Positions 1 to 64,000 of a DNA stretch of 64,000 nt are shown piece after piece (the first letter of the stretch is position 1; every line of letters begins with the position of its first letter). The notes below the pieces were generated by a model that did not search any database, was not told where the DNA came from, and saw only the letters and a program-made list of their open reading frames with translations. A program made the translations under genes and the position numbers. Source of the stretch: Candidatus Marinacidobacterales bacterium (GTDB taxonomy: Bacteria > Acidobacteriota > Vicinamibacteria > Marinacidobacterales > DATDRI01); assembly GCA_965219415.1 (NCBI GenBank), contig CBDCNP010000002.1, positions 1,312,001-1,376,000 on the forward strand. The letters are read 5' to 3'.

Positions 1-3000
1 GTCGGGGTTTGATCTTCGATACCTTTCTTAGCTGGGCGCGGCGGCCTCGGCCTAATCGTCGCAAACCGTACCGTGTCCCCTCGACGCTCGTGCGTCCTTT
101 TCACTTCATAATCGGAATCGTAGAGATATTTCAGGTTGGCCAGGTCGAACTGAAACCCGGCGGCGGCAACGATCTTCATCCAGTCCCCGTACGCGGTCTC
201 GTCGGGAGCTTCGGTGCCCCAGGACTTGACCGTGACGTTCGGATGGCGCGTGCCGAAATCGCGAGACTTCGGATCGGGTTTCACTCCCTTGAGCGCTTCG
301 TAGATACGGACACGCTGGTAGTAGTCGCGTTTGAAGTTCGCGGGATCGAACCGCCCGCCGTACCGATCGTAGCGGGAGTACATGCGCTCGTTCATTGCCA
401 TCACATCCGGCTCGCTCAAGATACCGTCCACGACGTAGTTTCGCAGGGCGAACGCGACCTCTTTGTGGTGTGGGTACTTGGGGTCGTCCACATAGCGCAC
501 GCTGGTGTACCAACCGCGGGGACCGGCCCACGCGTGGTTGGTGGGGAAACGGGCCCGCACCCAAGCCGCGTAGCCGGCGAAATACTGCACCCACTCGTGC
601 TTGGGATAGCCGTGGGGATTGAGGAAGATGTCCGGGAGCCAAGTTCTCCACAACTCGGTGCGGACCTTCGCCTCCGGGTAAATGGGATCCTTCTCCCACA
701 TCTGGACGGTCATATCGATTCCGAGCGAACCGAGATAACCCGCGTGAAGTATGAAGTCGGGAGTGATCTTGTAGAACTCGTAGGCTAGCGCCGCTCCGTC
801 CGGGTTGGTAATCGGGTGGATGACCACGTTGACGCGCTCGAGGTAACGCTTGTACTCCTCCTCGGTAGCAATGAGCTCGGCCAGGCGGAGGATGTGGCTG
901 GTGCTCGAAACCTCGTTGGCGTGTTGACGGCCCGAGATAATCAGGACCGGCTTCACGGTACTGGCCTTGGCCTGGGACCAGTGGCTGGCTTCCACCGGCA
1001 ATTTCACATCCATCGCCCATATGTCCTGCCCCAGGAACGAGCGGCCGGCGTGGTAGGCGGTGAACTCGGGGAATGTGTTCAACTTGGCCACCATCTGCTC
1101 GGCTTCCTTCGGACTAATCGGAGCGTCCCAATGAACGATGCGCTCCCCTTGGTGTTCATAGCTTTTTGCTACAGCCAGGATGTCCTGTTGTGGTTTCTTC
1201 CCGGTGGTCTGCAGTGAGGCCGCGGCCTCGCCCTCTCCTACCTGAAAGATGAAGTCCAGCTCCCCGAGCGAGGCATACCCGAAGGCCTCGGTGTAGAGTC
1301 CATTCCTTTGGAGCTCGGCTAGAGCCTCCACCATGGCAAGTGCCTGCTCCTGAGAGAGAATCTGCCGATCCACTTGCTCTTCCCGCGCGCGGAGCAAAAG
1401 CGCCTCCCTCTCGTCCTGCTCGGTGTTCACCTTGCACTCCAGGAACATTTTCTCCAGACGATTCGAGCCCTCGCGGACCGTCACCGCCGCCGCCTTCGGG
1501 GTCTCGACTTCCACCGGTGCGATCTCGAGCTTCCGTTCCACCGGTTCTCCTCCCGGCTCTTGGAATCGAACCACCACTTGGGGGTAGCCCGCCGGCTTGC
1601 CGGTGAAGCGGATGACTGCCTTTCCGGGCCCACCCTTATCGGAAGGGCGCATGTACGGGAGAATTCGGCCCGGATGCCATAGCTTCTCCTCGGACATCCG
1701 CATGCCCATGACATCGAAAAAAGCGATGGTCTCGAAGTAGATGTCTTCGTGAACGGCGTCTAGCGAAGAAATGATCTCCTCGTCGATACCGATGCGATAG
1801 TTGGGCTCGCTCATCGACAGGTCAACCCGCAGCTCCCCGAAGTAAGGCGCGTAGCGGGCACGGGGCTTGCCCTCGTACAGATCCATGACGTGGCTATAGG
1901 CTCGAGGAAGGGTCGATTGCTGGTAGTGATCCCAGAACTTCTCGATGTCGGTCAGGATTCTCTCATCCACCACTGCCTCGCCGTCCACCTTCGCCGTCAC
2001 CCAACCGGTCGTCACGTGCACCTTGTCGTAGTCCGGGAATTGGTCGAACATCGGACGAATCACGTACTTGGCGTCGAAGCTCCCTCGATAGAGCTCCCCT
2101 CCTCGCTTGTCGGTCACAACAACCTCGTAGGTCGGAGACCCCGCCCCTTTCTGCTCGAACTCCACCGACTCCAGAGGGATGCTCAGGTCCCGCGCCAGAA
2201 CCTCATCCACAGGATAAAGCTCCAGCAACCAACGGATCTTCGAGTACACCTCCTGCCACTTCTCCGGCTCGAGCTCGGCGAAGCGAATTTCGATTTTCCC
2301 GATGTCCTTTCCCTGAACCGCGGGAGCCACCACTTCGGTCAGCCAGCTATAGCCCGCCTTGTATGCCGACAGCACCTGAACCTCGACCGTGCCTCCTCCC
2401 ACTTTGCCTGAAAGCTCCGAGCGGATCTCCCCCTCCAACTGTTGTCGGATCTCCGGTGACTCGCTCAGTCGGACTGACAGCTCGACTTCGGAATCGGCCT
2501 TCACCTCAGGGAGCACCTTCTCCCGGAAAATCTTTCGAAAATCATCCACTTCCCAATCGAACTCGACCGTCTCTTCGTGAAGCGTGACCGAGTCATGAAT
2601 ATTGAGGCTACCTACTTGCACGTCCAGCGACGCCGCGCTCAGTTTCGCGCCTAGACGTTGCTCCAGGAAACGCTCCAGCTCCGGGCTCCCTTTGTGGATG
2701 TACACCTTCGCCTCGATCCGCTCCAGCTCCTTCCCACTGAGATCCGACACCAGCTGATCCAGCTTGTAGATCGCCGTCGCCGCCTGACCCGAGGCGTTGC
2801 GAGCGCCTAGAAACTTCCTCGCTTCTTCCGTTACGTCGCCGAGCGTCGGACGATCTTTCCCCCTCTCATCGAGGTGCGGGAGACGCTGGCTCACGTAGTC
2901 CAGCGCAGCATCCAAACCCGCCTCGTCTCCACCCGTTACGACTACAGCGGCAGAGTCCTCGATCGCTTTCGGAACAACCTGCACCAAGCCTTCCCCGGCG

Positions 3001-4184
3001 CTCAGATCGCCACCTCGGAGCTTCCCCCCCTCTCGCAGAGGTGCGATCAGGTCTCCTTCGGTTTCGATCAAGACAGGGTGTCCTTGCTTCGGTACCTCTT
3101 CGAGCTTCGATACTTTCTGCGTCAGCGGCAGACGGATTCCAGCCGACTCCAATCCTAGCCGCGTCGCCAACCAACCCACTCCGGGACGCGCGCTTCCCTC
3201 TCCCAATATGACGGACGTCGCACTCGCGTCCGGGATCATGTCCTTGTTCGTGTCTTCGAAGAGGCCTTCGATGCTATAGAGGTTCGACAAATCAAGTTGT
3301 TTGCTCCCCGGCTTACCCGTGGGGGCCGCCATCGCGGTTTCCGCCGCCGCGGCACTCGGTAGGACCACCGTCTCCTGAGCACCTTCCGCAGAAAGCTCCA
3401 CCTCGAGGCTCGCAAGCCCCGCGTAGCTCAATACCTCCCCGCTTTCACCCCGACCGTGGGCACCGGCTAGCGAGCGAAGCGACTCCTGTGCCGCCTGCAC
3501 CTGCTCTGGGCTGGAAAGTCCCGCCTCGACCGAAACCTTCACCGTCGTCGCGCTCCCATCCGCGACCACCCGAGTCGAACGCGGAGCAGAAGCCGGTGAA
3601 GTCCCCACCTCGGAAAGGAACTTCTCGACATCGCTCTCTACCGTCGCGAAACTCGCCCCGCCGATCTTTCCTACAAACGGAATGCGGCTGGCCACGGCGC
3701 GCGCCGCTGCCAACCCACCCGCGTCATCGGCACCGTAAAGCACGAGTGCATCGTTCGACCCGAAAGCCGAGCGCACTATTACGGCCGCACCCTGACCCGG
3801 CTCCAGTTGCGGTGCGTCCGGAAGGGAGGAAACCCATTTGTTGTTCTCGCCGATGAGAATGATGGGTACGCCGGCCGAAGCGGGTTCGATTTTCGTGTCC
3901 GCGACGACGAGGGCTATGTCCGTTGCCGTGGTCTCATACCCCAGCCGAGCCGCGATTTCCGCCGCTCCAGAAATATCCGCTGGGGAGGCGGACTCCGGAA
4001 TCACGACCCGCGCGTTGACGAAATCGGCGATGCCATCCCCGTTCCGATCCTCCAGGAGAGCCCCTTGACTGAAGAGCGAATCGAAAGCGAGCCGAGTGGT
4101 CTTTTCTTGCAGGCCTTCGAGACCCGGAACTTGAAAGACCCACACTACCGCGACGATAACGAGAATCAACGTCCGTACGCTCAT
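1..4184 (-). CDS. Large secreted M14-family zinc carboxypeptidase-domain protein; runs off the left edge and is absent from the ORF track
   Basis: Manual translation: ATG at 4184 after GAGGAGG, signal peptide MSVRTLILVIVAVVWVF. The same frame later reads ISGRQHANE, HPITNPDG and FLNPHGYP (M14 Zn ligands). No stop was seen near position 1, and the ORF track lists no terminated ORF from 4184. Confidence 0.85.
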   Translation of the reverse strand, partial: MSVRTLILVIVAVVWVFQVPGLEGLQEKTTRLAFDSLFSQGALLEDRNGDGIADFVNARVVIPESASPADISGAAEIAARLGYETTATDIALVVADTKIEPASAGVPIILIGENNKWVSSLPDAPQLEPGQGAAVIVRSAFGSNDALVLYGADDAGGLAAARAVASRIPFVGKIGGASFATVESDVEKFLSEVGTSPASAPRSTRVVADGSATTVKVSVEAGLSSPEQVQAAQESLRSLAGAHGRGESGEVLSYAGLASLEVELSAEGAQETVVLPSAAAAETAMAAPTGKPGSKQLDLSNLYSIEGLFEDTNKDMIPDASATSVILGEGSARPGVGWLATRLGLESAGIRLPLTQKVSKLEEVPKQGHPVLIETEGDLIAPLREGGKLRGGDLSAGEGLVQVVPKAIEDSAAVVVTGGDEAGLDAALDYVSQRLPHLDERGKDRPTLGDVTEEARKFLGARNASGQAATAIYKLDQLVSDLSGKELERIEAKVYIHKGSPELERFLEQRLGAKLSAASLDVQVGSLNIHDSVTLHEETVEFDWEVDDFRKIFREKVLPEVKADSEVELSVRLSESPEIRQQLEGEIRSELSGKVGGGTVEVQVLSAYKAGYSWLTEVVAPAVQGKDIGKIEIRFAELEPEKWQEVYSKIRWLLELYPVDEVLARDLSIPLESVEFEQKGAGSPTYEVVVTDKRGGELYRGSFDAKYVIRPMFDQFPDYDKVHVTTGWVTAKVDGEAVVDERILTDIEKFWDHYQQSTLPRAYSHVMDLYEGKPRARYAPYFGELRVDLSMSEPNYRIGIDEEIISSLDAVHEDIYFETIAFFDVMGMRMSEEKLWHPGRILPYMRPSDKGGPGKAVIRFTGKPAGYPQVVVRFQEPGGEPVERKLEIAPVEVETPKAAAVTVREGSNRLEKMFLECKVNTEQDEREALLLRAREEQVDRQILSQEQALAMVEALAELQRNGLYTEAFGYASLGELDFIFQVGEGEAAASLQTTGKKPQQDILAVAKSYEHQGERIVHWDAPISPKEAEQMVAKLNTFPEFTAYHAGRSFLGQDIWAMDVKLPVEASHWSQAKASTVKPVLIISGRQHANEVSSTSHILRLAELIATEEEYKRYLERVNVVIHPITNPDGAALAYEFYKITPDFILHAGYLGSLGIDMTVQMWEKDPIYPEAKVRTELWRTWLPDIFLNPHGYPKHEWVQYFAGYAAWVRARFPTNHAWAGPRGWYTSVRYVDDPKYPHHKEVAFALRNYVVDGILSEPDVMAMNERMYSRYDRYGGRFDPANFKRDYYQRVRIYEALKGVKPDPKSRDFGTRHPNVTVKSWGTEAPDETAYGDWMKIVAAAGFQFDLANLKYLYDSDYEVKRTHERRGDTVRFATIRPRPPRPAKKGIEDQTP

Positions 4185-4484
4185 GATCGTTCTCCTCCTC
4201 ACAAAGTTAGGGCCCTAGTGAGTCGTGACCTCACGAAGGCAACCGGCGAGGCAAACCCATCAAGTGATGATCACAGCGAAGCGAAGGGAGCCGTCGCGAG
4301 AGTGGGAGTGAATTCCAGCAGCTTAGGGGTAGGCCCCCAGAGGATGCATCACGCCGTATCCTGTGTACATCTACCCCGCGGAAAATGCAAGGACAACTCG
4401 ACCGCGTTTAGTTGAGTGCGGGGCGCCCTCCTTCCCCTGGACCTCCCCGACTTCTTGATGCTCTCAACGCGGACCCTTGAAAGG

Positions 4485-4949
4485 TCAGAACCGGTAACCG
4501 ACGCCGATCGTCAGTCCGACCGGCGCTTCTAGATTGACGTCACCAACACCAAGCCCGTAGGTAAGGACGACTCCGCTCGACCGTCCCACATCGTGGTCTA
4601 CCCCAAAGTAGACGCCGCTACCCTGCAGCCACCGGAAGACGCTGCCGTGGAGCCTCCATCGCCTGCCGGGCTTCTGAAGATAAACGCGAATACCGTAGGC
4701 CCACGGGGTCTCTGCCGTGAGGATACCGACCCCTCCAAGGATGCCCACGTGGTCCGAGAGCTCCAATTCCAGGCCTCCACCTAATATCGGCGATCCATAC
4801 GCCAACCCAGAGCCGAAGCCGGCCTTTGCGTGAACTTCGGCGGTGGATTCCCTGCAAGCGCACAACAACACGGCCGCGGTCAACAAAACCAGGACACCCT
4901 TCTTTCCTGCAACGCCTCTTCTCTCCTCGAGTATCCTTGACTTCATCAT
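4485..4949 (-). CDS. Hypothetical exported protein, small outer-membrane beta-barrel-like
   Basis: Hydrophobic signal ending LCAC, Gly-rich amphipathic strands, C-terminal GVGYRF. Confidence 0.55.
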   Translation of the reverse strand: MMKSRILEERRGVAGKKGVLVLLTAAVLLCACRESTAEVHAKAGFGSGLAYGSPILGGGLELELSDHVGILGGVGILTAETPWAYGIRVYLQKPGRRWRLHGSVFRWLQGSGVYFGVDHDVGRSSGVVLTYGLGVGDVNLEAPVGLTIGVGYRF

Positions 4950-4968
4950 CGAAGTTTGCAACGGGTCG

Positions 4969-5529
4969 CTACCAGAGACCGGAAAGCTGCTTCTCGATGG
5001 TCTCAATCAGGAACCCGTCCAGCTTTTCCTGAGCCGCTTGTGAGAGTTCGACAAATCGGATGCCGATCCCGCGGGGAAGATGGGCCTCCGAAATCCCCCG
5101 CTCGGTGCACCACGCGACCTCCCCTTTCATTTCAACGCGGTCCTCGTATCTGCTGCCGATTTTGGACAAGTAGAGAGTCAGCGGGGAGCCGATTTCGAAA
5201 AGGGTCTCCGAAGCCAGAAACGCGCCGCCGCGGCTCAGGTTCACCACCCGGGCGGTGTGGGTTTCGCCCTGGTAATGAAGGACAACGTATATCTCTACCG
5301 GCACCCGGAGACGCTTCCAAGCTGTGACCTGGTCGCGGATATCGCTGACTGAGAATTCGGGGATGCCTGGATCCATCGCGAGGCCGCTCTGGGACATCAT
5401 TTGATTGTAAAAGGTCTTGAGTTCCGCCCAGCAGCGCCTCTCATCTTCGGGAGGTAGGCTCCCACCACAATGGTTCTTTGAGTCGTTCAGCGCGCCGAAC
5501 TCTCGGAGCAGATCCAGAACCGTCTTCAT
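4969..5529 (-). CDS. PilZ domain protein
   Basis: NLSRGGAFL (D/NxSxxG), GEVAW and GIGIRF motifs; start at MKTVLDLL. Confidence 0.8.
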   Translation of the reverse strand: MKTVLDLLREFGALNDSKNHCGGSLPPEDERRCWAELKTFYNQMMSQSGLAMDPGIPEFSVSDIRDQVTAWKRLRVPVEIYVVLHYQGETHTARVVNLSRGGAFLASETLFEIGSPLTLYLSKIGSRYEDRVEMKGEVAWCTERGISEAHLPRGIGIRFVELSQAAQEKLDGFLIETIEKQLSGLW

Positions 5530-5745
5530 GCGATGCTCCCTTCGATCCCTCAAACTGCCGACGGTTGGGGAGACCGGTATGCCCAATCAAAAGCGAGACC
5601 AACTACCGAAGAGTGCCTCAAGCGAGGTGGCCGGTACCGACACCCCAGAATTTCATCCTACTTGCCGTGTCTCCCGCCGAGCTGCCGCTCCTCGGTGGCA
5701 AGATGGAGCTCTGCGGCCCCGCTTTGGATCCAGACTAGCATTGGC

Positions 5746-7741
5746 TCACCGCTCGTCAGGTATCCGGTAGCTCGGATTAATTCCCTTCGCCTTCTCGAAC
5801 ATCCTACGCGCGGGCATGTCCAGCCCCTCGTCCCGGTAGAGCGCGCCGAGCGCGCCGAAGTACTCAGGCTTAGAGGAGTCGAGATCGGTTGCAATCTTGA
5901 GGTTCTCCTCGGCCTCCTGTCGCCACTGCCGGTTTCGGGCTAACGCCAGACCGAGTAGATGGAAGTACTCAGCCTGATCATCCGCAAACTGAATAGCATG
6001 ACGACAGTGCACGATCGTTCCCCAATAGTCCTTCTTCTCGAACGCCTGCTTCGCGCGCCGGAAAAGATCTCTCGCTTCCCGATGGTCCCCATCGCTGTTT
6101 GGAGGCTCCTCGGCCTCTGCTTTCCGTGGGGCCGGCGGCCGCGGTGGTGCTTTTTCCGCGAGCTTCGGCTGGCTATTCACCTCGACCTTCCGTGAGAGAG
6201 TGGTAAAAGCGTCGTCCAGCCGGCTGAAAATATAGGAGAGCTTCTTGTGAAAACCAGGGTCGCCGATCTGGCGGTGGCGATCTGGGTGGTAGCGGAAGAC
6301 CTTTTCGTGAAAGGCTCGTTTTATTTCTTCAAGCCCCGCGTCGCGCTCGAGACCAAGCACTTGCCAGTGATCCTGCTGCTGACAAAGTTCGAAAAGCTGC
6401 TCTATCTCCTGCCGCAGGGTCTCATCTGAACTTGCCGGCTCCTCGCTGGCTTGTTGTGCCTCGGCAGGCTCCGGCTCCCCTTCCAGCTCGATGACCCCCG
6501 CCCGGAGGAGGCCCACCAAAGTACGAGTAGTCTGCGCATCGGAAAGGGGACTCAACGAAAAAATGTAGCGGGGTGGGTGGTGTCCGTCAATGCGGGAAAG
6601 GATGAAGGCCTCGTCAGATGTGAGGCTAACGTTCTGAAAGAGAAGCAACGGAGAGGAGACAGCACGGAGCCGGCGCTCCTCCTTAAGCAGCGCTTTGAGG
6701 TGGCGTTTGATCCTTTTCGTGCGTCGCGCCTCAGTCATGAGGACGTCCGCCACCGAGTCCGAAGCCCGGTCCGCTGTTTCCTCGACCGGGCCCTGCCTTC
6801 TAGTCTCCAGGACGGGGGGCCGCGTCGACCAGCGTCTTCTCAAACCTAGGTTTCTCAGCCGCACCGCCGACCGAGGGTATTGAGCGGAGGGCCTGGACAA
6901 GCTCGGCTCCTGAGGCGAATCTTTGCGAGGGGTCCTTAGCCAAGGCGCCACGCACGACGGTCTGGACCGCCGCAGGGAGGCCTACCTTCTCCCAGTCGAT
7001 GGGGGACGGCTCATCGTAGACAATGGCCTGGAGGACACCCGTCAAATTGCTACTCCGAAATGGCCTTTGACCGGCCAGGCACTCGTACAGGACGCAACCG
7101 AGCGAAAACAGATCGGCGCGGCCGTCCACGTCTTCTCCACGGGCCTGCTCAGGGGACATGTAGTTGGGCGTTCCTACGAGGCTTCCCGACGCGGTGAGGC
7201 TGCTCGAAGACTCGATCTTGGCAATTCCAAAGTCAGTAACTTTCACCTGTCCGGAGGCGGTAGTCATGATGTTGGCCGGTTTGACGTCCCTATGGACCAC
7301 TTTCTGCTGGTGCGCGTAGTCAAGAGCTTCGGCTACTTAAGACAAGATGTCGATAGCCTTGGGAAGGTCAAGGCGCTTCTTTGAAGCTAACACCGATGCG
7401 AGAGATGTCCCATCAAGAAGCTCCATGACGATACAGGTCATATCCGGCGTGGAGACAATGTCGTAAACGGTAACGATGTTCGGGTGCTGGAGCTGGGCCG
7501 CCACCTGAGCTTCTCGTATGAACCGTTGCTTGAGTTCATCTAGCTCCTTGGGGTCATCACATGCGTCGAGACGGATGCGCTTGATGGCCGCCATCCGCTT
7601 GAGGATGGTGTCCCGTGCCTTGTAAACCTCGCCGAAGGCACCCACGCCCAGCCTGGAGATGACTTCGTAGCGGTCGCCCAGGGCCTCCGCCACCCTGTGG
7701 ATGGCCGAGGAGTCGGGCGCTCCGTTGGCGGACCCGGTCAT
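5746..7741 (-). pseudogene. Ser/Thr protein kinase - DnaJ - TPR fusion, interrupted
   Basis: LGVGAFGEVY, HRDVKPAN, DFG, GTPNYMSPE, then J-domain YHPDRH and TPRs. In-frame TAA at 7337-7339 (ILS*VAEALDYAH) and a frameshift in the G run near 6815. Confidence 0.8.
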
Positions 7742-8134
7742 GGCTGATGCAGGCCCGCGGTTAGCTCATCCAGCCAGGTGGCGTGACAGCCCGAATACAA
7801 TTGGGGCGTGTCCTGGGCCACTGCGTACCAGCATGAGCAAGATTTCACTGCCTTTACCCCTACGGAGCGGACAGATGTCACTTCCGAGAGCCCGAAGGCG
7901 GGAACTACCGACGATTTGACAGAACACAGATTTCCCGTCTTGTGGAAGGCGATCAGCAAGAATCATGCCCGGGAACGGGATGGTCATTTCTCGCCGAAAA
8001 GGCTCCGGGTAGTTGGGTTTGGAAAGACCGGCAACACTCGTTGGCCGGCTGACCAGGGGGAAAAACCCACGCATTCGAGGGAAACTTGACTTGGGGACCG
8101 AAAGTCACACTGGGAGAGGTTGTCAAATCATCTC

Positions 8135-8225
8135 GTCGAGCGGAGTCTTCTGCTTTAAGATCACAAATTGTGATCTTAGAGAAAGGCCGCGGACGGCACC
8201 CGAAATACCCGCCCTATCCTTATCG
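8135..8225 (+). pseudogene. Relic of an ORF6N-domain (KilA-N-like) DNA-binding protein gene
   Basis: Translation ALRSQIVILEKGRGRHPKYPPY resembles the ORF6N core LRSQIVxxxxGRGxxxYxPYAFTE; the rest of the gene is absent. Confidence 0.55.
8156..8178. repeat. Perfect inverted repeat TAAGATCACAA-A-TTGTGATCTTA
   Basis: 11-bp arms with a 1-nt spacer, read directly. Confidence 0.9.
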
Positions 8226-8293
8226 CCGAGCAGAAGGATCTGCTCGAGGGCAGCGTTGCCCTTGTGGGCGAGCTTCCCGAACGTCCCCGAAGA

Positions 8294-11200
8294 TCATGCG
8301 GACCCGGAGGCTCCGTACCCGCCGCCCCCCGGTGTTTCGATGACGAAGACATCTCCAGGTTTCATTTCCGTCTTGTCGGTACCTTCGAGCTGTTCCACCG
8401 TTCCGTCCCTTCGCTCTACCCGGTTGCGGCCCAACGCTCCCGCCTCCCCATCGTCGACCCCGAAGGGGGCTACCTTCCGGTGGCTGGAAAGGATGGCCGC
8501 CGTCATCGCCTCGCGGAAGACGATCCGCCGGCGCGTTCCGTCGCCTCCCCGATGCCGGCCAGAACCCCCGGAGCCGCGACGGATCTCGAAGCGTTCCAAG
8601 AGGACGGGGAATCGCCACTCCAGCACCTCCGGGTCCGTCAACCGAGAGTTCGTCATGTGAGTGTGGATGGCGTCGGTGCCATCGAAGTCGGGCCCGGCGC
8701 CCGAGCCGCCGGCAACCGTCTCATAGTATTGATGTCGATCGTTGCCGAAGGTGAAATTGTTCATGGTGCCTTGGGAAGCGGCGAGGACTCCCAAAGCGCC
8801 ATAGAGGGTGTCGGTGATGATTTGGCTCGTCTCCACGTTGCCTGCGACCACCGCAGCCGGATAGCGAGGGCTCAGCATCGACCCTTCCGGGATGATGATT
8901 TCCAGCGGTTTGAGGCAGCCTTCGTTCATCGGGATCTCGTCATCGACCAACGTACGAAACACGTAGAGCACCGCGGCACGGCACACCGCACTGGGCGCGT
9001 TGAAGTTCGTCGGCTGCTGGGGACTGGTCTCGGAGAAATCGATGACCGCGCTCCGTCGTTCTTTGTCGATGTGGATCTGGACCGCCACCACGGCACCATC
9101 GTCGAGGGGATAGCGGAAGCGACCGTCCTTGAGCACGTCGAGCACGCGACGCACATGCTCCTCGGCGTTGTCCTGCACGTGCGTCATATAAGCGTGCACG
9201 ACGTTCAGGCCGTAGTGGTCGATCATCTTCCCGATCTCCTGAACTCCCTTCTCGTTGGCGGCAATCTGGGCTTTCAAATCAGCGCTGTTCTGGTCGGGAT
9301 TCCTCGCCGGGTAACGTCCTGAGGTCAATAGTTGGCGCATTGGCGCCTCTTGGAATCGACCTCCATCGACCAGCTTGAAGTTGTCGATGAGCACGCCCTC
9401 CTCGTCCACCGAGCGGCTGTCCGGCGGCATGGAGCCCGGTGTCACGCCCCCAATATCCGCGTGGTGACCGCGGCTCGCGACGAAGAACCGGATCTCGCTA
9501 CCCTCGGCGTCGAACACTGGCGTCACGACTGTGATGTCCGGCAAGTGGGTCCCACCGTTGTAAGGTGCGTTCAACACATAAACGTCGCCGGGAGCTAGTT
9601 GCTGACGATTCTCGCGGATCACCGTACGGATGCTCTCGCTCATAGATCCCAAGTGAACCGGCATGTGAGGGGCGTTGGCGACGAGGTTGCCGTGCGGATC
9701 GAAAATGGCGCAAGAGAAATCGAGTCGTTCCTTGATGTTTACTGAGTAGGCGGTCTTCTCGAGGGTCGAGCCCATTTGCTCGGCGATGGACATGAAAAGG
9801 TTATTGAAGATCTCGAGCATCACCGGGTCGGCCTCAGTGCCCACCACTTTTCGTCGGGGAAGCGGGACCACGCGCGTCAATACGAGGTGGTTGCGCTCGG
9901 TAAGCCGCGATTGCCAGCCGGGCTCGACCACGGTAGTGCTCCCCGCTTCGGTGATGATGGCCGGGCCGTCGATGGTGTCGCCACGGACGAGATCTCCTCG
10001 CTCGTAAACGGGTGTGTCTTGCCAATCGCCTCCGGTGAACATGGGAACGTGGGTACTAGGTTCGATCGCTTGTTCGCGGACCACCGCCTCCAAAAGCGGC
10101 TCTTCGGCCGTGTCGGTCCGGCCAATCACCTCCACTGAGACCGCCTCCACAATGAGGCCCTTGTCTTCCATCGTGAACCCGAAGCGCTGACGATGAGCGG
10201 CCTCGAACCGGGTAGTGACCAACGCTAGGTCCCCGTAGTCGATCACCAGGGCCGAGTCGGTACCCACATAGCGCAGATGCACTTTCCTAAGCACGTCGAT
10301 GCGGTCCTCGGCGACACCCTGGTGACGGAGCTCCTTCCGCCCCGCCTCCGCCAAACGCTCCAAGGTGTCCGAGAGCGAAGCGAGCATCTCTCCGTTCAGC
10401 TCGGCCTCGACCGCCTGCTCCCGGAGGGCCCTAACGTCGGCCAGCCCCATGCCGTAGGCGGAGAGAACGCCTGCCAGGGGGTGCAGAAAGATCGTGGTCA
10501 TCCCTAGGGTATCGGCGATGTCGCAAGCGTGTTGCCCACCCGCACCGCCGAAGCAACTCAGGGTGTACCCGGTCACGTCGTAGCCTCGCTCGAGCGAGAT
10601 CTTCTTGATGGCGTTGGCCATGTTCTCGACCGCGATCCTGCGAAAACCCTCGGCCACCTCCTCGGGACGGCGCACATCGTCGGTGGCCTCGCCGATCGTC
10701 TTCGCCAAATCAGCGAATCCGCTAGAAACGACTTCTGCGTCTAGGGGCAAGTTGCCCTCGCCGCCAAAGACATGGGGGAAGAACTCCGGAACGATGTGGC
10801 CCAGCATGAGGTTGGCATCGGTAAGAGCGAGCGGCCCCCCACGCCGGTAGCAGGCCGGGCCGGGATCGGCGCCCGCCGAATCGGGACCGACTCGATAGCG
10901 GGCCCCGTCGAACTTCAAAATGGACCCGCCGCCAGCGGCAACAGTATGGATCTCGATCATCGGCGCGCGCATACGAACGCCCGCCACCTGTGTCTCGAAG
11001 GCCCGCGGGTACTCACCGTCGTAGTGGGCCACATCCGTCGAAGTGCCGCCCATGTCGAAGGTGATGATCTTCTCGAAGCCACCGATGGCCGATGTCTCGA
11101 CTGCGCCCACCAAACCCCCTGCCGGCCCGGAGAGGATGGCGTCCTTTCCGCGAAATAGGTGGGCGTCGGTAAGGCCGCCGCTCGACTGCATGAACATCAA

Positions 11201-11896
11201 GCGGGTATCCCCCAGCTGACCCGCGACGCCGTCCACATAGCGGCGAAGGATCGGCGAGAGATACGCGTCGACGACCGTGGTGTCCCCACGCGAGACGAGC
11301 TTCATCAGCGGACTCACCTCCGAGCTCACCGAGATCTGAGTGAAACCGATCTCCTGCGCCAGCGCCGCGACTTGCTTCTCGTGATTCGGGTAGCGATATC
11401 CGTGCATGAAGACGATGGCCAAGGAACGGATGCCAGCTGCGAAAGCTGCTTCCAAGTCGCGACGGACCGGCTCGATCGACAGGGGATGCAGCACCTCGCC
11501 CTGGGCGCTCATCCGCTCATCAACCTCGATCACGCGCTGGTAGAGCATCTCCGGAAGCTCGATGCGATGGACGAAGAGCCGGGGACGATTTTGGTATGCG
11601 ATGCGCAGCGCGTCTCTGAACCCTTTGGTGATGGCGAGCGCCACCGGTACTCCCCTTCGCTCCAGGAGCGCATTGGTAGCCACGGTGGTCCCCATCTTGA
11701 CCACTTCGATCTCCAAAGCGGGGATGGCGGCCGCGTTCGGAGTATCGAGTAGCCGCCGGATGCCTTCGATCACTGCGTCGGTGTAGCGGCCGGGGTTTTC
11801 CGAAAGGAGTTTTTGCGACACGACGGCGCCGTCGGGACGCCGGCCCACGACATCAGTAAAGGTGCCACCCCGGTCGACCCAGAAGTGCCACCTCAT
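8294..11896 (-). CDS. oplA: ATP-dependent 5-oxoprolinase (fused hydantoinase A/B)
   Basis: 1200 aa; DRGGTFTD, DMGGTSTD, HTVAAGGGS, SVNIKERLDFSCA, HTHMTNSRLTDPE, ETPGGGGYG. Confidence 0.93.
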   Translation of the reverse strand: MRWHFWVDRGGTFTDVVGRRPDGAVVSQKLLSENPGRYTDAVIEGIRRLLDTPNAAAIPALEIEVVKMGTTVATNALLERRGVPVALAITKGFRDALRIAYQNRPRLFVHRIELPEMLYQRVIEVDERMSAQGEVLHPLSIEPVRRDLEAAFAAGIRSLAIVFMHGYRYPNHEKQVAALAQEIGFTQISVSSEVSPLMKLVSRGDTTVVDAYLSPILRRYVDGVAGQLGDTRLMFMQSSGGLTDAHLFRGKDAILSGPAGGLVGAVETSAIGGFEKIITFDMGGTSTDVAHYDGEYPRAFETQVAGVRMRAPMIEIHTVAAGGGSILKFDGARYRVGPDSAGADPGPACYRRGGPLALTDANLMLGHIVPEFFPHVFGGEGNLPLDAEVVSSGFADLAKTIGEATDDVRRPEEVAEGFRRIAVENMANAIKKISLERGYDVTGYTLSCFGGAGGQHACDIADTLGMTTIFLHPLAGVLSAYGMGLADVRALREQAVEAELNGEMLASLSDTLERLAEAGRKELRHQGVAEDRIDVLRKVHLRYVGTDSALVIDYGDLALVTTRFEAAHRQRFGFTMEDKGLIVEAVSVEVIGRTDTAEEPLLEAVVREQAIEPSTHVPMFTGGDWQDTPVYERGDLVRGDTIDGPAIITEAGSTTVVEPGWQSRLTERNHLVLTRVVPLPRRKVVGTEADPVMLEIFNNLFMSIAEQMGSTLEKTAYSVNIKERLDFSCAIFDPHGNLVANAPHMPVHLGSMSESIRTVIRENRQQLAPGDVYVLNAPYNGGTHLPDITVVTPVFDAEGSEIRFFVASRGHHADIGGVTPGSMPPDSRSVDEEGVLIDNFKLVDGGRFQEAPMRQLLTSGRYPARNPDQNSADLKAQIAANEKGVQEIGKMIDHYGLNVVHAYMTHVQDNAEEHVRRVLDVLKDGRFRYPLDDGAVVAVQIHIDKERRSAVIDFSETSPQQPTNFNAPSAVCRAAVLYVFRTLVDDEIPMNEGCLKPLEIIIPEGSMLSPRYPAAVVAGNVETSQIITDTLYGALGVLAASQGTMNNFTFGNDRHQYYETVAGGSGAGPDFDGTDAIHTHMTNSRLTDPEVLEWRFPVLLERFEIRRGSGGSGRHRGGDGTRRRIVFREAMTAAILSSHRKVAPFGVDDGEAGALGRNRVERRDGTVEQLEGTDKTEMKPGDVFVIETPGGGGYGASGSA

Positions 11897-11914
11897 CCGA
11901 GTTTGTCGAACCGC

Positions 11915-12496
11915 TCAGTAGACCGGCGGCGGGCCCTCACCGCTGAGGCAAGCGAGGACGTCAAAAAAACACTTTGCCGTGCCGCGGCCGGAACCTCCCT
12001 GGGTGACAGTGTGCTTGGCCTTGAGCTTGTACAAGCCGGTGACGTAATCCCGAGTATCGCCCTCACACATGAGCAGCCACAAGCCAGGGAGATTGACATC
12101 GAAGGTACAAGTGGTCGACTGTTTTCGCGCTTTGGAGAGATTGTAGGTGACCTCGACGTCGATGGAGTTTGCGGAGTTGAAGATCAGACTGGCAAAATAG
12201 AACGAACTGTATTGGTCGCCGCAGATTTGGTAAGCGTGGCCGTTCAGGCTGAGGTTGCTCTTGATCTGGGGTTCCTGAAAGCTAGTCCAGACATTGTAGA
12301 CTTCGATTGCGCCGCCGGCCGCGTTGCGCCCTAGCGCGCGCTGTCCCAACGTGCGGTCATCCAACACCCGCCCTAGATAGATCGCCCGAATGCTAAGGGG
12401 CTGGAAGGTCTGTACATCGGGCTCCTGTGCGGCCTCGGTCGCCGCCATCGAAAGAACCAGCGGGACTAAGAGCACGCCGATCCGGAGGTTTCTCAT
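11915..12496 (-). CDS. Hypothetical secreted protein
   Basis: AAGGAGG RBS, signal peptide MRNLRIGVLLVPLVLSMAATEA, several Cys. Confidence 0.6.
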   Translation of the reverse strand: MRNLRIGVLLVPLVLSMAATEAAQEPDVQTFQPLSIRAIYLGRVLDDRTLGQRALGRNAAGGAIEVYNVWTSFQEPQIKSNLSLNGHAYQICGDQYSSFYFASLIFNSANSIDVEVTYNLSKARKQSTTCTFDVNLPGLWLLMCEGDTRDYVTGLYKLKAKHTVTQGGSGRGTAKCFFDVLACLSGEGPPPVY

Positions 12497-12564
12497 GCAT
12501 CCTCCTTGAAGTGACGTCGGCGAGAGACGCCCATTATGCCACGGTAATACCGTGATGACTACAT

Positions 12565-13989
12565 TCAAGGGCTCGTAAGCCCGAAGCTGAAGAGAGCGCT
12601 CCCGGTGCGAATGTAGATTCGGCCGTCCGCGATGGCGGGAGTGGCGAAGCACAAATCGTCTAGATCATTCACGGCCAATACCTCGAGGCTCCCGTCAGGC
12701 TCCATCACCACGACTTTCCCCGATTCACTGACCATGAAAATCTTGCCGTCCGCCGCGATCGGAGCGGCGCGGAAATTGTCGACCGCACCCTTCAGCCTAC
12801 TCTGATTGATCACCTTGCCGGTTGCGGGCTCGAATGACGTCACGATGCCGGTGTCACTCAACATGTGAAGGACACCCTTGTAGAGTAAAGAAGAGGGTAA
12901 CTGTGGGACAGACTTGCCATAGTGCCAACGAAAGTTGTCCGCGGTCATATCCCCACGACCGCCGAGCCGGAAGCCGTACATGCCGCCCCTCGTCGCCATA
13001 GCCGCCTGGTAGTAGGCCCATTCCTCGGCATCGAGAAATCCGCTCCCGTCCAGGTCCATCAACCCGAACCACTTGACTCTGCCATCCTTCGTCTCTTCGC
13101 GGGAGAAGAGCCCATCACCGTCCGCGTCGTAAGCAGGCCTCACTTTCTCGAACGGTGGAATGCTCGCCTCGTTGCCGCTGGTACCGTTGATGAAAACCAT
13201 GTCCCGGTCGAAGACCGGGGTCGCCTTCATCTCGAACGCCAGTCCCGTTACCCACCAAACCGGCTCGCCAGTATCGACGGTGTACGCGGTCAGGCGAAAA
13301 GATCCCGGGACGAGGAGCAGCGCGTCGCCCCCCTCCGGGCGGTAGGTAATTGGGGTGGAGTGCCCAGTCTTGTACTCGGCGCGATCGACTCGCCACCTAA
13401 GCTGGCCGTCATCCCTTCCCACCGCGATCATGAACGACCCCGTGGACTGGTCGCACACCAGCACGACCTTGTCATCGACAAGGATCGGAGAAGCCGCCAT
13501 TCCATAGGCATTGTCGAAGGGACCGAGCGGCAGTCTCCAGCGCTCGTTTCCCGCAGAGTCATAGGAGAGCATCCCAAAGTCCCCGAAGAAGACGTAGACA
13601 TTCTCGCCATCGGTAACCGGTGTTGGAGAAGCAGGTGAGTTCCGTCGATCCAACTTTTCGGTACGGTCCCGGGGAGCCACCCGTCGCCACAGGATTTCCC
13701 CGGTATCGCGGTCCAGACAAAACGTCAGGAGAACCTCGCCCTCGAAGGCAGTGAGGAATATTCGGTTTTCGGTTAGGACTGGGGAGGAGTGCCCAGGCGG
13801 CAATTTCGTCTTCCACACCACATGCTTCGCCGGGCCGAACTCGATGGGGAGGGCAACCGCGTCTGATATCCCGGACCCGTTCGGCCCTCGATAACGCGAC
13901 CACTCCGATGCTTCTGGGGCTTCTGCTCCCAGACCGAGGATAGCCGGCAGAATCAACAGCCGAAATACGGAACGGTTAGCCTGTTTCAT
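12565..13989 (-). CDS. PQQ-binding-like beta-propeller repeat protein with an EF-hand-like insert
   Basis: WSRYRGPNGSG, repeated SSP/TP..DG blades, DADGDG and DLDGSG motifs. Confidence 0.85.
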   Translation of the reverse strand: MKQANRSVFRLLILPAILGLGAEAPEASEWSRYRGPNGSGISDAVALPIEFGPAKHVVWKTKLPPGHSSPVLTENRIFLTAFEGEVLLTFCLDRDTGEILWRRVAPRDRTEKLDRRNSPASPTPVTDGENVYVFFGDFGMLSYDSAGNERWRLPLGPFDNAYGMAASPILVDDKVVLVCDQSTGSFMIAVGRDDGQLRWRVDRAEYKTGHSTPITYRPEGGDALLLVPGSFRLTAYTVDTGEPVWWVTGLAFEMKATPVFDRDMVFINGTSGNEASIPPFEKVRPAYDADGDGLFSREETKDGRVKWFGLMDLDGSGFLDAEEWAYYQAAMATRGGMYGFRLGGRGDMTADNFRWHYGKSVPQLPSSLLYKGVLHMLSDTGIVTSFEPATGKVINQSRLKGAVDNFRAAPIAADGKIFMVSESGKVVVMEPDGSLEVLAVNDLDDLCFATPAIADGRIYIRTGSALFSFGLTSP

Positions 13990-14013
13990 TCCGGCGGAAC
14001 ATCCTCAGATGGC

Positions 14014-14397
14014 TCAGAACATCCCGAGCTGTAATCGGGCGGCCTCGGTCATTTTTTCCGGCGTCCAAGGGGGCTCCCAAATGACTTCCACCTTGGCGGA
14101 GCTAACACCCTCGACGTTTTTCACTTTGTTCTCCACTTCGGGAGGAAGCGAGCCAGCCACCGGGCAAGCCGGTGAGGTCAAGGTCATCTGGATCGCGACC
14201 GCGCCCGCGTCGTCGATGTCGATGTCGTAAATGAGTCCCAGCTCGTAAATATTGACGGGGATCTCAGGATCGAAACAAGTCTCGAGCACTTCGACGACCT
14301 TGGTTTTGAGATCCTTGGGAGCGCTGGCCTCGGTCGTCTCGCTCTTAGCGGGGCTGGCAGGGCTGTCAGGCACTTTGGGTTCGTTCGTATCCGTCAT
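14014..14397 (-). CDS. sufT: SUF Fe-S assembly protein, DUF59/SufT
   Basis: DPEIPVNIYELGLIY, MTLTSPACPVAG, WEPPW; last gene of the suf operon. Confidence 0.85.
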   Translation of the reverse strand: MTDTNEPKVPDSPASPAKSETTEASAPKDLKTKVVEVLETCFDPEIPVNIYELGLIYDIDIDDAGAVAIQMTLTSPACPVAGSLPPEVENKVKNVEGVSSAKVEVIWEPPWTPEKMTEAARLQLGMF

Positions 14398-14409
14398 CCT
14401 TCTACTCCT

Positions 14410-14865
14410 CTATTCTGTGGACACCGCGTCTTCGGTCTTTTCCAGCGCGGCCCGCAAGGTGTGCCATGCTAACGTGGCGCACTTCACGCGAATCGGAAAT
14501 TCTTGGACGCCGGCGAAGACCGCAAGCTTACCGAGGTTGTCGGTTCCGTCTCCCGATTCGAGCTTTCCGGTCACCAGATCGTGAAACCGTCCGAAAAGCG
14601 CCTCCGCCTCCTCGAGGGTCTTGCCTTTCAGGCTCTCGGTCATCATCGAGGCCGATGCCGTCGAGATCGCACAGCCCGCTCCCTGAAAACCGACGTCCTG
14701 GATCTTGCCGTCTTTTACGGTGACGAAGACGGTAACCTTGTCTCCGCACAAGGGATTGTGCCCCTTCGCTTGATGCCCGGTGTTTTCGATCTCACGGAAG
14801 TTGCGGGGCTTCTTGCTATGGTCCAGGATGACTTCTTGATAGAACTCGCGTAGCCCCTCCATCAA
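14410..14865 (-). CDS. sufU: SUF system NifU-family protein
   Basis: YQEVILDH, NPLCGD, GCAISTASAS, RVKCATLAWH. Confidence 0.92.
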   Translation of the reverse strand: MMEGLREFYQEVILDHSKKPRNFREIENTGHQAKGHNPLCGDKVTVFVTVKDGKIQDVGFQGAGCAISTASASMMTESLKGKTLEEAEALFGRFHDLVTGKLESGDGTDNLGKLAVFAGVQEFPIRVKCATLAWHTLRAALEKTEDAVSTE

Positions 14866-16130
14866 CGAAACACCTCGAGAACCTTGTGAATCCCTTCGAC
14901 TAATGTATCAAACTCTTCTTTCGTATTATAGAGAGCCAATGAGGCGCGGGCGGTGGCGGGAACCCCGAATCTGTCCATCACCGGCTGAGCACAATGGTGC
15001 CCGGTTCGAACCGCGATGCCGTCTTGATCCAAGACCGTTCCGACATCGTGGGGATGGATTCTCTTCAAGACGAAGGATAGCACCGACGCTTTCTCTTTGG
15101 CCTGGCCGACGATGGTGAGTCCCGGAATCTGCGAGAGCGCCTGAGTTCCATATTCCAGTAGCTCGTGCTCGTAGGCACCGATGGTACCCATCCCGAGCTC
15201 CTCGAGATAATCGATGGCCGCACCCAGGCCGACCACGTCGGCAATGTTCGGCGTTCCCGCTTCGAATTTGTATGGAAGCTGGTTGTAGGTCGTCTTCTCG
15301 AAGGTGACCGAGCTGATCATGTCACCGCCACCTTGGTAGGGCGGCATCTTGTCGAGGAGCGCCTCTTTTCCATAAAGAACCCCGACGCCCGACGGGCCGA
15401 ACATCTTGTGGCTGGAGAAGGCATAAAAATCTACATCAAGCTCCTGCACATCGATCGCCATGTGCGGCACCGCCTGCGCCGCATCGAGGAGGACCGGGAT
15501 GTCACGGGCGTGCGCCATGCGGATGATCTCCCGCACCGGGTTGATGGTGCCGAGCGCGTTCGAGACGTGGGGCAAGGACACAATTTTGGTCTTGGGACTT
15601 AAGAGTTTTTCGAGCTCGTCGAGAAGTAGCTCACCCCGATCATTAATAGGGGCGACTTTCAGGTGAGCGCCTTTTTCCTCGCAAAGCATCTGCCACGGAA
15701 CGATGTTGGAATGGTGTTCCATGGTCGTGATCAACACTTCGTCATCGGCACCTATCTGAGCCCGTCCGTAGGTTTCGGCGACGAGGTTGATGGCCTCGGT
15801 GGCGCCGCGTACGAAGATGATCTCCCGCTCGCTGGCGGCCTTGATGAAACGCTGCACCTTGAGCCGAGCGTCTTCGTAGCTCTTGGTGGCTCGCTGGCTC
15901 AGCTCGTGGACGCCGCGATGGATGTTGGAGTAATCCTCGGAGTAGAAGCGCGAGATGGTATCGATCACCTGTTCAGGCTTCTGCGAGCTCGCCGCATTGT
16001 CTAAGTAGACCAGAGGCTTGCCTCGAACCTTTTGCTTCAAGATGGGAAAGTCTTCCCGGATTCGGTAGACGTCGTACGGCTTCTTCACCGCGACGGGTGG
16101 TGTGATCGAAGGATTGCTTTGGACGCTCAT
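14862..16130 (-). CDS. sufS: Cysteine desulfurase
   Basis: YLDNAASSQKP, SSHKMFGP, RTGHHCAQP; start at MSVQSN overlapping the sufD stop. Confidence 0.95.
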   Translation of the reverse strand: MSVQSNPSITPPVAVKKPYDVYRIREDFPILKQKVRGKPLVYLDNAASSQKPEQVIDTISRFYSEDYSNIHRGVHELSQRATKSYEDARLKVQRFIKAASEREIIFVRGATEAINLVAETYGRAQIGADDEVLITTMEHHSNIVPWQMLCEEKGAHLKVAPINDRGELLLDELEKLLSPKTKIVSLPHVSNALGTINPVREIIRMAHARDIPVLLDAAQAVPHMAIDVQELDVDFYAFSSHKMFGPSGVGVLYGKEALLDKMPPYQGGGDMISSVTFEKTTYNQLPYKFEAGTPNIADVVGLGAAIDYLEELGMGTIGAYEHELLEYGTQALSQIPGLTIVGQAKEKASVLSFVLKRIHPHDVGTVLDQDGIAVRTGHHCAQPVMDRFGVPATARASLALYNTKEEFDTLVEGIHKVLEVFR

Positions 16131-17467
16131 TGAGACTTCCCGCTGCCCGCATTCGCGGTTGCAGGCAAACCGGCGAACAAGGTCCGCTCGAGCTCCGACC
16201 GAATCGCATCGACCTTGATCTTGGAATTGATATCGCTCATGAACCCGAAGGTCAGGAGATGCCGGGCGGTCTCGAGATCGATCCCGCGAGAACGAAGGTA
16301 GAAGAGAACGTCGGCGTCCAGCTGACCAATGGTCGCGCCGTGGGCGCACTTCACATCGTCGGCGTTGATCTCGAGCTGGGGGTTGGTATTGACCAAGGCC
16401 TCGTCTGAGAGCAGGAGGTTCTTGTTGGTCTGGCGGGCATCGGTCTTCTGGGCGTCGGGGCGCACGATGATCCGTCCGTTGAAGACGGCTCGAGCACGCT
16501 CGCTCAAGATCCCTTTATAGAGCTCGCGGCTCGTACAGTGCGGCTTCGCATGATCAATCACGGTATGGTGATCGACATGCTGTTCTCCATTCACGACGTA
16601 AAGCCCATTCAACGTGAGATCCGCGCCCTCTCCATCCAGCACCGCGTTGATGTCGTTCCGAACGAGTGCCCCACCGAGTGAGATCGAATGCGTGGAGACT
16701 GTCGCGCTCCGCGCGAGTTGAAAATGAAGCGTGGCGACGTGGAACGCCTGATCGCCCTCGCGTTGGAGCTTGTAGTGATCGAGGTTGGCACTCTCCCCAG
16801 CCACAACTTCGGTGGTGGCATTGGTAAAATAGCCGATCCCGTCCACCCCCGCATAGCTTTCCACGATCCTTGCCTGGCTTCCCGACTCCGCAACAATAAC
16901 ACTATGGGGATGCGAGACCGCGGGCTTATCGCCGGGAGCAGAAAGGAACACGAGGTGGATGGGCTCCTCGACCACCCCTCCCTTGGGCACGAAGACGAAG
17001 GCTCCGTCCGTCAGGAAGGCCGTATTCAATGCCGCAAAGGCGTTTTCTCGGTAGTCTGCAGCGCGAGCCAGGTGCGGCTCGACGAGTTGTCGCTTCGTCC
17101 CCAGGGCCTCGCTCAGACTTCCCACGAATGCGCCTTGGGGTAGAGAACGGATGAACGAAAGCTCCGGCGAAAGCCGCCCGTTGACGAAAACGAACTCGTT
17201 CCGGTTCCACTCGCCGAGGCCCAGTCGCTTCAGGGCGTCGGGAGACGCGGTCGTGGGCGTAGCGAGCTCGAAGGCGTTGCGCGTGATCGAGGCGACGCTG
17301 GTGAATCGCCATTCCTCGTCGTTGGTGGTCGGGAAGCCGCGCTCCGCGAAACGCTGCATGGCCGCCTGCCGCAGGGAATGAATCCAGGATGGCTTGGCCC
17401 TCGGGGACTTCTCAAAAAGCGAGAATTCCTCGAGGTAGTTTCCTAATTGCTTGATCGCTTCCACCAT
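16127..17467 (-). CDS. sufD: Fe-S cluster assembly protein SufD
   Basis: EEWRFT, PQLEINADDVKCAHGAT, FYLRSRGI. Confidence 0.95.
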   Translation of the reverse strand: MVEAIKQLGNYLEEFSLFEKSPRAKPSWIHSLRQAAMQRFAERGFPTTNDEEWRFTSVASITRNAFELATPTTASPDALKRLGLGEWNRNEFVFVNGRLSPELSFIRSLPQGAFVGSLSEALGTKRQLVEPHLARAADYRENAFAALNTAFLTDGAFVFVPKGGVVEEPIHLVFLSAPGDKPAVSHPHSVIVAESGSQARIVESYAGVDGIGYFTNATTEVVAGESANLDHYKLQREGDQAFHVATLHFQLARSATVSTHSISLGGALVRNDINAVLDGEGADLTLNGLYVVNGEQHVDHHTVIDHAKPHCTSRELYKGILSERARAVFNGRIIVRPDAQKTDARQTNKNLLLSDEALVNTNPQLEINADDVKCAHGATIGQLDADVLFYLRSRGIDLETARHLLTFGFMSDINSKIKVDAIRSELERTLFAGLPATANAGSGKSQ

Positions 17468-17473
17468 GACGAA

Positions 17474-18268
17474 TCAAACAGCCTCAGCGGCCTGACTCGG
17501 CGCTGGCTCCTTCTCGATCCAACCGTACCCCTTCTCCTCTAGCTCGAGGGCCAACTCTTTGCCGCCGGAGCGTACGATGCGTCCGTCGTCTATGACGTGA
17601 ACGTAGTCGGGCACGATGTAGTTCAGTAGTCTCTGATAGTGGGTAATCACGACGAAGGCGCGCTCTTCACTGCGAAACGCGTTGACGCCGTTGGCTACGA
17701 TCTTCAATGCGTCGATATCGAGCCCGGAATCCGTCTCGTCGAGGATAGCGAGCGTCGGCTCCAACACCGTCATTTGAAAGATCTCGTTTCGCTTCTTTTC
17801 CCCGCCGGAGAATCCCTCGTTGACCGGGCGGTTGATGAGCCCTTCATCCATTTCCACCAGCTTCATCTTCTTACGGACCAAGGAGAGAAAGTCCATGGCG
17901 TCGAGCTCTTCCTCGCCGCGATGCCTTCGTATGGCATTGACCGCCGCCTTCAGAAAATAGGTGTTGTTGACACCGGGAATCTCGACCGGGTACTGAAACG
18001 CCATGAAGAGGCCTTCACAGGCACGGATCTCGGGAGTCATCGTGAGCAAGTTCTCTCCTCGATATAACACCTCTCCCTGGGTCACGCTGTACGTTTCTCG
18101 TCCCGCCAGCACCTGGGACAGGGTGCTCTTGCCGGAGCCATTGGGCCCCATGATGGCGTGCACTTCGCCAGCGTTTACGTTGAGGTTAATTCCCTTCAGA
18201 ATCTCCACGCAGCCGGCTGTGGCGTGAAGATTGTTGATCTCGAGCATTGTCGTTTTTCCTTCTGCCAT
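17474..18268 (-). CDS. sufC: Fe-S cluster assembly ATPase SufC
   Basis: GPNGSGKS, FSGGEKKRNE, LDETDSGLDIDA. Confidence 0.96.
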   Translation of the reverse strand: MAEGKTTMLEINNLHATAGCVEILKGINLNVNAGEVHAIMGPNGSGKSTLSQVLAGRETYSVTQGEVLYRGENLLTMTPEIRACEGLFMAFQYPVEIPGVNNTYFLKAAVNAIRRHRGEEELDAMDFLSLVRKKMKLVEMDEGLINRPVNEGFSGGEKKRNEIFQMTVLEPTLAILDETDSGLDIDALKIVANGVNAFRSEERAFVVITHYQRLLNYIVPDYVHVIDDGRIVRSGGKELALELEEKGYGWIEKEPAPSQAAEAV

Positions 18269-18273
18269 CGCTT

Positions 18274-19719
18274 CTAACCTACGCTCCCTTCCAAACTGAC
18301 GCCGAGGAGCTTTTGCGCCTCGACCGCGAATTCCATGGGGAGCTCACGCAGAACCTGTTTGCAGAACCCGTTGACGATCATCGTCATCGCATCTTCGGTA
18401 GAGATGCCCCGCTGATTACAGTAGAAGAGTTGATCCTCTCCGATCTTCGATGTGGTGGCCTCGTGCTCCATTTGCGCGGTGGGGTTCCTGACCTCGATAT
18501 AGGGGAACGTGTGAGCGCCACATTTACCCCCGATCAAAAGCGAGTCACACTGCGAGAAATTCCGCGCCCCGACCGCGGTCTTCTGGATTTTCACCTGCCC
18601 GCGGTAGGTGTTTTGTCCGTGACCGGCGGAGATCCCCTTGGAGATGATAGTACTGCGCGTGTTCCTGCCGATATGGATCATCTTGGTCCCGGTGTCCGCC
18701 TGCTGGTAGTTGTTGGCCAGGGCCACCGAGTAGAACTCGCCCACCGAGTTCTCGCCCTGGAGAATGCAACTAGGATATTTCCAAGTAATAGCCGAACCGG
18801 TCTCTACCTGGGTCCAGGAGATCTTGGAATTGACGCCTGCGCATTTCCCGCGCTTGGTCACGAAATTGTAAATCCCACCCTTGCCCTCTTTGTCACCCGG
18901 GTACCAGTTCTGGATCGTCGAGTACTTGATCTCGGCGCTGTCGAGGGCCACCAACTCGACCACTGCGGCGTGAAGCTGATTCTCATCCCGCATCGGTGCA
19001 GTACACCCTTCGAGATAGCTCACATAGCTACCTTCTTCGGCAACGATAAGCGTCCGCTCGAACTGACCGGTGGCAGAGGCATTGATTCGAAAGTAGGTGG
19101 AAAGCTCCATGGGAGAACGAACGCCCTTGGGAACGTACACGAACGAGCCGTCGGTAAAGACCGCCGAGTTCAGAGTGGCGAAGAAGTTATCGGTGTAAGG
19201 CACCACCGAGCCTAGGTATTTCCGAACTAAATCCGGATGTTCCTTCACCGCCTCCGAGAAGCTGGAGAAGATGATCCCGAGCTCGGAAAGCTTCTCCTTG
19301 AAGGTCGTGGCCACGGAGACGCTGTCGAACACCGCATCCACCGCCACGCCCGACAACCGCTCTTGCTCTTGAAGTGAGATGCCTAGCTTGGCATAGGTTT
19401 CGAGGAGCTGGGGGTCGACTTCATCGAGACTCTTGGGCGCCTCCTTCTGCTTCGGAGCCGAGTAATAAATGATGTCCTGATAGTTGATTGGTGGGTAGTG
19501 AACGTTCGGCCACGTCGGCTCGACCATTTTGAGCCAGTGCCGGTAGGCCTTGAGCCGCCACTCCAGCAGCCACGCCGGTTCCTCCTTCTTTGCCGAGATC
19601 ACCCGGATGACATCTTCATTCAACCCAGGTGGAACCGCATCCGTTTCGATGTCGGTAACGAACCCATACTTGTACTCTTTGTTGACGAGTTCTTCGATGT
19701 TGCTGGACGGGTTGCTCAT
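18274..19719 (-). CDS. sufB: Fe-S cluster assembly protein SufB
   Basis: [32 protein letters not shown]. Confidence 0.97.
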
Positions 19720-19772
19720 CTATTCTCCTCTTGTCGAGCTCTTCTGAACCGATCCACTTCGGTCTGAATTTT

Positions 19773-20237
19773 TTACTGGAGGACCGGCAGCTCCCTTGTA
19801 TTTTCAGGATTGCCGGCTCGAGGAATCTCGGACTCTTGCTCGACCATCTGTGCAATGGTTAGAGTGGACAACATCCCGACCACGCGGTCGTGGAGTCTTT
19901 GCAGAGGGCTCTTTACATTACAGGTCTCGAACTGCAGACAGTTCCCGTCGGCGGAGGAACATTCGGTCAGGGACAACATTCCGTCGATCGCCTGGACGAC
20001 CTCTGCGACGCTGATCTGGCTCGCGGGTCGTGCGAGTGTATAGCCGCCCTTCTTGCCGTGCTGGGATGCGACGAAGCCTTCTTGCGCAAGTCTCTGAAGC
20101 ACCTTCGCCAGAAGGCCCCCCGGGATATCGTAGGCTTCCGCCATCTGCCGGGCGCTCCAGGACGAGGCATCGTTATATCGAGCCAGATGCATGAGTGCCA
20201 TCAGCCCGTAGTCCACTTTCTTGGAGAGTCTAAGCAT
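19773..20237 (-). CDS. Rrf2-family transcriptional regulator (IscR-like, three Cys)
   Basis: MLRLSKKVDYG, GKKGGYTLAR, C-x6-C-x5-C; first gene of the suf operon. Confidence 0.9.
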   Translation of the reverse strand: MLRLSKKVDYGLMALMHLARYNDASSWSARQMAEAYDIPGGLLAKVLQRLAQEGFVASQHGKKGGYTLARPASQISVAEVVQAIDGMLSLTECSSADGNCLQFETCNVKSPLQRLHDRVVGMLSTLTIAQMVEQESEIPRAGNPENTRELPVLQ

Positions 20238-20242
20238 ATTCC

Positions 20243-20269
20243 TATATCCGACCAATTTGGTCGGATATA
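20243..20269. promoter_or_regulatory. Rrf2/IscR type-1-like operator
   Basis: Perfect palindrome TATATCCGACCAA-T-TTGGTCGGATATA between the -10 box and the rrf2 ATG; resembles the IscR type-1 consensus ATASYYGACTRwwwYAGTCRRSTAT. Confidence 0.8.
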
Positions 20270-20298
20270 TCATAGTCTAGAAGGTCGCCGAATGTCAA
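20269..20298 (-). promoter_or_regulatory. Sigma70-type promoter of the rrf2-suf operon
   Basis: TTGACA (20298-20293), 18-nt spacer, TATGAT (20274-20269). Confidence 0.75.
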
Positions 20299-20412
20299 AG
20301 TATTAAATCGAGCCGGGGCAAGCCGCTGAACTAGTTTATTTGCAATAACTTGAGGCTCTGCAACCCCGCCGGACACCGGCTTCGGATCGAAGAACTTCGG
20401 AAGCGGCATCGT

Positions 20413-20952
20413 TCAGGGCGCCGAAACGTCGCGTTGCCGGGAATCAACGGAGCCAGGCGCCGGTTTCGCGACCGCCGCTCGCTCCCCCAAATGGCGAACG
20501 TAGGCCATGAGTGGCTCGTAGTGCTCGTCTTGGATGACGCCACGTCTTCATATCCGACATGTGGGGCAGCTTCACCATATACGGCGGGATGTAAGTACCG
20601 TCTCGAGTGATCCCGGTTCGAAGAAGGTAGGCGAGCTCGCCGTCGGACCAGCTACCGATGCCCTTTTGAGGATGTCGGGTGATGTTATTGGAATAGATCG
20701 GGCCGAATTCCGGTGGGGCGTCGGACATGTGCCTACCCGTGACCTTCATGGTCACTGGATCCATGTGGCAGCCGAGGCAGATCGCGGAGGCGAGGACCTT
20801 ACCTCTGGCGATTCGTTCAGGAGTCGAATCGATTTCGAGCGCGATCGCGGCGGGTCGAAGGTTGGTGGATGACCGAAGTGAACGACAGCCGCTAGTCCGG
20901 CCACGAAGACGAACGTAGCCAGTCGGCCAATCCACCTCAGCGCGGTTCTCAT
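20413..20952 (-). pseudogene. Membrane-anchored c-type cytochrome, frameshifted and internally truncated
   Basis: N-terminal TM MRTALRWIGRLATFVFVAG; then, in another frame, ERIARGK..CLGCH..YSNNITRHP..GIGSWSDGEL..MVKLPHMSD; breaks near 20540. Confidence 0.7.
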
Positions 20953-20982
20953 ATTCGCGCTTCAGTACTTCCGCGACTGCGG

Positions 20983-23481
20983 TCACCGAAGACTATTGGC
21001 GACGCCTTTCACGGTCTCCGCGAGCGACTCGAGTCGAGCCTTGTCGCGTTCCATCGCCTCGTTGCGATCACGCTCGAGCTCGGTTGCGAACGTGTCTAGC
21101 TCACCCGAAGTTCGACCGCCGTCTGCCGTGCCGCCGGCGAGGATCTGCTCGGCACGGTCGAGCGCTTCCGTCAACGCCTCTGCCCTTTCGGCCGTGATCG
21201 CGTGGCTTCGCCCAAGCTGGTCCAGGTACGCCCGCGCCACAACGGGGCTCGCCGGCCAGTCGATCCGCCGCTGCTGTTGCGCGTTGACGACGTCCGGGGC
21301 GACCAGTAACGCAGCGCCGAGCTCGTTCTGCGAGAGGTACTCACTCGGCAAGAGTCTCAGCACGTCGAGGCCGCGGGCGATCTCCGTACCGTAGATGAAG
21401 CCGTTGTACCAGTACGCCGACCAATGGCCCGCCATGATGAGCTTGTTGGCATCGACCGGGCCGCGGTCGAAGAACGCGATCTCAACCGGTCTCGAGGAAT
21501 CAGTGAAATCGAAGACGGAGACGCCGCCTTGATACCAGGCCTGAACCATGATGTCGCGCCCCGGGACGGGCACGAGAGATCCGTTGTGGGCCACGCAGTT
21601 CTCCTCTTCGGTCTGTGGGGCCGGCAACTTGAAGTAGCTTCGGAACTCCATTTTGCGATCGACGATGTCGAAAATCGCATTCGCTCCCCACTGCTTGGGA
21701 TCGGATGCTCGACAGCGGGGACGCATCCCCCCGCCCCATTCGTCCGTGAAAATCACTTTGGTACCGTCGTTATTGAACGTGGCGGAGTGCCAATAGGCGA
21801 AGCTCGGGTCGACCACTTGGTCGAGCCGGACCGGATTCACCGGATCGGAGATATCGAGGAGGATGCCGTTTCCAGAGCACGCCCCCGCTGCCAAGCCCAT
21901 CTCAGGAAACACGGTGATGTCGTGGCACTGGTTGGTCTCGGAAGTCTTCTGCGTGCCCGGCCCATGGTCGCCTCCCTTCCACAAACCGGCGATCACGCCA
22001 GAATTGGGATCCGCAAAGATGCGCGGGCGGCCTACGATCCGCGCCTCCTCCGGTTTCGCCAATGGAATTTGGATGACGTCGATGCTGAATAGAGCGGTGT
22101 TCTCATCCGCGCCCGGACCCGCGTCCGAGCACCCCGCGAGCTCTTCTCCAGAGCGCACCGAGCCCGTGCCGGAACCAAAGACATAGACGTTGCCCTCGTC
22201 ATCGGGGTCGGTCACCACGGTGTGCGTGTGCGAGCCTCGGCACGTTTGGACTGCGGCCACCTGCTTCGGGATCCGCACGTCGCTGATATCGAAGATCCGG
22301 ATCCCACGGAAACGCGCGTCGCTCACCGGCTCCGCCACTCCCTGAAGACCACAGTCGAGCCGGCCCCTTGTCTGCTCCACCGACATCATTAGCAAGTTGC
22401 CGATGATGGACACATCGCCCTGACCACCCGGGCACACCACGGAGCCAAGAAGCCGTGGCACCATCGGATCCTCGACGTTGTACGTATTGAAACCGTGGAA
22501 ATTACCCTCGAACACAACGTCTCCAGCGAAAGCGAGGTCCGAGTTCGCGAAGTTCAAGAGTCCGGCCCTTGGCGATGGCGGAGAGGGTCCATTCTCCTCT
22601 GCCTCGTCGTCCGTCTCGCCCTCTTTCTCTTCACCCTCCTCCTTCGACTCAGCGAGCGCTTCAGGCTCTTCTTCCGCAGCATCGCGCTCGGGCGGCACGG
22701 GTAGACCCACTGGCGCGTGGGGATCGAAGAAGCCCTCCGGTTTCGGAAGCGTTGCCACCAGCTCCAGGTTGAGCGCCGCTTCACCGGCATCACGAAAGCC
22801 GGCCTTGAGATGGACTCGAGGATCCGAGGAGAGCTCCGCGAGCATGCCCCCCATGCGATCGATCTCCATGCTCTGGTCGGCGATGATGTCGGAAGTGAAC
22901 CCGTAGATGGCCGAATCCTGTGCCGCGCCCTGGTGGGCGAGGAGGTTCTCGACCATGATCAAAGCGCCCTGGTGATGCATGATCATGAGCTCGAGGAACA
23001 GCCGGTCGAATTCAATCGCTCGAGACTGCTCGAGACTGCCCATCTCCTCGGCGGTCAGCATACCCGGCATCAGGACAGCATCATGGGCGTGATGAGCGTT
23101 CACGGCGGTGACCTCCTGGCTGTGTGAACGAAGCCATTCCTGCATCATCTTAATCTCGTCCTCTTGAGAGAGCTCGATGCGTTTCGCGAGCGTGTGTATG
23201 ACCTCACGCTCACTCCGCGACGCGAGGAGCTCGGTCATCTCGAGCGCCTGGGCGTGGTGGGAGATCATCCCTTGCATAAACTTCACGTCGGCCTCGGTAA
23301 ACCGGATGCCAGCGAGATTCGAGGCTTCCTCCGCGGAGATCGTCCGACTGGACTCGCCTGGAGCGCCCGGCTGGACGATTAGGGGCTCGTTCTGGCCCTT
23401 CGCCGTGCCGAACGATAGAAACGTCGCTATGAAGATGATAGTCGCGGCAAACAGCCGGAACCTAGGTTTCTCTCGACTCAT
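20983..23481 (-). CDS. Secreted DUF305 + LVIVD-repeat protein
   Basis: FMQGMISHHAQA and MIMHHQGA (DUF305); CPGGQGDVS, CRGSHTHT, CHDITV, ENCVAHNG (LVIVD propeller). Confidence 0.85.
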   Translation of the reverse strand: MSREKPRFRLFAATIIFIATFLSFGTAKGQNEPLIVQPGAPGESSRTISAEEASNLAGIRFTEADVKFMQGMISHHAQALEMTELLASRSEREVIHTLAKRIELSQEDEIKMMQEWLRSHSQEVTAVNAHHAHDAVLMPGMLTAEEMGSLEQSRAIEFDRLFLELMIMHHQGALIMVENLLAHQGAAQDSAIYGFTSDIIADQSMEIDRMGGMLAELSSDPRVHLKAGFRDAGEAALNLELVATLPKPEGFFDPHAPVGLPVPPERDAAEEEPEALAESKEEGEEKEGETDDEAEENGPSPPSPRAGLLNFANSDLAFAGDVVFEGNFHGFNTYNVEDPMVPRLLGSVVCPGGQGDVSIIGNLLMMSVEQTRGRLDCGLQGVAEPVSDARFRGIRIFDISDVRIPKQVAAVQTCRGSHTHTVVTDPDDEGNVYVFGSGTGSVRSGEELAGCSDAGPGADENTALFSIDVIQIPLAKPEEARIVGRPRIFADPNSGVIAGLWKGGDHGPGTQKTSETNQCHDITVFPEMGLAAGACSGNGILLDISDPVNPVRLDQVVDPSFAYWHSATFNNDGTKVIFTDEWGGGMRPRCRASDPKQWGANAIFDIVDRKMEFRSYFKLPAPQTEEENCVAHNGSLVPVPGRDIMVQAWYQGGVSVFDFTDSSRPVEIAFFDRGPVDANKLIMAGHWSAYWYNGFIYGTEIARGLDVLRLLPSEYLSQNELGAALLVAPDVVNAQQQRRIDWPASPVVARAYLDQLGRSHAITAERAEALTEALDRAEQILAGGTADGGRTSGELDTFATELERDRNEAMERDKARLESLAETVKGVANSLR

Positions 23482-23720
23482 TTAGTGGCCTCCACTCGAT
23501 TTGCTAGCCTATAGCGGCGGGTATTCTCTCACTAAACGGTCCTTTGGTGGTGGAAATTGCGCCGTCCCGATCCCGGAGGACGCGCTCGGAAGCCCACCAT
23601 TTGCACGCCGTCCCTATTTGCCCGCAGGTGGCACCCTCGCATTTTGGCGCCAGGACTCGCTCTCAACCCTCTGGCACGCCGATGACCGCTTCGCGTCCCC
23701 ATACTCGCTTTTATACATTG

Positions 23721-23729
23721 TGATAGTAT
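23721..23729 (+). promoter_or_regulatory. Extended -10 promoter element (TGnTAGTAT)
   Basis: TGATAGTAT in an AT-rich patch just upstream of the structured leader. Confidence 0.45.
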
Positions 23730-23739
23730 AGGGGGCACC

Positions 23740-23833
23740 AACCAGACTTAGTGGGGACCTCTCGTTCACACCCGGTCAATTCGGCCGGCACGATCCCGTC
23801 GCCTCCTCTGAGCCCAATCGAGGAGTGACAATG
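23740..23833 (+). ncRNA. Candidate cis-regulatory structured leader (riboswitch-like)
   Basis: Nested stems CAGA..GGGGAC/GTC..CCTCCTCTG, TCGT/ACGA and CCGGTC/GGCCGG; an alternative CTCCTC/GAGGAG hairpin covers the SD before ATG 23831. Confidence 0.45.
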
Positions 23834-23871
23834 TCTACGGGCCCCACTCTCCACGTCGGCGAACGCATCCG

Positions 23872-25032
23872 TTGCCGATCATAACCGTGCCCCCCCGGAA
23901 CGAAGCGGCGATGTCCGCGCAAACACGATCCAGCGGTGAACACCGGCGAGTCCCAACCGCAATCATCTATTGCGAAGCGAACTTCGGCGCCATCGACGGC
24001 AAGACCGCCAACGGGCTCGTCCGACGCTCGGAGATCTACAAGATCCTCTCGGTCATCGACAGCGAGAAGGCCGGCCTAGATGCCGGCGTGGTGCTCGACG
24101 AGGCGCCGGCCGGCATCCCCATCTGTCGCGACTTCGCCGACGCGCTCGCGCACGCCGGAGATGTACCCGACTACTTCATCCTCGGGTTGGCGCCGGCGAG
24201 TGGCATGTTGTCAACGTACGAGCGCGGCATCGTCCTCGAAGCTTTGGGTCTCGGGATGAACGTTGTGAACGGCCTCCATGAGTTCTTGAACGACGACCCG
24301 GAGTTCGTAGCGGCGAGCGCAGCGAGTAACACAGAGATCCTCGACGTCCGAAGACCCCGTGCCAAGAAGAACCTGCGGTCGTTCAGCGATCGCATCACCC
24401 AGGTCACCTGCCCGCGAATCGCCGTGCTCGGCACCGACTGCGCCATCGGCAAACGCACCACCGCTAACATCCTGACCTGCGCCCTCAACGATCGCGGCGT
24501 GAAAGCGGTCATCGTCTACACCGGCCAGACCGGCTTGATGCAAGGAGCCCGCTACGGCGTTGCGCTCGATGCCGTGCCGTCGCAGTTTTGCTCGGGTGAG
24601 TTGGAAGCCACCATCCTCGAAGCGTTCGAAGCCGAGAAACCCGACGTGATCATCATTGAAGGCCAAGGCGCACTGAGTCACCCCGCCTACTCGACCTCGT
24701 CCTTGGTGCTCCGAGGCAGCCGCCCCGACGCCGTCGTGCTGCAGCACGCACCGGAACGGGCCCATCGCTGCGACTTCGAACAGATGGTGATGCCGACGGC
24801 GGCCACCGAGATCAACCTCATCCAGACCTTCTCCGACACGAAGGTCATCGGCCTCACAATCAACCACGAGAACATGACCGAGGCGGAGGTCGACGCGGCC
24901 ATCACGCTGTATGAGCGCAAACTCGGCATCCCCGCCACCGATGCGCTGACCCGCTCACCCGAGCGCCTGGTGGAGATGGTCCTTGCGGCGTTCCCGGAGC
25001 TCGAGGAGAAACTGAGCGACAGCGCACGGTGA
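23872..25032 (+). CDS. DUF1611 domain protein (DgcN-like)
   Basis: DGKTANGLVR, NGLHEFL, GTDCAIGKRTT, TGQTG, EGQGALSHP; start uncertain (ATG 23831 is out of frame; ATG 23911 is in frame). Confidence 0.85.
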   Translation: MPIITVPPRNEAAMSAQTRSSGEHRRVPTAIIYCEANFGAIDGKTANGLVRRSEIYKILSVIDSEKAGLDAGVVLDEAPAGIPICRDFADALAHAGDVPDYFILGLAPASGMLSTYERGIVLEALGLGMNVVNGLHEFLNDDPEFVAASAASNTEILDVRRPRAKKNLRSFSDRITQVTCPRIAVLGTDCAIGKRTTANILTCALNDRGVKAVIVYTGQTGLMQGARYGVALDAVPSQFCSGELEATILEAFEAEKPDVIIIEGQGALSHPAYSTSSLVLRGSRPDAVVLQHAPERAHRCDFEQMVMPTAATEINLIQTFSDTKVIGLTINHENMTEAEVDAAITLYERKLGIPATDALTRSPERLVEMVLAAFPELEEKLSDSAR

Positions 25033-26111
25033 CCGCGCCGCGACTGGAGATCGACCTCGACAAGATCCACCACAACGCCCGAACACTGGTCGAATTGTTG
25101 GCCCAGCGTGGTATCTCGGTCACAGGCGTCACGAAGGCGATCCTCGGCTCACCCGAGATCGCCGGCGCCTTGCTCCGGGCGGGCGTGAGTGCGCTCGGCG
25201 ACTCACGCATCGAGAACATCGAAGCGATGCGTCATGCGTGCGTACCGGCGTCGATGACACTCATCCGCTCGCCGATGCTCAGCCAGGCGGAACAGGTCGT
25301 AACGCACGCCGACGTGAGCTTCAATACCGAGCTCGATGTCATCAGCAAGCTCTCGTCCGCCGCGCAGGCTGCGAGGCGGACGCATGGGATCGTGCTCATG
25401 GTCGAGCTTGGAGACCTCCGTGAAGGCATCATGCCCGGCGACCTCGAGAAAACCGTGCGCGAGACGCTTCGCTTCCCGAACATCGCGCTCAAAGGCATCG
25501 GCGCCAACCTCGCCTGCCAGAGCGGAGTGTCGCCCGACCCCAAGAATATGGCCGAGCTCTCTGCGCTGGCCGATTCGACCGACGCGACCTTCGGCCCGAC
25601 GCTCGGCATCGTCTCCGGGGGCAACTCCGGTAACCTCCAGTGGGCGCTCAGCGGCGCAGACACCGGGCGGATCAACAATCTCCGCTTGGGTGAATCGCTC
25701 TTGCTCGGACGCGAGCCACTCCATCGTCAACCGATCGACGGGCTGCGCACCGACGCTATCCAGCTCATCGCCGAAGTGATCGAGTCGAAGGTCAAACCAT
25801 CACAGCCTTGGGGCGAGATCGCACAAACCGCGTTTGGGGAGAAGCCACCCGCCACCGATCGGGGCCTCGTCTCGCAGACGATCCTCGCCGTTGGACGCCA
25901 GGACATTGATCCGTGCGGCCTCCGCCCGCCTCCCGGAATCGAGATTCTTGGGGCCAGCAGCGACCACCTCATCGCGGACTCCAGCCGATGCCCCCTGTCC
26001 GTCGGCGCCGAGGTCACGTTTCAACTCAACTACAGCGCGCTCGTCCGCGCTATGACCTCGCCCTTCGTCGCCAAGGTCGTGAAGGTCCAGAGCGGGCCCG
26101 TCCCCGTCTGA
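25029..26111 (+). CDS. Alanine/ornithine racemase-family PLP-dependent enzyme (fold type III)
   Basis: PRLEIDLDKI, GVTK (PLP Lys), ELGDLREG, SGGNS, LRLGE, GASSDH; GTGA overlap with the upstream gene. Confidence 0.87.
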   Translation: MTAPRLEIDLDKIHHNARTLVELLAQRGISVTGVTKAILGSPEIAGALLRAGVSALGDSRIENIEAMRHACVPASMTLIRSPMLSQAEQVVTHADVSFNTELDVISKLSSAAQAARRTHGIVLMVELGDLREGIMPGDLEKTVRETLRFPNIALKGIGANLACQSGVSPDPKNMAELSALADSTDATFGPTLGIVSGGNSGNLQWALSGADTGRINNLRLGESLLLGREPLHRQPIDGLRTDAIQLIAEVIESKVKPSQPWGEIAQTAFGEKPPATDRGLVSQTILAVGRQDIDPCGLRPPPGIEILGASSDHLIADSSRCPLSVGAEVTFQLNYSALVRAMTSPFVAKVVKVQSGPVPV

Positions 26112-26152
26112 CGGACGAGCTACAGATTTTCGCGTCTTGGGGTTTGGGCCCC

Positions 26153-26196
26153 GCTGATTTTTTTGGGAGTCTCTATCGGGCGCGACTCCCAATCAG
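26153..26196. terminator. Inverted repeat between the convergent racemase and zwf genes; possible terminator
   Basis: TTGGGAGTC..GACTCCCAA stem preceded by a T run. Confidence 0.35.
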
Positions 26197-27635
26197 CAGC
26201 CCCGTAACCAACAGCGGCCGTCTTTAGCGAGAAGCTCATCCGCCTCGGTGGGCCCCCCGCTCCCGTGCTCGTACTTGGCGAGGGAAGGTTTTCCCGACTT
26301 CTCCCATTCCTGAAGGATTGGATCGATGAGTTTCCACGAGATCTCGATGGCGTCGCTCCTCGTGAACAGCGAAGCGTCGCCTTGTAACGCGTCGAGCAAC
26401 AAACGCTCGTAGGCTTCGGGAATGGAGTCTTTACCGAAGTCGTCGGCGTAGTGGAATTCCATGTCGACGGCCCGCATTTCTGCGACGGTGTCGGGTACCT
26501 TGGCTTCGAAACGCAAGTGCATGCCCTCGTCGGGTTGAATAAAGAGCGCCAGGTAGTTGGGGCGGATGGAAGAACCCGGCTCCATGTGAAACATGTTGTG
26601 CGGTGGCTGGCGAAACTGGATGATGATCTCCGAAGTCTTCGTGGTCAGCGCCTTGCCAGAACGTAGGTAAAACGGAACTCCCTGCCAGCGCCAATTGTCG
26701 ATGAAGAACCGCATCGCCGCGTATGTCGGGGTTTGAGACTCGGATGCGACTCCCTCGGCATCGCCGTAGCCGCGATATTGCGCGCGGACCGTTTCGTGGG
26801 CAACTTCGGCGCCTTGAACGGGACGGATCGCGGAGAGAACCTTGGCTTTTTCGTTCCGCACTTCGTCGGCGCGGAACGACGCCGGCGGTTCCATCGTCAC
26901 GAGCGTCAGCAACTGGAGCAGATGGTTCTGGAACATGTCTCGAACGACACCGGTTGCATCGTAAAAGGCTGCCCGGTGCTCCACATCCACGCTCTCGGCG
27001 ACCGTCAGCTGGACATGATCGACGTAGTTTCGGTTCCAGATCGGCTCGAAAACCGTGTTCGCGAAGCGAAAGAAAAGTATGTTCTGGGAAGTTTCTTTAC
27101 CTAGATAGTGGTCGATGCGGAAGATTTGGTGCTCTTCGAAAACGGCGTGAAGCGCGCGGTTGAGTGACTGGGCGGAAGCGAGATCGTGACCGAACGGCTT
27201 TTCCACGATGATGCGGCGCCATCCTTGTTCTTCGCGAGCCATACCGGATGAGCCCAATTGATCCACCAACGGCTCGTAGAACTGCGGGGCGATCGACAGA
27301 TAGTAGAGGCGATTGCAATGCTTGCTCTCCCCTTCGCGAAGAAACCCGTCCAATCCCGCCAGCGGCTCGTTGACGTTGCCGCGCACGTACCAGAGACTCG
27401 GAGAGAACTCGTTCCAGGCGGATTCATCGTACCCATCGGGCGTAAATTCCTTGACCGCCGCCTGCATGAGCTCCCTGAACTTCTCATGAGAGTAATCGCG
27501 CCGTGCGAAGCCCACGATGCGCAGGTTCTTCGGGAGACGTCCCTTGCGAAACTGGTTGTAGAGCGCCGGCACGAGCTTGCGTCGCGTCAGATCGCCCGAA
27601 GCACCAAAAATGACGATACTCGTCGATTCCGCCAT
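26193..27635 (-). CDS. zwf: Glucose-6-phosphate 1-dehydrogenase
   Basis: GASGDL, EKPFG, RIDHYLGKE, RWQGVPFYLRSGK, AYERLL. Confidence 0.97.
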   Translation of the reverse strand: MAESTSIVIFGASGDLTRRKLVPALYNQFRKGRLPKNLRIVGFARRDYSHEKFRELMQAAVKEFTPDGYDESAWNEFSPSLWYVRGNVNEPLAGLDGFLREGESKHCNRLYYLSIAPQFYEPLVDQLGSSGMAREEQGWRRIIVEKPFGHDLASAQSLNRALHAVFEEHQIFRIDHYLGKETSQNILFFRFANTVFEPIWNRNYVDHVQLTVAESVDVEHRAAFYDATGVVRDMFQNHLLQLLTLVTMEPPASFRADEVRNEKAKVLSAIRPVQGAEVAHETVRAQYRGYGDAEGVASESQTPTYAAMRFFIDNWRWQGVPFYLRSGKALTTKTSEIIIQFRQPPHNMFHMEPGSSIRPNYLALFIQPDEGMHLRFEAKVPDTVAEMRAVDMEFHYADDFGKDSIPEAYERLLLDALQGDASLFTRSDAIEISWKLIDPILQEWEKSGKPSLAKYEHGSGGPTEADELLAKDGRCWLRGC

Positions 27636-27649
27636 TCAGACTTCCTCTG

Positions 27650-28405
27650 TTAGCCCGGTGACAGATGCGCCTTGATACATTCCCTTAGGATCTCAGGTAG
27701 TTTGCTCGGCTCGTCCACGACGAACCGGCTATCCAGTATGTCGCGTTCCCTGAAAGCCTGTCGCGTAAATGGCGTGGTCACGGCGATGACGCCCATCCCC
27801 GCGGACTTAGCCGCTTGCACACCGGCGGGAGAATCCTCGATGACCAGGCATTCGCCGGGAAGAACCTGGAGCTCACGGGCTACTAAAAAATAGATCTCCG
27901 GATGCGGTTTAGGATGCTCGACGTCGTCCCGAGTGGCCACGAAGTCGAACTCTTTCGTGAGGTTCAAGACCCGGAGAACGCGTCGTACCTGTGCGCAATG
28001 GGACATAGTCGCCAGACCGGTGCGGCACTTGCTTTTCCGCGCATCATGGAGGAGATCCAAGTTGTGAGGCCATTGGTGGTCTACCAAGACCTGCGGATCG
28101 GCCAACAACTTGTCGTAGATTCGGAGGCGCACTTGAGCGAACGCCTGCCAGGGTGTGGTCACGCCGAACTCATTCATCAGAGAGCCGGCTGCTTTTTCTA
28201 ATTCGAATCGGTCGACCAAAAACTGGGACACCTCTTGTCGAGAGCTTCCGACGACCTCCTTGAAGGCCTCGATGACCTCTCCCTCATTGATGCTCCGGGG
28301 GCAGAGGTCGACGGCCGCTCGCGCGTAAGAGATCGCCTTGAGCTTCTCCGTTTGCACAAGCGTCCCATCAAGATCGAAAATAACCGCTTGATACATCCTG
28401 CTCAT
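27650..28405 (-). CDS. HAD-family phosphatase
   Basis: FDLDGTLV, KPHPEIY, IEDSPAG. Confidence 0.9.
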   Translation of the reverse strand: MSRMYQAVIFDLDGTLVQTEKLKAISYARAAVDLCPRSINEGEVIEAFKEVVGSSRQEVSQFLVDRFELEKAAGSLMNEFGVTTPWQAFAQVRLRIYDKLLADPQVLVDHQWPHNLDLLHDARKSKCRTGLATMSHCAQVRRVLRVLNLTKEFDFVATRDDVEHPKPHPEIYFLVARELQVLPGECLVIEDSPAGVQAAKSAGMGVIAVTTPFTRQAFRERDILDSRFVVDEPSKLPEILRECIKAHLSPG

Positions 28406-28458
28406 CGCTCGCTGAAGAGGCTAGCACAGGAGTGTCCCTGCTCAAAAGGAATATAGAT

Positions 28459-29856
28459 ATGGAGAATCCTGAAAACTACAAGGCGATCGTCATCGGTACT
28501 GGTCAAGCGGGAAAACCATTGGCCGGGAGCCTAGCGCGGGCGGGATGGAAAACCGCCATTATCGAGCGCGAAGACAAAGTGGGAGGCACCTGCGTCATTA
28601 AAGGCTGTACGCCTACTAAAACCATGGTCGCCAGTGCCCGGGTCGCCCACGTGGCCCGGCGGGCCGCCGATTACGGTGTTCGTGCCTCATCCGTGGCGGT
28701 TGATATGGTCCGCGTCCGCGAGCGCAAACGCGAGATCGTAGATCTGTTCAGCGGCGGCGGCCGTCGAGAACTCGAAAAACTGGAGCATCTGGATCTCGTT
28801 TTCGGCCACGCGCGCTTCACCGGTCCAAAGGAGATCGAAGTCGCCCCCCCAGATGGAAGCCTCCGGCGACTCACGGCGGAGAAGATCTTCATCAATACTG
28901 GCCTTCGCCCGCTGATCCCAGATATTCCCGGGTTGAAGGACCTCCCCTATCTCGACTCCACGTCGATCATGGAATTGGATTCCGTGCCCGAGCATTTACT
29001 CGTCCTAGGGGCCGGTTATATCGCTCTCGAATTCGGGCAGATGTTCCGCCGCTTCGGAAGCAAGGTGACGATCCTCCAACGGTCCGAGCGGCTACTCTCG
29101 CGTGAGGACCCCGACGTCGCGCAGGAGATCGCGAGCATTCTAGAAGATGAGGGTATTGACGTTAGGCTGAAAACCACGGCAACACGATTCGAACGAGACG
29201 GCGAGGGTCACATCGTCGCAACGGTGGAAAGCGCACAAAGACAGGAGACCGTTCGCGCGACCCAGCTGCTGGTCGCGGTGGGACGCGCCTCCAACGCCGA
29301 CCGTCTGAGCCTCGAGGCGGCGGGGATCCGGGTCGACGAGCGGGGCTATATCTCGGTCAACGAGCGCTTGGAGACCAACGTGCCGGGAGTGTACTGCCTG
29401 GGCGACGCCAACGGAGGTCCGGCGTTCACACATATCTCCTACGACGACTATCGCATCATTCGGGACAATCTTCTCGAAGAGGCCGACGCAACCACCAAAG
29501 GCCGATTCGTGCCCTATACCGTCTTCATCGACCCGGAGTTGGGTCGCGTCGGGCTGACCGAGGAACAAGCCAAATCCCAAGGGATCAACGTACGAGTGGC
29601 GAAACTCCCGATGACTCGAGTTGCGCGGGCGCTCGAATCCGACGAGACCCGTGGATTCATGAAGGCTCTGGTGGATCCGGAGAGCCGACAAATACTGGGA
29701 TGCGCGATCCTAGGCGTTCACGGTGGCGAGGTCATGTCGGTCTTGCAGGTGGCGATGATGGGAAAGCTGCCGTACACAGCTATTAAGGAAGGCACCTTCG
29801 CCCACCCGACGTTAGCCGAATCTCTCAACAACCTCTTTATGACTCTAGACGGTTAG
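28459..29856 (+). CDS. Class I pyridine nucleotide-disulfide oxidoreductase (MerA/RclA-like, no C-terminal Cys pair)
   Basis: GTGQAG, GGTCVIKGCTPTK, GAGYIALE, GDANGG, HPTLAE. Confidence 0.88.
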   Translation: MENPENYKAIVIGTGQAGKPLAGSLARAGWKTAIIEREDKVGGTCVIKGCTPTKTMVASARVAHVARRAADYGVRASSVAVDMVRVRERKREIVDLFSGGGRRELEKLEHLDLVFGHARFTGPKEIEVAPPDGSLRRLTAEKIFINTGLRPLIPDIPGLKDLPYLDSTSIMELDSVPEHLLVLGAGYIALEFGQMFRRFGSKVTILQRSERLLSREDPDVAQEIASILEDEGIDVRLKTTATRFERDGEGHIVATVESAQRQETVRATQLLVAVGRASNADRLSLEAAGIRVDERGYISVNERLETNVPGVYCLGDANGGPAFTHISYDDYRIIRDNLLEEADATTKGRFVPYTVFIDPELGRVGLTEEQAKSQGINVRVAKLPMTRVARALESDETRGFMKALVDPESRQILGCAILGVHGGEVMSVLQVAMMGKLPYTAIKEGTFAHPTLAESLNNLFMTLDG

Positions 29857-29859
29857 TGC

Positions 29860-30404
29860 CTAACGGCTCCACCACCAACTCGGCGGGCGCCGTGTGCCAC
29901 CACCCAGGATCGAGTCGAGCCACAGCATGGGCCTTCTCAGGAACGAGCCCATCAGCCGGAAGCGCAATCGGTTCACCCAACGCGGGTAGTCCCGATTGTA
30001 AGGACAGACCCTCAAGCAAATGGAGCAATCGGTGACCTGCTTCACCCAAAAACTGAAACACTTCTCCGCGTCGGTCGTCCATTTCTTGACGCCCCGTATG
30101 TTGGATCGGTTGTAGATCCGCTCCGACGGGTCGTCGCTTGTAATCGCCTGAGGCGGACACTCGCTGCTGCATCGACGGCACACGTTGCAAAATTCCTCAA
30201 CCCCGAACCTTCTCGGCTTGTCGTGAGCCAGCGGCAGATCGGTAAACACCTTGCCGATTCGGAGGCGCGGGATCGGCTGAAGATGTCCTCTTTTTGACTA
30301 AATCGCCGGAATTCCTCTGTCACCTCGAACCGCGCCTCCTCGTCCGTGGTACAGGCCGGCCGGCACGTGACGCACTCCGCCTGATGCGCCTGACGCTTGG
30401 TCAT
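29860..30404 (-). pseudogene. Reductive dehalogenase (RdhA)-like gene with a large internal deletion
   Basis: N-terminal FRRFSQKEDIFSRS is joined out of frame directly to PRLRIGKVFTDLPL..FCNVCRRCSSECP..KC..DCSICLRVCPYN. Confidence 0.7.
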
Positions 30405-31135
30405 GTCAATGAATCGAGCCCGGTCTCGGGCCGCTCCCGATCGAGGATGGTTGTCACTGTTTCGCCACCGCCATGTCGCTGGATCAGCTCGGCGAGCTCC
30501 TCGACCGCTGCTTCGAGCTCGACGCTACCGGCAGGGCCGACCGGGCCGACCGGTGGCAGCGATTCGATGACCAGAACCGCCCTCTGAGTCTCCTCCGTCA
30601 GTTTGGTTCGTTCGGCTTCCTTCCAGTTCCACCGCCGGCAGATCGCGCCACGATCATCTTTGTAAATGACCTCACCGGCCAACGGCGAGCGCTCCTCGGC
30701 CTCTCCGAGTAGTTTCACCGGAACCTCGTTATCGCCGGCGCGGATAAGGATGATGTCTCCCTCGATGCGGTCGAGATCCTCTCCGCCCACTGGCACGATG
30801 TGACGAAGCGATACGACGTTGTAAACATCGACCAGCTTGTTAATCGACCTCAGCGTATCGCCCTTGCGGGCGCGTCGGGCGAGGCTTTCGATCGAGGAAT
30901 GGTGCTTCTTCGGTTTGGCGCCGAACTTGCGGTAGGCCTCCCGCCAGGGGGCGATGCGAGGATGCTCGGTGACGCTGCCCTCTCGAAAGGATTCGACCAA
31001 CGCGGCCTCCGCCTCGCGCAATTTGGACGTGATGGCTGGATCGCTGCCGTGATTTTTCAACCCATGGGCGGTCACGACTCCGATCCGCACCTCGGGGAAA
31101 TCTTCGAAAATCGTAGGAGCGATACGAAACTGCAA
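30401..31135 (-). CDS. B3/4 domain protein (stand-alone PheRS-beta-like editing domain)
   Basis: WREAYRKFG, SSIESL, INKLVDVYN, GGEDLD, CRRWNWKE. Confidence 0.88.
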   Translation of the reverse strand: MQFRIAPTIFEDFPEVRIGVVTAHGLKNHGSDPAITSKLREAEAALVESFREGSVTEHPRIAPWREAYRKFGAKPKKHHSSIESLARRARKGDTLRSINKLVDVYNVVSLRHIVPVGGEDLDRIEGDIILIRAGDNEVPVKLLGEAEERSPLAGEVIYKDDRGAICRRWNWKEAERTKLTEETQRAVLVIESLPPVGPVGPAGSVELEAAVEELAELIQRHGGGETVTTILDRERPETGLDSLT

Positions 31136-31195
31136 TGCGGATTCCTGGTTCGGCGCTAGCGCGCCCGGACTCGTTCGAGATTGGGTAGCAGCGGC

Positions 31196-31690
31196 TCAGT
31201 CTTTTTGGCTGCGCGCACGCCGCATGGCGGAGTCGACACCCGCGCTCTCTTCGAGAGGAAGATGCTGATCCTCGGTACCATAAAGATAGGAGTTGTCTCT
31301 CATCGACTCGATCGCGACGAGCAGATCACGTCGAGTGACCAGTCCGACGACATGCCCCCCGTCATCCAAGACTGGCATTCTTCGAAACGATCTTTCCAGG
31401 AAACGAGTCACGATGTCGTAGATGCTGGTGTCCATCTTCACGGTCTCGACCGGGCTGGTCATATAGCCGGCCACCGTGCCCTGGGGCAACCCATCGAAGG
31501 CCTCGGCGGTCAGAATTCTAAGGCAGTCCTTTTCGGACAGCATGCCGACGAGAGTGCCCCGGCGATCGACCACCGGCGCACCGGAGAGCCTTTTCTTCAA
31601 CAAGGTGCGCATGGCGGAATAGATGTTGTCTTCCGGCGTGAGCGTCACGACCAGCGGACTCATGATGTCAGCGGCAGTGGGTCCCGGCAT
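31196..31690 (-). CDS. CBS domain protein
   Basis: SGAPVVD..GMLSEKD; RRMPVLD..GLVTRRD. Confidence 0.88.
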   Translation of the reverse strand: MPGPTAADIMSPLVVTLTPEDNIYSAMRTLLKKRLSGAPVVDRRGTLVGMLSEKDCLRILTAEAFDGLPQGTVAGYMTSPVETVKMDTSIYDIVTRFLERSFRRMPVLDDGGHVVGLVTRRDLLVAIESMRDNSYLYGTEDQHLPLEESAGVDSAMRRARSQKD

Positions 31691-31941
31691 TATCGCCCCC
31701 CTTTTTCGGGTAGTGGTTGGGGTGACATCGATGGTAATTCGAGGATGGGTTCCGTGGCAAGCGGGTTTTGAGGCCGGGCCCGCGCTCCGTCATAACCAAT
31801 TGACGAAGTTGGTGTTAACTCGATTCGCCGTCACCCACTTTCTTTTGCACCCCCTCGAGGATTCGTCTAGACTGACGGGCATCGAGAGCCGCCTGCTCGC
31901 ACCTGCGATTTTCTCCAATCTCGAAAACAGGAGGAGTATCA

Positions 31942-32415
31942 ATGAAGAGAATCAGCCTGCTCAGTTTTTTTGCCCTCGCCCTGTTCGTCGTCGCACTCGC
32001 ATCAAACGCCATGCTGTACTCCGAAGCCGACGTCGATAAGGCCGCGGTCGAGGCTTTGATCGAAGGCGCATACATCAACGGCGCTTTCAACGACCTCGAC
32101 ACCGAAGCGATGCGTGCCGGTTTCCATCCGGTTTTCAAAATCCATGGGGTTAGGGATGGTGCTCTTGGTGAGTACCCGATCGATGACTGGATCGCTAGCA
32201 TCGACAAGAAAAAAGCGGCGCCCGACTTCGATCCCGCGGATCAAAAGTGGGATCACAAGTTCGTCTTCGTGGATGTCACTGGAAACGCCGCCGTCGCAAA
32301 GATCGAGCTCTTCAAGGACTCGATGCACGTCTATTCCGACTACCTTTCGCTGCTGAAGTTCGGCGACGGCTGGTTGATTACCGATAAGGTCTACTTCCGC
32401 CACGGGGATACCTAA
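31942..32415 (+). CDS. Secreted NTF2-like (putative lumazine-binding family) protein
   Basis: Signal peptide; AGFHP, VDVTGNAAVAKI, DYLSLLK..W.I..K; AGGAGGAG RBS. Confidence 0.8.
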   Translation: MKRISLLSFFALALFVVALASNAMLYSEADVDKAAVEALIEGAYINGAFNDLDTEAMRAGFHPVFKIHGVRDGALGEYPIDDWIASIDKKKAAPDFDPADQKWDHKFVFVDVTGNAAVAKIELFKDSMHVYSDYLSLLKFGDGWLITDKVYFRHGDT

Positions 32416-32431
32416 TCGCGGCGTTGACAAA

Positions 32432-32463
32432 GGGGAGCGACCGAGTTCGCTCCCCCTTTTTTT
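32432..32463 (+). terminator. Rho-independent terminator
   Basis: GGGGAGCGA/TCGCTCCCC stem followed by a T7 tract. Confidence 0.85.
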
Positions 32464-32571
32464 GCTTTCTCCGCCGCTTTGACACCTACCGGGGAGCATG
32501 GCATTCTAGCCGATATCGATTCTACCATTCGAAATCAAAGCGCTCGTGCAAAACGAGCGAGTGTTCCGCTA

Positions 32572-33504
32572 ATGGTCTCCCTGTTTCGGCTCTTCCTCCT
32601 GCGACCGGTGATTGTTCTATCATTCCTGGCAGGTTGCAGCCAAGGCGGCGGAGAGCCCTCCTCGGTAGCCGCAGAAAACGACACGCCCTCTCTCGCTCAT
32701 CGGCCGCTTCTCACTTTGGCGTTCCGACAACCGATTGGTATCGTGATCACAAACCGGTACCGCCAGCCGCTGTTGGACTACCTTACCGAGCATACCTCTT
32801 ATCGATTTCGGGCCGTGTTCAGTCGTGAGTCCGAGAGAACCGTGGGGATGCTCGAGCAGAGAATGGCGGAAATATCCCATTTGGGAGTGGTGAGCTATCT
32901 GGAAGCGCACCGTCAATTTGGAGCGGTACCGCTGGTGAGGCCGTTGAACCGAGATCGCGAGGCGGTCTCTCGCAGCGTGTTCCTCACACGAAAGGACAGT
33001 CCTGTGAGAGGTCTAACCGATCTCGAAGAGCGCTCACTGGCTCTGGGAGCCTTTCACTCCACATTGAGCAACCTCATCCCCCGCCATGAGTTGATCCGCG
33101 CCGGTGTGCGCTTGGAGACTCTCAAAGACGTCGTGCATCTCGCCAACGACGAGGAGGTGGCGGCTACGGTTGCGGCGGGCCGCTTCGATGTGGGGGCGGT
33201 CGAGGATGTCGTTGGCGAAAGATATGTGGAAAAGGGCCTCCGCGTGCTCCACACTTCCGATCCCGTTCCCAGTGCGCCCCTAGTGATGCGCGACGACTTG
33301 CCGCGGCACGTCTCCGAGGCGTTACGGGAGGCGTTGTTGAAGCTCGATTTCAAAGAGTCGGACAGTCGGGAAGATTGGGACGAGGAGTTCCGCTACGGGT
33401 TCGCCCCCGCCAAGGACAGCGACTACCAACCGGTCCGAGAGATCATCGAGACCTCTCTTACACAATGCGCGAGCTCGTGCCACGGAGAGCTGGGAATCGA
33501 ATGA
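32572..33504 (+). CDS. PhnD-like (phosphate/phosphite/phosphonate) substrate-binding lipoprotein
   Basis: LAGC lipobox, HSTLSNLIP, GRFDVGAV, GFAPAKDSDYQPVRE. Confidence 0.75.
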   Translation: MVSLFRLFLLRPVIVLSFLAGCSQGGGEPSSVAAENDTPSLAHRPLLTLAFRQPIGIVITNRYRQPLLDYLTEHTSYRFRAVFSRESERTVGMLEQRMAEISHLGVVSYLEAHRQFGAVPLVRPLNRDREAVSRSVFLTRKDSPVRGLTDLEERSLALGAFHSTLSNLIPRHELIRAGVRLETLKDVVHLANDEEVAATVAAGRFDVGAVEDVVGERYVEKGLRVLHTSDPVPSAPLVMRDDLPRHVSEALREALLKLDFKESDSREDWDEEFRYGFAPAKDSDYQPVREIIETSLTQCASSCHGELGIE

Positions 33505-35280
33505 ACGCTTTCAAGCGACGCGCCACCGCCCTCCTCTCGCTGGCAACGACTCCCTTGCTCCTGTTCATCTCGTCGGCCATCGACATATACGTGAAGAACC
33601 AAAACCTGATGCAATACCAGTACGAAGTGTTGGCGCCGTTCGTCAAGCTTTCCATTCGTGACGATGTTCGTTGGCGTCCTCATTAGCGCCCTGTCCAAAT
33701 ACTGGCGGGCCTTCTCCTACGTCCTTTGGGCGTACTACGTAGCGGGCCCAGTTTTTCTCGTCTTCGCCTTCTTTCGCCCACTCCAATTTGTAGTGCCGGG
33801 CCTTTCACTTTGTGTACCAAACGGCGGCGGGCCTCACATTTTGGGCGATCTTGCTCCTCGTGGCGACGGTCGTCCTGGGGCGCCGGATGAGCCCGAAGGC
33901 TGCCATCCCCGCCTTCGCGGTTTTCGCATTCGCCTTGCTCGCCTTTGAGGGTGAGACGCTGCTCTACAATGTCCTACTGCAACCAGACGCGACACCGAAG
34001 GCGGTCGACAAGCGCGAACACTCGTCGGTGAACCCTTCCCGGCCTCTTCCCAACATCTACCACCTCATCTTCGATGGCTATCAGACCGATTTGCTCGAGC
34101 ACACTCTGTCCCCCGAATCAGAAGAGGCCTTGGGCGGGTTCGTCTACTTCCCGAAGAACACCGCCGTCTGGCCCTACACACCGGTATCGTTGGCAACGAT
34201 CTTTTCCGGCAGACGTTATTCTACGACCGACGGCGCGAAGACTACGTCAGGGCTGCGTTCGATTCCCGTGCCTCATTTGTCTACTGGCTCAAGTTGCAGG
34301 GATACGAGACGGTGGCCTACGTCCCCAACTCGTGGGAGGGGCGGGAGGCTTTTTTCGATCGCATGGTGCATCATGGAACCGCCGCCAGGGCCGAGCTCCT
34401 TACTCTGAACACAGAATCGCTTTGGAACACGTGGCTCTACAGTAATACTCCCGCTCCGTTGCGACCCACGCTCAGGCGTACCACTTGGTTCTCTGGCCTC
34501 GACGAAGAGGATTGGGACCGACTCGGGCGGCAGAGACTGCTTCCCCAGTCTGCTCCCGTGATCTCCTATCTCGGATTTCAAGGAATGCTGGCAGAGGAAG
34601 CGGCGCAATCTTCGTCGGGCCGGTACACCGTCGTGCACGTGTTGATTCCGCACGACCCTACCAAGCTGCGGGCCGATTGCACCTACGGCGTGGGATCCTC
34701 AAAGACCGGAGTCATCGACCAGTCTCGATGCGCGCTGAAAATGATCCTAGACTTCCTCGATCTCCTCAAGGACTTGGGCCGCTTCGACGACGCCCTCATT
34801 CTTGTCCACGGCGACCACGGAGGTTTCTATCGCACCAGGAACGGTGCGTTGGTGACGAAGGCCCGGTCCCGATCCCTGAACACTGTCCTTCTCATCAAAC
34901 CGGTGGCAGTGTCTGATGACGGCAGGGTCGAATTCATGGAACTAAGTACCAGCCTCTTGGACATCCCTTCGATTGTCATCGGATCGGTTGTGGACGCAGA
35001 CTCTGATCGGCCCAGCCTGGCGCCATGGGATCGTCGGCGCGCGTTCGTGCCGCTCCTCGAAGGTGAGCGGCTGGAGTCCGCCCGGCTCATTCTCGAACAG
35101 CAAGGCTTCCTGCTCGGAAGGGTCGACAAGGTCTATCGCGATGGCTATCCAGCCGGGACGGTGGTCTCCCAAGTCCCTCCTGCTTACGAAGGGTCGGGTG
35201 ACACCGAGGAAATCGCGGTGGTCATCTCCTTGGGTGCTCAAGACGGAGGACGGGCTCCACACGCGGATGCTGACAACTGA
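33501..35280 (+). CDS. Membrane-anchored sulfatase/LTA-synthase-like protein with a C-terminal PASTA-like domain (frameshifted)
   Basis: N-terminal TMs; PNIYHLIFDGY, HVLIPHDP, VHGDHG; C-terminal VPLLEG..ARLILEQQG..GTVVSQVP. Split over several ORFs. Confidence 0.65.
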
Positions 35281-35324
35281 GGCTTATACGCCCCGCTCTC
35301 GCGCATCTTTAATTTTGGTCGGGT

Positions 35325-36305
35325 CTACTCCGGTAGATATTTCTTCGGAAACTTGGCCAACACGGTGTACGCGGGATCGACGATGTTGGCCACGCTGCTC
35401 TCCGCCAATTCCCCGAGCAGAAGGTAGGCGTCCAAACGTCCGAATCCGTAGTCCTCTTCCAACCACTCAATGAGCTCCACGTGCGCCAGGCGAAACGCAT
35501 CGATGAGCGGCCGGGCGCTCCCCGCCACCATGATGTAGTTGTCGTCCTCGAGGCGCGGCCAATCGATCTTCTGGCCCTTGATCAAATCGATCTCGAGAAT
35601 GACGTCCATGGAAGTTTCGAGCCCGGTGCCACTCACCTCGCCTTGGCCTTGCCGAGCGTGCCCGTCCCCGAAGTAGAAATAGGCTCCGTCGTGAAAAATG
35701 GGTAGGTAGACCGTCGTCCCCGGCCGCACCTCGGGGGCATCCAAGTTTCCGCCGAAGTCGCCCGGCCAGAGGCCGCCGAAGGCCTCCTCGCCTCTCGGCG
35801 CCACCGCCACTCGGCCCAGCATGGGCTTGAGCTCAATCTCGATCTCCTTCATCCTGCTATCCGGAAGCTGAGTAGTGCCGGTCATCTTCTCTCGATCCAA
35901 GCGCCAAACGTAGCGACGCGGTGTGATGCGCTCGTTCAAGAGCACCACCGTCTTATCCATCGCCAAACCCCCGAAGTCGGAGTAAAGGCGCGAGGCCGCG
36001 AGGTCGTGATTGGGCTCGACTTTGATCACGCGAACCACCAGGGTGTCCTCGGTAGTGGCGCCGTCGATGTAGAAAGGACCCACTTCTCCCGGAAAGTCGC
36101 CACCCTCCTCGGTGTAGTAAGCGCCGAAGTTGGTGTTCGAGACGAGTCTCGTTCCCGGCTTCAAATGCATGACCGGCTCACGAACCGCGTAGGTGGGGTG
36201 CCCCACCGTGGGGGTGAAGTGGACGGTGTTTTCCTGTGCCTGCACCGGCGCGACCAATACCAGAAGACCCAAGACGAACCAGAAAGACGATCCTATGAAG
36301 CGCAT
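35325..36305 (-). CDS. Secreted acetamidase/formamidase-family protein
   Basis: GPFYIDGA, FGGNLD, GDGHARQGQGEVSGTGLE. Confidence 0.88.
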   Translation of the reverse strand: MRFIGSSFWFVLGLLVLVAPVQAQENTVHFTPTVGHPTYAVREPVMHLKPGTRLVSNTNFGAYYTEEGGDFPGEVGPFYIDGATTEDTLVVRVIKVEPNHDLAASRLYSDFGGLAMDKTVVLLNERITPRRYVWRLDREKMTGTTQLPDSRMKEIEIELKPMLGRVAVAPRGEEAFGGLWPGDFGGNLDAPEVRPGTTVYLPIFHDGAYFYFGDGHARQGQGEVSGTGLETSMDVILEIDLIKGQKIDWPRLEDDNYIMVAGSARPLIDAFRLAHVELIEWLEEDYGFGRLDAYLLLGELAESSVANIVDPAYTVLAKFPKKYLPE

Positions 36306-36329
36306 TAGAAGAACTCCTTTCTCGACCCT

Positions 36330-37586
36330 CTACTTCGAGTGTTTGATGACGTCCCCGTCTTTCATCACGAAGTGCACATCGCGCAAGGTGTGAATATTCT
36401 CCAAGGATTCTCCGGCGTAGCCACGATGTCCGCGGCGAGGCCCGCTTTCACCGCACCCCGCTCGTCGTCAATCCACAAGAGCTCGGCAACGTTGGTGGTC
36501 ATGCATTTCAGGATCTTCGGCGCTGGGATCCCGGCCTCGATCCACACGTCCAGGTAGTCCAACATCTTGTCGAGTCGGGTGCGACCCGGCGTATCAACCA
36601 CCACGTCTGTCCCGAAGGCCATCTTCACGCCCACACGGTGGGCTCGTCGTAGCCGATCGAGAATGGTGTTGGCGGTCTCCTTTTGATCGCGAGGAAGCGT
36701 TTGGCCCGCTTGCATGAGATGCTCGTACGGAAAGTCTGTTCCTACCAACACGGTTCCTTTTTCCTTCATGAGTCGAAGAATTTCATCAGACAATCGAAAC
36801 CCATGCTCTATGGAGTCGGCGCCACCGAGGATAACGCTCCTGGCGGCATCGTCGATATAGACGTGGACTCCGACGGTGATCCCGGCCCCATGTGCCTCCT
36901 CGACTCCGGCACGGATCTCCTCCTCGGAGTAGTGAAAAGCGCTATTGTCGGCAACCATCTTGATCGCGTTGGCTCCGTAATAGATGTTTTGCCGTACCGC
37001 CTTGCGGATCTCGTCCGGAGTGTCGGCATCGAAATACTCGTAGTGCCAAAAGGGCCCCTGCTCCGGCGCGATGCGGTAGGACTGTCCTCCGAACGGGGCG
37101 ATGATCTTCCCCGCATTGAAGATGGTGGGTCCTCTTACCCAACCCTTGGCCTCAGCCTGCCGCACCGCGGTCATGGCAAAGTCGCCTTCGTTGCCGATGT
37201 CCCGCACGGTGGTAAAACGACCCTCCAGCAGAACCCGCCCATGATGAATCGCGCGCCGTACGAAAGGCAGTGCTTTCTTTGAGCAGGTAGATCTCCCAAA
37301 GGGACTCACCCGGTGGGGCGGGTGGCAGGCCCATGGCGAGATGGGTGTGTGCATCCATCAAGCCCGGAAACACCCATGCGTCGCTCAGGTCGACGACTTT
37401 GGCGCCTTCGGGGATCTTGACTGACGGGCCCACCTCGACGATCTTCCCGCCCCGAACCAGAACCATTTCATCGTCGGTCACCCGGCCGTTCGCCGGGTCG
37501 ACCAAATGGCCGGCGCGGATGACCACCGTATCGGCGAGCATCGGCGTGGAAAGTACCAGGAGTAACGCTACCAAACTTCCAAGCAT
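36330..37586 (-). CDS. Secreted metal-dependent amidohydrolase (Xaa-Pro dipeptidase-like), frameshifted
   Basis: PGLMDAHTH, FTTVRDIG, SIEHG, FGTD, ADIVA, VHFVMKDG across frames. Confidence 0.82.
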
Positions 37587-37676
37587 CCGTCTCCTCCTGG
37601 AATGCGGCACGGCGCGGAGTCTATCACAGCCGTGAACGCTGTCGGAACGGGCCAGTTGATGTAACCTGAGCCCAAC

Positions 37677-38744
37677 ATGCAGCAACTCGGGACTCAGCTA
37701 CGGTCGCCGGCGCTCGTCGGTCTCTGCGTTTGCGTCGCCCTCGTCGGGGCCGGTGCCTGCCATCGAGCCGGGGATGCCCCCAGCTCTTACACCTTCGAAG
37801 GCTCGACCATGGGAACGACGTTTACGGTCAAGGTCGTGGCGGACAACCTGACAGAAGCGACAGAAATCCGGCTCCAGCGTTTAATCGAAGACGAGCTTCG
37901 GGCCGTCAACGATAAGATGTCGCACTATCTCGACGATTCCGAGCTCTCGCGATTCAATCGCTCCCGGGAGACGACACCCTTCGTCATCTCTCAGTCAACG
38001 CTCGAAGTATTTCGCCATGCGGTAGAGGTGAGCGCCTTGACGGGAGGCGCATTCGACATCACGGCTGGTCCACTGGTCAACGTCTGGGGTTTCGGTGCAG
38101 AGGAGCGCTCGGAGACGCTGCCTTCGGATGCCGAGGTCGCTCAGGCACTCCAGCGCTCCGGCTATGACATGCTTGAAATCGACCTTGACAGTTCGACCGT
38201 CCGCAAGACGACGCCCGATCTTTACTGCGATCTCTCCGCCATCGCCAAAGGATATGGCGTCGACCGTGTGGCAGAGAGGCTAGAAGGTGATGGGCTCACG
38301 AACTACATGGTCGAAGTCGGCGGTGAGGTTCGAACGCGCGGCACCAACGCTTCTGGAAACGCTTGGCGCATCGCTATCGAACAACCGGTCCCTGGACAGC
38401 GAGCCGTTCAAAGGATCGTCCCGCTGAACGGTATGGCCCTGGCCACCTCTGGCGGTTACCGGAACTTCTACGAAGTCGATGGCACTCGCTTCTCCCACAC
38501 CATCGATCCTCGAACCGGTCGGCCCATTACCCACCGCTTGGCTTCGGTGAGCGTCGTGGATGAACTCGGCGTTCGCGCCGATGCCTTGGCCACCGGACTT
38601 CTCGTCCTGGGTCCAGAGAAGGGTTTCAAGCTCGCCGTCGGTCGGAACCTTGCCGCTCTCTTCCTGATCGAGGAAGAAGGAGGAGGGCTCCGAGAGTTGG
38701 CCACCCCTGCCTTCCAACGCCTCTTGGACGTAGCACTGCACTGA
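37677..38744 (+). CDS. apbE: FAD:protein FMN transferase
   Basis: TMGT, SELSRFN, GAFDIT, DLSAIAKGYGVD, ATSGGYRN, SHTIDPRTG, ADALAT. Confidence 0.93.
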   Translation: MQQLGTQLRSPALVGLCVCVALVGAGACHRAGDAPSSYTFEGSTMGTTFTVKVVADNLTEATEIRLQRLIEDELRAVNDKMSHYLDDSELSRFNRSRETTPFVISQSTLEVFRHAVEVSALTGGAFDITAGPLVNVWGFGAEERSETLPSDAEVAQALQRSGYDMLEIDLDSSTVRKTTPDLYCDLSAIAKGYGVDRVAERLEGDGLTNYMVEVGGEVRTRGTNASGNAWRIAIEQPVPGQRAVQRIVPLNGMALATSGGYRNFYEVDGTRFSHTIDPRTGRPITHRLASVSVVDELGVRADALATGLLVLGPEKGFKLAVGRNLAALFLIEEEGGGLRELATPAFQRLLDVALH

Positions 38745-38783
38745 AACCACCCCGCTCCCTGTCGTAGGCTCAGCTTTCCTGAC

Positions 38784-39248
38784 TCACCGCACATGGAGTC
38801 GAGGATCTAGATCGGGCAACCCGCTCGCGGTGATGTCATATTTGTAGCAAGTCTCATCGGCGTTCTTCTTGACCACCACAGCGATGATCCCCGTCCCTGG
38901 CTCGCCGTTTTCGGCTCCCTCCACATTCCGGTCCTCCAGTCGTCCACGAAGGGGAGGTCGGTTCATTTTTTTTAGGTTTGTACACTCATCGCCCGACGTT
39001 GTACCGATTTGAAAGTTCGTCAGTTCCACCGCCTTCTCGTCCGTGTAGTGGTTTTCGATCCACGACACGATCGCCTGCCTTCTCGAAGCGCTGACCTCAC
39101 CCTTGTCGATTTCGATCTTCCCCCCGGCCAGCGTGATCTTGGCGAGCGGTGGAGGCGGCACCAGAGCCGGTAATCCTGGAGCCCACGCGAGAACGAACCC
39201 TGCGCAGAAAACGGTCGCCATCAGCCTCAAAATTCTCAGTGTCTTCAT
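38784..39248 (-). CDS. Small secreted hypothetical protein with a C-terminal YKYxI..LDPxL motif
   Basis: AGGAGGAGG RBS 17 nt after the TPR gene stop; signal peptide; two Cys in the mature part. Confidence 0.7.
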   Translation of the reverse strand: MKTLRILRLMATVFCAGFVLAWAPGLPALVPPPPLAKITLAGGKIEIDKGEVSASRRQAIVSWIENHYTDEKAVELTNFQIGTTSGDECTNLKKMNRPPLRGRLEDRNVEGAENGEPGTGIIAVVVKKNADETCYKYDITASGLPDLDPRLHVR

Positions 39249-39265
39249 AGAGCGTCCCTCCTCCT

Positions 39266-41860
39266 TTAGCCAGTTGTTTGGCCATCCACCAGTTCTTTGA
39301 ACGCTGGCAGCTCCCAGAGCGTAGCCAGGTCCTCATCCTCACGTACTTCTGTCACGCTGTATCCATGAGCGATCGCGTCTTTCAAGGCGACCATCGCCTC
39401 CTCTGTCTGACCGGTGAGCGCGTACACAACGGCTTTGCTGTAAAGCGCCTGGCTATCCTCGGGTGCCAGTTCGACGGCTTCGGCGGCAAGACGTAACGCC
39501 TCGGCGGTTCGCCCCAGCTTCGCTTCGACGACGGCAAGCATTTCCATCGCTCGCACATCATTAGGATTCACCGCAAGCCGGTTACGGTCGAGCTCCGCCG
39601 ATGTAAGGTAAGACTTGCGGGCATCCTGCGGGCGATTCAATTTCTGAAGAGCGTCTCCCAGATTGCGATGGTGATTCGACGAGCTCGGATCGAGCTTTAG
39701 CGCCTCCTCATAGGACTGCGCCGCCTTCGAGAACTTGCCCTGGCGATAGTAGATCGTCCCCAAGTTGGAGTGAGCCGCCCAGGCAGGCCCTTGCTCGATG
39801 GCCTTCAAGTAATTCGGCACCGCTCGATCGAGGTCCCCCATCATGTGATAGGTGACTCCGAGTGTTTGAAATCCAACGGGCAAGTCCGGCTGAAGCTCGG
39901 TCACGCGTTGAAAGGCAAGCGCGGCATCTGCCAATTTTCCAGCATTCAGGTACGCGCGGCCAAGCGAGTAATAGTGCCCCCAGAAGTTGAGTCGGATCGC
40001 GATGGCTCGACGAAACTCCTCGGCGGCATCGTCGATTCGGCCACTCCCGGCGAGAATCTCTCCGAGCAGCCGGTACGAATCGTCGCTGTTGGGCTGTAGC
40101 GTAAGGGTTCGGTGAAGCTCCTCCACCGCCTCATCCGTTCGCCCCGATCCCTCGTAGATGACTGCCAAGGTATAAGTCACCGAGGGATGATCGGGGTCCA
40201 AGCGACGCGCCTCTTCGGCGGCGATACGAGCCTTGTCCGCCCAGCGTGAGTCGGTGGTCTGTTCGAATTGGGCCCAATAGGCCTCGCCCAATCCGGCATG
40301 CGCCTGAACGAAGTTGGGGTCTTTGGCCAGAGCGCTCTCGAAAAGTGCAACGGCCCGCTCGAGGTTATCGGCGTCGTGGGGCCGGTCCAGGAAGTCACGG
40401 CCCTGAGAAAACTCCGCGAAGGCGTCTATGTTCGACGTAGGAGAGACCTCGAGTCGTCGCGCCTCGGTGGGTGTCAGGTTTAGATGAAGTGCCCGAGTGA
40501 GACCACTGGCTAGCTTCCGCTGAAGCTCGAAGAGCTCACTAAGCTTTCCGTCGTACTCCCCGCCCCAAACCACCGAATCGTTAGAGCGAACGAGGTTGAC
40601 GGTGACGTGAAGCAAGTCATCTAAACGCTGCACCGAGCCGTTCACGACAAAGGAGGCTCGAGAGATTGGCGGGTGAACTCTCCGAGCATCCGACTTTGGG
40701 CAGGTTCACTTCGAGTGTGGATACTCGTACGGGAATCGACCAGCGGCGTTCACCGGCGAGCATACCTTACCGCAAGGCAGCGGTCGCCGCGGGTCTGCTA
40801 ACCGTGGCGGCGGCGGTGTGGTTGATAGTCGCGGGTGAGATACGCATGCCCGGTCGTGGTAAAGATGGACCTCCGGTGATTGCGGTGCTTCCTTTGGCTA
40901 ACGTTAGCGGCGGTCCGACGATCGAGCACGTTGGGGTGGGGATTGCGCACACCCTCATCACCAAGCTGTCGGCCATACCGTCGGTAACCATGATCTCCCG
41001 GTCCGCCACCCTCGAGTACATCGGGGAGAGTCAGGACACACGAAGGGTCGCCAAAGACCTCGGCGCCTCTCCGAGCTCCCTCGCCGACTGTTGACGTTGC
41101 TGAGGTTCTGGAGACATTGCCCGGGACACCACCGCGCTCAGCTCCTCCGGGATACTCGCGTCGAAATCCGTGACCCCGTGGAGTGTGCTTCTTCATCGCT
41201 TCGAGCGTCCAATCCTTCGAATCCCGATCTTCGAAAGGCCAGCGCCCGGTCAGGAGCTGGAACAAGACGACTGCCAGGCTGAAGAGGTCGGAGCGGTGGT
41301 CAGCGCGGTAGCCCAACATTTGTTCCGGGGCCATATAGGCTGGCGTTCCGACGACGCGTCCGTCGGTGGTGGCCGAGACGTCCTGCGCAGCAGGCGCCTT
41401 TGCCAGGCCGAAATCTAGAATCTTAGCCTTGCCGTCAGGGGTCAGCAGGATGTTCGCTGGTTTTAGATCCCGATGAATGATTTCGTGCGCGTGTGCTTCC
41501 GCCAGCGCACTGGTTAGCTGGATACTTATGTCGATGACTTGCTCCGGGGAGAGTCGACCGCGAAGGACCCGTCGCGCTAGCGTCTCTCCCGCCACGTATT
41601 CCATGACGATGATGGACTGCTCGCCGTCATCTATAACATCGTAAACAACCGCGATGTTCGGATGGTTCAGAATGGCCGCTGCCTGGGCCTCACGAAGGAT
41701 CTGTCGTCGCGCTTCGGGAGTCGACAGTTGTGAACCGCTGAGACGCTTGAGAGCGACTTTGCGATGGAGTCGGGTATCCTCGGAGAGATACACTTCGCCC
41801 ATCCCACCAATGCCCAATTGTCGAAGAATGCGGTATGGGCCCAATGGTCGAGATATCCAT
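39266..41860 (-). pseudogene. Ser/Thr kinase - TM - TolB-N-like - TPR protein disrupted by an internal inversion
   Basis: Kinase (LGIGGMGEVY, HRDLKPAN, DFG, YMAPE) on minus 41860-41070; TM and IAVLPLANVS..VAKDLGA on PLUS 40660-41069; SFVVNGSVQR and TPRs on minus 40655-39266. Confidence 0.85.
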
Positions 41861-41967
41861 TGTCCATCTCCCGCTAGGAATGTAGCAGTACCGGTCTACC
41901 TGGTCAAAGCGAAAATCCTCTTCCCTCCCAGATTGGAGGTCGGCAGGTTCCGCCGAAAGTCGCTAGA

Positions 41968-42159
41968 ATGGACTTAGCCATGGGCGTGTTCCTTATCACC
42001 GTTCTGTTCATCGGCCTGGCGATGCTCGCCATGGCGGTGGGTGTGCTCCTCAGCAACCGCTGTCTCCGCGGCTCCTGCGGAGGAGAAGCTGCCCTCGGTC
42101 CCGATGGCGAGTCCCTGACCTGCGAAACCTGTCCGATGCGTAAGGAAAGCAACGCTTAA
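41968..42159 (+). CDS. nqrM: NqrM-like small membrane protein (DUF539)
   Basis: Single TM AMLAMAVGV followed by LRGSCGG..CETC; near apbE. Confidence 0.7.
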   Translation: MDLAMGVFLITVLFIGLAMLAMAVGVLLSNRCLRGSCGGEAALGPDGESLTCETCPMRKESNA

Positions 42160-42172
42160 TAGGAGTGCACTC

Positions 42173-42616
42173 ATGGGAAAAACGATTGGCGAAATCATCG
42201 AAGGGCGTTCGGACTATTACTTCGTGCTGGGAAGTGATTCTGTTCGGAAGGCCTGCGAGTACATGACCGCGCACAAGGTAGGAGCGGTTGCCGTCCAAGA
42301 CGACGACGGGAATTGCTGTGGGGTCTTCTCGGAGCGCGACCTACTCAATCGGGTCGTGGCTAGGGACGTCAATCCCAAATCCACCCAAGTGAGTGAGGTG
42401 ATGAGCCCCGATCTGGTGACGGCGCGCCAGGAAGAGACTTGCCTAGTGGCGGCGGAACGGATGAAAGACCACGCGACTCGGCACCTTCTGGTGTTGGACG
42501 GCAACGATTACTCGGGTATGGTGACTCAATCCGACCTCACTCGAGCCTTCTTCGATGAAGTGAGCGAGGAGAGAGACCTGCTGAAGCACTACGCCTTCCC
42601 GGAGCTACCGAGTTAG
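42173..42616 (+). CDS. CBS domain protein
   Basis: VGAVAV..GVFSERDL, RHLLV..GMVTQSDL. Confidence 0.88.
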   Translation: MGKTIGEIIEGRSDYYFVLGSDSVRKACEYMTAHKVGAVAVQDDDGNCCGVFSERDLLNRVVARDVNPKSTQVSEVMSPDLVTARQEETCLVAAERMKDHATRHLLVLDGNDYSGMVTQSDLTRAFFDEVSEERDLLKHYAFPELPS

Positions 42617-42626
42617 ATTGTCGAGG

Positions 42627-43028
42627 CTACACTTGGACCGTCTCTGCGCGGTCGCCCCTCACGTAGCGGGTGACGTCGATGACGTCGATGACCACAGACA
42701 CGGTGTTGACGACCATCAGAAAACGAATCCAAATCCCGAACGGTTCATCCGGCGCGTGCTGCCCGAGTCTGGTCCATAAGTAGAAGACCAAGGGGATCCA
42801 CAGAACATGTCCTAACCCCAGGATGCGTGTGAACCCGAACTTGCCGGTCATCGCCATCATGACCGTGGCGCTGACGATCATGGCTACCAGAACCACCCAA
42901 GCCTCTATCCGGTCGAGGAAGAAAAACGGCACGATCAGGTTCACGGCCATCAAGAGCATCAGCCACAGGCGCCATAGGATGGGCATCTTGAAAACAGCCC
43001 GATTGAACTTGACGATCCCGTCGATCAC
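42627..43028 (-). CDS. Hypothetical four-TM membrane protein
   Basis: Four hydrophobic segments; GFTRILGLGH, D..RY.RGDR. Confidence 0.7.
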   Translation of the reverse strand: MIDGIVKFNRAVFKMPILWRLWLMLLMAVNLIVPFFFLDRIEAWVVLVAMIVSATVMMAMTGKFGFTRILGLGHVLWIPLVFYLWTRLGQHAPDEPFGIWIRFLMVVNTVSVVIDVIDVTRYVRGDRAETVQV

Positions 43029-43056
43029 TTTAGAAACCTTTCGTGAACTTGTCTTT

Positions 43057-43100
43057 CATAAGCTTTGGCATAAGCTTGGCATGAGCTTGGCTTGAGCTCC
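43057..43100. repeat. Four imperfect ~11-bp direct repeats
   Basis: CATAAGCTTTGG CATAAGCTTGG CATGAGCTTGG CTTGAGCTCC. Confidence 0.75.
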
Positions 43101-43106
43101 CCATGG

Positions 43107-43763
43107 CTAGGCACAACTCTGGGCCGAGCGGATGAAGCCCTCGAGCTTTGTTTCGTCCAGCTTGCCGTCTGTGCGGACACCACTGCAGACGTCGACTCCG
43201 AAGGGTGAGACTTCCTCAATGGCGGTGCGCACGTTGGACGCGTTGAGGCCACCGGCCAGAAAAACCGGCTTCGGGACCGCGTCACAGATCTTCCGGCTGA
43301 GTGCCCAGTCGTGGGTTCGCCCAGTACCCCCGAGCTCCTTCACCGCAAGCTTGGGATTCCCAGAATCCAGAAGAAGCGCATCGACATAGGGAGCCACCGC
43401 GGTCGCCTCGTCCACCGAGCCTTCATCCATGACGTGGATCACTTGGACGAACCGGATCCCGGGCAGGGCTTCGCGAAGCGCTTCATGCGAGCCGGGAGAA
43501 ATCTCGTCCACGATCTGGATCGTGCTCACGCCGGTACGTTTCTGCTGGGCCACAATGGAGTTGACGTCTTGACGGCTGGTCAGAAGGAACGAAGAAACGG
43601 CCGGGGGAACTCCGTCGGCGATCCGGCGAATCGTCTCTTCGTCGATGACCCCGGGGCCGCTCGGCATTTCCGAGACGAGCCCTAGCGCGGACGCCCCGAG
43701 ACTAATAGCGAGAGATGCCTCGGCTTCACTTGCGATACAACAGATCTTGACTCGCGGTACCAT
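43107..43763 (-). CDS. trpF: Phosphoribosylanthranilate isomerase
   Basis: VKICCI, LLLDSG, GGTGRTHDW, LAGGL, GVDVCSGV. Confidence 0.88.
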   Translation of the reverse strand: MVPRVKICCIASEAEASLAISLGASALGLVSEMPSGPGVIDEETIRRIADGVPPAVSSFLLTSRQDVNSIVAQQKRTGVSTIQIVDEISPGSHEALREALPGIRFVQVIHVMDEGSVDEATAVAPYVDALLLDSGNPKLAVKELGGTGRTHDWALSRKICDAVPKPVFLAGGLNASNVRTAIEEVSPFGVDVCSGVRTDGKLDETKLEGFIRSAQSCA

Positions 43764-43811
43764 CGTTCGGCCCGAGTATATCGCGAGGCCGGGAACGATC
43801 TATGGGGAAGA

Positions 43812-44468
43812 TTACGCCTCAGGGGGAGGCTCGGGATTGTAACTGAACGCGTACTCCTGCAGCCCGTTTCGCAGTAAGAACGTGTTCTCCACTTTGAAGC
43901 CGCGTATCAGCCGACGAAGATCGGGCTCCTTGTAACGGGGCGAAGGCCGAGACCGATCTGATTTCGAATCGTAGTCGAAAGTCGCGGCGTCCACGATCCT
44001 AAAGCCGCACGGCCGCGCCGGGATCGATTGGTGGATGGCGATCATGGCGAACATCGCCGTCCCTTCCTTCGAGAAACTTGCAAGGCGACGACTCATCGTC
44101 TCGATCTGCTCAGGCCGTAGGTAGTTCAGGAGATCCCACGCCAAGATGAGATCGAAACGCGTGTCTTCGGGGTATGGAAGCAACTCCTCGAAGACTTCCG
44201 AGAGCCGGGATCCATCGTCTTCGGCAGGTGCCAGGGTATAGGATTGTAACGTGCGGTAGAGATCGGCGACCCAGAACGTGCAGGAGAATTGAGAGAAAAA
44301 CTCGACGTTGGGACCGTACACCCGTCCGAGATCGAGGACCTGGTATTTCTGATCCTCGCCGAACTTCTCCACCACGCCGGGAAAGGCGAGAGAATGATAC
44401 TCGCCGTTATCCGCGGCGGGTGCTTGCCCCCAGTAACGCTCTTTCGTCCAGGGTGAAGTGAGCTGCAA
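43812..44468 (-). CDS. Class I SAM-methyltransferase-fold hypothetical protein
   Basis: VLDLG motif I and FDLILAWDLLNYL; directly downstream of bactofilin. Confidence 0.65.
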   Translation of the reverse strand: MQLTSPWTKERYWGQAPAADNGEYHSLAFPGVVEKFGEDQKYQVLDLGRVYGPNVEFFSQFSCTFWVADLYRTLQSYTLAPAEDDGSRLSEVFEELLPYPEDTRFDLILAWDLLNYLRPEQIETMSRRLASFSKEGTAMFAMIAIHQSIPARPCGFRIVDAATFDYDSKSDRSRPSPRYKEPDLRRLIRGFKVENTFLLRNGLQEYAFSYNPEPPPEA

Positions 44469-44482
44469 CGTTGGACGCTCCC

Positions 44483-45002
44483 CTAGGCTGGTGCGGAGCT
44501 CCCGCCGCGCAGCGACGAGCCCTGCGTGGCGAAGCTGCCGTTCTCCGGAGATTTTGTCGACTTGGATACGTCGGCGTCCCGGGTACGTTCTTTATCTTCC
44601 GGTTTGGGCTCCATGTCGATGCTTCCCTTGAACTTGGAACCGTTCTCCAATGTCACCCGAGAGGCTTTGGTATCCCCTTCGACGCGGCCGGACCGCAAGA
44701 TCACGACTTCATCCTCGCCGAAGAGATTCCCCCTTCACTTCTCCACCGATCTGAATGCTCTTCGCATGGATGTCCGCCTTGACCCGACCGTTCTCACCGA
44801 CGGAGACGATGTGCTTCTTGAGCGAGATCGTACCCTCAACCTTTCCCTGGACTTCGAGATCTTCTTTGCCGACGAGCTCGCCCTTGACGGTAATCGAGGG
44901 GCCGATGGTCGACAGCTCTTTCTTGTCCCGTTCCGGTTGTTTCACAGGAGCCGGAGTCGGGTTCTGAGGAGTATACGTCCTGGCTTCGTTCTTTTTCCAC
45001 AT
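44483..45002 (-). CDS. Bactofilin (polymer-forming cytoskeletal protein), one frameshift
   Basis: IGPSITVKGEL..EDLEVQGKVEGTI..VGENGRVKADI, continuing SGRVEGD..RVTLENGSKFKGSIDM. Confidence 0.88.
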
Positions 45003-45113
45003 GTCTTCTCTCCTAATGGCTGACCTGCACGAGGTAGATCACGGCAGCCAGGCCGAAAAAGGCAATCGCGAGAATCTCTTGCATGGGCTCGACAATCCTC
45101 CACAGTCACGGCG

Positions 45114-46970
45114 CTACCTATGGTTATATACGAGCCGTCCGGGAATGGAAGTGAGCCCGTGTGATGGGTTTTCCCCCCAGGAAGACTGTGGGATAAAACC
45201 CTCAACGTCTGTCGGCGGCAAGAGGTGAGCCGTACTACTATCGGGCCACAACAGTCGGGCCATAGTCTCGTTTATGACAGCAACCGGCGGTGCCGAAGCC
45301 TGGTCACCGCTCTCCAACACCCTTCCACGGAGCAGCGGAATTTCCAGCGTTCGCAAGTATCCGGGAGTGACGAGGCGATAGTGTACGGCGGTTTCCAGTG
45401 CGCGGGGGGCAGCCTCTCCTTCGATTGTGAACGCGGTGCGATTGTCGCGACCGGCCAATGGGAGAGTATTCACGACCGCCGCCGACTCGACACCCGGGAG
45501 CGCCTCGATCTGGCGAACCGCCTCCAAGTTGAAGGCGGCTGTCTGCTTCGCATCACGATACTTCAGAGGGGAGAGAGAAACGTCCAAACTAAGCACGCGT
45601 TCCGCCTGAAACCCCGGGTCGACTCGAGACAAAGCAAGAAAACTCTTGATCAGAAGACCCGCTCCGATCGTCAGAATCAGGGCAAGCGCCAGCTCGGCAA
45701 CGACTAGGAAGCTCCGCGCTTGGCGCGACCTTGCCGGCGCCGACCGGGCCCCGGTCTTCAACCCCTGTTGCAGATCGATTCGCGCCGATTGAAATGCAGG
45801 CAGAATTGCCGAAAGCAAGCCAACGAGGATGGAGACACCGAACGTGAAGGCCAAGACGCGGCCATCGATACGAACTTCATCGAGGCGCGGTACTCCCTCG
45901 GGGGCGACTGCCCGAACCGCATCCAAACCCAAGTAGGCTACCAGCAGGGCGGCCCCTCCGCCCACAACGGCTAGCAGAACGCCTTCCGTCAGAAGCATAC
46001 GAGTGAGACGCATTCTGCAGGCACCGAGCGCAGCCCGAACCGCGAGCTCGCCTTGCCTCGCCGCGGCCCTCGCGAGTAGCAGGCTCGAGACGTTGGCCGA
46101 GGCAACCAGGAGCACCAGCGTCACCGAGCCGAGCAAGATGGCCAGGGGCGTGTGCACCGAGCCGGTGAGGTGCTGCAGGATCGGAACTAGGGTTACCTTC
46201 CAGGGATGTCCACCTTCATAGAAATCCGCATACTTTCGTTGGAGTTGCCTCGCCGTTAGATCGATTTGATCCTGTGCGCGGGCCAAACCGACGCCTTCTT
46301 GAAGTCGGGCTATGCCGCGCAAGAATTGCTGTCCCAGCCCTTTCCGCCCGAGTTGTGCCGGCGAAAAGACGCCGAGAACCCACAGATCGGCCTCGCCAGG
46401 AAAATCGAAACCCCGTGGCATCACCCCGACGATCGTTCGAGATGCATCGTTGACAATGAGCGTCTTCCCCACGATGTCGGGGGCCGCCCCGAAGAGACGA
46501 TTCCAAAGCGCGAAGCCGATCAGAACACTATTGCCATCCGTGGAGTCACCGTCCGCGGTGACGAAGGTTCTCCCGAGGGCCGCTTCCACCCCCAAGAGAC
46601 CGAATAGATTCCGGGACACCGCGGCCCCGGGGATCCTCTCTGGCACATCCCGGCCGGTCAAGTTGTAGCTTCGTCCGTGAACGACTGCGAGATCCTCGAA
46701 AGCCTTGGTGTGTTCGCGGTAGTGGACGAACTCCGCCGGGGAAAGCGGGAAGGCCTTCACGTTGGCGCTTGGGATGCTGTTCCAGAGAAAGACCAGCTCC
46801 TCCGACTCCTCATACGGGAGTGGATTTAGCAAGACCCCGTTGACCACGCTGAAGATGGTGGTGTTGGCCCCGATTCCGAGTGCGAGGGTCGCAACAGCGA
46901 TGACGGTGAAGAGAGGTTTGGCGACCAGCATCCGAAAGCCGCCGCGCACGTCCTGGATAAAGGAATCCAT
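45114..46970 (-). pseudogene. ADOP/MacB-FtsX-type duplicated orphan permease, 3'-truncated
   Basis: TLALGIGANTTIFSVVNGVLL, ELAVRAALGA, VDPGF, VAVINETMAR; family-like sequence stops near 45240 and the second FtsX half is missing. Confidence 0.8.
45158..45207. repeat. Imperfect palindrome (REP/MITE-like) next to the permease truncation point
   Basis: GGGTTTTCCCCCCAG-GAAGA-CTGTGGGATAAAACCC. Confidence 0.45.
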
Positions 46971-46973
46971 GGC

Positions 46974-48236
46974 TCACTCGGTCGCTTGGAGCTGCTCCGC
47001 TCTCTTCTCCACCTCCGACCACACGCGCAGCACGTTCCCGGAGCAGATCTTCGCGATGTCCGCCTCGGAGTACCCCTTCTTCAGGAGCTCATAAATAAGG
47101 TTGGGATAGAAGGAGACATCCTTGAGACCCGTTGGGAGGGAGTCTCCTACTCCGTCAAAATCTGAGCCTAGCCCTACATGGTCAACCCCTGCGAGTTTGA
47201 CCACGCGATCGATGTGCGCCACCACGTCGCTGACATCGGCGTAGCCGAGTCCCGTCTTCTCCCGATACCTTTGGACGTACTCTTTCCCTTCGTCGGAATT
47301 GGGACGCACGTTGTTCTCCTGGAAGTACTTCCAGATCCCCGCCTCGCCCCGCCGAATCGAATCGACGAGGAACGAAGAACCGAAATTGATGTCGATGCTC
47401 CCACCGTCCTCGCCAAGCTTCCGGATCATCGCATCGCTCATGTTGCGCTCGAAACCTGGCGTGAAGTGTCGACTCGAGGAATGAGATGCGATCACAGGGG
47501 CCGTCGAGAGCTCGATCACCTGATAGAACGCCTCGTCGGAAACATGCGAGACGTCGACGATGATGCCGAGGCGATTCATTTCCGCGACAACTTCCTTGCC
47601 GAGCGGGCTCAGCCCATTCCACTGGCGGTTGGCGTCAAAAGAGGAATCAGAAAGCTGGTTGACTTTGGAGTGGGTGAGTGTGACGTAGCGAATTCCCCGG
47701 TTGTAAAAATGAAGGAGATCTTCGAGGGTCTCTATAGGCGCGCCGTTCTCCATTCCCAACGCGAGTGAAATCTTACCCTGAGCGAACTGTTGTCTAGCGT
47801 CGGCGACCGAGGTCGCGATGGCGAACTTATCGGGCCAATCGGCAGCGAATTTCTCCACCATATCGATGAGCTCATCCGCGACCTGCTTGGCGTCGCCGGT
47901 CTCCTGATGGCTGGCGGGGACGTAGATCGACATGAAGACGAGATTGAGGCCGCCCTCTTTGGCCCTGGGGTAGTCGAAGTCGCCCCCCTCGGTTCTCATC
48001 GAGATGTCTTCCATCTTCTCGGCCAAGCGGTAAGGTACGTCGATGTGCGTATCGGCGATGACGATCTCATGAGCCAGCTGTCCGGCTCTCTCCTTCTGAC
48101 TGAGCGGTGGAGCCACCTCGGAGGTCGAGATCTCCATCTCGCTCTCGGGCTGGCAGGCCTCCAATCCCATACCAAGCGCGGCGAAAAGCAGAACGAGTCG
48201 GCACCAAGAGGGTCGAAGAGGCGCTGCCTTGCTCAT
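46974..48236 (-). CDS. Membrane dipeptidase (M19) lipoprotein
   Basis: LEAC lipobox, DTHID, GMENG, VDVSH, ASHS, GLGSDFDG. Confidence 0.92.
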   Translation of the reverse strand: MSKAAPLRPSWCRLVLLFAALGMGLEACQPESEMEISTSEVAPPLSQKERAGQLAHEIVIADTHIDVPYRLAEKMEDISMRTEGGDFDYPRAKEGGLNLVFMSIYVPASHQETGDAKQVADELIDMVEKFAADWPDKFAIATSVADARQQFAQGKISLALGMENGAPIETLEDLLHFYNRGIRYVTLTHSKVNQLSDSSFDANRQWNGLSPLGKEVVAEMNRLGIIVDVSHVSDEAFYQVIELSTAPVIASHSSSRHFTPGFERNMSDAMIRKLGEDGGSIDINFGSSFLVDSIRRGEAGIWKYFQENNVRPNSDEGKEYVQRYREKTGLGYADVSDVVAHIDRVVKLAGVDHVGLGSDFDGVGDSLPTGLKDVSFYPNLIYELLKKGYSEADIAKICSGNVLRVWSEVEKRAEQLQATE

Positions 48237-48250
48237 GCTCGGATCCCCTT

Positions 48251-49324
48251 TCAATAGTCAGTCGTGATCGTCAGGTGATGAGGCCAGTGAGTCTCGTGAT
48301 AGTGAGTCCAAAGCCGTCCGTCGACGACCGGCTCGATGACTTGCAGCTCTGGCGGACGGCGCTTGTTGATCTCCTGGGTCAATCGATGTCCTCCCCAAAG
48401 CGTGAAGGCTCGGATTTCGATTTCCTCTTCGCTGTCCACGGGAATGACCTTTCGCGCGTTGATGGCCGCCTCTAGCTCGGGCGAGTACGACATCATGCCG
48501 AACAGCCGAAAAGCCACCGGGACGATGTAGTCTGCGAAGATGGTCGACTTCTCCGGATCTTCCAACTTGAAGAAGCCGCTCTTCCGAAACCGTCCGTGCA
48601 ACTGCCACCACAAGAGCTGTGCACGCTTTTGGAAGCCGACCTCGGAACCTCGATACATGCTGGTATCACGGAATGACGGGAATTCGGCCAATAAGCGCTC
48701 TAGCAACCCGTTACCATCTGCGTAGAGCCGGGGCGGACCGGCCTTCGCAAAATTGTAAAAACGCCCGTCGTAGCGTTCATCCAATACTTTGCCCACTTCA
48801 CGAAAGATATCCAAGCGCTCGCCCAACATTGGAATAGTAATGTTGCCACGGAAGATCCCTTCCAAGTCGACCCGCTTCACTTTCGCGAGGTAGCTTCCCT
48901 CCAAGATTGGAATCCCGTTGTCGTAGGCCCGCTTCACGCCAGCCGCCATGCCCAAGGAGTCCCACTGCTCCGCACCGGCGTAGTCGACCTTATATGTGGT
49001 GTGGGTCTCGAAATCGGTAAAAGCAAAATTGATGGTCGACGTAAGGAAGATGAAGTCCATCGTGTCGTGATCGTTTCCCTCCGGATTGAGGGGGGATCGG
49101 AAATCGGGCCAAGGAAGAGGCTCGTACGCCATCCAGTCGGCGACCTGACTCACTTTATCCTCGTGAAAACTCACATGCTTGGCACCGGTGATCACCGGCT
49201 CCAGACTGTCGAGGATAGGATTACCGGTTGGAACGAACTCGGTTTCACGAACCCGACTCCTACCGAGTGGACCGACAAGGGCGGGAACTGCCAGCAACCC
49301 AATGAAACTTCTACGGGAAGGCAT
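48251..49324 (-). CDS. Queuosine salvage family protein (DUF2419/QNG1-like) with a Tat-like N-terminus
   Basis: INFAF, FPSFRD, KRAQL, FADYIVP, EEEIEIRA, PHHLTITTDY; N-terminus MPSRRSFIGLLAVPALV after GAGGAGG. Confidence 0.8.
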   Translation of the reverse strand: MPSRRSFIGLLAVPALVGPLGRSRVRETEFVPTGNPILDSLEPVITGAKHVSFHEDKVSQVADWMAYEPLPWPDFRSPLNPEGNDHDTMDFIFLTSTINFAFTDFETHTTYKVDYAGAEQWDSLGMAAGVKRAYDNGIPILEGSYLAKVKRVDLEGIFRGNITIPMLGERLDIFREVGKVLDERYDGRFYNFAKAGPPRLYADGNGLLERLLAEFPSFRDTSMYRGSEVGFQKRAQLLWWQLHGRFRKSGFFKLEDPEKSTIFADYIVPVAFRLFGMMSYSPELEAAINARKVIPVDSEEEIEIRAFTLWGGHRLTQEINKRRPPELQVIEPVVDGRLWTHYHETHWPHHLTITTDY

Positions 49325-49410
49325 CGCGCGTGTAACCTCCTCATTCAAAGTTAACGGTCATCCTATCAGGGCTTGGCGTCATCCCCAACCGAGGAGTAAC
49401 ATGGCCCACC

Positions 49411-50106
49411 ATGGACCTCCTCCATACGATCTTCGGTGACATTCGCGAGGTGGTTCCCGCTCCGTTCTCGGAGTTTATTCTGGTAGTCGTTTCCATCGTC
49501 TGTGGAACGATCGTAGGCGCCGAAAGAGAACGGGCCGATAAGCCCGCTGGGCTCCGTACTCTGACGCTCATCTGCCTGGGCTCGACGGTCTTTACTCTGA
49601 TGTCCATCGACGCGGCCTTCGGAGCGCTCGATCGCTCACGCATCGCGGCGCAGATCGTAACTGGGGTGGGCTTCTTAGGCGCCGGCGCCATCCTTCGAGA
49701 TCGGGGCAGCATCATCGGCTTGACCACTGCCGCCTCCATCTGGGTTATTGCCGCAGTGGGAATGGTCGTAGGAGTCGGATACGCAACCAGTGGTCTGGCC
49801 CTGGCCGGTGTCATTTTCCTCACCCTCACACTTTGGCATCGACTGGAGGTACGGTATCTCGGCACCTGCGACTTGGAAAATCTGCACGTCGTCTTTCGAG
49901 CCGGCCGCGGGAAGAACCGAGCCCATATCCAAAGCATCCTCGACCGCCACGCCATGCCGGTCGAGATCGCTGAAGACCGAGAGCTGCCCGAAGGTCAGCG
50001 AGAGCTAACAATCCGTTACTGCCAAGCCCACAAGTCCCATCGGGCGTTTCAAGGTGATCTCGCGACACTCGATTGGATCGAGATCATGGAAACGCGGGTG
50101 AAATGA
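49411..50106 (+). CDS. MgtC/SapB family membrane protein
   Basis: GAERE..KPAGLRT, RIAAQIVTGVGFLGAG, GLTTAASIW. Confidence 0.92.
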   Translation: MDLLHTIFGDIREVVPAPFSEFILVVVSIVCGTIVGAERERADKPAGLRTLTLICLGSTVFTLMSIDAAFGALDRSRIAAQIVTGVGFLGAGAILRDRGSIIGLTTAASIWVIAAVGMVVGVGYATSGLALAGVIFLTLTLWHRLEVRYLGTCDLENLHVVFRAGRGKNRAHIQSILDRHAMPVEIAEDRELPEGQRELTIRYCQAHKSHRAFQGDLATLDWIEIMETRVK

Positions 50107-50465
50107 TCTGGGTGCGGGTAGGGAGCATACTCATGTTTTTCGCCGTCGGGTTGGGGGCGTTCGGAGCACACGCTCTGCGCGCTCGCCTGTCGGCCGATAT
50201 GCTCCAAGTCTTCGAGACCGGTGTCCGGTATCACTTCTATCACTCGCTCGCCCTCTTCGTGGTGGCCTGGCTCTCCGAGTCACACCCGAGCCAGTGGGTC
50301 ACGAACGCCGGCGTCGCTTTCACCTTCGGTGTGCTCGTATTCTCGGGCAGCCTCTACATACTCTCGATATCCGGTGTCAAGTGGTGGGGTGCGGTGACAC
50401 CGCTCGGTGGTCTCGGTTTCCTAGTAGGTTGGCTGCTCCTCGCGGTCGGCTCGTTTCGCTCCTGA
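50103..50465 (+). CDS. DUF423 (YgdD/TMEM256) membrane protein
   Basis: GAFGAH, FETGVRYHFYH, FSGSLY, TPLGG. Confidence 0.92.
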   Translation: MIWVRVGSILMFFAVGLGAFGAHALRARLSADMLQVFETGVRYHFYHSLALFVVAWLSESHPSQWVTNAGVAFTFGVLVFSGSLYILSISGVKWWGAVTPLGGLGFLVGWLLLAVGSFRS

Positions 50466-50476
50466 TAGAAGGCACT

Positions 50477-50689
50477 TTGCCCGGCACCGATTTCGTCTGC
50501 GTCGCGGACCCCATGTGCTCCTGGTGTTGGGTTTCACTCGCGGACTTCCGCAGCGCAGTCGAGATGGGTGCCCGAGGGTTCCCCTCCACCCTCCTCCGCG
50601 AGGGCGCGCGGTTTACCACGGTAAGCCGAGGGTGGCTCCCGCTCGAGGAGCTCGAAAGCGCGCTGGCACCTTGGCTCGCCATGGCTTGA
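50477..50689 (+). pseudogene. DsbA-family protein reduced to about 70 aa by an in-frame internal deletion
   Basis: ADPMCSWCW fused directly to DF....MGARGFPSTLL. Confidence 0.65.
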
Positions 50690-53199
50690 TGGAAACACTA
50701 GTCGACCTCATCCCCGAGATTGAGCGCCTCGGCAACCGCGAGGCGGTCCGGTTCCACAACGGGTTCCGAACCTGGACGCTTTCCTACCGAGCGCTCCATC
50801 ACGACATCGCTGCATTCGTCCATTTCCTTGACAACCAAGAAGCTGTGAAGGGCGATCGCCTGCTCTTGTGGGGCGAGAACCGGCCCGAGTGGGTCGCCGT
50901 TTTCTGGGCGTCGATTGCCCGAGGCGTGGAGGTCGTCCCGCTCGACTTCAGATCCTCTCCCGAGCTGATGAACCGGATTCAACAAAGGGTCCGCGCCCGA
51001 TGGCTGGTGCATGGCTCTCGGGTCAAGACGGACGGCGCAGAGGACGCAAAGCTCCGGAAATTTTCCTTCGAGGACCTGGACGCGCTGGACCATCACGACT
51101 TCAAGCCAATGACGCGTTCGAAGGATGATGTCGTTCAAATCGTCTTCACATCGGGCACCACCGGCGAGCCTAAAGGTGTCGTTCACCGACATCGACACCT
51201 TTGCGCCAACCTGACGCCCGTCGCTAGGGAGATCGAAAAATACAAATGGCTCGCCCGCCCCTTTCAGCCGATTCGCATCCTCGACCTGCTTCCCCTGAGC
51301 CACCTTTTTGGGCAGTCGCTAGGACTCTTCATTCCCGTCGTCCTCGGAGGATCAGTGGTCTTCGCGCAAGATCTTCAACCTGGCGCGATCTTGGAAACTT
51401 TGCGCCGCGAGAGAGTCTCGGTGCTGGTGAGCGTCCCCCAGCTCCTCAGGAACCTGCGTCACCACGTGGAGCCGCGACTCCCGTCGCCTGCAAGAAAGGG
51501 CTGGTGGAAGAACCGCTCACTACACCGCGAGCTCGGATGGAAGTTCTGGGCTCTCGTGGTAGGGGGGGCGCGACTTGCCACCGAAGACGAATCCTTCTGG
51601 CGACGATTGGGCTTCGTGGTTGCCCAAGGCTACGGGCTGACCGAAACGAGTCCCGCGGTAACCGTGAACCACCCGTTTCACACGACGGCCGGCTCACTTG
51701 GGAAAGTGGTCGGCGAACAGGAAGTCAAGATTGCGCCGGATGGTGAGATCCTGGTTCGAGGGGCGACGGTGGTCGCGGAATACTTGGGCGGCCCTACGGA
51801 CGGCGCGAGCAGCATGGACACATTCGTCGACGACGAGGGATGGCTGCATACCGGCGATCTTGGTCGCATCGACGACGAACGACGGCTCTACTTTCGCGGC
51901 AGAAAGAAAGACGTCATCGTCACCGCGGACGGCCTCAACATCCTTCCACAAGACGTCGAGGCAGTCCTCAACCAATTTCCGGAGGTCAAAGAGAGCGTCG
52001 TGCTTGGCCGAACCCACGAGGGCCGGGAGCGAGTCCATGCCGTCCTACTCTTGAACGATTCGAAAGCAAGCGTCCAACGACTCGTCAGCCAAGCCAACGA
52101 ATCGCTGGAGCCACACCAACGCATTCGCTCGTGGAGCATTTGGCCGGACGAAGATTTCCCTCGCACCGCTTCAACGCTAAAGATCAAGCGCCGTGAAATG
52201 TTTGATCGCCTGCAGGCGTTCGAGACTTCTCAGTCGGAACCGAAGCCAGCCACCGAAGTAATGGGAATCTTGGCGAACGTCTCGAGCCGCGACGTAGCGA
52301 CGCTGCGAGACGATCTCCGCCTTTCCGAGGACCTTGGTCTCTCCTCGTTGGAACAATTGGATCTCTTGTCGCGATTGGAGGAGGTCTATGGCGTGACTCT
52401 CGACGAGGAGGCCCTCTCCGAAACGGAAACCGTCGGCGAGTTGAGGGCCTGGCTCGAACAAGATCAACTCCCAGCCCCTCTTTCTCTGGAGACTCTTAGC
52501 CTCGAGACGGTGCCCCGATGGGACCGTTCGCGACCAGTTCGGTGGGCTCGCACCGCGATCTCGGAGCTCGTGTTCTGGCCGCTTCTACACCGTTATATCG
52601 AGCTCTCTGTCGACGGGCTCGAGAATTTGCAGGGCCTACGGCGGCCCGTGCTTTTCGCGGCCAACCACAGCAGCCATCTCGATACGCCAGCCATCATCGC
52701 CTCACTCCCATTCGCATGGCGTAACCGCGTCGCACCGGCCATGATGCAGGAACGATTCCGCGCCTACTTCGACCCGCGCGGCCAGCCGTTGAAGGCTCGT
52801 TGGCGAAACCGGTTCGAGTACTATCTGGCTACCTGTCTCTTCAACGCCTACCCACTACCTCACGAGATGAGCGGTGTGCGAAGCGCGCTCAAATTCACCG
52901 GTGAGCTCGTCGACCACGGTTTTTGTCCCCTGGTTTACCCCGAGGGTGAACGCTCCCCGGACGGCACCCTGAAGCCATTCAAGAGCGGTATCGGACTCAT
53001 GGCGGTCCGACTGCGGCTTCCGGTAGTCCCCATTCACCACCAGGGGATGTTCGAGATCTACTCGCTCCACGACAGTTGGCCACGAACCGGCCGGGTGCAT
53101 CTGCGAATTGGCACCGCGTTACGTTTTTCAGAGGAGGACGACTACCAGAGCACAACCGAGGTCATAAGAGAGGCGATCGAAAAACTAGGCCACGGGTGA
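50689..53199 (+). CDS. AMP-binding acyl-CoA/ACP ligase - ACP - PlsC acyltransferase fusion (Aas-like)
   Basis: FTSGTTGEPKG, GYGLTE, TGDLG; ACP DLGLSSL; NHSSHLD and YPEGERS. Confidence 0.9.
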   Translation: METLVDLIPEIERLGNREAVRFHNGFRTWTLSYRALHHDIAAFVHFLDNQEAVKGDRLLLWGENRPEWVAVFWASIARGVEVVPLDFRSSPELMNRIQQRVRARWLVHGSRVKTDGAEDAKLRKFSFEDLDALDHHDFKPMTRSKDDVVQIVFTSGTTGEPKGVVHRHRHLCANLTPVAREIEKYKWLARPFQPIRILDLLPLSHLFGQSLGLFIPVVLGGSVVFAQDLQPGAILETLRRERVSVLVSVPQLLRNLRHHVEPRLPSPARKGWWKNRSLHRELGWKFWALVVGGARLATEDESFWRRLGFVVAQGYGLTETSPAVTVNHPFHTTAGSLGKVVGEQEVKIAPDGEILVRGATVVAEYLGGPTDGASSMDTFVDDEGWLHTGDLGRIDDERRLYFRGRKKDVIVTADGLNILPQDVEAVLNQFPEVKESVVLGRTHEGRERVHAVLLLNDSKASVQRLVSQANESLEPHQRIRSWSIWPDEDFPRTASTLKIKRREMFDRLQAFETSQSEPKPATEVMGILANVSSRDVATLRDDLRLSEDLGLSSLEQLDLLSRLEEVYGVTLDEEALSETETVGELRAWLEQDQLPAPLSLETLSLETVPRWDRSRPVRWARTAISELVFWPLLHRYIELSVDGLENLQGLRRPVLFAANHSSHLDTPAIIASLPFAWRNRVAPAMMQERFRAYFDPRGQPLKARWRNRFEYYLATCLFNAYPLPHEMSGVRSALKFTGELVDHGFCPLVYPEGERSPDGTLKPFKSGIGLMAVRLRLPVVPIHHQGMFEIYSLHDSWPRTGRVHLRIGTALRFSEEDDYQSTTEVIREAIEKLGHG

Positions 53200-53206
53200 A
53201 TCTAGA

Positions 53207-55588
53207 CTACTCGCGCTCCCAGATCTCGGACTCGTTCAGAGCACTCCACTCGTTGCCCCGCCGCGAACGCCCCTTGAGGTTGGGAGAGAAAGGCACCGTC
53301 GCAACGGCTTCACTGAAACTGTGCGCCCCGGGGCTTCGTGGATCACTTCCATCGAGCGTGTAGTAGACCCGTTCCGCACCCTCCGGGCGAGCGATGGTGA
53401 CGCCGTCAGGAGTACGCTCGAACACCGGAGGGTCGATCGAGGGGTAGTAACGATGTTCCCGAAGCGCCCGAATGAACCTATCGACGTTGCCGTCCATCAA
53501 TTCGAGGACGTAGTCCCTCGACCGCTTCCAATGCACCTCCCGGGTGCGGGGGCGATTCTCTCTGCCAGGACTCGCGTCCCCCCATCGGGCAGACTCACAA
53601 AGCATTGCGGACTCGATATAATCCGCTAGCCTTCGAAAATTCGCCTTGTTGGCTCTGTCCGCGAGTGGGCCGCCGTCGTAGCAGGCGCGGCAGACGCGGT
53701 CTGCAAACTCCAAACTGAACTCCGGGCTGTCGTCCAACGCCATCCATAGTTGGTGTAGTGCCGAGGTCCCGCCGGACACGAACTTGGGCGGAACCCATGC
53801 CCCAGCGTGGCCGTAGTTGGAGAGTAGTCCGTACGTGATCTCCGAATCCCAGCAAAAATACAATCCGACGCCGGGAGGGTGAATCCGAATTCCTCCATAC
53901 CAATTCCGTCTTCCCCAATCTCCCATGCCGGAAAACCAATTGAGCAAGATGTAATCGCTAAACTGGGCCGTATCCAATAAGGCTTTCATCTTCTCGTACT
54001 TCACAGGCTCCGATAGGTCGTTATCACGTGCATAACCGTGCATCGCGTACCACCGGGGGTTCGGGTTGCCAACCGCGCCGGACTGGTTGATGGCAAACCA
54101 GTCGGCGTCCGCATCGCCACCATAATAGGATGCGAGGAATCGCCGATCTGGACGCTCCACCGCGTTGTACACCCCCCAGTAAATTCCGTTCAGATAGACA
54201 TGCACAAAAATGCCGTGCGCAGCAGTCCCACTCAAAGAAAGCTGCGAGTCTCGAGCGTGTTGGTCGCGGACATAGACCGCCAACTCGCCGATCTCGCCGG
54301 CTCTCGACCAATTGGCTTGCCCCCCCGCCCGAAGAACGATGGTGTTGAACTCTCTCACGGCAGATTCGGCATGGTGCACCGCGCTCTCAAAAAAAGGGTA
54401 TCTCAGCATCCCTGGGCCGTAGTCTTTACTGAAACTCAGGCGAAACGAGCGCTTTTCCCTTGCTTGGGTCACGCTGTGGGCTCTAATTCCACAATCGATC
54501 TGGAAACCTTCGAAGTCGGGAAATGTCTCGGGGTAAAGGAGCTCAACCGATGCGGGACGGGTTAGTGCGCCCTTTTGAAAGTAGAGCCCTCCGCTCTCAC
54601 TAAAGAGATGATCCTCGTCCATGACGACGGAGAGGGTCGGAATCGACGTCAGTCCTTCCACAAACTCCCGCTGGTTGCTCGTATTCACGACATCGGGATC
54701 GATCTCGAGGTCGAGATCTCGGCGGGGAGCCATGTTGAAGGAGCGAAACGGGGCCGGATAATCGAATGGCAACGTCGCCTGTTCCTTCACGTTCGTTGGG
54801 AAAATATAGGTATGGGTGTCGACGTTCGTGCTCTTCGAGCCACGCTTGTACGCCATGGCCCGAAGGACGGTCGTGGAATCCACAAAGACCTTGTCGCCGA
54901 TCGTTCCATTGCTAGCACTCGGTTCACTGCCGTCGGTGGTGTAAACGATCGTCGCGCCCGGAGTGGCGGTGGCGATGGTCACTTCGAAAGGGCTCTCGTA
55001 AAAGCCACGATCGTGGCTGAATTTCGTATCCCCTACCGACCGCGTTCGGCCGGCTCGGCGATGCCATTCATTGAAAAGATCGACCGCTTGCCCAACCGGC
55101 TCCGCCTGTACGCTCGTAAGAATGGGTTCCCCCAAAATCGGAACGAGTTGCTCCGGATGCGTGCCGCTCGAGGCGTCCAGCAGAGGCCGCGCCGTGAAGG
55201 TCAGCGAGACCTCTATCCCCGCCAATGGAGTGAGGTCAGCCATGCGGTCATGCCAACGATTCCCGCCATGGGCGGCAAGGGTCTCGCGAAAGGCCCGGCT
55301 CCGCCTGCCATCGGCGTCGATCTCAATCAGGAACTCTGTATCAGGCATGTCCCGGTTGGGCGTACCCAATACGGCCATCGAGAATTGGAGCACCGCGTTT
55401 TGGGGTACCCGAAGCGCGAAAACCCACTCCGAGCCCTCTAGAGCGGCCCGGGACTCTCCCTCCAACATCACATCCCGAGGAGCCTGAGAAGGATCGAGAA
55501 GCGAAACAGGCTGCGAACTCGGCAACTCGCTGCAAGCCGCCACGAATGCTAGCAGCATCGGGACAAGCGTGACGCCCCTTCTTCCCAT
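53207..55588 (-). CDS. CotH kinase-family lipoprotein with chitobiase/Fn3-associated domains
   Basis: VAAC lipobox, IVYTTDGSEP, KRSFRL, VYLNGIYWGVYNAVER, DW..NW, WDSE, YYTLDGSDPR. Confidence 0.8.
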   Translation of the reverse strand: MGRRGVTLVPMLLAFVAACSELPSSQPVSLLDPSQAPRDVMLEGESRAALEGSEWVFALRVPQNAVLQFSMAVLGTPNRDMPDTEFLIEIDADGRRSRAFRETLAAHGGNRWHDRMADLTPLAGIEVSLTFTARPLLDASSGTHPEQLVPILGEPILTSVQAEPVGQAVDLFNEWHRRAGRTRSVGDTKFSHDRGFYESPFEVTIATATPGATIVYTTDGSEPSASNGTIGDKVFVDSTTVLRAMAYKRGSKSTNVDTHTYIFPTNVKEQATLPFDYPAPFRSFNMAPRRDLDLEIDPDVVNTSNQREFVEGLTSIPTLSVVMDEDHLFSESGGLYFQKGALTRPASVELLYPETFPDFEGFQIDCGIRAHSVTQAREKRSFRLSFSKDYGPGMLRYPFFESAVHHAESAVREFNTIVLRAGGQANWSRAGEIGELAVYVRDQHARDSQLSLSGTAAHGIFVHVYLNGIYWGVYNAVERPDRRFLASYYGGDADADWFAINQSGAVGNPNPRWYAMHGYARDNDLSEPVKYEKMKALLDTAQFSDYILLNWFSGMGDWGRRNWYGGIRIHPPGVGLYFCWDSEITYGLLSNYGHAGAWVPPKFVSGGTSALHQLWMALDDSPEFSLEFADRVCRACYDGGPLADRANKANFRRLADYIESAMLCESARWGDASPGRENRPRTREVHWKRSRDYVLELMDGNVDRFIRALREHRYYPSIDPPVFERTPDGVTIARPEGAERVYYTLDGSDPRSPGAHSFSEAVATVPFSPNLKGRSRRGNEWSALNESEIWERE

Positions 55589-55745
55589 CGCAGTGTTGCA
55601 GGCCTAACCAACGCCTTTATAGGCCCCAGGAATAAACTCGTTTCCAGACGTAACCAATCGGCCACGTCGGAATCCTACTCTATGTGGCTGTTAATCAAGA
55701 CCCCAAACGGGGCTCGGCAGACCACCAATTAAGGGGGAATAAGCG

Positions 55746-56460
55746 ATGAAAAGCCGACGCTTTACGAGTCTTACCTTTGTGGTCGCCGCCTTTGTGATGA
55801 CTTCCAGCGGTTACCTGCTCCATGCTGGCGACGACGCGAGCGCGACGACGTCTTACCAGGTTGTTTTCGTTCCTTCCTGGAACCCCGATACCCATCCCCA
55901 GGACTACCCCATTACCCATGGGAAGAAGGGACTTCTGACACCCATCATTGGAGCCACCCATGGAACTGACTACCGCCTCTTCGCCTCTGGGAAGCAGCCA
56001 ACCGCTGGACTTGAGCGCCTCTCCGAAATGGGCAAGCACGATCCGCTCGGATTCGGAGATCAAGGCAGCCATTGCGGCTGGTAAAGCTGGTGCACTCATC
56101 GAGTTTGCCGAAGCCAGCGAGGGTCCGGTCCACGCCCCGGTTGCCCACCGTTTCGAAATCGACGAAAGCTACCCTCTCGTGTCACTGGTGGGGATGATTG
56201 CACCTGGCCCAGACTGGTTCTTCCGTGTCTCAAACGTGGAGCTACGGCAAGATGGTCGCTGGGTGTCCTCTATCACCGTCGGAGTCTTCGCCTGGGACTC
56301 GGGTGGAGATGCCGGGACAACCTACATGGCGGAAGATGCCGACCTCGACCCCAAGAAAGCATCTCAGCTGCTCGACAATCCGATTTTTCTCCAGAACGGA
56401 AACCGTGTTTCCGTGGGTACGTTCATCTTCAAACGTGTGCCGTCGATGGCAACCGAATAG
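55746..56460 (+). CDS. Secreted spondin_N-domain protein (one frameshift near 56045)
   Basis: W...THPQDYP, GATH, GLERLSEMG, then MIAPGPDWF, AWDSGGD.G.TY. Confidence 0.78.
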
Positions 56461-56469
56461 GGATCGCAA

Positions 56470-56512
56470 TCCTGCTCCTTCGCTCCTGTCTGAGGACAGC
56501 GGGGGAGCAGGA
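56470..56512. repeat. Long intergenic stem-loop without a U tract
   Basis: TCCTGCTCC/GGAGCAGGA arms extended by G-U pairs. Confidence 0.6.
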
Positions 56513-56538
56513 CCGAACCTTACCGAGGCGCGCCTGAC

Positions 56539-57517
56539 ATGAATGACATGAAGAAAAACGCTAGAACCGCGTTGACCTTCCTGGGGTTGGCCACCATTCT
56601 CTTCGCTCTGGGACCGGCTGTCTTGAAGCTCTTAACTACGATGGGGGGACGCTTTGGCATCTCGAACCCTGGCGCCATTTCCTTTTGCAATGTTCTCTTC
56701 GTCGGAAATTTCTGCGCCGGTCTCGTGACGTTAGTGATCTACGGCGTCCGCCCCATCGCCGGCGAGCTCCTTCGCTTGCCAAGGAGGGCAAAGTTGGCGC
56801 TCACCCTGGGAGCCATCGTTTCCACCATCTACCCTGCCCTCCTCTTTACGGCGCTCGAGCGTACCCCTCGGTAATCAACATCGTTCTCCTGTCGCGGTTC
56901 AACGGCATCGTCTTCGTCGGCTTGGCCTATCTCTTCTACCGAACGATGGTCCGGAAGGCGGATGTGGTGGGTTACGGAATCATCGCGGTCGGCGTGGCGA
57001 CCCTGGTGGTCATCAACAACGGTGGCCTCAATCTCAGCTCCTGGTCCTAGCCGCCACGGTCTTTTTCGCTCTGACCGAGCTCATCAGCAAGACGATCCTT
57101 CGGGATTGTTCCATCGAAGCCTACGTGTTCTTCCGCAATGCGGTCTCTGCCCTAATCTTCTTCGTCCTCGCGGTGTACTTCTTCGGCTTCCACCATTTCA
57201 TGGACGCTTTCGCCGGTGAGCTCTGGATTCTGATGGTAATCTACGCCGGCTTCGCGGTAGTTGCCGCCCAACTCTTTTGGCTGAAGGCGACGCGGGTCCT
57301 ACCGGTAAAGACGGTTGCCAATAGCCAACTCCTCAACCCGGGCTTCAGCATTCTTTTCGCTTACCTGTTGCTGCACGAGGTTCCTTCGGCGCTCGAATGG
57401 ACGGTGATGGAGGTCATTCTCGTGGGGATGTTGATTCCCAAGCTTGGAGTCTGGGAGCGCGGCCGGCAGGAAGTCCGGCCGGTGGCCCTCGGTGCGGGCT
57501 TGGTCGGGATGCACTAA
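56539..57517 (+). CDS. EamA/DMT family transporter (frameshifted)
   Basis: About ten hydrophobic segments over three ORFs; NPGFSILFAYLLLHE. Confidence 0.75.
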
Positions 57518-57531
57518 GAAAGGAATTTCCC

Positions 57532-58027
57532 ATGATCCAAGAAACGACCCGCCGCGTTTCCACCGCGTTTGTTTTGTTGTCGCTGGCAGTCTCTTCGACG
57601 CCCGTCGTCGCACTCGGCGAAACCCCTGTCGTCAAACGACCCGAGGACCTCCGTATGGATGGAGCGGCCTTCCGGAGTGCGGGTCGCGGTTCTCCAAGGC
57701 GATCCGGAAAAACCCGGCCCATTCACGCTACGCTTGCAGTACCCGGCGGGATACTGCAAAGGACCGCATTTTCATCCTCGCGACGCCTACGTGACGGTTC
57801 TTTCGGGGAGTTACTTCCGTGGCTATGGAGCTATTGTCGACGAGCCCAATGCGTTCGAGCTCACTCCGGGAACCTTTTCCGTGAACCCGGGAAGAGTCAG
57901 CCACTACGAATGGACTCTGGTGCCGGCCGAGCTTCAGGTCCACGCCACCGGCCCTTGGGAGACCGTCTACGTGGATGCCGAAGGCGACCCACTCAAAGGC
58001 AAGCGGGAGACGGGAATGCCGCAATAG
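57532..58027 (+). CDS. Secreted cupin (DUF4437-like), frameshifted
   Basis: Signal peptide, then VLQGDPEKPGPFTLRL..PHFHP..VTVLSG..H, GPW. Confidence 0.78.
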
Positions 58028-58140
58028 ACCTGTTCGAGATCCAACTCTTATGTTATCGCGAGCTCTTTTCTAATGAGGGATTGTTGTAGTGACACGGTGA
58101 AAATTATCCAATCAGTTGGCGCTGTGCTAGCGTCGGCGGC

Positions 58141-58776
58141 ATGGGAGTCTCCGAACCGCCGGCGGGCGACCGCTCGCCTAGTCTTGAGGAACAAGAACGA
58201 GAAACCGCACTGATTCGCGCGATCCGAGCCGGCGATGAGGCGGCTTGCGAAAGAGTCGTGCGGCAGCAAAGTGGGAGAATACTGGGAACCGCCAGAAGAT
58301 TATTGAGCAATGAAGAAGACGCTCGGGACGCCGTCCAAGATGCGTTCTTGTCTGCGTTTCGCTCCATCGAAGGCTTCCAGGGAGCCTCACGGCTTTCTAC
58401 CTGGCTTCACCGAATCGTTGTCAACGCCGCTCTGATGAAACTACGAATGAGGCGCCGAAAGCCCGAACAGTCGATAGACGAACTGCTGCCCGAGTTCTTG
58501 GAAGACGGTCACCAAACTCCGAGATCGGTAAAATGGAGTGAGCCGTATGCGGAGCTGGAAAGACGGGAGACACACGCCCTGGTTCATCAGTGTATCGACC
58601 AACTTCCCGTCTCCTACCGCACCGTTCTAATCCTCCGTGACATCGAGGAGCTGGATACAGAGGAAACCGCAAAGTTATTGGGCGTGACCCAAAACGCCGT
58701 CAAGATTCGTCTTCACCGAGCCCGGCAGGCGCTGCGCACGTTGCTGGACCCGCATTTTCGTGGAGAAGCGGCATGA
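58141..58776 (+). CDS. ECF sigma-70 family sigma factor
   Basis: DAVQDAFL, STWLHRIVVN, LRDIEEL, VKIRLHRARQ. Confidence 0.93.
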   Translation: MGVSEPPAGDRSPSLEEQERETALIRAIRAGDEAACERVVRQQSGRILGTARRLLSNEEDARDAVQDAFLSAFRSIEGFQGASRLSTWLHRIVVNAALMKLRMRRRKPEQSIDELLPEFLEDGHQTPRSVKWSEPYAELERRETHALVHQCIDQLPVSYRTVLILRDIEELDTEETAKLLGVTQNAVKIRLHRARQALRTLLDPHFRGEAA

Positions 58777-59021
58777 TTGCATGTCGCGAGTTCATCGAGT
58801 TCTTATCGGCGTACCTCTCGGAGGAGCTTCCCGAATCACAGCGGTCACGCTTCGAAGCGCACCTCGCAGGCTGTAAGTCGTGCGTCGCCTACATGAACTC
58901 CTATATCGAAACGATGCGTCTAGAAAAAGCTGCGCTCGCCGATCCCGATGAAGGCGTTCCCGAGGACGCTCCTGAAGATCTCATCAAAGCCATTCTCGCC
59001 GCCAAAGGGAAACAGAAATAG
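58773..59021 (+). CDS. Soluble zf-HC2 anti-sigma factor
   Basis: N-terminal Cys plus HLAGCKSC; overlaps the sigma stop; no TM. Confidence 0.88.
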   Translation: MIACREFIEFLSAYLSEELPESQRSRFEAHLAGCKSCVAYMNSYIETMRLEKAALADPDEGVPEDAPEDLIKAILAAKGKQK

Positions 59022-59066
59022 CGCTTCGGAGCCCGGATCGCCAAACTAGAGCGAGCGAAGGACCAA

Positions 59067-59678
59067 ATGAGTCGATACTTACTCCTGTACTTGTCCTTCC
59101 TGCCCCTGCAAGAGGTGGAACCTCTACCGCCCGATCCGACGCCACTACCTTCTGGTCTCCATTGCCCGGTGGACAACGACACCGTTTACAACCGAGAGTT
59201 CGGCGCGCGGTTTCGAGGACGCCGTTACTACATGGACCGCGAGGATTGCCAGAAGATGTTCCTTGCGGATCCGGAGCGATTCGCCAAAGAGATCGAACCG
59301 CGAGCCGCTCTCTTCGCTTCGCCTCGCCCCGATCGTACGTCTTACGGTCCCTTCTTTCTGTACTTCGGCATTCTGATCGTGGTGGATCTCTTTTTCGGGG
59401 CCATGACGTCGTACGTCGCCATTCAAAAGGGACTCGACGGACAGAAGTGGTTCTGCGGAGGTTTCATCCTCAATGTCCTTGGCTTCGCTCTCGTACTGAC
59501 TCGTGGCAGCAAGGAGATGCTGTTTCGCAGTGAGGGAGTGCGCAAGACACCCGCTACCTACGAGCCCGGTGCCGGTCCGAAATGCGGAAATCTGAACCAC
59601 CCCTCGGCGAACCGTTGCAGCCGCTGCGGTCAAGCTCTCGAAGCCGGTGTGGAAAGCGACGTGGCGCGGGCGGGCTAG
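59067..59678 (+). CDS. YHS-like domain + two TM + zinc-ribbon membrane protein
   Basis: CPVD..GRRYY....CQKMFLADPERF; two TMs; PKCG....ANRCSRCG. Confidence 0.7.
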   Translation: MSRYLLLYLSFLPLQEVEPLPPDPTPLPSGLHCPVDNDTVYNREFGARFRGRRYYMDREDCQKMFLADPERFAKEIEPRAALFASPRPDRTSYGPFFLYFGILIVVDLFFGAMTSYVAIQKGLDGQKWFCGGFILNVLGFALVLTRGSKEMLFRSEGVRKTPATYEPGAGPKCGNLNHPSANRCSRCGQALEAGVESDVARAG

Positions 59679-59682
59679 GACT

Positions 59683-60855
59683 ATGAGATTGCCGTTTCTA
59701 GATAACATCCTGCAGTCGGGGACGGGCACGGCGCAACGTCCTCAAATCGACAAGAACCATCAGAGCAATATCCCCGGGCTCTATATCATCGGAGACTTGG
59801 CAGGTGCGCCGGTCATCAAGCTGGCGATGAGCGATGGAGCAAGGCTACAACGTCATCGAGCACATCGCCTCGCTGAGCGACGCGAAGACCACCGAGCCCA
59901 ACGCACTAGATGTGCTGGTCGTCGGTGCGGGAGCTTCTGGTCTCAACGCCGCACTCCAGGCGAGTGAGCGCGGCTTGAGCTGCGCGGTCCTCGAGAAGGA
60001 AAAAATCGCCAACACCATCGAGAACTTCCCCGAGGGCAAATGGGTCTATGCGGAGCCTGACACTAAGCCTTCCAAAGGCAAACTCTGGTTGGACGGAGCC
60101 ACCAAAGAAGATTTGATCAAGCGATGGCAAGACATCGTGCGCGAGAACCGTCTCGACGTACGTACCGAGTCACCGGTCACCGCGCTGAAAAAAAAGGGTG
60201 GCCATTTCGAAGTCGAGGCCGGTGGGAACACGCTGAAAGCCAAGCGTGTCATTCTTGCCATCGGCCAGCGCGGCAACCCACGAAAGCTCGGGGTACCGGG
60301 CGAAGACCGCGAAGAGGTCTATCACCGGCTGTATAGCCCTCGGCACTATCGAGACGAAGACATCATGGTGATTGGGGGCGGTAATAGCGCCGTCGAAGCC
60401 GCATTGGTCTTGAGTGAGAAAAATCGCGTTGTGCTTTGCCACCGGGGAGCCGAGCTCACACGCATCTTCAAAGACAACGAGCGAAAACTGAAATGAGGCC
60501 GTTTCCGAAGGGCGCATCACTCTCCATCTCGAAAGCAACATCAACGAATTCGGTGACGGAAAGATCACTGAGACGATCTCGCGGGACGGCAAGTCCTTCG
60601 AGGAGGTCGTCCCCTATGACCACGCGTTTGTACTGATCGGCGCCGAGCTTCCGGTCAAGTTTCTAAAGTCCCTCGGGATCAAGCTCGAGAACGAGTGGGA
60701 AGGCAGCTTTCTTCGCGCCGCGATGTTGACTCTCGCTACCCTCGCTGGAGTTGGGTTCGTTCACGGCCAGACGGGTGCAAGCGGTTGGGGTCTCGCGATG
60801 CTCTTCGCAGGAACCGCGGCGCTCGTCGGGATCGCAGTGTACAAGGGCGATCGTC
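59683..60855 (+). pseudogene. Thioredoxin-reductase-like FAD/NAD(P) oxidoreductase with membrane segments, frameshifted and 3'-truncated
   Basis: PGLYIIGDLAG, VVGAGASG, AIGQRGNPRKL, IGGGNSAVE, then TM helices; ends at a junction near 60855. Confidence 0.75.
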
Positions 60856-62638
60856 CGCTTCGACGCTGATAGTCGAAAAATAGCTACTCCGGAACGAAAA
60901 GCCGGGGCTGCTTTGCGGAAAGGTTCGATTGTCGAGAAGGACTGGAAAATCCTTGGGGCGCAGCACTTCTTCGGTTCGGTCGTAGAACACTTCGAACGAC
61001 GTTTGTCCTGCGAAATTGAGGTCGAGCCCCAAATCGAAGCCACGATCGAGAAGTGTCCCCCTCTTGATCCCAAGCGCCCTGAAGACCGAGCGATGGTCCC
61101 CAAGAGAGGAGCGTCTCGCCTTCGGGCCAGAAGGAGTATCGATTCCACGAGCGAACCTGACGTATGTCCCGGCGGTTGATGAAACCGGGGACGGACCGGA
61201 AGCTGTCGCTGACGTCGGTGTAGCCTAAATGAGCGGAAAGGCTGCGCCCGGAGCGATTCAGCTCCATTTCGTACGCGGGGCCAGCCACGTTGGTCCCGTC
61301 CGGTAACGTTGTGGTGCTGGTGACCGCCTGCCCCTTCCACGACCAGTTCGGGGCGAGCTTGAAACCCGCGTCCACACCGGCGACCTGGTTGGAGCTCTTC
61401 TCGAATTGCCAGCCGGTATAGATCGCGCCGACACTCCCTTGTTCGAAAACGTCCCGGTTCAAACGAAAGAGTCCGTAGTAGGCACGCTTCCCGAAAAGAG
61501 CGCTCTCCGGCAGGGCGCTCCTTCCCGGTGCCCGGTCGTCTGCTAGCAAGGCTCCTATTGCCCAGGGACCCGTCTTGCCAGTGAGCCGGGTACCGATCAG
61601 AGGGTCCGCGATGCGGCGGGTAAAAACCAAGTTGATGGGCGTCTCGAAAAAACTCGCGTTTTCAATGAAGAATGGACGTCTCTCGGGGAAGAAGACTTCG
61701 AAGCGTTCGTTGACGGTAATCTGTGGCTCGTCCGATTCCACCTGACTGAAATCCGGGTTGAGCGTTGCGTCGAGCACCATGCTGTCGCGGAACACGAACT
61801 TGGCATCGAGACCCACGTTCACGTCTCTCAAATCCTCCACGAAGTCGGGACCGTCCGGGAGATCGGGGTCCAAGGCACGAAAGGAACGCGAGGCTGCATA
61901 GGGGATGAGCTGGATGTTGCGTCCGGGCGATATATTCTCCAACTGAACGCGGCCGGTTTGGTTGAGGTAACCCTGCACGCGGTTTGTTGCCTGCGGCCAA
62001 AAAGACCAATCGGTCAAATGGGGAATCCAGCGCTCTAGCAGAAGCCCCCAGGTCTGCACGTCCTCGTCGGCAAAACGCAAACTCTTGAAGGGTATGGCGA
62101 ACCAGACGACGTAACCTCGGCCGGTGCGCTCACCATGCGAATACCAAAGCGTGTCGAACGATGCGTCCTCATCATCGAGGACTTCGCTGTAGAGAGCATC
62201 TCGTTGTATGCCAAAGGCATTGGCCACGAATACGAACGCTCGACGCTCATCATTGAAAGTGTCGATGTTGACGTAAACGAGATCATCGTCCCGCGAAATG
62301 GCCTCGCGCGCCGTCATCCGGGCGCGGACTTTTTCCGGCTCGTCGTCGAACGCCACAAACACAACATAGAGTTTCTCGTCGTCATAGCCTAGATAGACCT
62401 CGGTGAGCTGGCTCGAGGGCTCACCGTCATTGTTCTCCCTTTGAATGAAGCCGGACACCTTCGCCATCTGCCCTACGATTCGAGCGCTCGGCGTCATCTC
62501 GAAGAAGTCGTCGAGCGTGGGGGCGATTCGCACGCGCGGGATGGTGACATCCGGGCGGCGGATCAGGGGCTCGCTTTCGGCACGCAGCACGGCCGGAGCC
62601 ATCAGGAACAGCGCCCAAACCCACAGAACTCGCGACAT
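60855..62638 (-). pseudogene. CBM9-like/DUF5916 outer-membrane protein, 3'-truncated
   Basis: Signal peptide, YLGYDDEKLY, IPFKSLRF, NPDFSQVESD, FPERRPFFIE, FTRRI. Confidence 0.8.
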
Positions 62639-62749
62639 CGGTCTCCAGCCCAAAAAACAGGGATTTACCGGTTGAACCCGGAAGGAATTGTCTCTAAATT
62701 TAGGGAAAACTAATGATACCCTGTCGGGCCGTGGATGGCAAATTTCCCG

Positions 62750-64000
62750 TTAGAAACGGAAAAGATAGGAAAACTTGACAAAGATCTGCCACGCGTCGTT
62801 CCGGAAAGCACTGCGCGGGCGGATGAGACGGCGTCCGTTAGGGGTATCGATGAGGTCGATGTTTTGCGCGTTGCCGTTGTAGCCGACGTAGAGCGCCGTC
62901 CACGGGTTCACTAAATACGTTACCAAGGCGTCGAAATTGAAGTTCTTAACGGTCGGAAGCGACGTCAAACTCTCGTTACTCAACAGCGCGTCGTACTGAC
63001 CGATGAGACGCAGCGACAGCTCGCGGTTGAACTGCCAGTTCCACCTCATACGTAAGATGTGATTGTCGAAGATCCTCGCCCCGTTCGATGGCTCGGTGAG
63101 TCGCGTGAGGAGGTACGTGGTGTCGATCCGGTGCGCGTTGGCAGGCCGAATCGTAAACTGAGCTCCGTACCGGTCTGATCGGCCTCCGCGGGCTCCTCGC
63201 CGGCGGGTGGATTGAAGTTGATAGTGGTCCCTCCGGTGTACTCGAAGTTGACGGTCAGAGCCGGAATCAAGCTGCTTCTGAACTCGATGCTAGGGTCGCT
63301 CTGGGGAAAGATCCGGTTATCGATAAGCACCGGGAAATCCTTGGGGCGTAACGTCTCGTTCTTCCTGGTGAATTCCACCTCGACTCTCGTCTGTCCCACG
63401 AAATTCCAAACGAGACCGGGGTTGTAGATCTCGTCCAAGAGGACCCCGTTGTGATCCCACACGCCCTCCACGAAAAACGTGGGTCCCCAGGAAATGAGCG
63501 TTCTCTCCGGACGGAACAGATAACGAAACGAATAGCTGAGCTCGCGGATGTCGCGCCGGGCGACGAAACCGGGCACCGAGCGGAAATCCTCGCTGATGTC
63601 CGTATAGCCAAAGAACATCCTCAGTTGCCTTCCGGATCGCCGCAGTTGAACATCGTAGGCCGGCCCCGCTACGTTGAGCTCGCCTTGCTCCCCTTGTAGT
63701 GTCGTCGAGCTCGTTCACCGCCTGGCCGGCCAACGCCAGGTTTGGCGTGAGCAGGAAGCGGAAGTCGGCACCACCGACCCGGTTCGAGCTGCCATCGAGA
63801 CTCCAATCGGTATAGATCGCTCCCACCGACCCTTGTTCGAAAACGTCTCGACTGACCCGGAAAATACCGAACAGAGAGCCCTGACCGCGGAGCGGTGAGC
63901 CTGGGAGGGCGCGCTTTCCCGGAGCTTCGTCGTCGGCGACGAGGGCACCGATCGCCCAGGGCCCTACCTTCCCTGTCAACCGGGTGCCAAGAAGCGGATC
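62750..64000 (-). CDS. Second DUF5916 paralogue, C-terminal part (start beyond the right edge), frameshifted
   Basis: GTRLTGKVGPWAIG, FRSVPGF..RRDIR, LRPKDFPVL shared with the downstream copy; ends KFSYLFRF. Confidence 0.8.

Follow-up and report, generated by a model that had tools for sequence, protein, structure and literature searches.

The window analyzed here, a 64,000-nucleotide stretch of DNA from Candidatus Marinacidobacterales, contains a leader of ∼95 bases ahead of a two-gene amino-acid operon. The question raised by this locus is whether the leader is a regulatory RNA and, if so, how it might control the genes behind it. The original prediction had read it as a riboswitch-like element upstream of a DUF1611-racemase operon, and the sequence features named in that prediction were all found where it had placed them. 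Folding of the window leader by itself gave a minimum free energy of −60 kcal/mol versus a shuffle mean of −56.45 (z = −0.81), and 35 of 200 shuffles folded as well as the native sequence. Since the single-sequence fold was thus no better than chance, it is the comparative evidence that argues for a real structure.

Covariance model R1 matched the whole conserved leader motif at positions 23739 to 23839 of the + strand (98.9 bits, E = 1e-22). This was its sole match in the window and the only real match in the whole 8.05-Mb home genome, in which a BLAST search with the leader likewise found no second copy. Over 75 loci, mean identity to the window was 0.83 for the leader, 0.85 for codon positions 1 and 2, and 0.55 for codon position 3. 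Across 80 distinct leaders, 31 columns reached a conservation of 95% or more. Orthologous leaders were therefore found to share both sequence and structure, with covariation (detailed below), and it was on such conservation that the original prediction had staked its claim. None of the 4,227 models of Rfam 15 matched the window at the gathering threshold, nor did any match positions 23650 to 23950 at E ≤ 10 with permissive filters, so that the novelty asserted for the leader was not contradicted. In the literature (the supplementary motif lists of comparative-genomics papers lying outside the coverage of the search), we found no description of a DUF1611 leader or riboswitch or of a racemase-linked orphan riboswitch. 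These comparisons indicated that the leader is a real, strongly conserved folded RNA that is absent from Rfam.

To judge from the genomes in which it recurs, the leader belongs with one gene pair. A 21-mer that spans the junction at 23789 to 23802 was found in 50 species genomes with labels from ∼10 phyla, including the cultured strains Malonomonas rubra DSM 5091 and Geothermobacter hydrogeniphilus HR-1, and at each site the gene that follows directly is orthologous to the DUF1611 (DgcN-like) gene of the window. In these 50 loci, which were picked by the invariant 21-mer and include related sequences that are not independent, the open reading frame (ORF) after the Shine-Dalgarno (SD)-linked start was a visible DUF1611 orthologue in 46 cases, was recognized by alignment in 2 more, and broke off early in 2; all 50 pattern matches thus precede either a DUF1611 orthologue or the remnant of one. 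Of 80 metagenome loci with an orthologue, 45 gave a leader match to model R1 at E ≤ 1e-9; the 8 loci with a paralogue gave none. In 31 of the 80, no match reached E ≤ 1e-3 (26 lacked one even at E ≤ 1, and the other 5 had matches only at 0.012 to 0.26). An Ala_racemase_N gene came next after DUF1611 in 51 of 52 metagenome loci. Every genome that was searched whole (6/6, the home genome and five from other phyla) carried a single leader copy. When a degenerate pattern of the 5′ half was run with one mismatch against 401 genomes of one phylum (that of genome G041), it gave 8 matches versus 7 for the reversed control, and the 3 real leaders among the 8 were all upstream of DUF1611. The cassette was patchily distributed (4 of 151 genomes of one order). 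Its upstream neighbors were mostly singletons (44 of 69 ORFs), their Pfam families were diverse and included a Tn3 transposase, and no co-conserved regulator was found among the upstream neighbors of leader loci. A candidate second regulon, a weak motif-like leader (30 bits) before a zinc-dehydrogenase-like gene in genome G167, was rejected, the upstream regions of nine orthologues of that gene being unrelated.

An extended −10-like promoter element (TG-n-TAGTAT) is present at 23721 to 23729 on the + strand. Among 78 distinct leaders, 52 had a TANNNT hexamer ending 11 to 22 nt upstream of the CUUAG of the motif (shuffled mean, 13.9; maximum, 24 in 200 shuffles), and in 32 of these the hexamer carried a TG extension. 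Since the −10-like element lies just 5′ of the motif, the structure is placed inside the transcript, with a predicted start a few bases 3′ of the element and ∼10 nt before the motif. The original prediction had conceded that a transcription start downstream of the structure would speak against it; the element found 5′ of the motif in 52 of 78 leaders points the other way, to a predicted start ahead of the structure. In four RNA-type runs (three recorded as RNA and one guessed), only 5 to 6% of the sampled words were present.

The best-supported helix was the hairpin P2 (CCGGUC-AAUUC-GGCCGG, 23772 to 23788), already part of the original prediction, in which all six pairs showed double changes and 96.8% of the cells were paired. 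Upstream of it lies a toggling strand, strand a (CUUAGUGGGGAC, 23747 to 23758), with two potential partners. In the long-range helix P1 it pairs with the anti-SD strand c (CUCCUCUGAG, 23803 to 23812) in a conserved register of CUUAG (23747 to 23751) with CUGAG (23808 to 23812) and GGGG (23753 to 23756) with CCUC (23803 to 23806). Here, 95.0% of the cells were paired and 3 of 10 pairs were doubly changed (e.g., A-U to G-C in three sequences and C-G to U-A in one). In the local hairpin P0 (23748 to 23755 with 23761 to 23768), predicted by RNAalifold, strand a instead pairs with strand b (CUCGUUCA, 23761 to 23768; family consensus, CUCGUUGA), which forms the 3′ half of the hairpin; 93.2% of the cells were paired and 2 of 8 pairs were doubly changed (G-U to G-C in eight sequences, G-C to A-U in three). 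Strand c can also pair with the SD sequence in a helix termed P3 (23803 to 23812 with 23817 to 23825), for which 85 to 90% pairing was observed. Slid-partner controls reached 30 to 61%, and the covariation of the whole structure was reached by none of 500 shuffles. On the untrimmed alignment, RNAalifold recovered P2 and the local hairpin and missed P1 and the SD hairpin. As judged from the alignments, one of which (A4) was fitted to P1 and P2 and is hence biased toward both, abundant covariation is limited to P2, and the strands of P1 and P3 are near-invariant, their pairing being indicated mainly by conservation together with a few compensatory changes. Cells with G-U far outnumbered those with A-C in P2 (99 versus 4), P0 (273 versus 5), and P1 (152 versus 9), which argues for selection on the + strand RNA.

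Two other parts of the initially proposed fold were not supported by the relatives. An outer stem of CAGA (23743 to 23746) with TCTG turned out to be specific to the window, its 5′ columns not being conserved in relatives, and the TCGT/ACGA stem showed no double change and had one pair unpaired in 11 of 70 sequences. The TCGT side appears better explained as the 3′ half of the local hairpin with CUUAGYGGG. This hairpin of the upstream strand, P0, had been overlooked at first. Two further pairings considered by eye, GAC:GUC and GGGA:UCCC, were discarded, being broken by the common variants UUGAA and CCGGUC. Between P2 and strand c, the apparently unpaired junction (CACGAUCCCGUCGC, 23789 to 23802) falls within the columns of at least 95% conservation and is a candidate binding core. 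Column-pair scans revealed no partner for it, and no credible further helix or pseudoknot emerged from mutual-information and double-change scans of all column pairs, in which a Desulfuromonadales-type clade dominates the signal.

The SD sequence itself (GAGGAG, 23820 to 23825) is located 5 nt before the ATG at 23831 and reads GAGGAG or AAGGAG in the alignments. The anti-SD strand thus has two conserved, mutually exclusive partners, the SD region and the upstream CUUAG-GGGG strand. This is in essence what had been proposed for CTCCTC (inside 23803 to 23809), and the layout of a translational ON switch, one anti-SD strand with two exclusive partners, was likewise found to be kept in relatives. 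In the thermodynamic ensemble, the SD was paired to the anti-SD with a probability above 0.5 in 68 of 80 leaders, and with a probability of 0.999 in the window. The P3 hairpin had a median energy of −11.7 kcal/mol (window, −13.8). A crude projection favored the OFF set in 53 of 82 leaders and the ON set in the other 29; the modeled energy gap between both states is therefore small and not uniform across leaders. No + strand terminator was found at the window leader, which fits translational control. Taken together, the leader is best explained as a member of an undescribed, widespread family of cis-regulatory RNAs that control translation initiation.

The start codon governed by this SD has an unusual fate in the window. 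The ATG at 23831 opens a frame of only 17 codons (MSTGPTLHVGERIRCRS; 23831 to 23884, with the stop TAA at 23882 to 23884), which had been suggested to be either an upstream ORF or a frameshift error. In the congener G001, the matching ATG opens an in-frame DUF1611 ORF of 399 amino acids, and tblastn of the G001 N-terminus matched three window frames in succession. Compared with G001 and the contigs of runs X7 and X11, the window has one extra base in a GGG run (23839 to 23841) and another in a C7 run (23890 to 23896). Both extra bases were present in contigs of X1 and X5, which represent two studies, and absent from near-identical contigs of X7 and X11, from two others, in which a continuous long DUF1611 ORF is found as in G001. 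Hence, the frameshift part of the suggestion was borne out: the regulated start opens just 17 codons in the window strain, the N-terminal extension of DUF1611 having been broken by two insertions of one base each. The upstream-ORF part was not, and no ORF that could serve as a leader-peptide attenuator or regulatory upstream ORF precedes the SD within the motif. Nor does “error” seem the right word; since the break occurs in contigs of two studies, it probably represents a real allele. In this allele, DUF1611 would have to be translated from the ATG at 23911, the first in frame past the breaks, via re-initiation or an independent weak start.

From that ATG, the DUF1611 (DgcN-like) gene extends to position 25032 (+ strand; Pfam DUF1611_N and DUF1611), and its stop overlaps by 4 nt with the gene that closes this two-gene operon and encodes an Orr-like pyridoxal phosphate (PLP) racemase (25029 to 26111, + strand; Pfam Ala_racemase_N). 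The DUF1611 protein scored 172 bits against the NCBIfam model of DgcN (NF041892; cutoff, 480) and the racemase 359 bits against that of Orr (cutoff, 480). Amino-acid identity of DUF1611 across phyla was 66 to 91%. Its closest PDB entries (2g0t, 7xrj, and 2obn) are uncharacterized proteins and thus give no clue to a ligand, and a sequence search of the PDB with the racemase gave no match.

We propose the following mechanism. By default, strand a (CUUAGYGGGG) would form a local helix with strand b, and the SD region d (CUCGAGGAG) would be captured by the anti-SD strand c (CCUCCUCUGAG), so that the ribosome site is buried (OFF). In the ON state, strand a would instead pair with strand c, forming the long-range P1 that encloses P2 and two highly conserved junctions and leaving the SD free. 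We infer the direction of switching, the dependence on a ligand, and the identity of that ligand: a small molecule tied to the amino-acid chemistry of the operon would bind the P1-P2-junction fold and stabilize ON, the most likely ligand being a substrate of a probably catabolic D/L-amino-acid pathway. The original prediction had also considered an osmotic or ionic state as the signal, for which the gene context gives no support. As in riboswitches, the leader is a conserved structured 5′ untranslated region (UTR) element with covariation-supported helices, it accompanies the genes of a single pathway in distant taxa, and it has, in silico, an expression platform with alternative pairing at the SD. 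On this basis, we consider it somewhat probable that the leader is an orphan translational ON riboswitch. The fuller reading, on which we are evenly divided, is that the leader forms a riboswitch class of its own, with a novel fold and a ligand that is probably some derivative of a D- or L-amino acid on which the DgcN-like/Orr-like pair acts. Together with its two genes, it would have spread through ∼10 phyla as a horizontally mobile, self-contained sense-and-respond cassette, and it would be operated by a toggle of four strands, the 5′ strand having to quit a local hairpin before it can capture the anti-SD. Counting against a riboswitch are variant leaders that lack parts an aptamer should need: four Actinobacteria-labeled loci (L020, L040, L064, and L067) are without strand b and P2, and four others (L053, L081, L072, and L082) are without most of the 5′ half of the leader.

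The same anti-SD toggle could be shifted by a protein, with no small molecule involved, if DUF1611, the racemase, or a ubiquitous host protein bound the junction CACGAUCCYGUCGCC. An operon enzyme that binds its own mRNA would account for the same data. With only two genes in the cassette and no conserved neighbor, a dedicated trans factor would be one of the two enzymes, and autoregulation would be economical. Moreover, the junction shows sequence conservation and no sign of a pairing partner, as is often the case for protein sites, and the variants without P2 or strand b retain both the junction and the anti-SD/SD hairpin. However, Pfam detects only DUF1611_N, DUF1611, and Ala_racemase_N in the two proteins and thus no recognizable RNA-binding domain, and a host factor would need to be conserved across all carrier phyla. 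Many near-invariant positions across phyla ahead of one metabolic operon are the usual signature of a metabolite aptamer, and the ∼31 near-invariant positions found here over ∼10 phyla resemble it. We therefore regard protein binding as unlikely, if worth keeping in mind.

Still less probable, in our view, is a ligand-independent tuner, in which the anti-SD hairpin would do no more than dampen translation or set its timing, respond to temperature as an RNA thermometer, or shield the 5′ end of the mRNA, and the upstream strands would only aid folding. Such a role would agree with the SD being predicted as sequestered in most members and with the simplified variants L053, L081, L072, and L082, which keep little beyond the anti-SD/SD hairpin. 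A simple hairpin would, however, have no use for ∼60 further conserved nucleotides, a covarying P2, and a second partner of the anti-SD. Known RNA thermometers depend on weak, mismatched stems, whereas P3 is stable at the energies given above, and no ROSE, fourU, or other thermometer family of Rfam was matched. Finally, conservation at the DNA level is hardly credible: TTGACA (TTCACA in the window, 23765 to 23770) and CACGAT (23789 to 23794), which keeps A2 and T6 of a −10 hexamer, might be taken for the hexamers of a sigma-70-type promoter, and the inverted repeat that separates them for a repressor operator, but they lie 19 nt apart in 71 of 80 leaders (range, 15 to 21, with larger insertions in some members) instead of 17 ± 1 nt, the window hexamer deviates from the TTGAC(A) consensus, a consensus promoter scan gave no site at 23765 to 23794, a −10-like element in a better position precedes the whole motif in 52 of 78 leaders, and the repeat keeps its complementarity via G-U and not A-C, which is sensible only for + strand RNA.

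If the leader is indeed an orphan riboswitch, its interest lies in several directions. Few riboswitch classes are now discovered that are at once widespread and linked to a single enzyme pair, and each so far has revealed the metabolite that is sensed. The present candidate is short and very well conserved, has a clear readout (release of the SD), and occurs in cultured strains, and is thus directly testable. With the ligand identified, a substrate could also be named for the uncharacterized and highly conserved DgcN-like/Orr-like pair, whose place may be in the turnover of D-amino acids by marine and sediment bacteria. With its patchy spread and unrelated neighbors, the cassette would in addition be a tidy case of regulator and target moving together.

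Among known systems, the genes of the operon are most readily compared with the D-glutamate pathway DgcN-DgcA, a DUF1611-family N-acetyltransferase plus racemase, which is described as a route from D-Glu to L-Glu (PMC10845958). In the window, too, the first gene is a DgcN homologue with a racemase partner; in contrast to that pathway, the partner is a PLP-type, Orr-like racemase and not DgcA, and the DgcN score is far under the equivalog cutoff. In the literature, we found no report of an RNA leader for dgcN. In layout, the leader resembles the add adenine riboswitch of Vibrio vulnificus (RF00167), a translational ON switch in which the 3′ strand of P1 doubles as anti-SD, the default state is OFF, and there is no terminator. 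The leader likewise sits in the 5′ UTR, its P1 3′ strand is the anti-SD, P1 excludes the SD hairpin, the predicted default is OFF, and a terminator is lacking. It differs from add in having no sequence or structural similarity to it (no Rfam match at E ≤ 10), in its two-helix P1-P2 architecture with large conserved junctions instead of a three-way junction, and in the extra local hairpin P0, which competes for the 5′ strand of the leader. With the glycine, lysine, and glutamine (glnA/Downstream-peptide) riboswitches, it shares a cis location, amino-acid genes, and a wide phyletic spread. It matches none of their Rfam models, and to our knowledge, DgcN-like DUF1611 and Orr-like racemase genes are absent from the regulons of known amino-acid riboswitches. 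If the ligand is an amino-acid derivative, these riboswitches would nevertheless be the nearest functional analogues of the leader.

We are highly confident that the leader at 23739-23839 (plus strand), 5' of the DUF1611-racemase operon, is a real, conserved translational control element. All sequence features listed in the original prediction were found in the window sequence at the positions it had given. Folded as a single 181-nt sequence, the region was no more stable than its shuffles (z = -0.81; 35 of 200 shuffles folded as well). Pairs were counted in a model-guided alignment, A4, of 82 leaders (80 distinct). In A4, which was fitted to P1 and P2 and hence favors both, hairpin P2 (23772-77 with 23783-88, plus strand) was paired in 96.8% of cells and the long-range helix P1 (CUUAG 23747-51 with CUGAG 23808-12, GGGG 23753-56 with CCUC 23803-06, C23758 with G23801, plus strand) in 95.0%, with P1 still 93.2% paired on a plain MAFFT alignment. 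Double changes occurred at 6/6 pairs of P2 and at 3 of the 10 pairs of P1 (A-U to G-C in three sequences, C-G to U-A in one, and the innermost C-G to U-A in one). The Shine-Dalgarno (SD) hairpin P3 (23803-12 with 23817-25, plus strand) was 85-90% paired and nearly invariant, and diverged members kept it in shifted registers (eight perfect pairs in leader L144; also L133 and L155). A local hairpin missed by the original prediction, P0 (UUAGYGGG 23748-55 with CUCGUUGA 23761-68, plus strand), was 93.2% paired, with changes from G-C to A-U in three sequences and from G-U to G-C in eight. When the 3' partner was slid by 1 to 3 columns, pairing fell to 30-61% for every helix; the observed covariation was reached by 0 of 500 column shuffles, a kind of figure that relatedness of the sequences inflates.

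Since strand a (23747-58) is common to P0 and P1, and strand c, the anti-SD (23803-12), to P1 and P3, the leader can be drawn as a four-strand toggle, with either a:b plus c:d or a:c paired. The mutually exclusive anti-SD pairing proposed originally thus held, both partners of strand c being conserved. The junction CACGAUCCYGUCGC (23789-23802) and a UUGAC block were also highly conserved, and column-pair scans of the alignment detected no partner for either.

Among the 80 distinct leaders, 31 columns were at least 95% and 49 at least 90% conserved. Mean identity to the window over 75 loci was 0.83 for the leader and 0.85 for DUF1611 codon positions 1+2, compared with 0.55 for position 3; therefore, recent transfer cannot account for conservation of the leader. 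We searched a one-genome-per-species collection with a 21-base pattern (23787-23808) that left one position free; it had 50 matching records, and the whole ~95-nt leader was kept around the pattern. By depositors' labels and the phyla that these imply, the records were 13 Desulfuromonadales-type or "Deltaproteobacteria," 12 Actinomycetota, 10 Gammaproteobacteria or Pseudomonadota, 6 Planctomycetota, 3 Akkermansiaceae, 1 unnamed, and 1 each of Pontiellaceae, Lentisphaerales, Krumholzibacteriia, Omnitrophota, and Candidatus Marinacidobacterales (the congener genome G001). A DUF1611 ortholog was visible as an open reading frame (ORF) behind the SD in 46 of the 50; two loci (L037 and L055) had an unclear start and aligned to DUF1611 over 350 residues, and two (L043 and L056) began with the family's N-terminal peptide, followed by a stop after 26 and 44 codons, respectively.

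A leader-independent test set of 80 ortholog loci (66-90% identity) came from a protein-based scan of metagenome contigs. Our covariance model, built from 70 leaders, matched 45 of them at E ≤ 1e-9 and 49 at E ≤ 1e-3, with 5 further weak matches (E 0.012-0.26), and matched 0 of 8 loci of distant paralogs from relatives. Motif-less loci lay inside longer operons, kept SD-hairpin remnants only, or had too little upstream sequence. Whole-genome searches with the model returned exactly one real copy in the 8.05-Mb home genome and likewise a single copy per genome in five genomes of other phyla; in one Actinomycetota order the leader was present in 4 of 151 genomes searched, and its distribution is therefore patchy.

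Of 78 leaders, 52 had a -10-like TANNNT whose end lay 11-22 nt 5' of where conservation begins (shuffles: mean, 13.9; maximum, 24), and 32 of these 52 had a TG extension. The motif is therefore predicted to occupy the 5' end of the mRNA, which puts the structure inside it, as the original prediction requires. A consensus scan found no promoter and no plus-strand terminator at the window leader region. Leaders lacking the -10-like element were mostly Desulfuromonadales-type, and in these a conserved palindrome took its place. This palindrome, of the GTGGGAAT..ATTTCCCAC type, lay 20-45 nt upstream of the motif, with arms varying in step between loci (L019, L022, L024, L032, L034, L038, L049, L054, L059, L061, L066, and similar), and could be the operator of a clade-specific regulator or an additional 5' hairpin.

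In the thermodynamic ensemble, the SD of 68 of the 80 leaders was paired to the anti-SD with a probability above 0.5 (median, 0.92; window, 0.999), and P3 had a median energy of -11.7 kcal/mol. With helix sets enforced, OFF was more favorable than ON in 53 of 82 leaders (median, 3.5 kcal/mol), a crude comparison given the register shift of P3 in one clade. On account of this sequestration, the stability of P3, and the preference for OFF, we propose that the leader would be OFF by default, its SD buried by the anti-SD, and would turn ON when something stabilizes the P1-P2-junction fold. The predicted default agrees with the translational ON-switch layout suggested originally; substrate induction would be the logical direction for such a catabolic-looking operon.

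The 17-codon frame starting at ATG 23831 had been taken for either a uORF or a frameshift error. The G001 ortholog shares 87% amino-acid identity with the window DUF1611 protein, and the two leaders align nearly base for base from the -10-like element on; intergenic DNA farther upstream does not align. In G001, the ATG behind GAGGAG starts a 399-aa ORF that continues directly into DUF1611, and ATA occupies the position of window ATG 23911. Relative to G001, the GGG run 23839-41 and the C7 run 23890-96 of the window are each longer by a single base, and tblastn of the G001 N terminus against the window passed through three successive frames (MST, then APLSTSANASVADH, then NEAAMSAQ... on into the domain). 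We compared Logan contigs of four sequencing runs from four studies over the region. Both extra bases were present in contigs of X1, possibly the source sample, and of X5, from a different study; contigs of X7 and X11, near-identical to the window (3 other letters), lacked a base at each of 23839 and 23890. Because of the frame succession, the G001 ORF, and the X7 and X11 contigs, the frame is read as the broken N-terminal extension of DUF1611. The frameshift was thus borne out; since contigs of two studies share it, the break is probably a genuine polymorphism between strains, not an error of one assembly. The extension would in principle be dispensable, because orthologs vary, with ~10 to 45 residues ahead of the conserved TAIVYCEANFG block.

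At 23779, in the P2 loop, the X5, X7, and X11 contigs and G001 had an extra T (AAUUUC versus AAUUC in the window; inserted after 23779 in X5), so that loop length is polymorphic among near-identical strains. The variable, Pro/Ser-rich extension itself (window 23834-23910; the first ~20 codons of the L019-L068 orthologs; 10-45 aa) carried a loose motif directly after the start, M-S-x-x-P-x-S-x-S-x-N-A-[PS]-x-[AS]-D, across phyla; Desulfuromonadales-type loci had MLVVPPVVSLNAPE there. The underlying nucleotides were similar across phyla (UCG..GAACGCA), and the motif may act as a signal in the peptide or belong to the RNA element.

In our judgment, a metabolite-sensing riboswitch is slightly more likely than not. 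Four Actinobacteria-labelled leaders (L020, L040, L064, and L067) were without strand b and P2 and had another hairpin further 5', four (L053, L081, L072, and L082) lacked most of the 5' half and kept the junction and SD hairpin, and several Actinomycetota leaders had altered junctions or P2 insertions. These variants weaken a strict aptamer reading; the two reduced forms may have decayed, or they may be minimal versions that still function. A leader bound by a protein, above all by the DUF1611 or racemase enzyme in autoregulation, is a less probable alternative; no regulator gene co-traveled with the gene pair among the 69 upstream ORFs examined. An RNA thermometer is not plausible, since the SD hairpin is stable and much conserved sequence lies outside it. 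A sigma-70 promoter with operator was rejected because 71 of 80 leaders have a spacer of 19 nt between TTGAC and CACGAT and because pairing depends on the strand: G-U exceeded A-C cells in the proposed helices (P2, 99 versus 4; P0, 273 versus 5; P1, 152 versus 9), as expected for plus-strand RNA and not for a DNA palindrome or opposite-strand RNA. A leader-peptide attenuator was dismissed, since what reads as a short frame belongs to a broken gene.

The riboswitch candidate had one motif-like relative ahead of a different gene. In the Actinomycetota genome G167, which also has a canonical leader, G167:C3:2793-2892 (L155/L164; 30 bits, E 8.7e-4) precedes a zinc-dehydrogenase-like gene and retains strand a, strand b, and a compensated anti-SD/SD hairpin, with a different central part; upstream regions of nine orthologs of this gene were unrelated to the leader.

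In the window, a 350-nt gap separates the DUF1611 gene (plus strand; Pfam DUF1611_N and DUF1611) from a divergent DUF305 gene (20983-23481, minus strand; 832 aa), in whose product DUF305 (Pfam; 150 residues, 65-214) is the sole recognized domain, the other ~600 residues being without assignment. An Ala_racemase_N gene (Pfam; 25029-26111, plus strand) overlaps the DUF1611 gene and is followed by convergent G6PD and HAD genes. An Ala_racemase_N protein came next after DUF1611 in 51 of the 52 loci whose sequence extended far enough downstream, and the two genes usually overlapped by 4 nt. Upstream neighbors of the cassette were unrelated (44 of 69 singletons; the biggest cluster had 7 members from one clade) and included M81 and S51 peptidases, a Tn3 transposase, an amidase, phosphatases, and TPR proteins. 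The Tn3-family transposase (L043:1972-2970, minus strand; Pseudomonadales-labelled MAG) lies ~400 nt ahead of the leader in the locus with the 26-codon DUF1611 frame, which fits a mobile, sometimes decaying cassette. An M81 (MlrC-like) metallopeptidase was divergent from the cassette in seven Desulfuromonadales-type loci (L034:54-1238 and clade), and in four Microthrixaceae/Acidimicrobiales loci (L029:117-1421 and clade) an S51 peptidase gene preceded the cassette in the same orientation; these clade-specific neighbors hint at a link to breakdown of unusual peptides.

NCBIfam scored the first operon protein as DgcN-like (172 bits; cutoff, 480) and the second as Orr-like (359 bits; cutoff, 480), which marks them as homologs of DgcN and Orr and not equivalogs. 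DgcN-DgcA is described as a D-glutamate route in passages of one paper that mention no RNA element (PMC10845958). Full-text searches found nothing on the leader, although supplementary motif lists of comparative-genomics papers, outside their reach, could contain it. At gathering thresholds, no Rfam 15 family matched anywhere in the window, and none matched 23650-23950 even at E ≤ 10, in keeping with the original view that this is not a characterized riboswitch class. The leader is best classed as a new family of cis-regulatory 5' UTR RNA and a riboswitch candidate.
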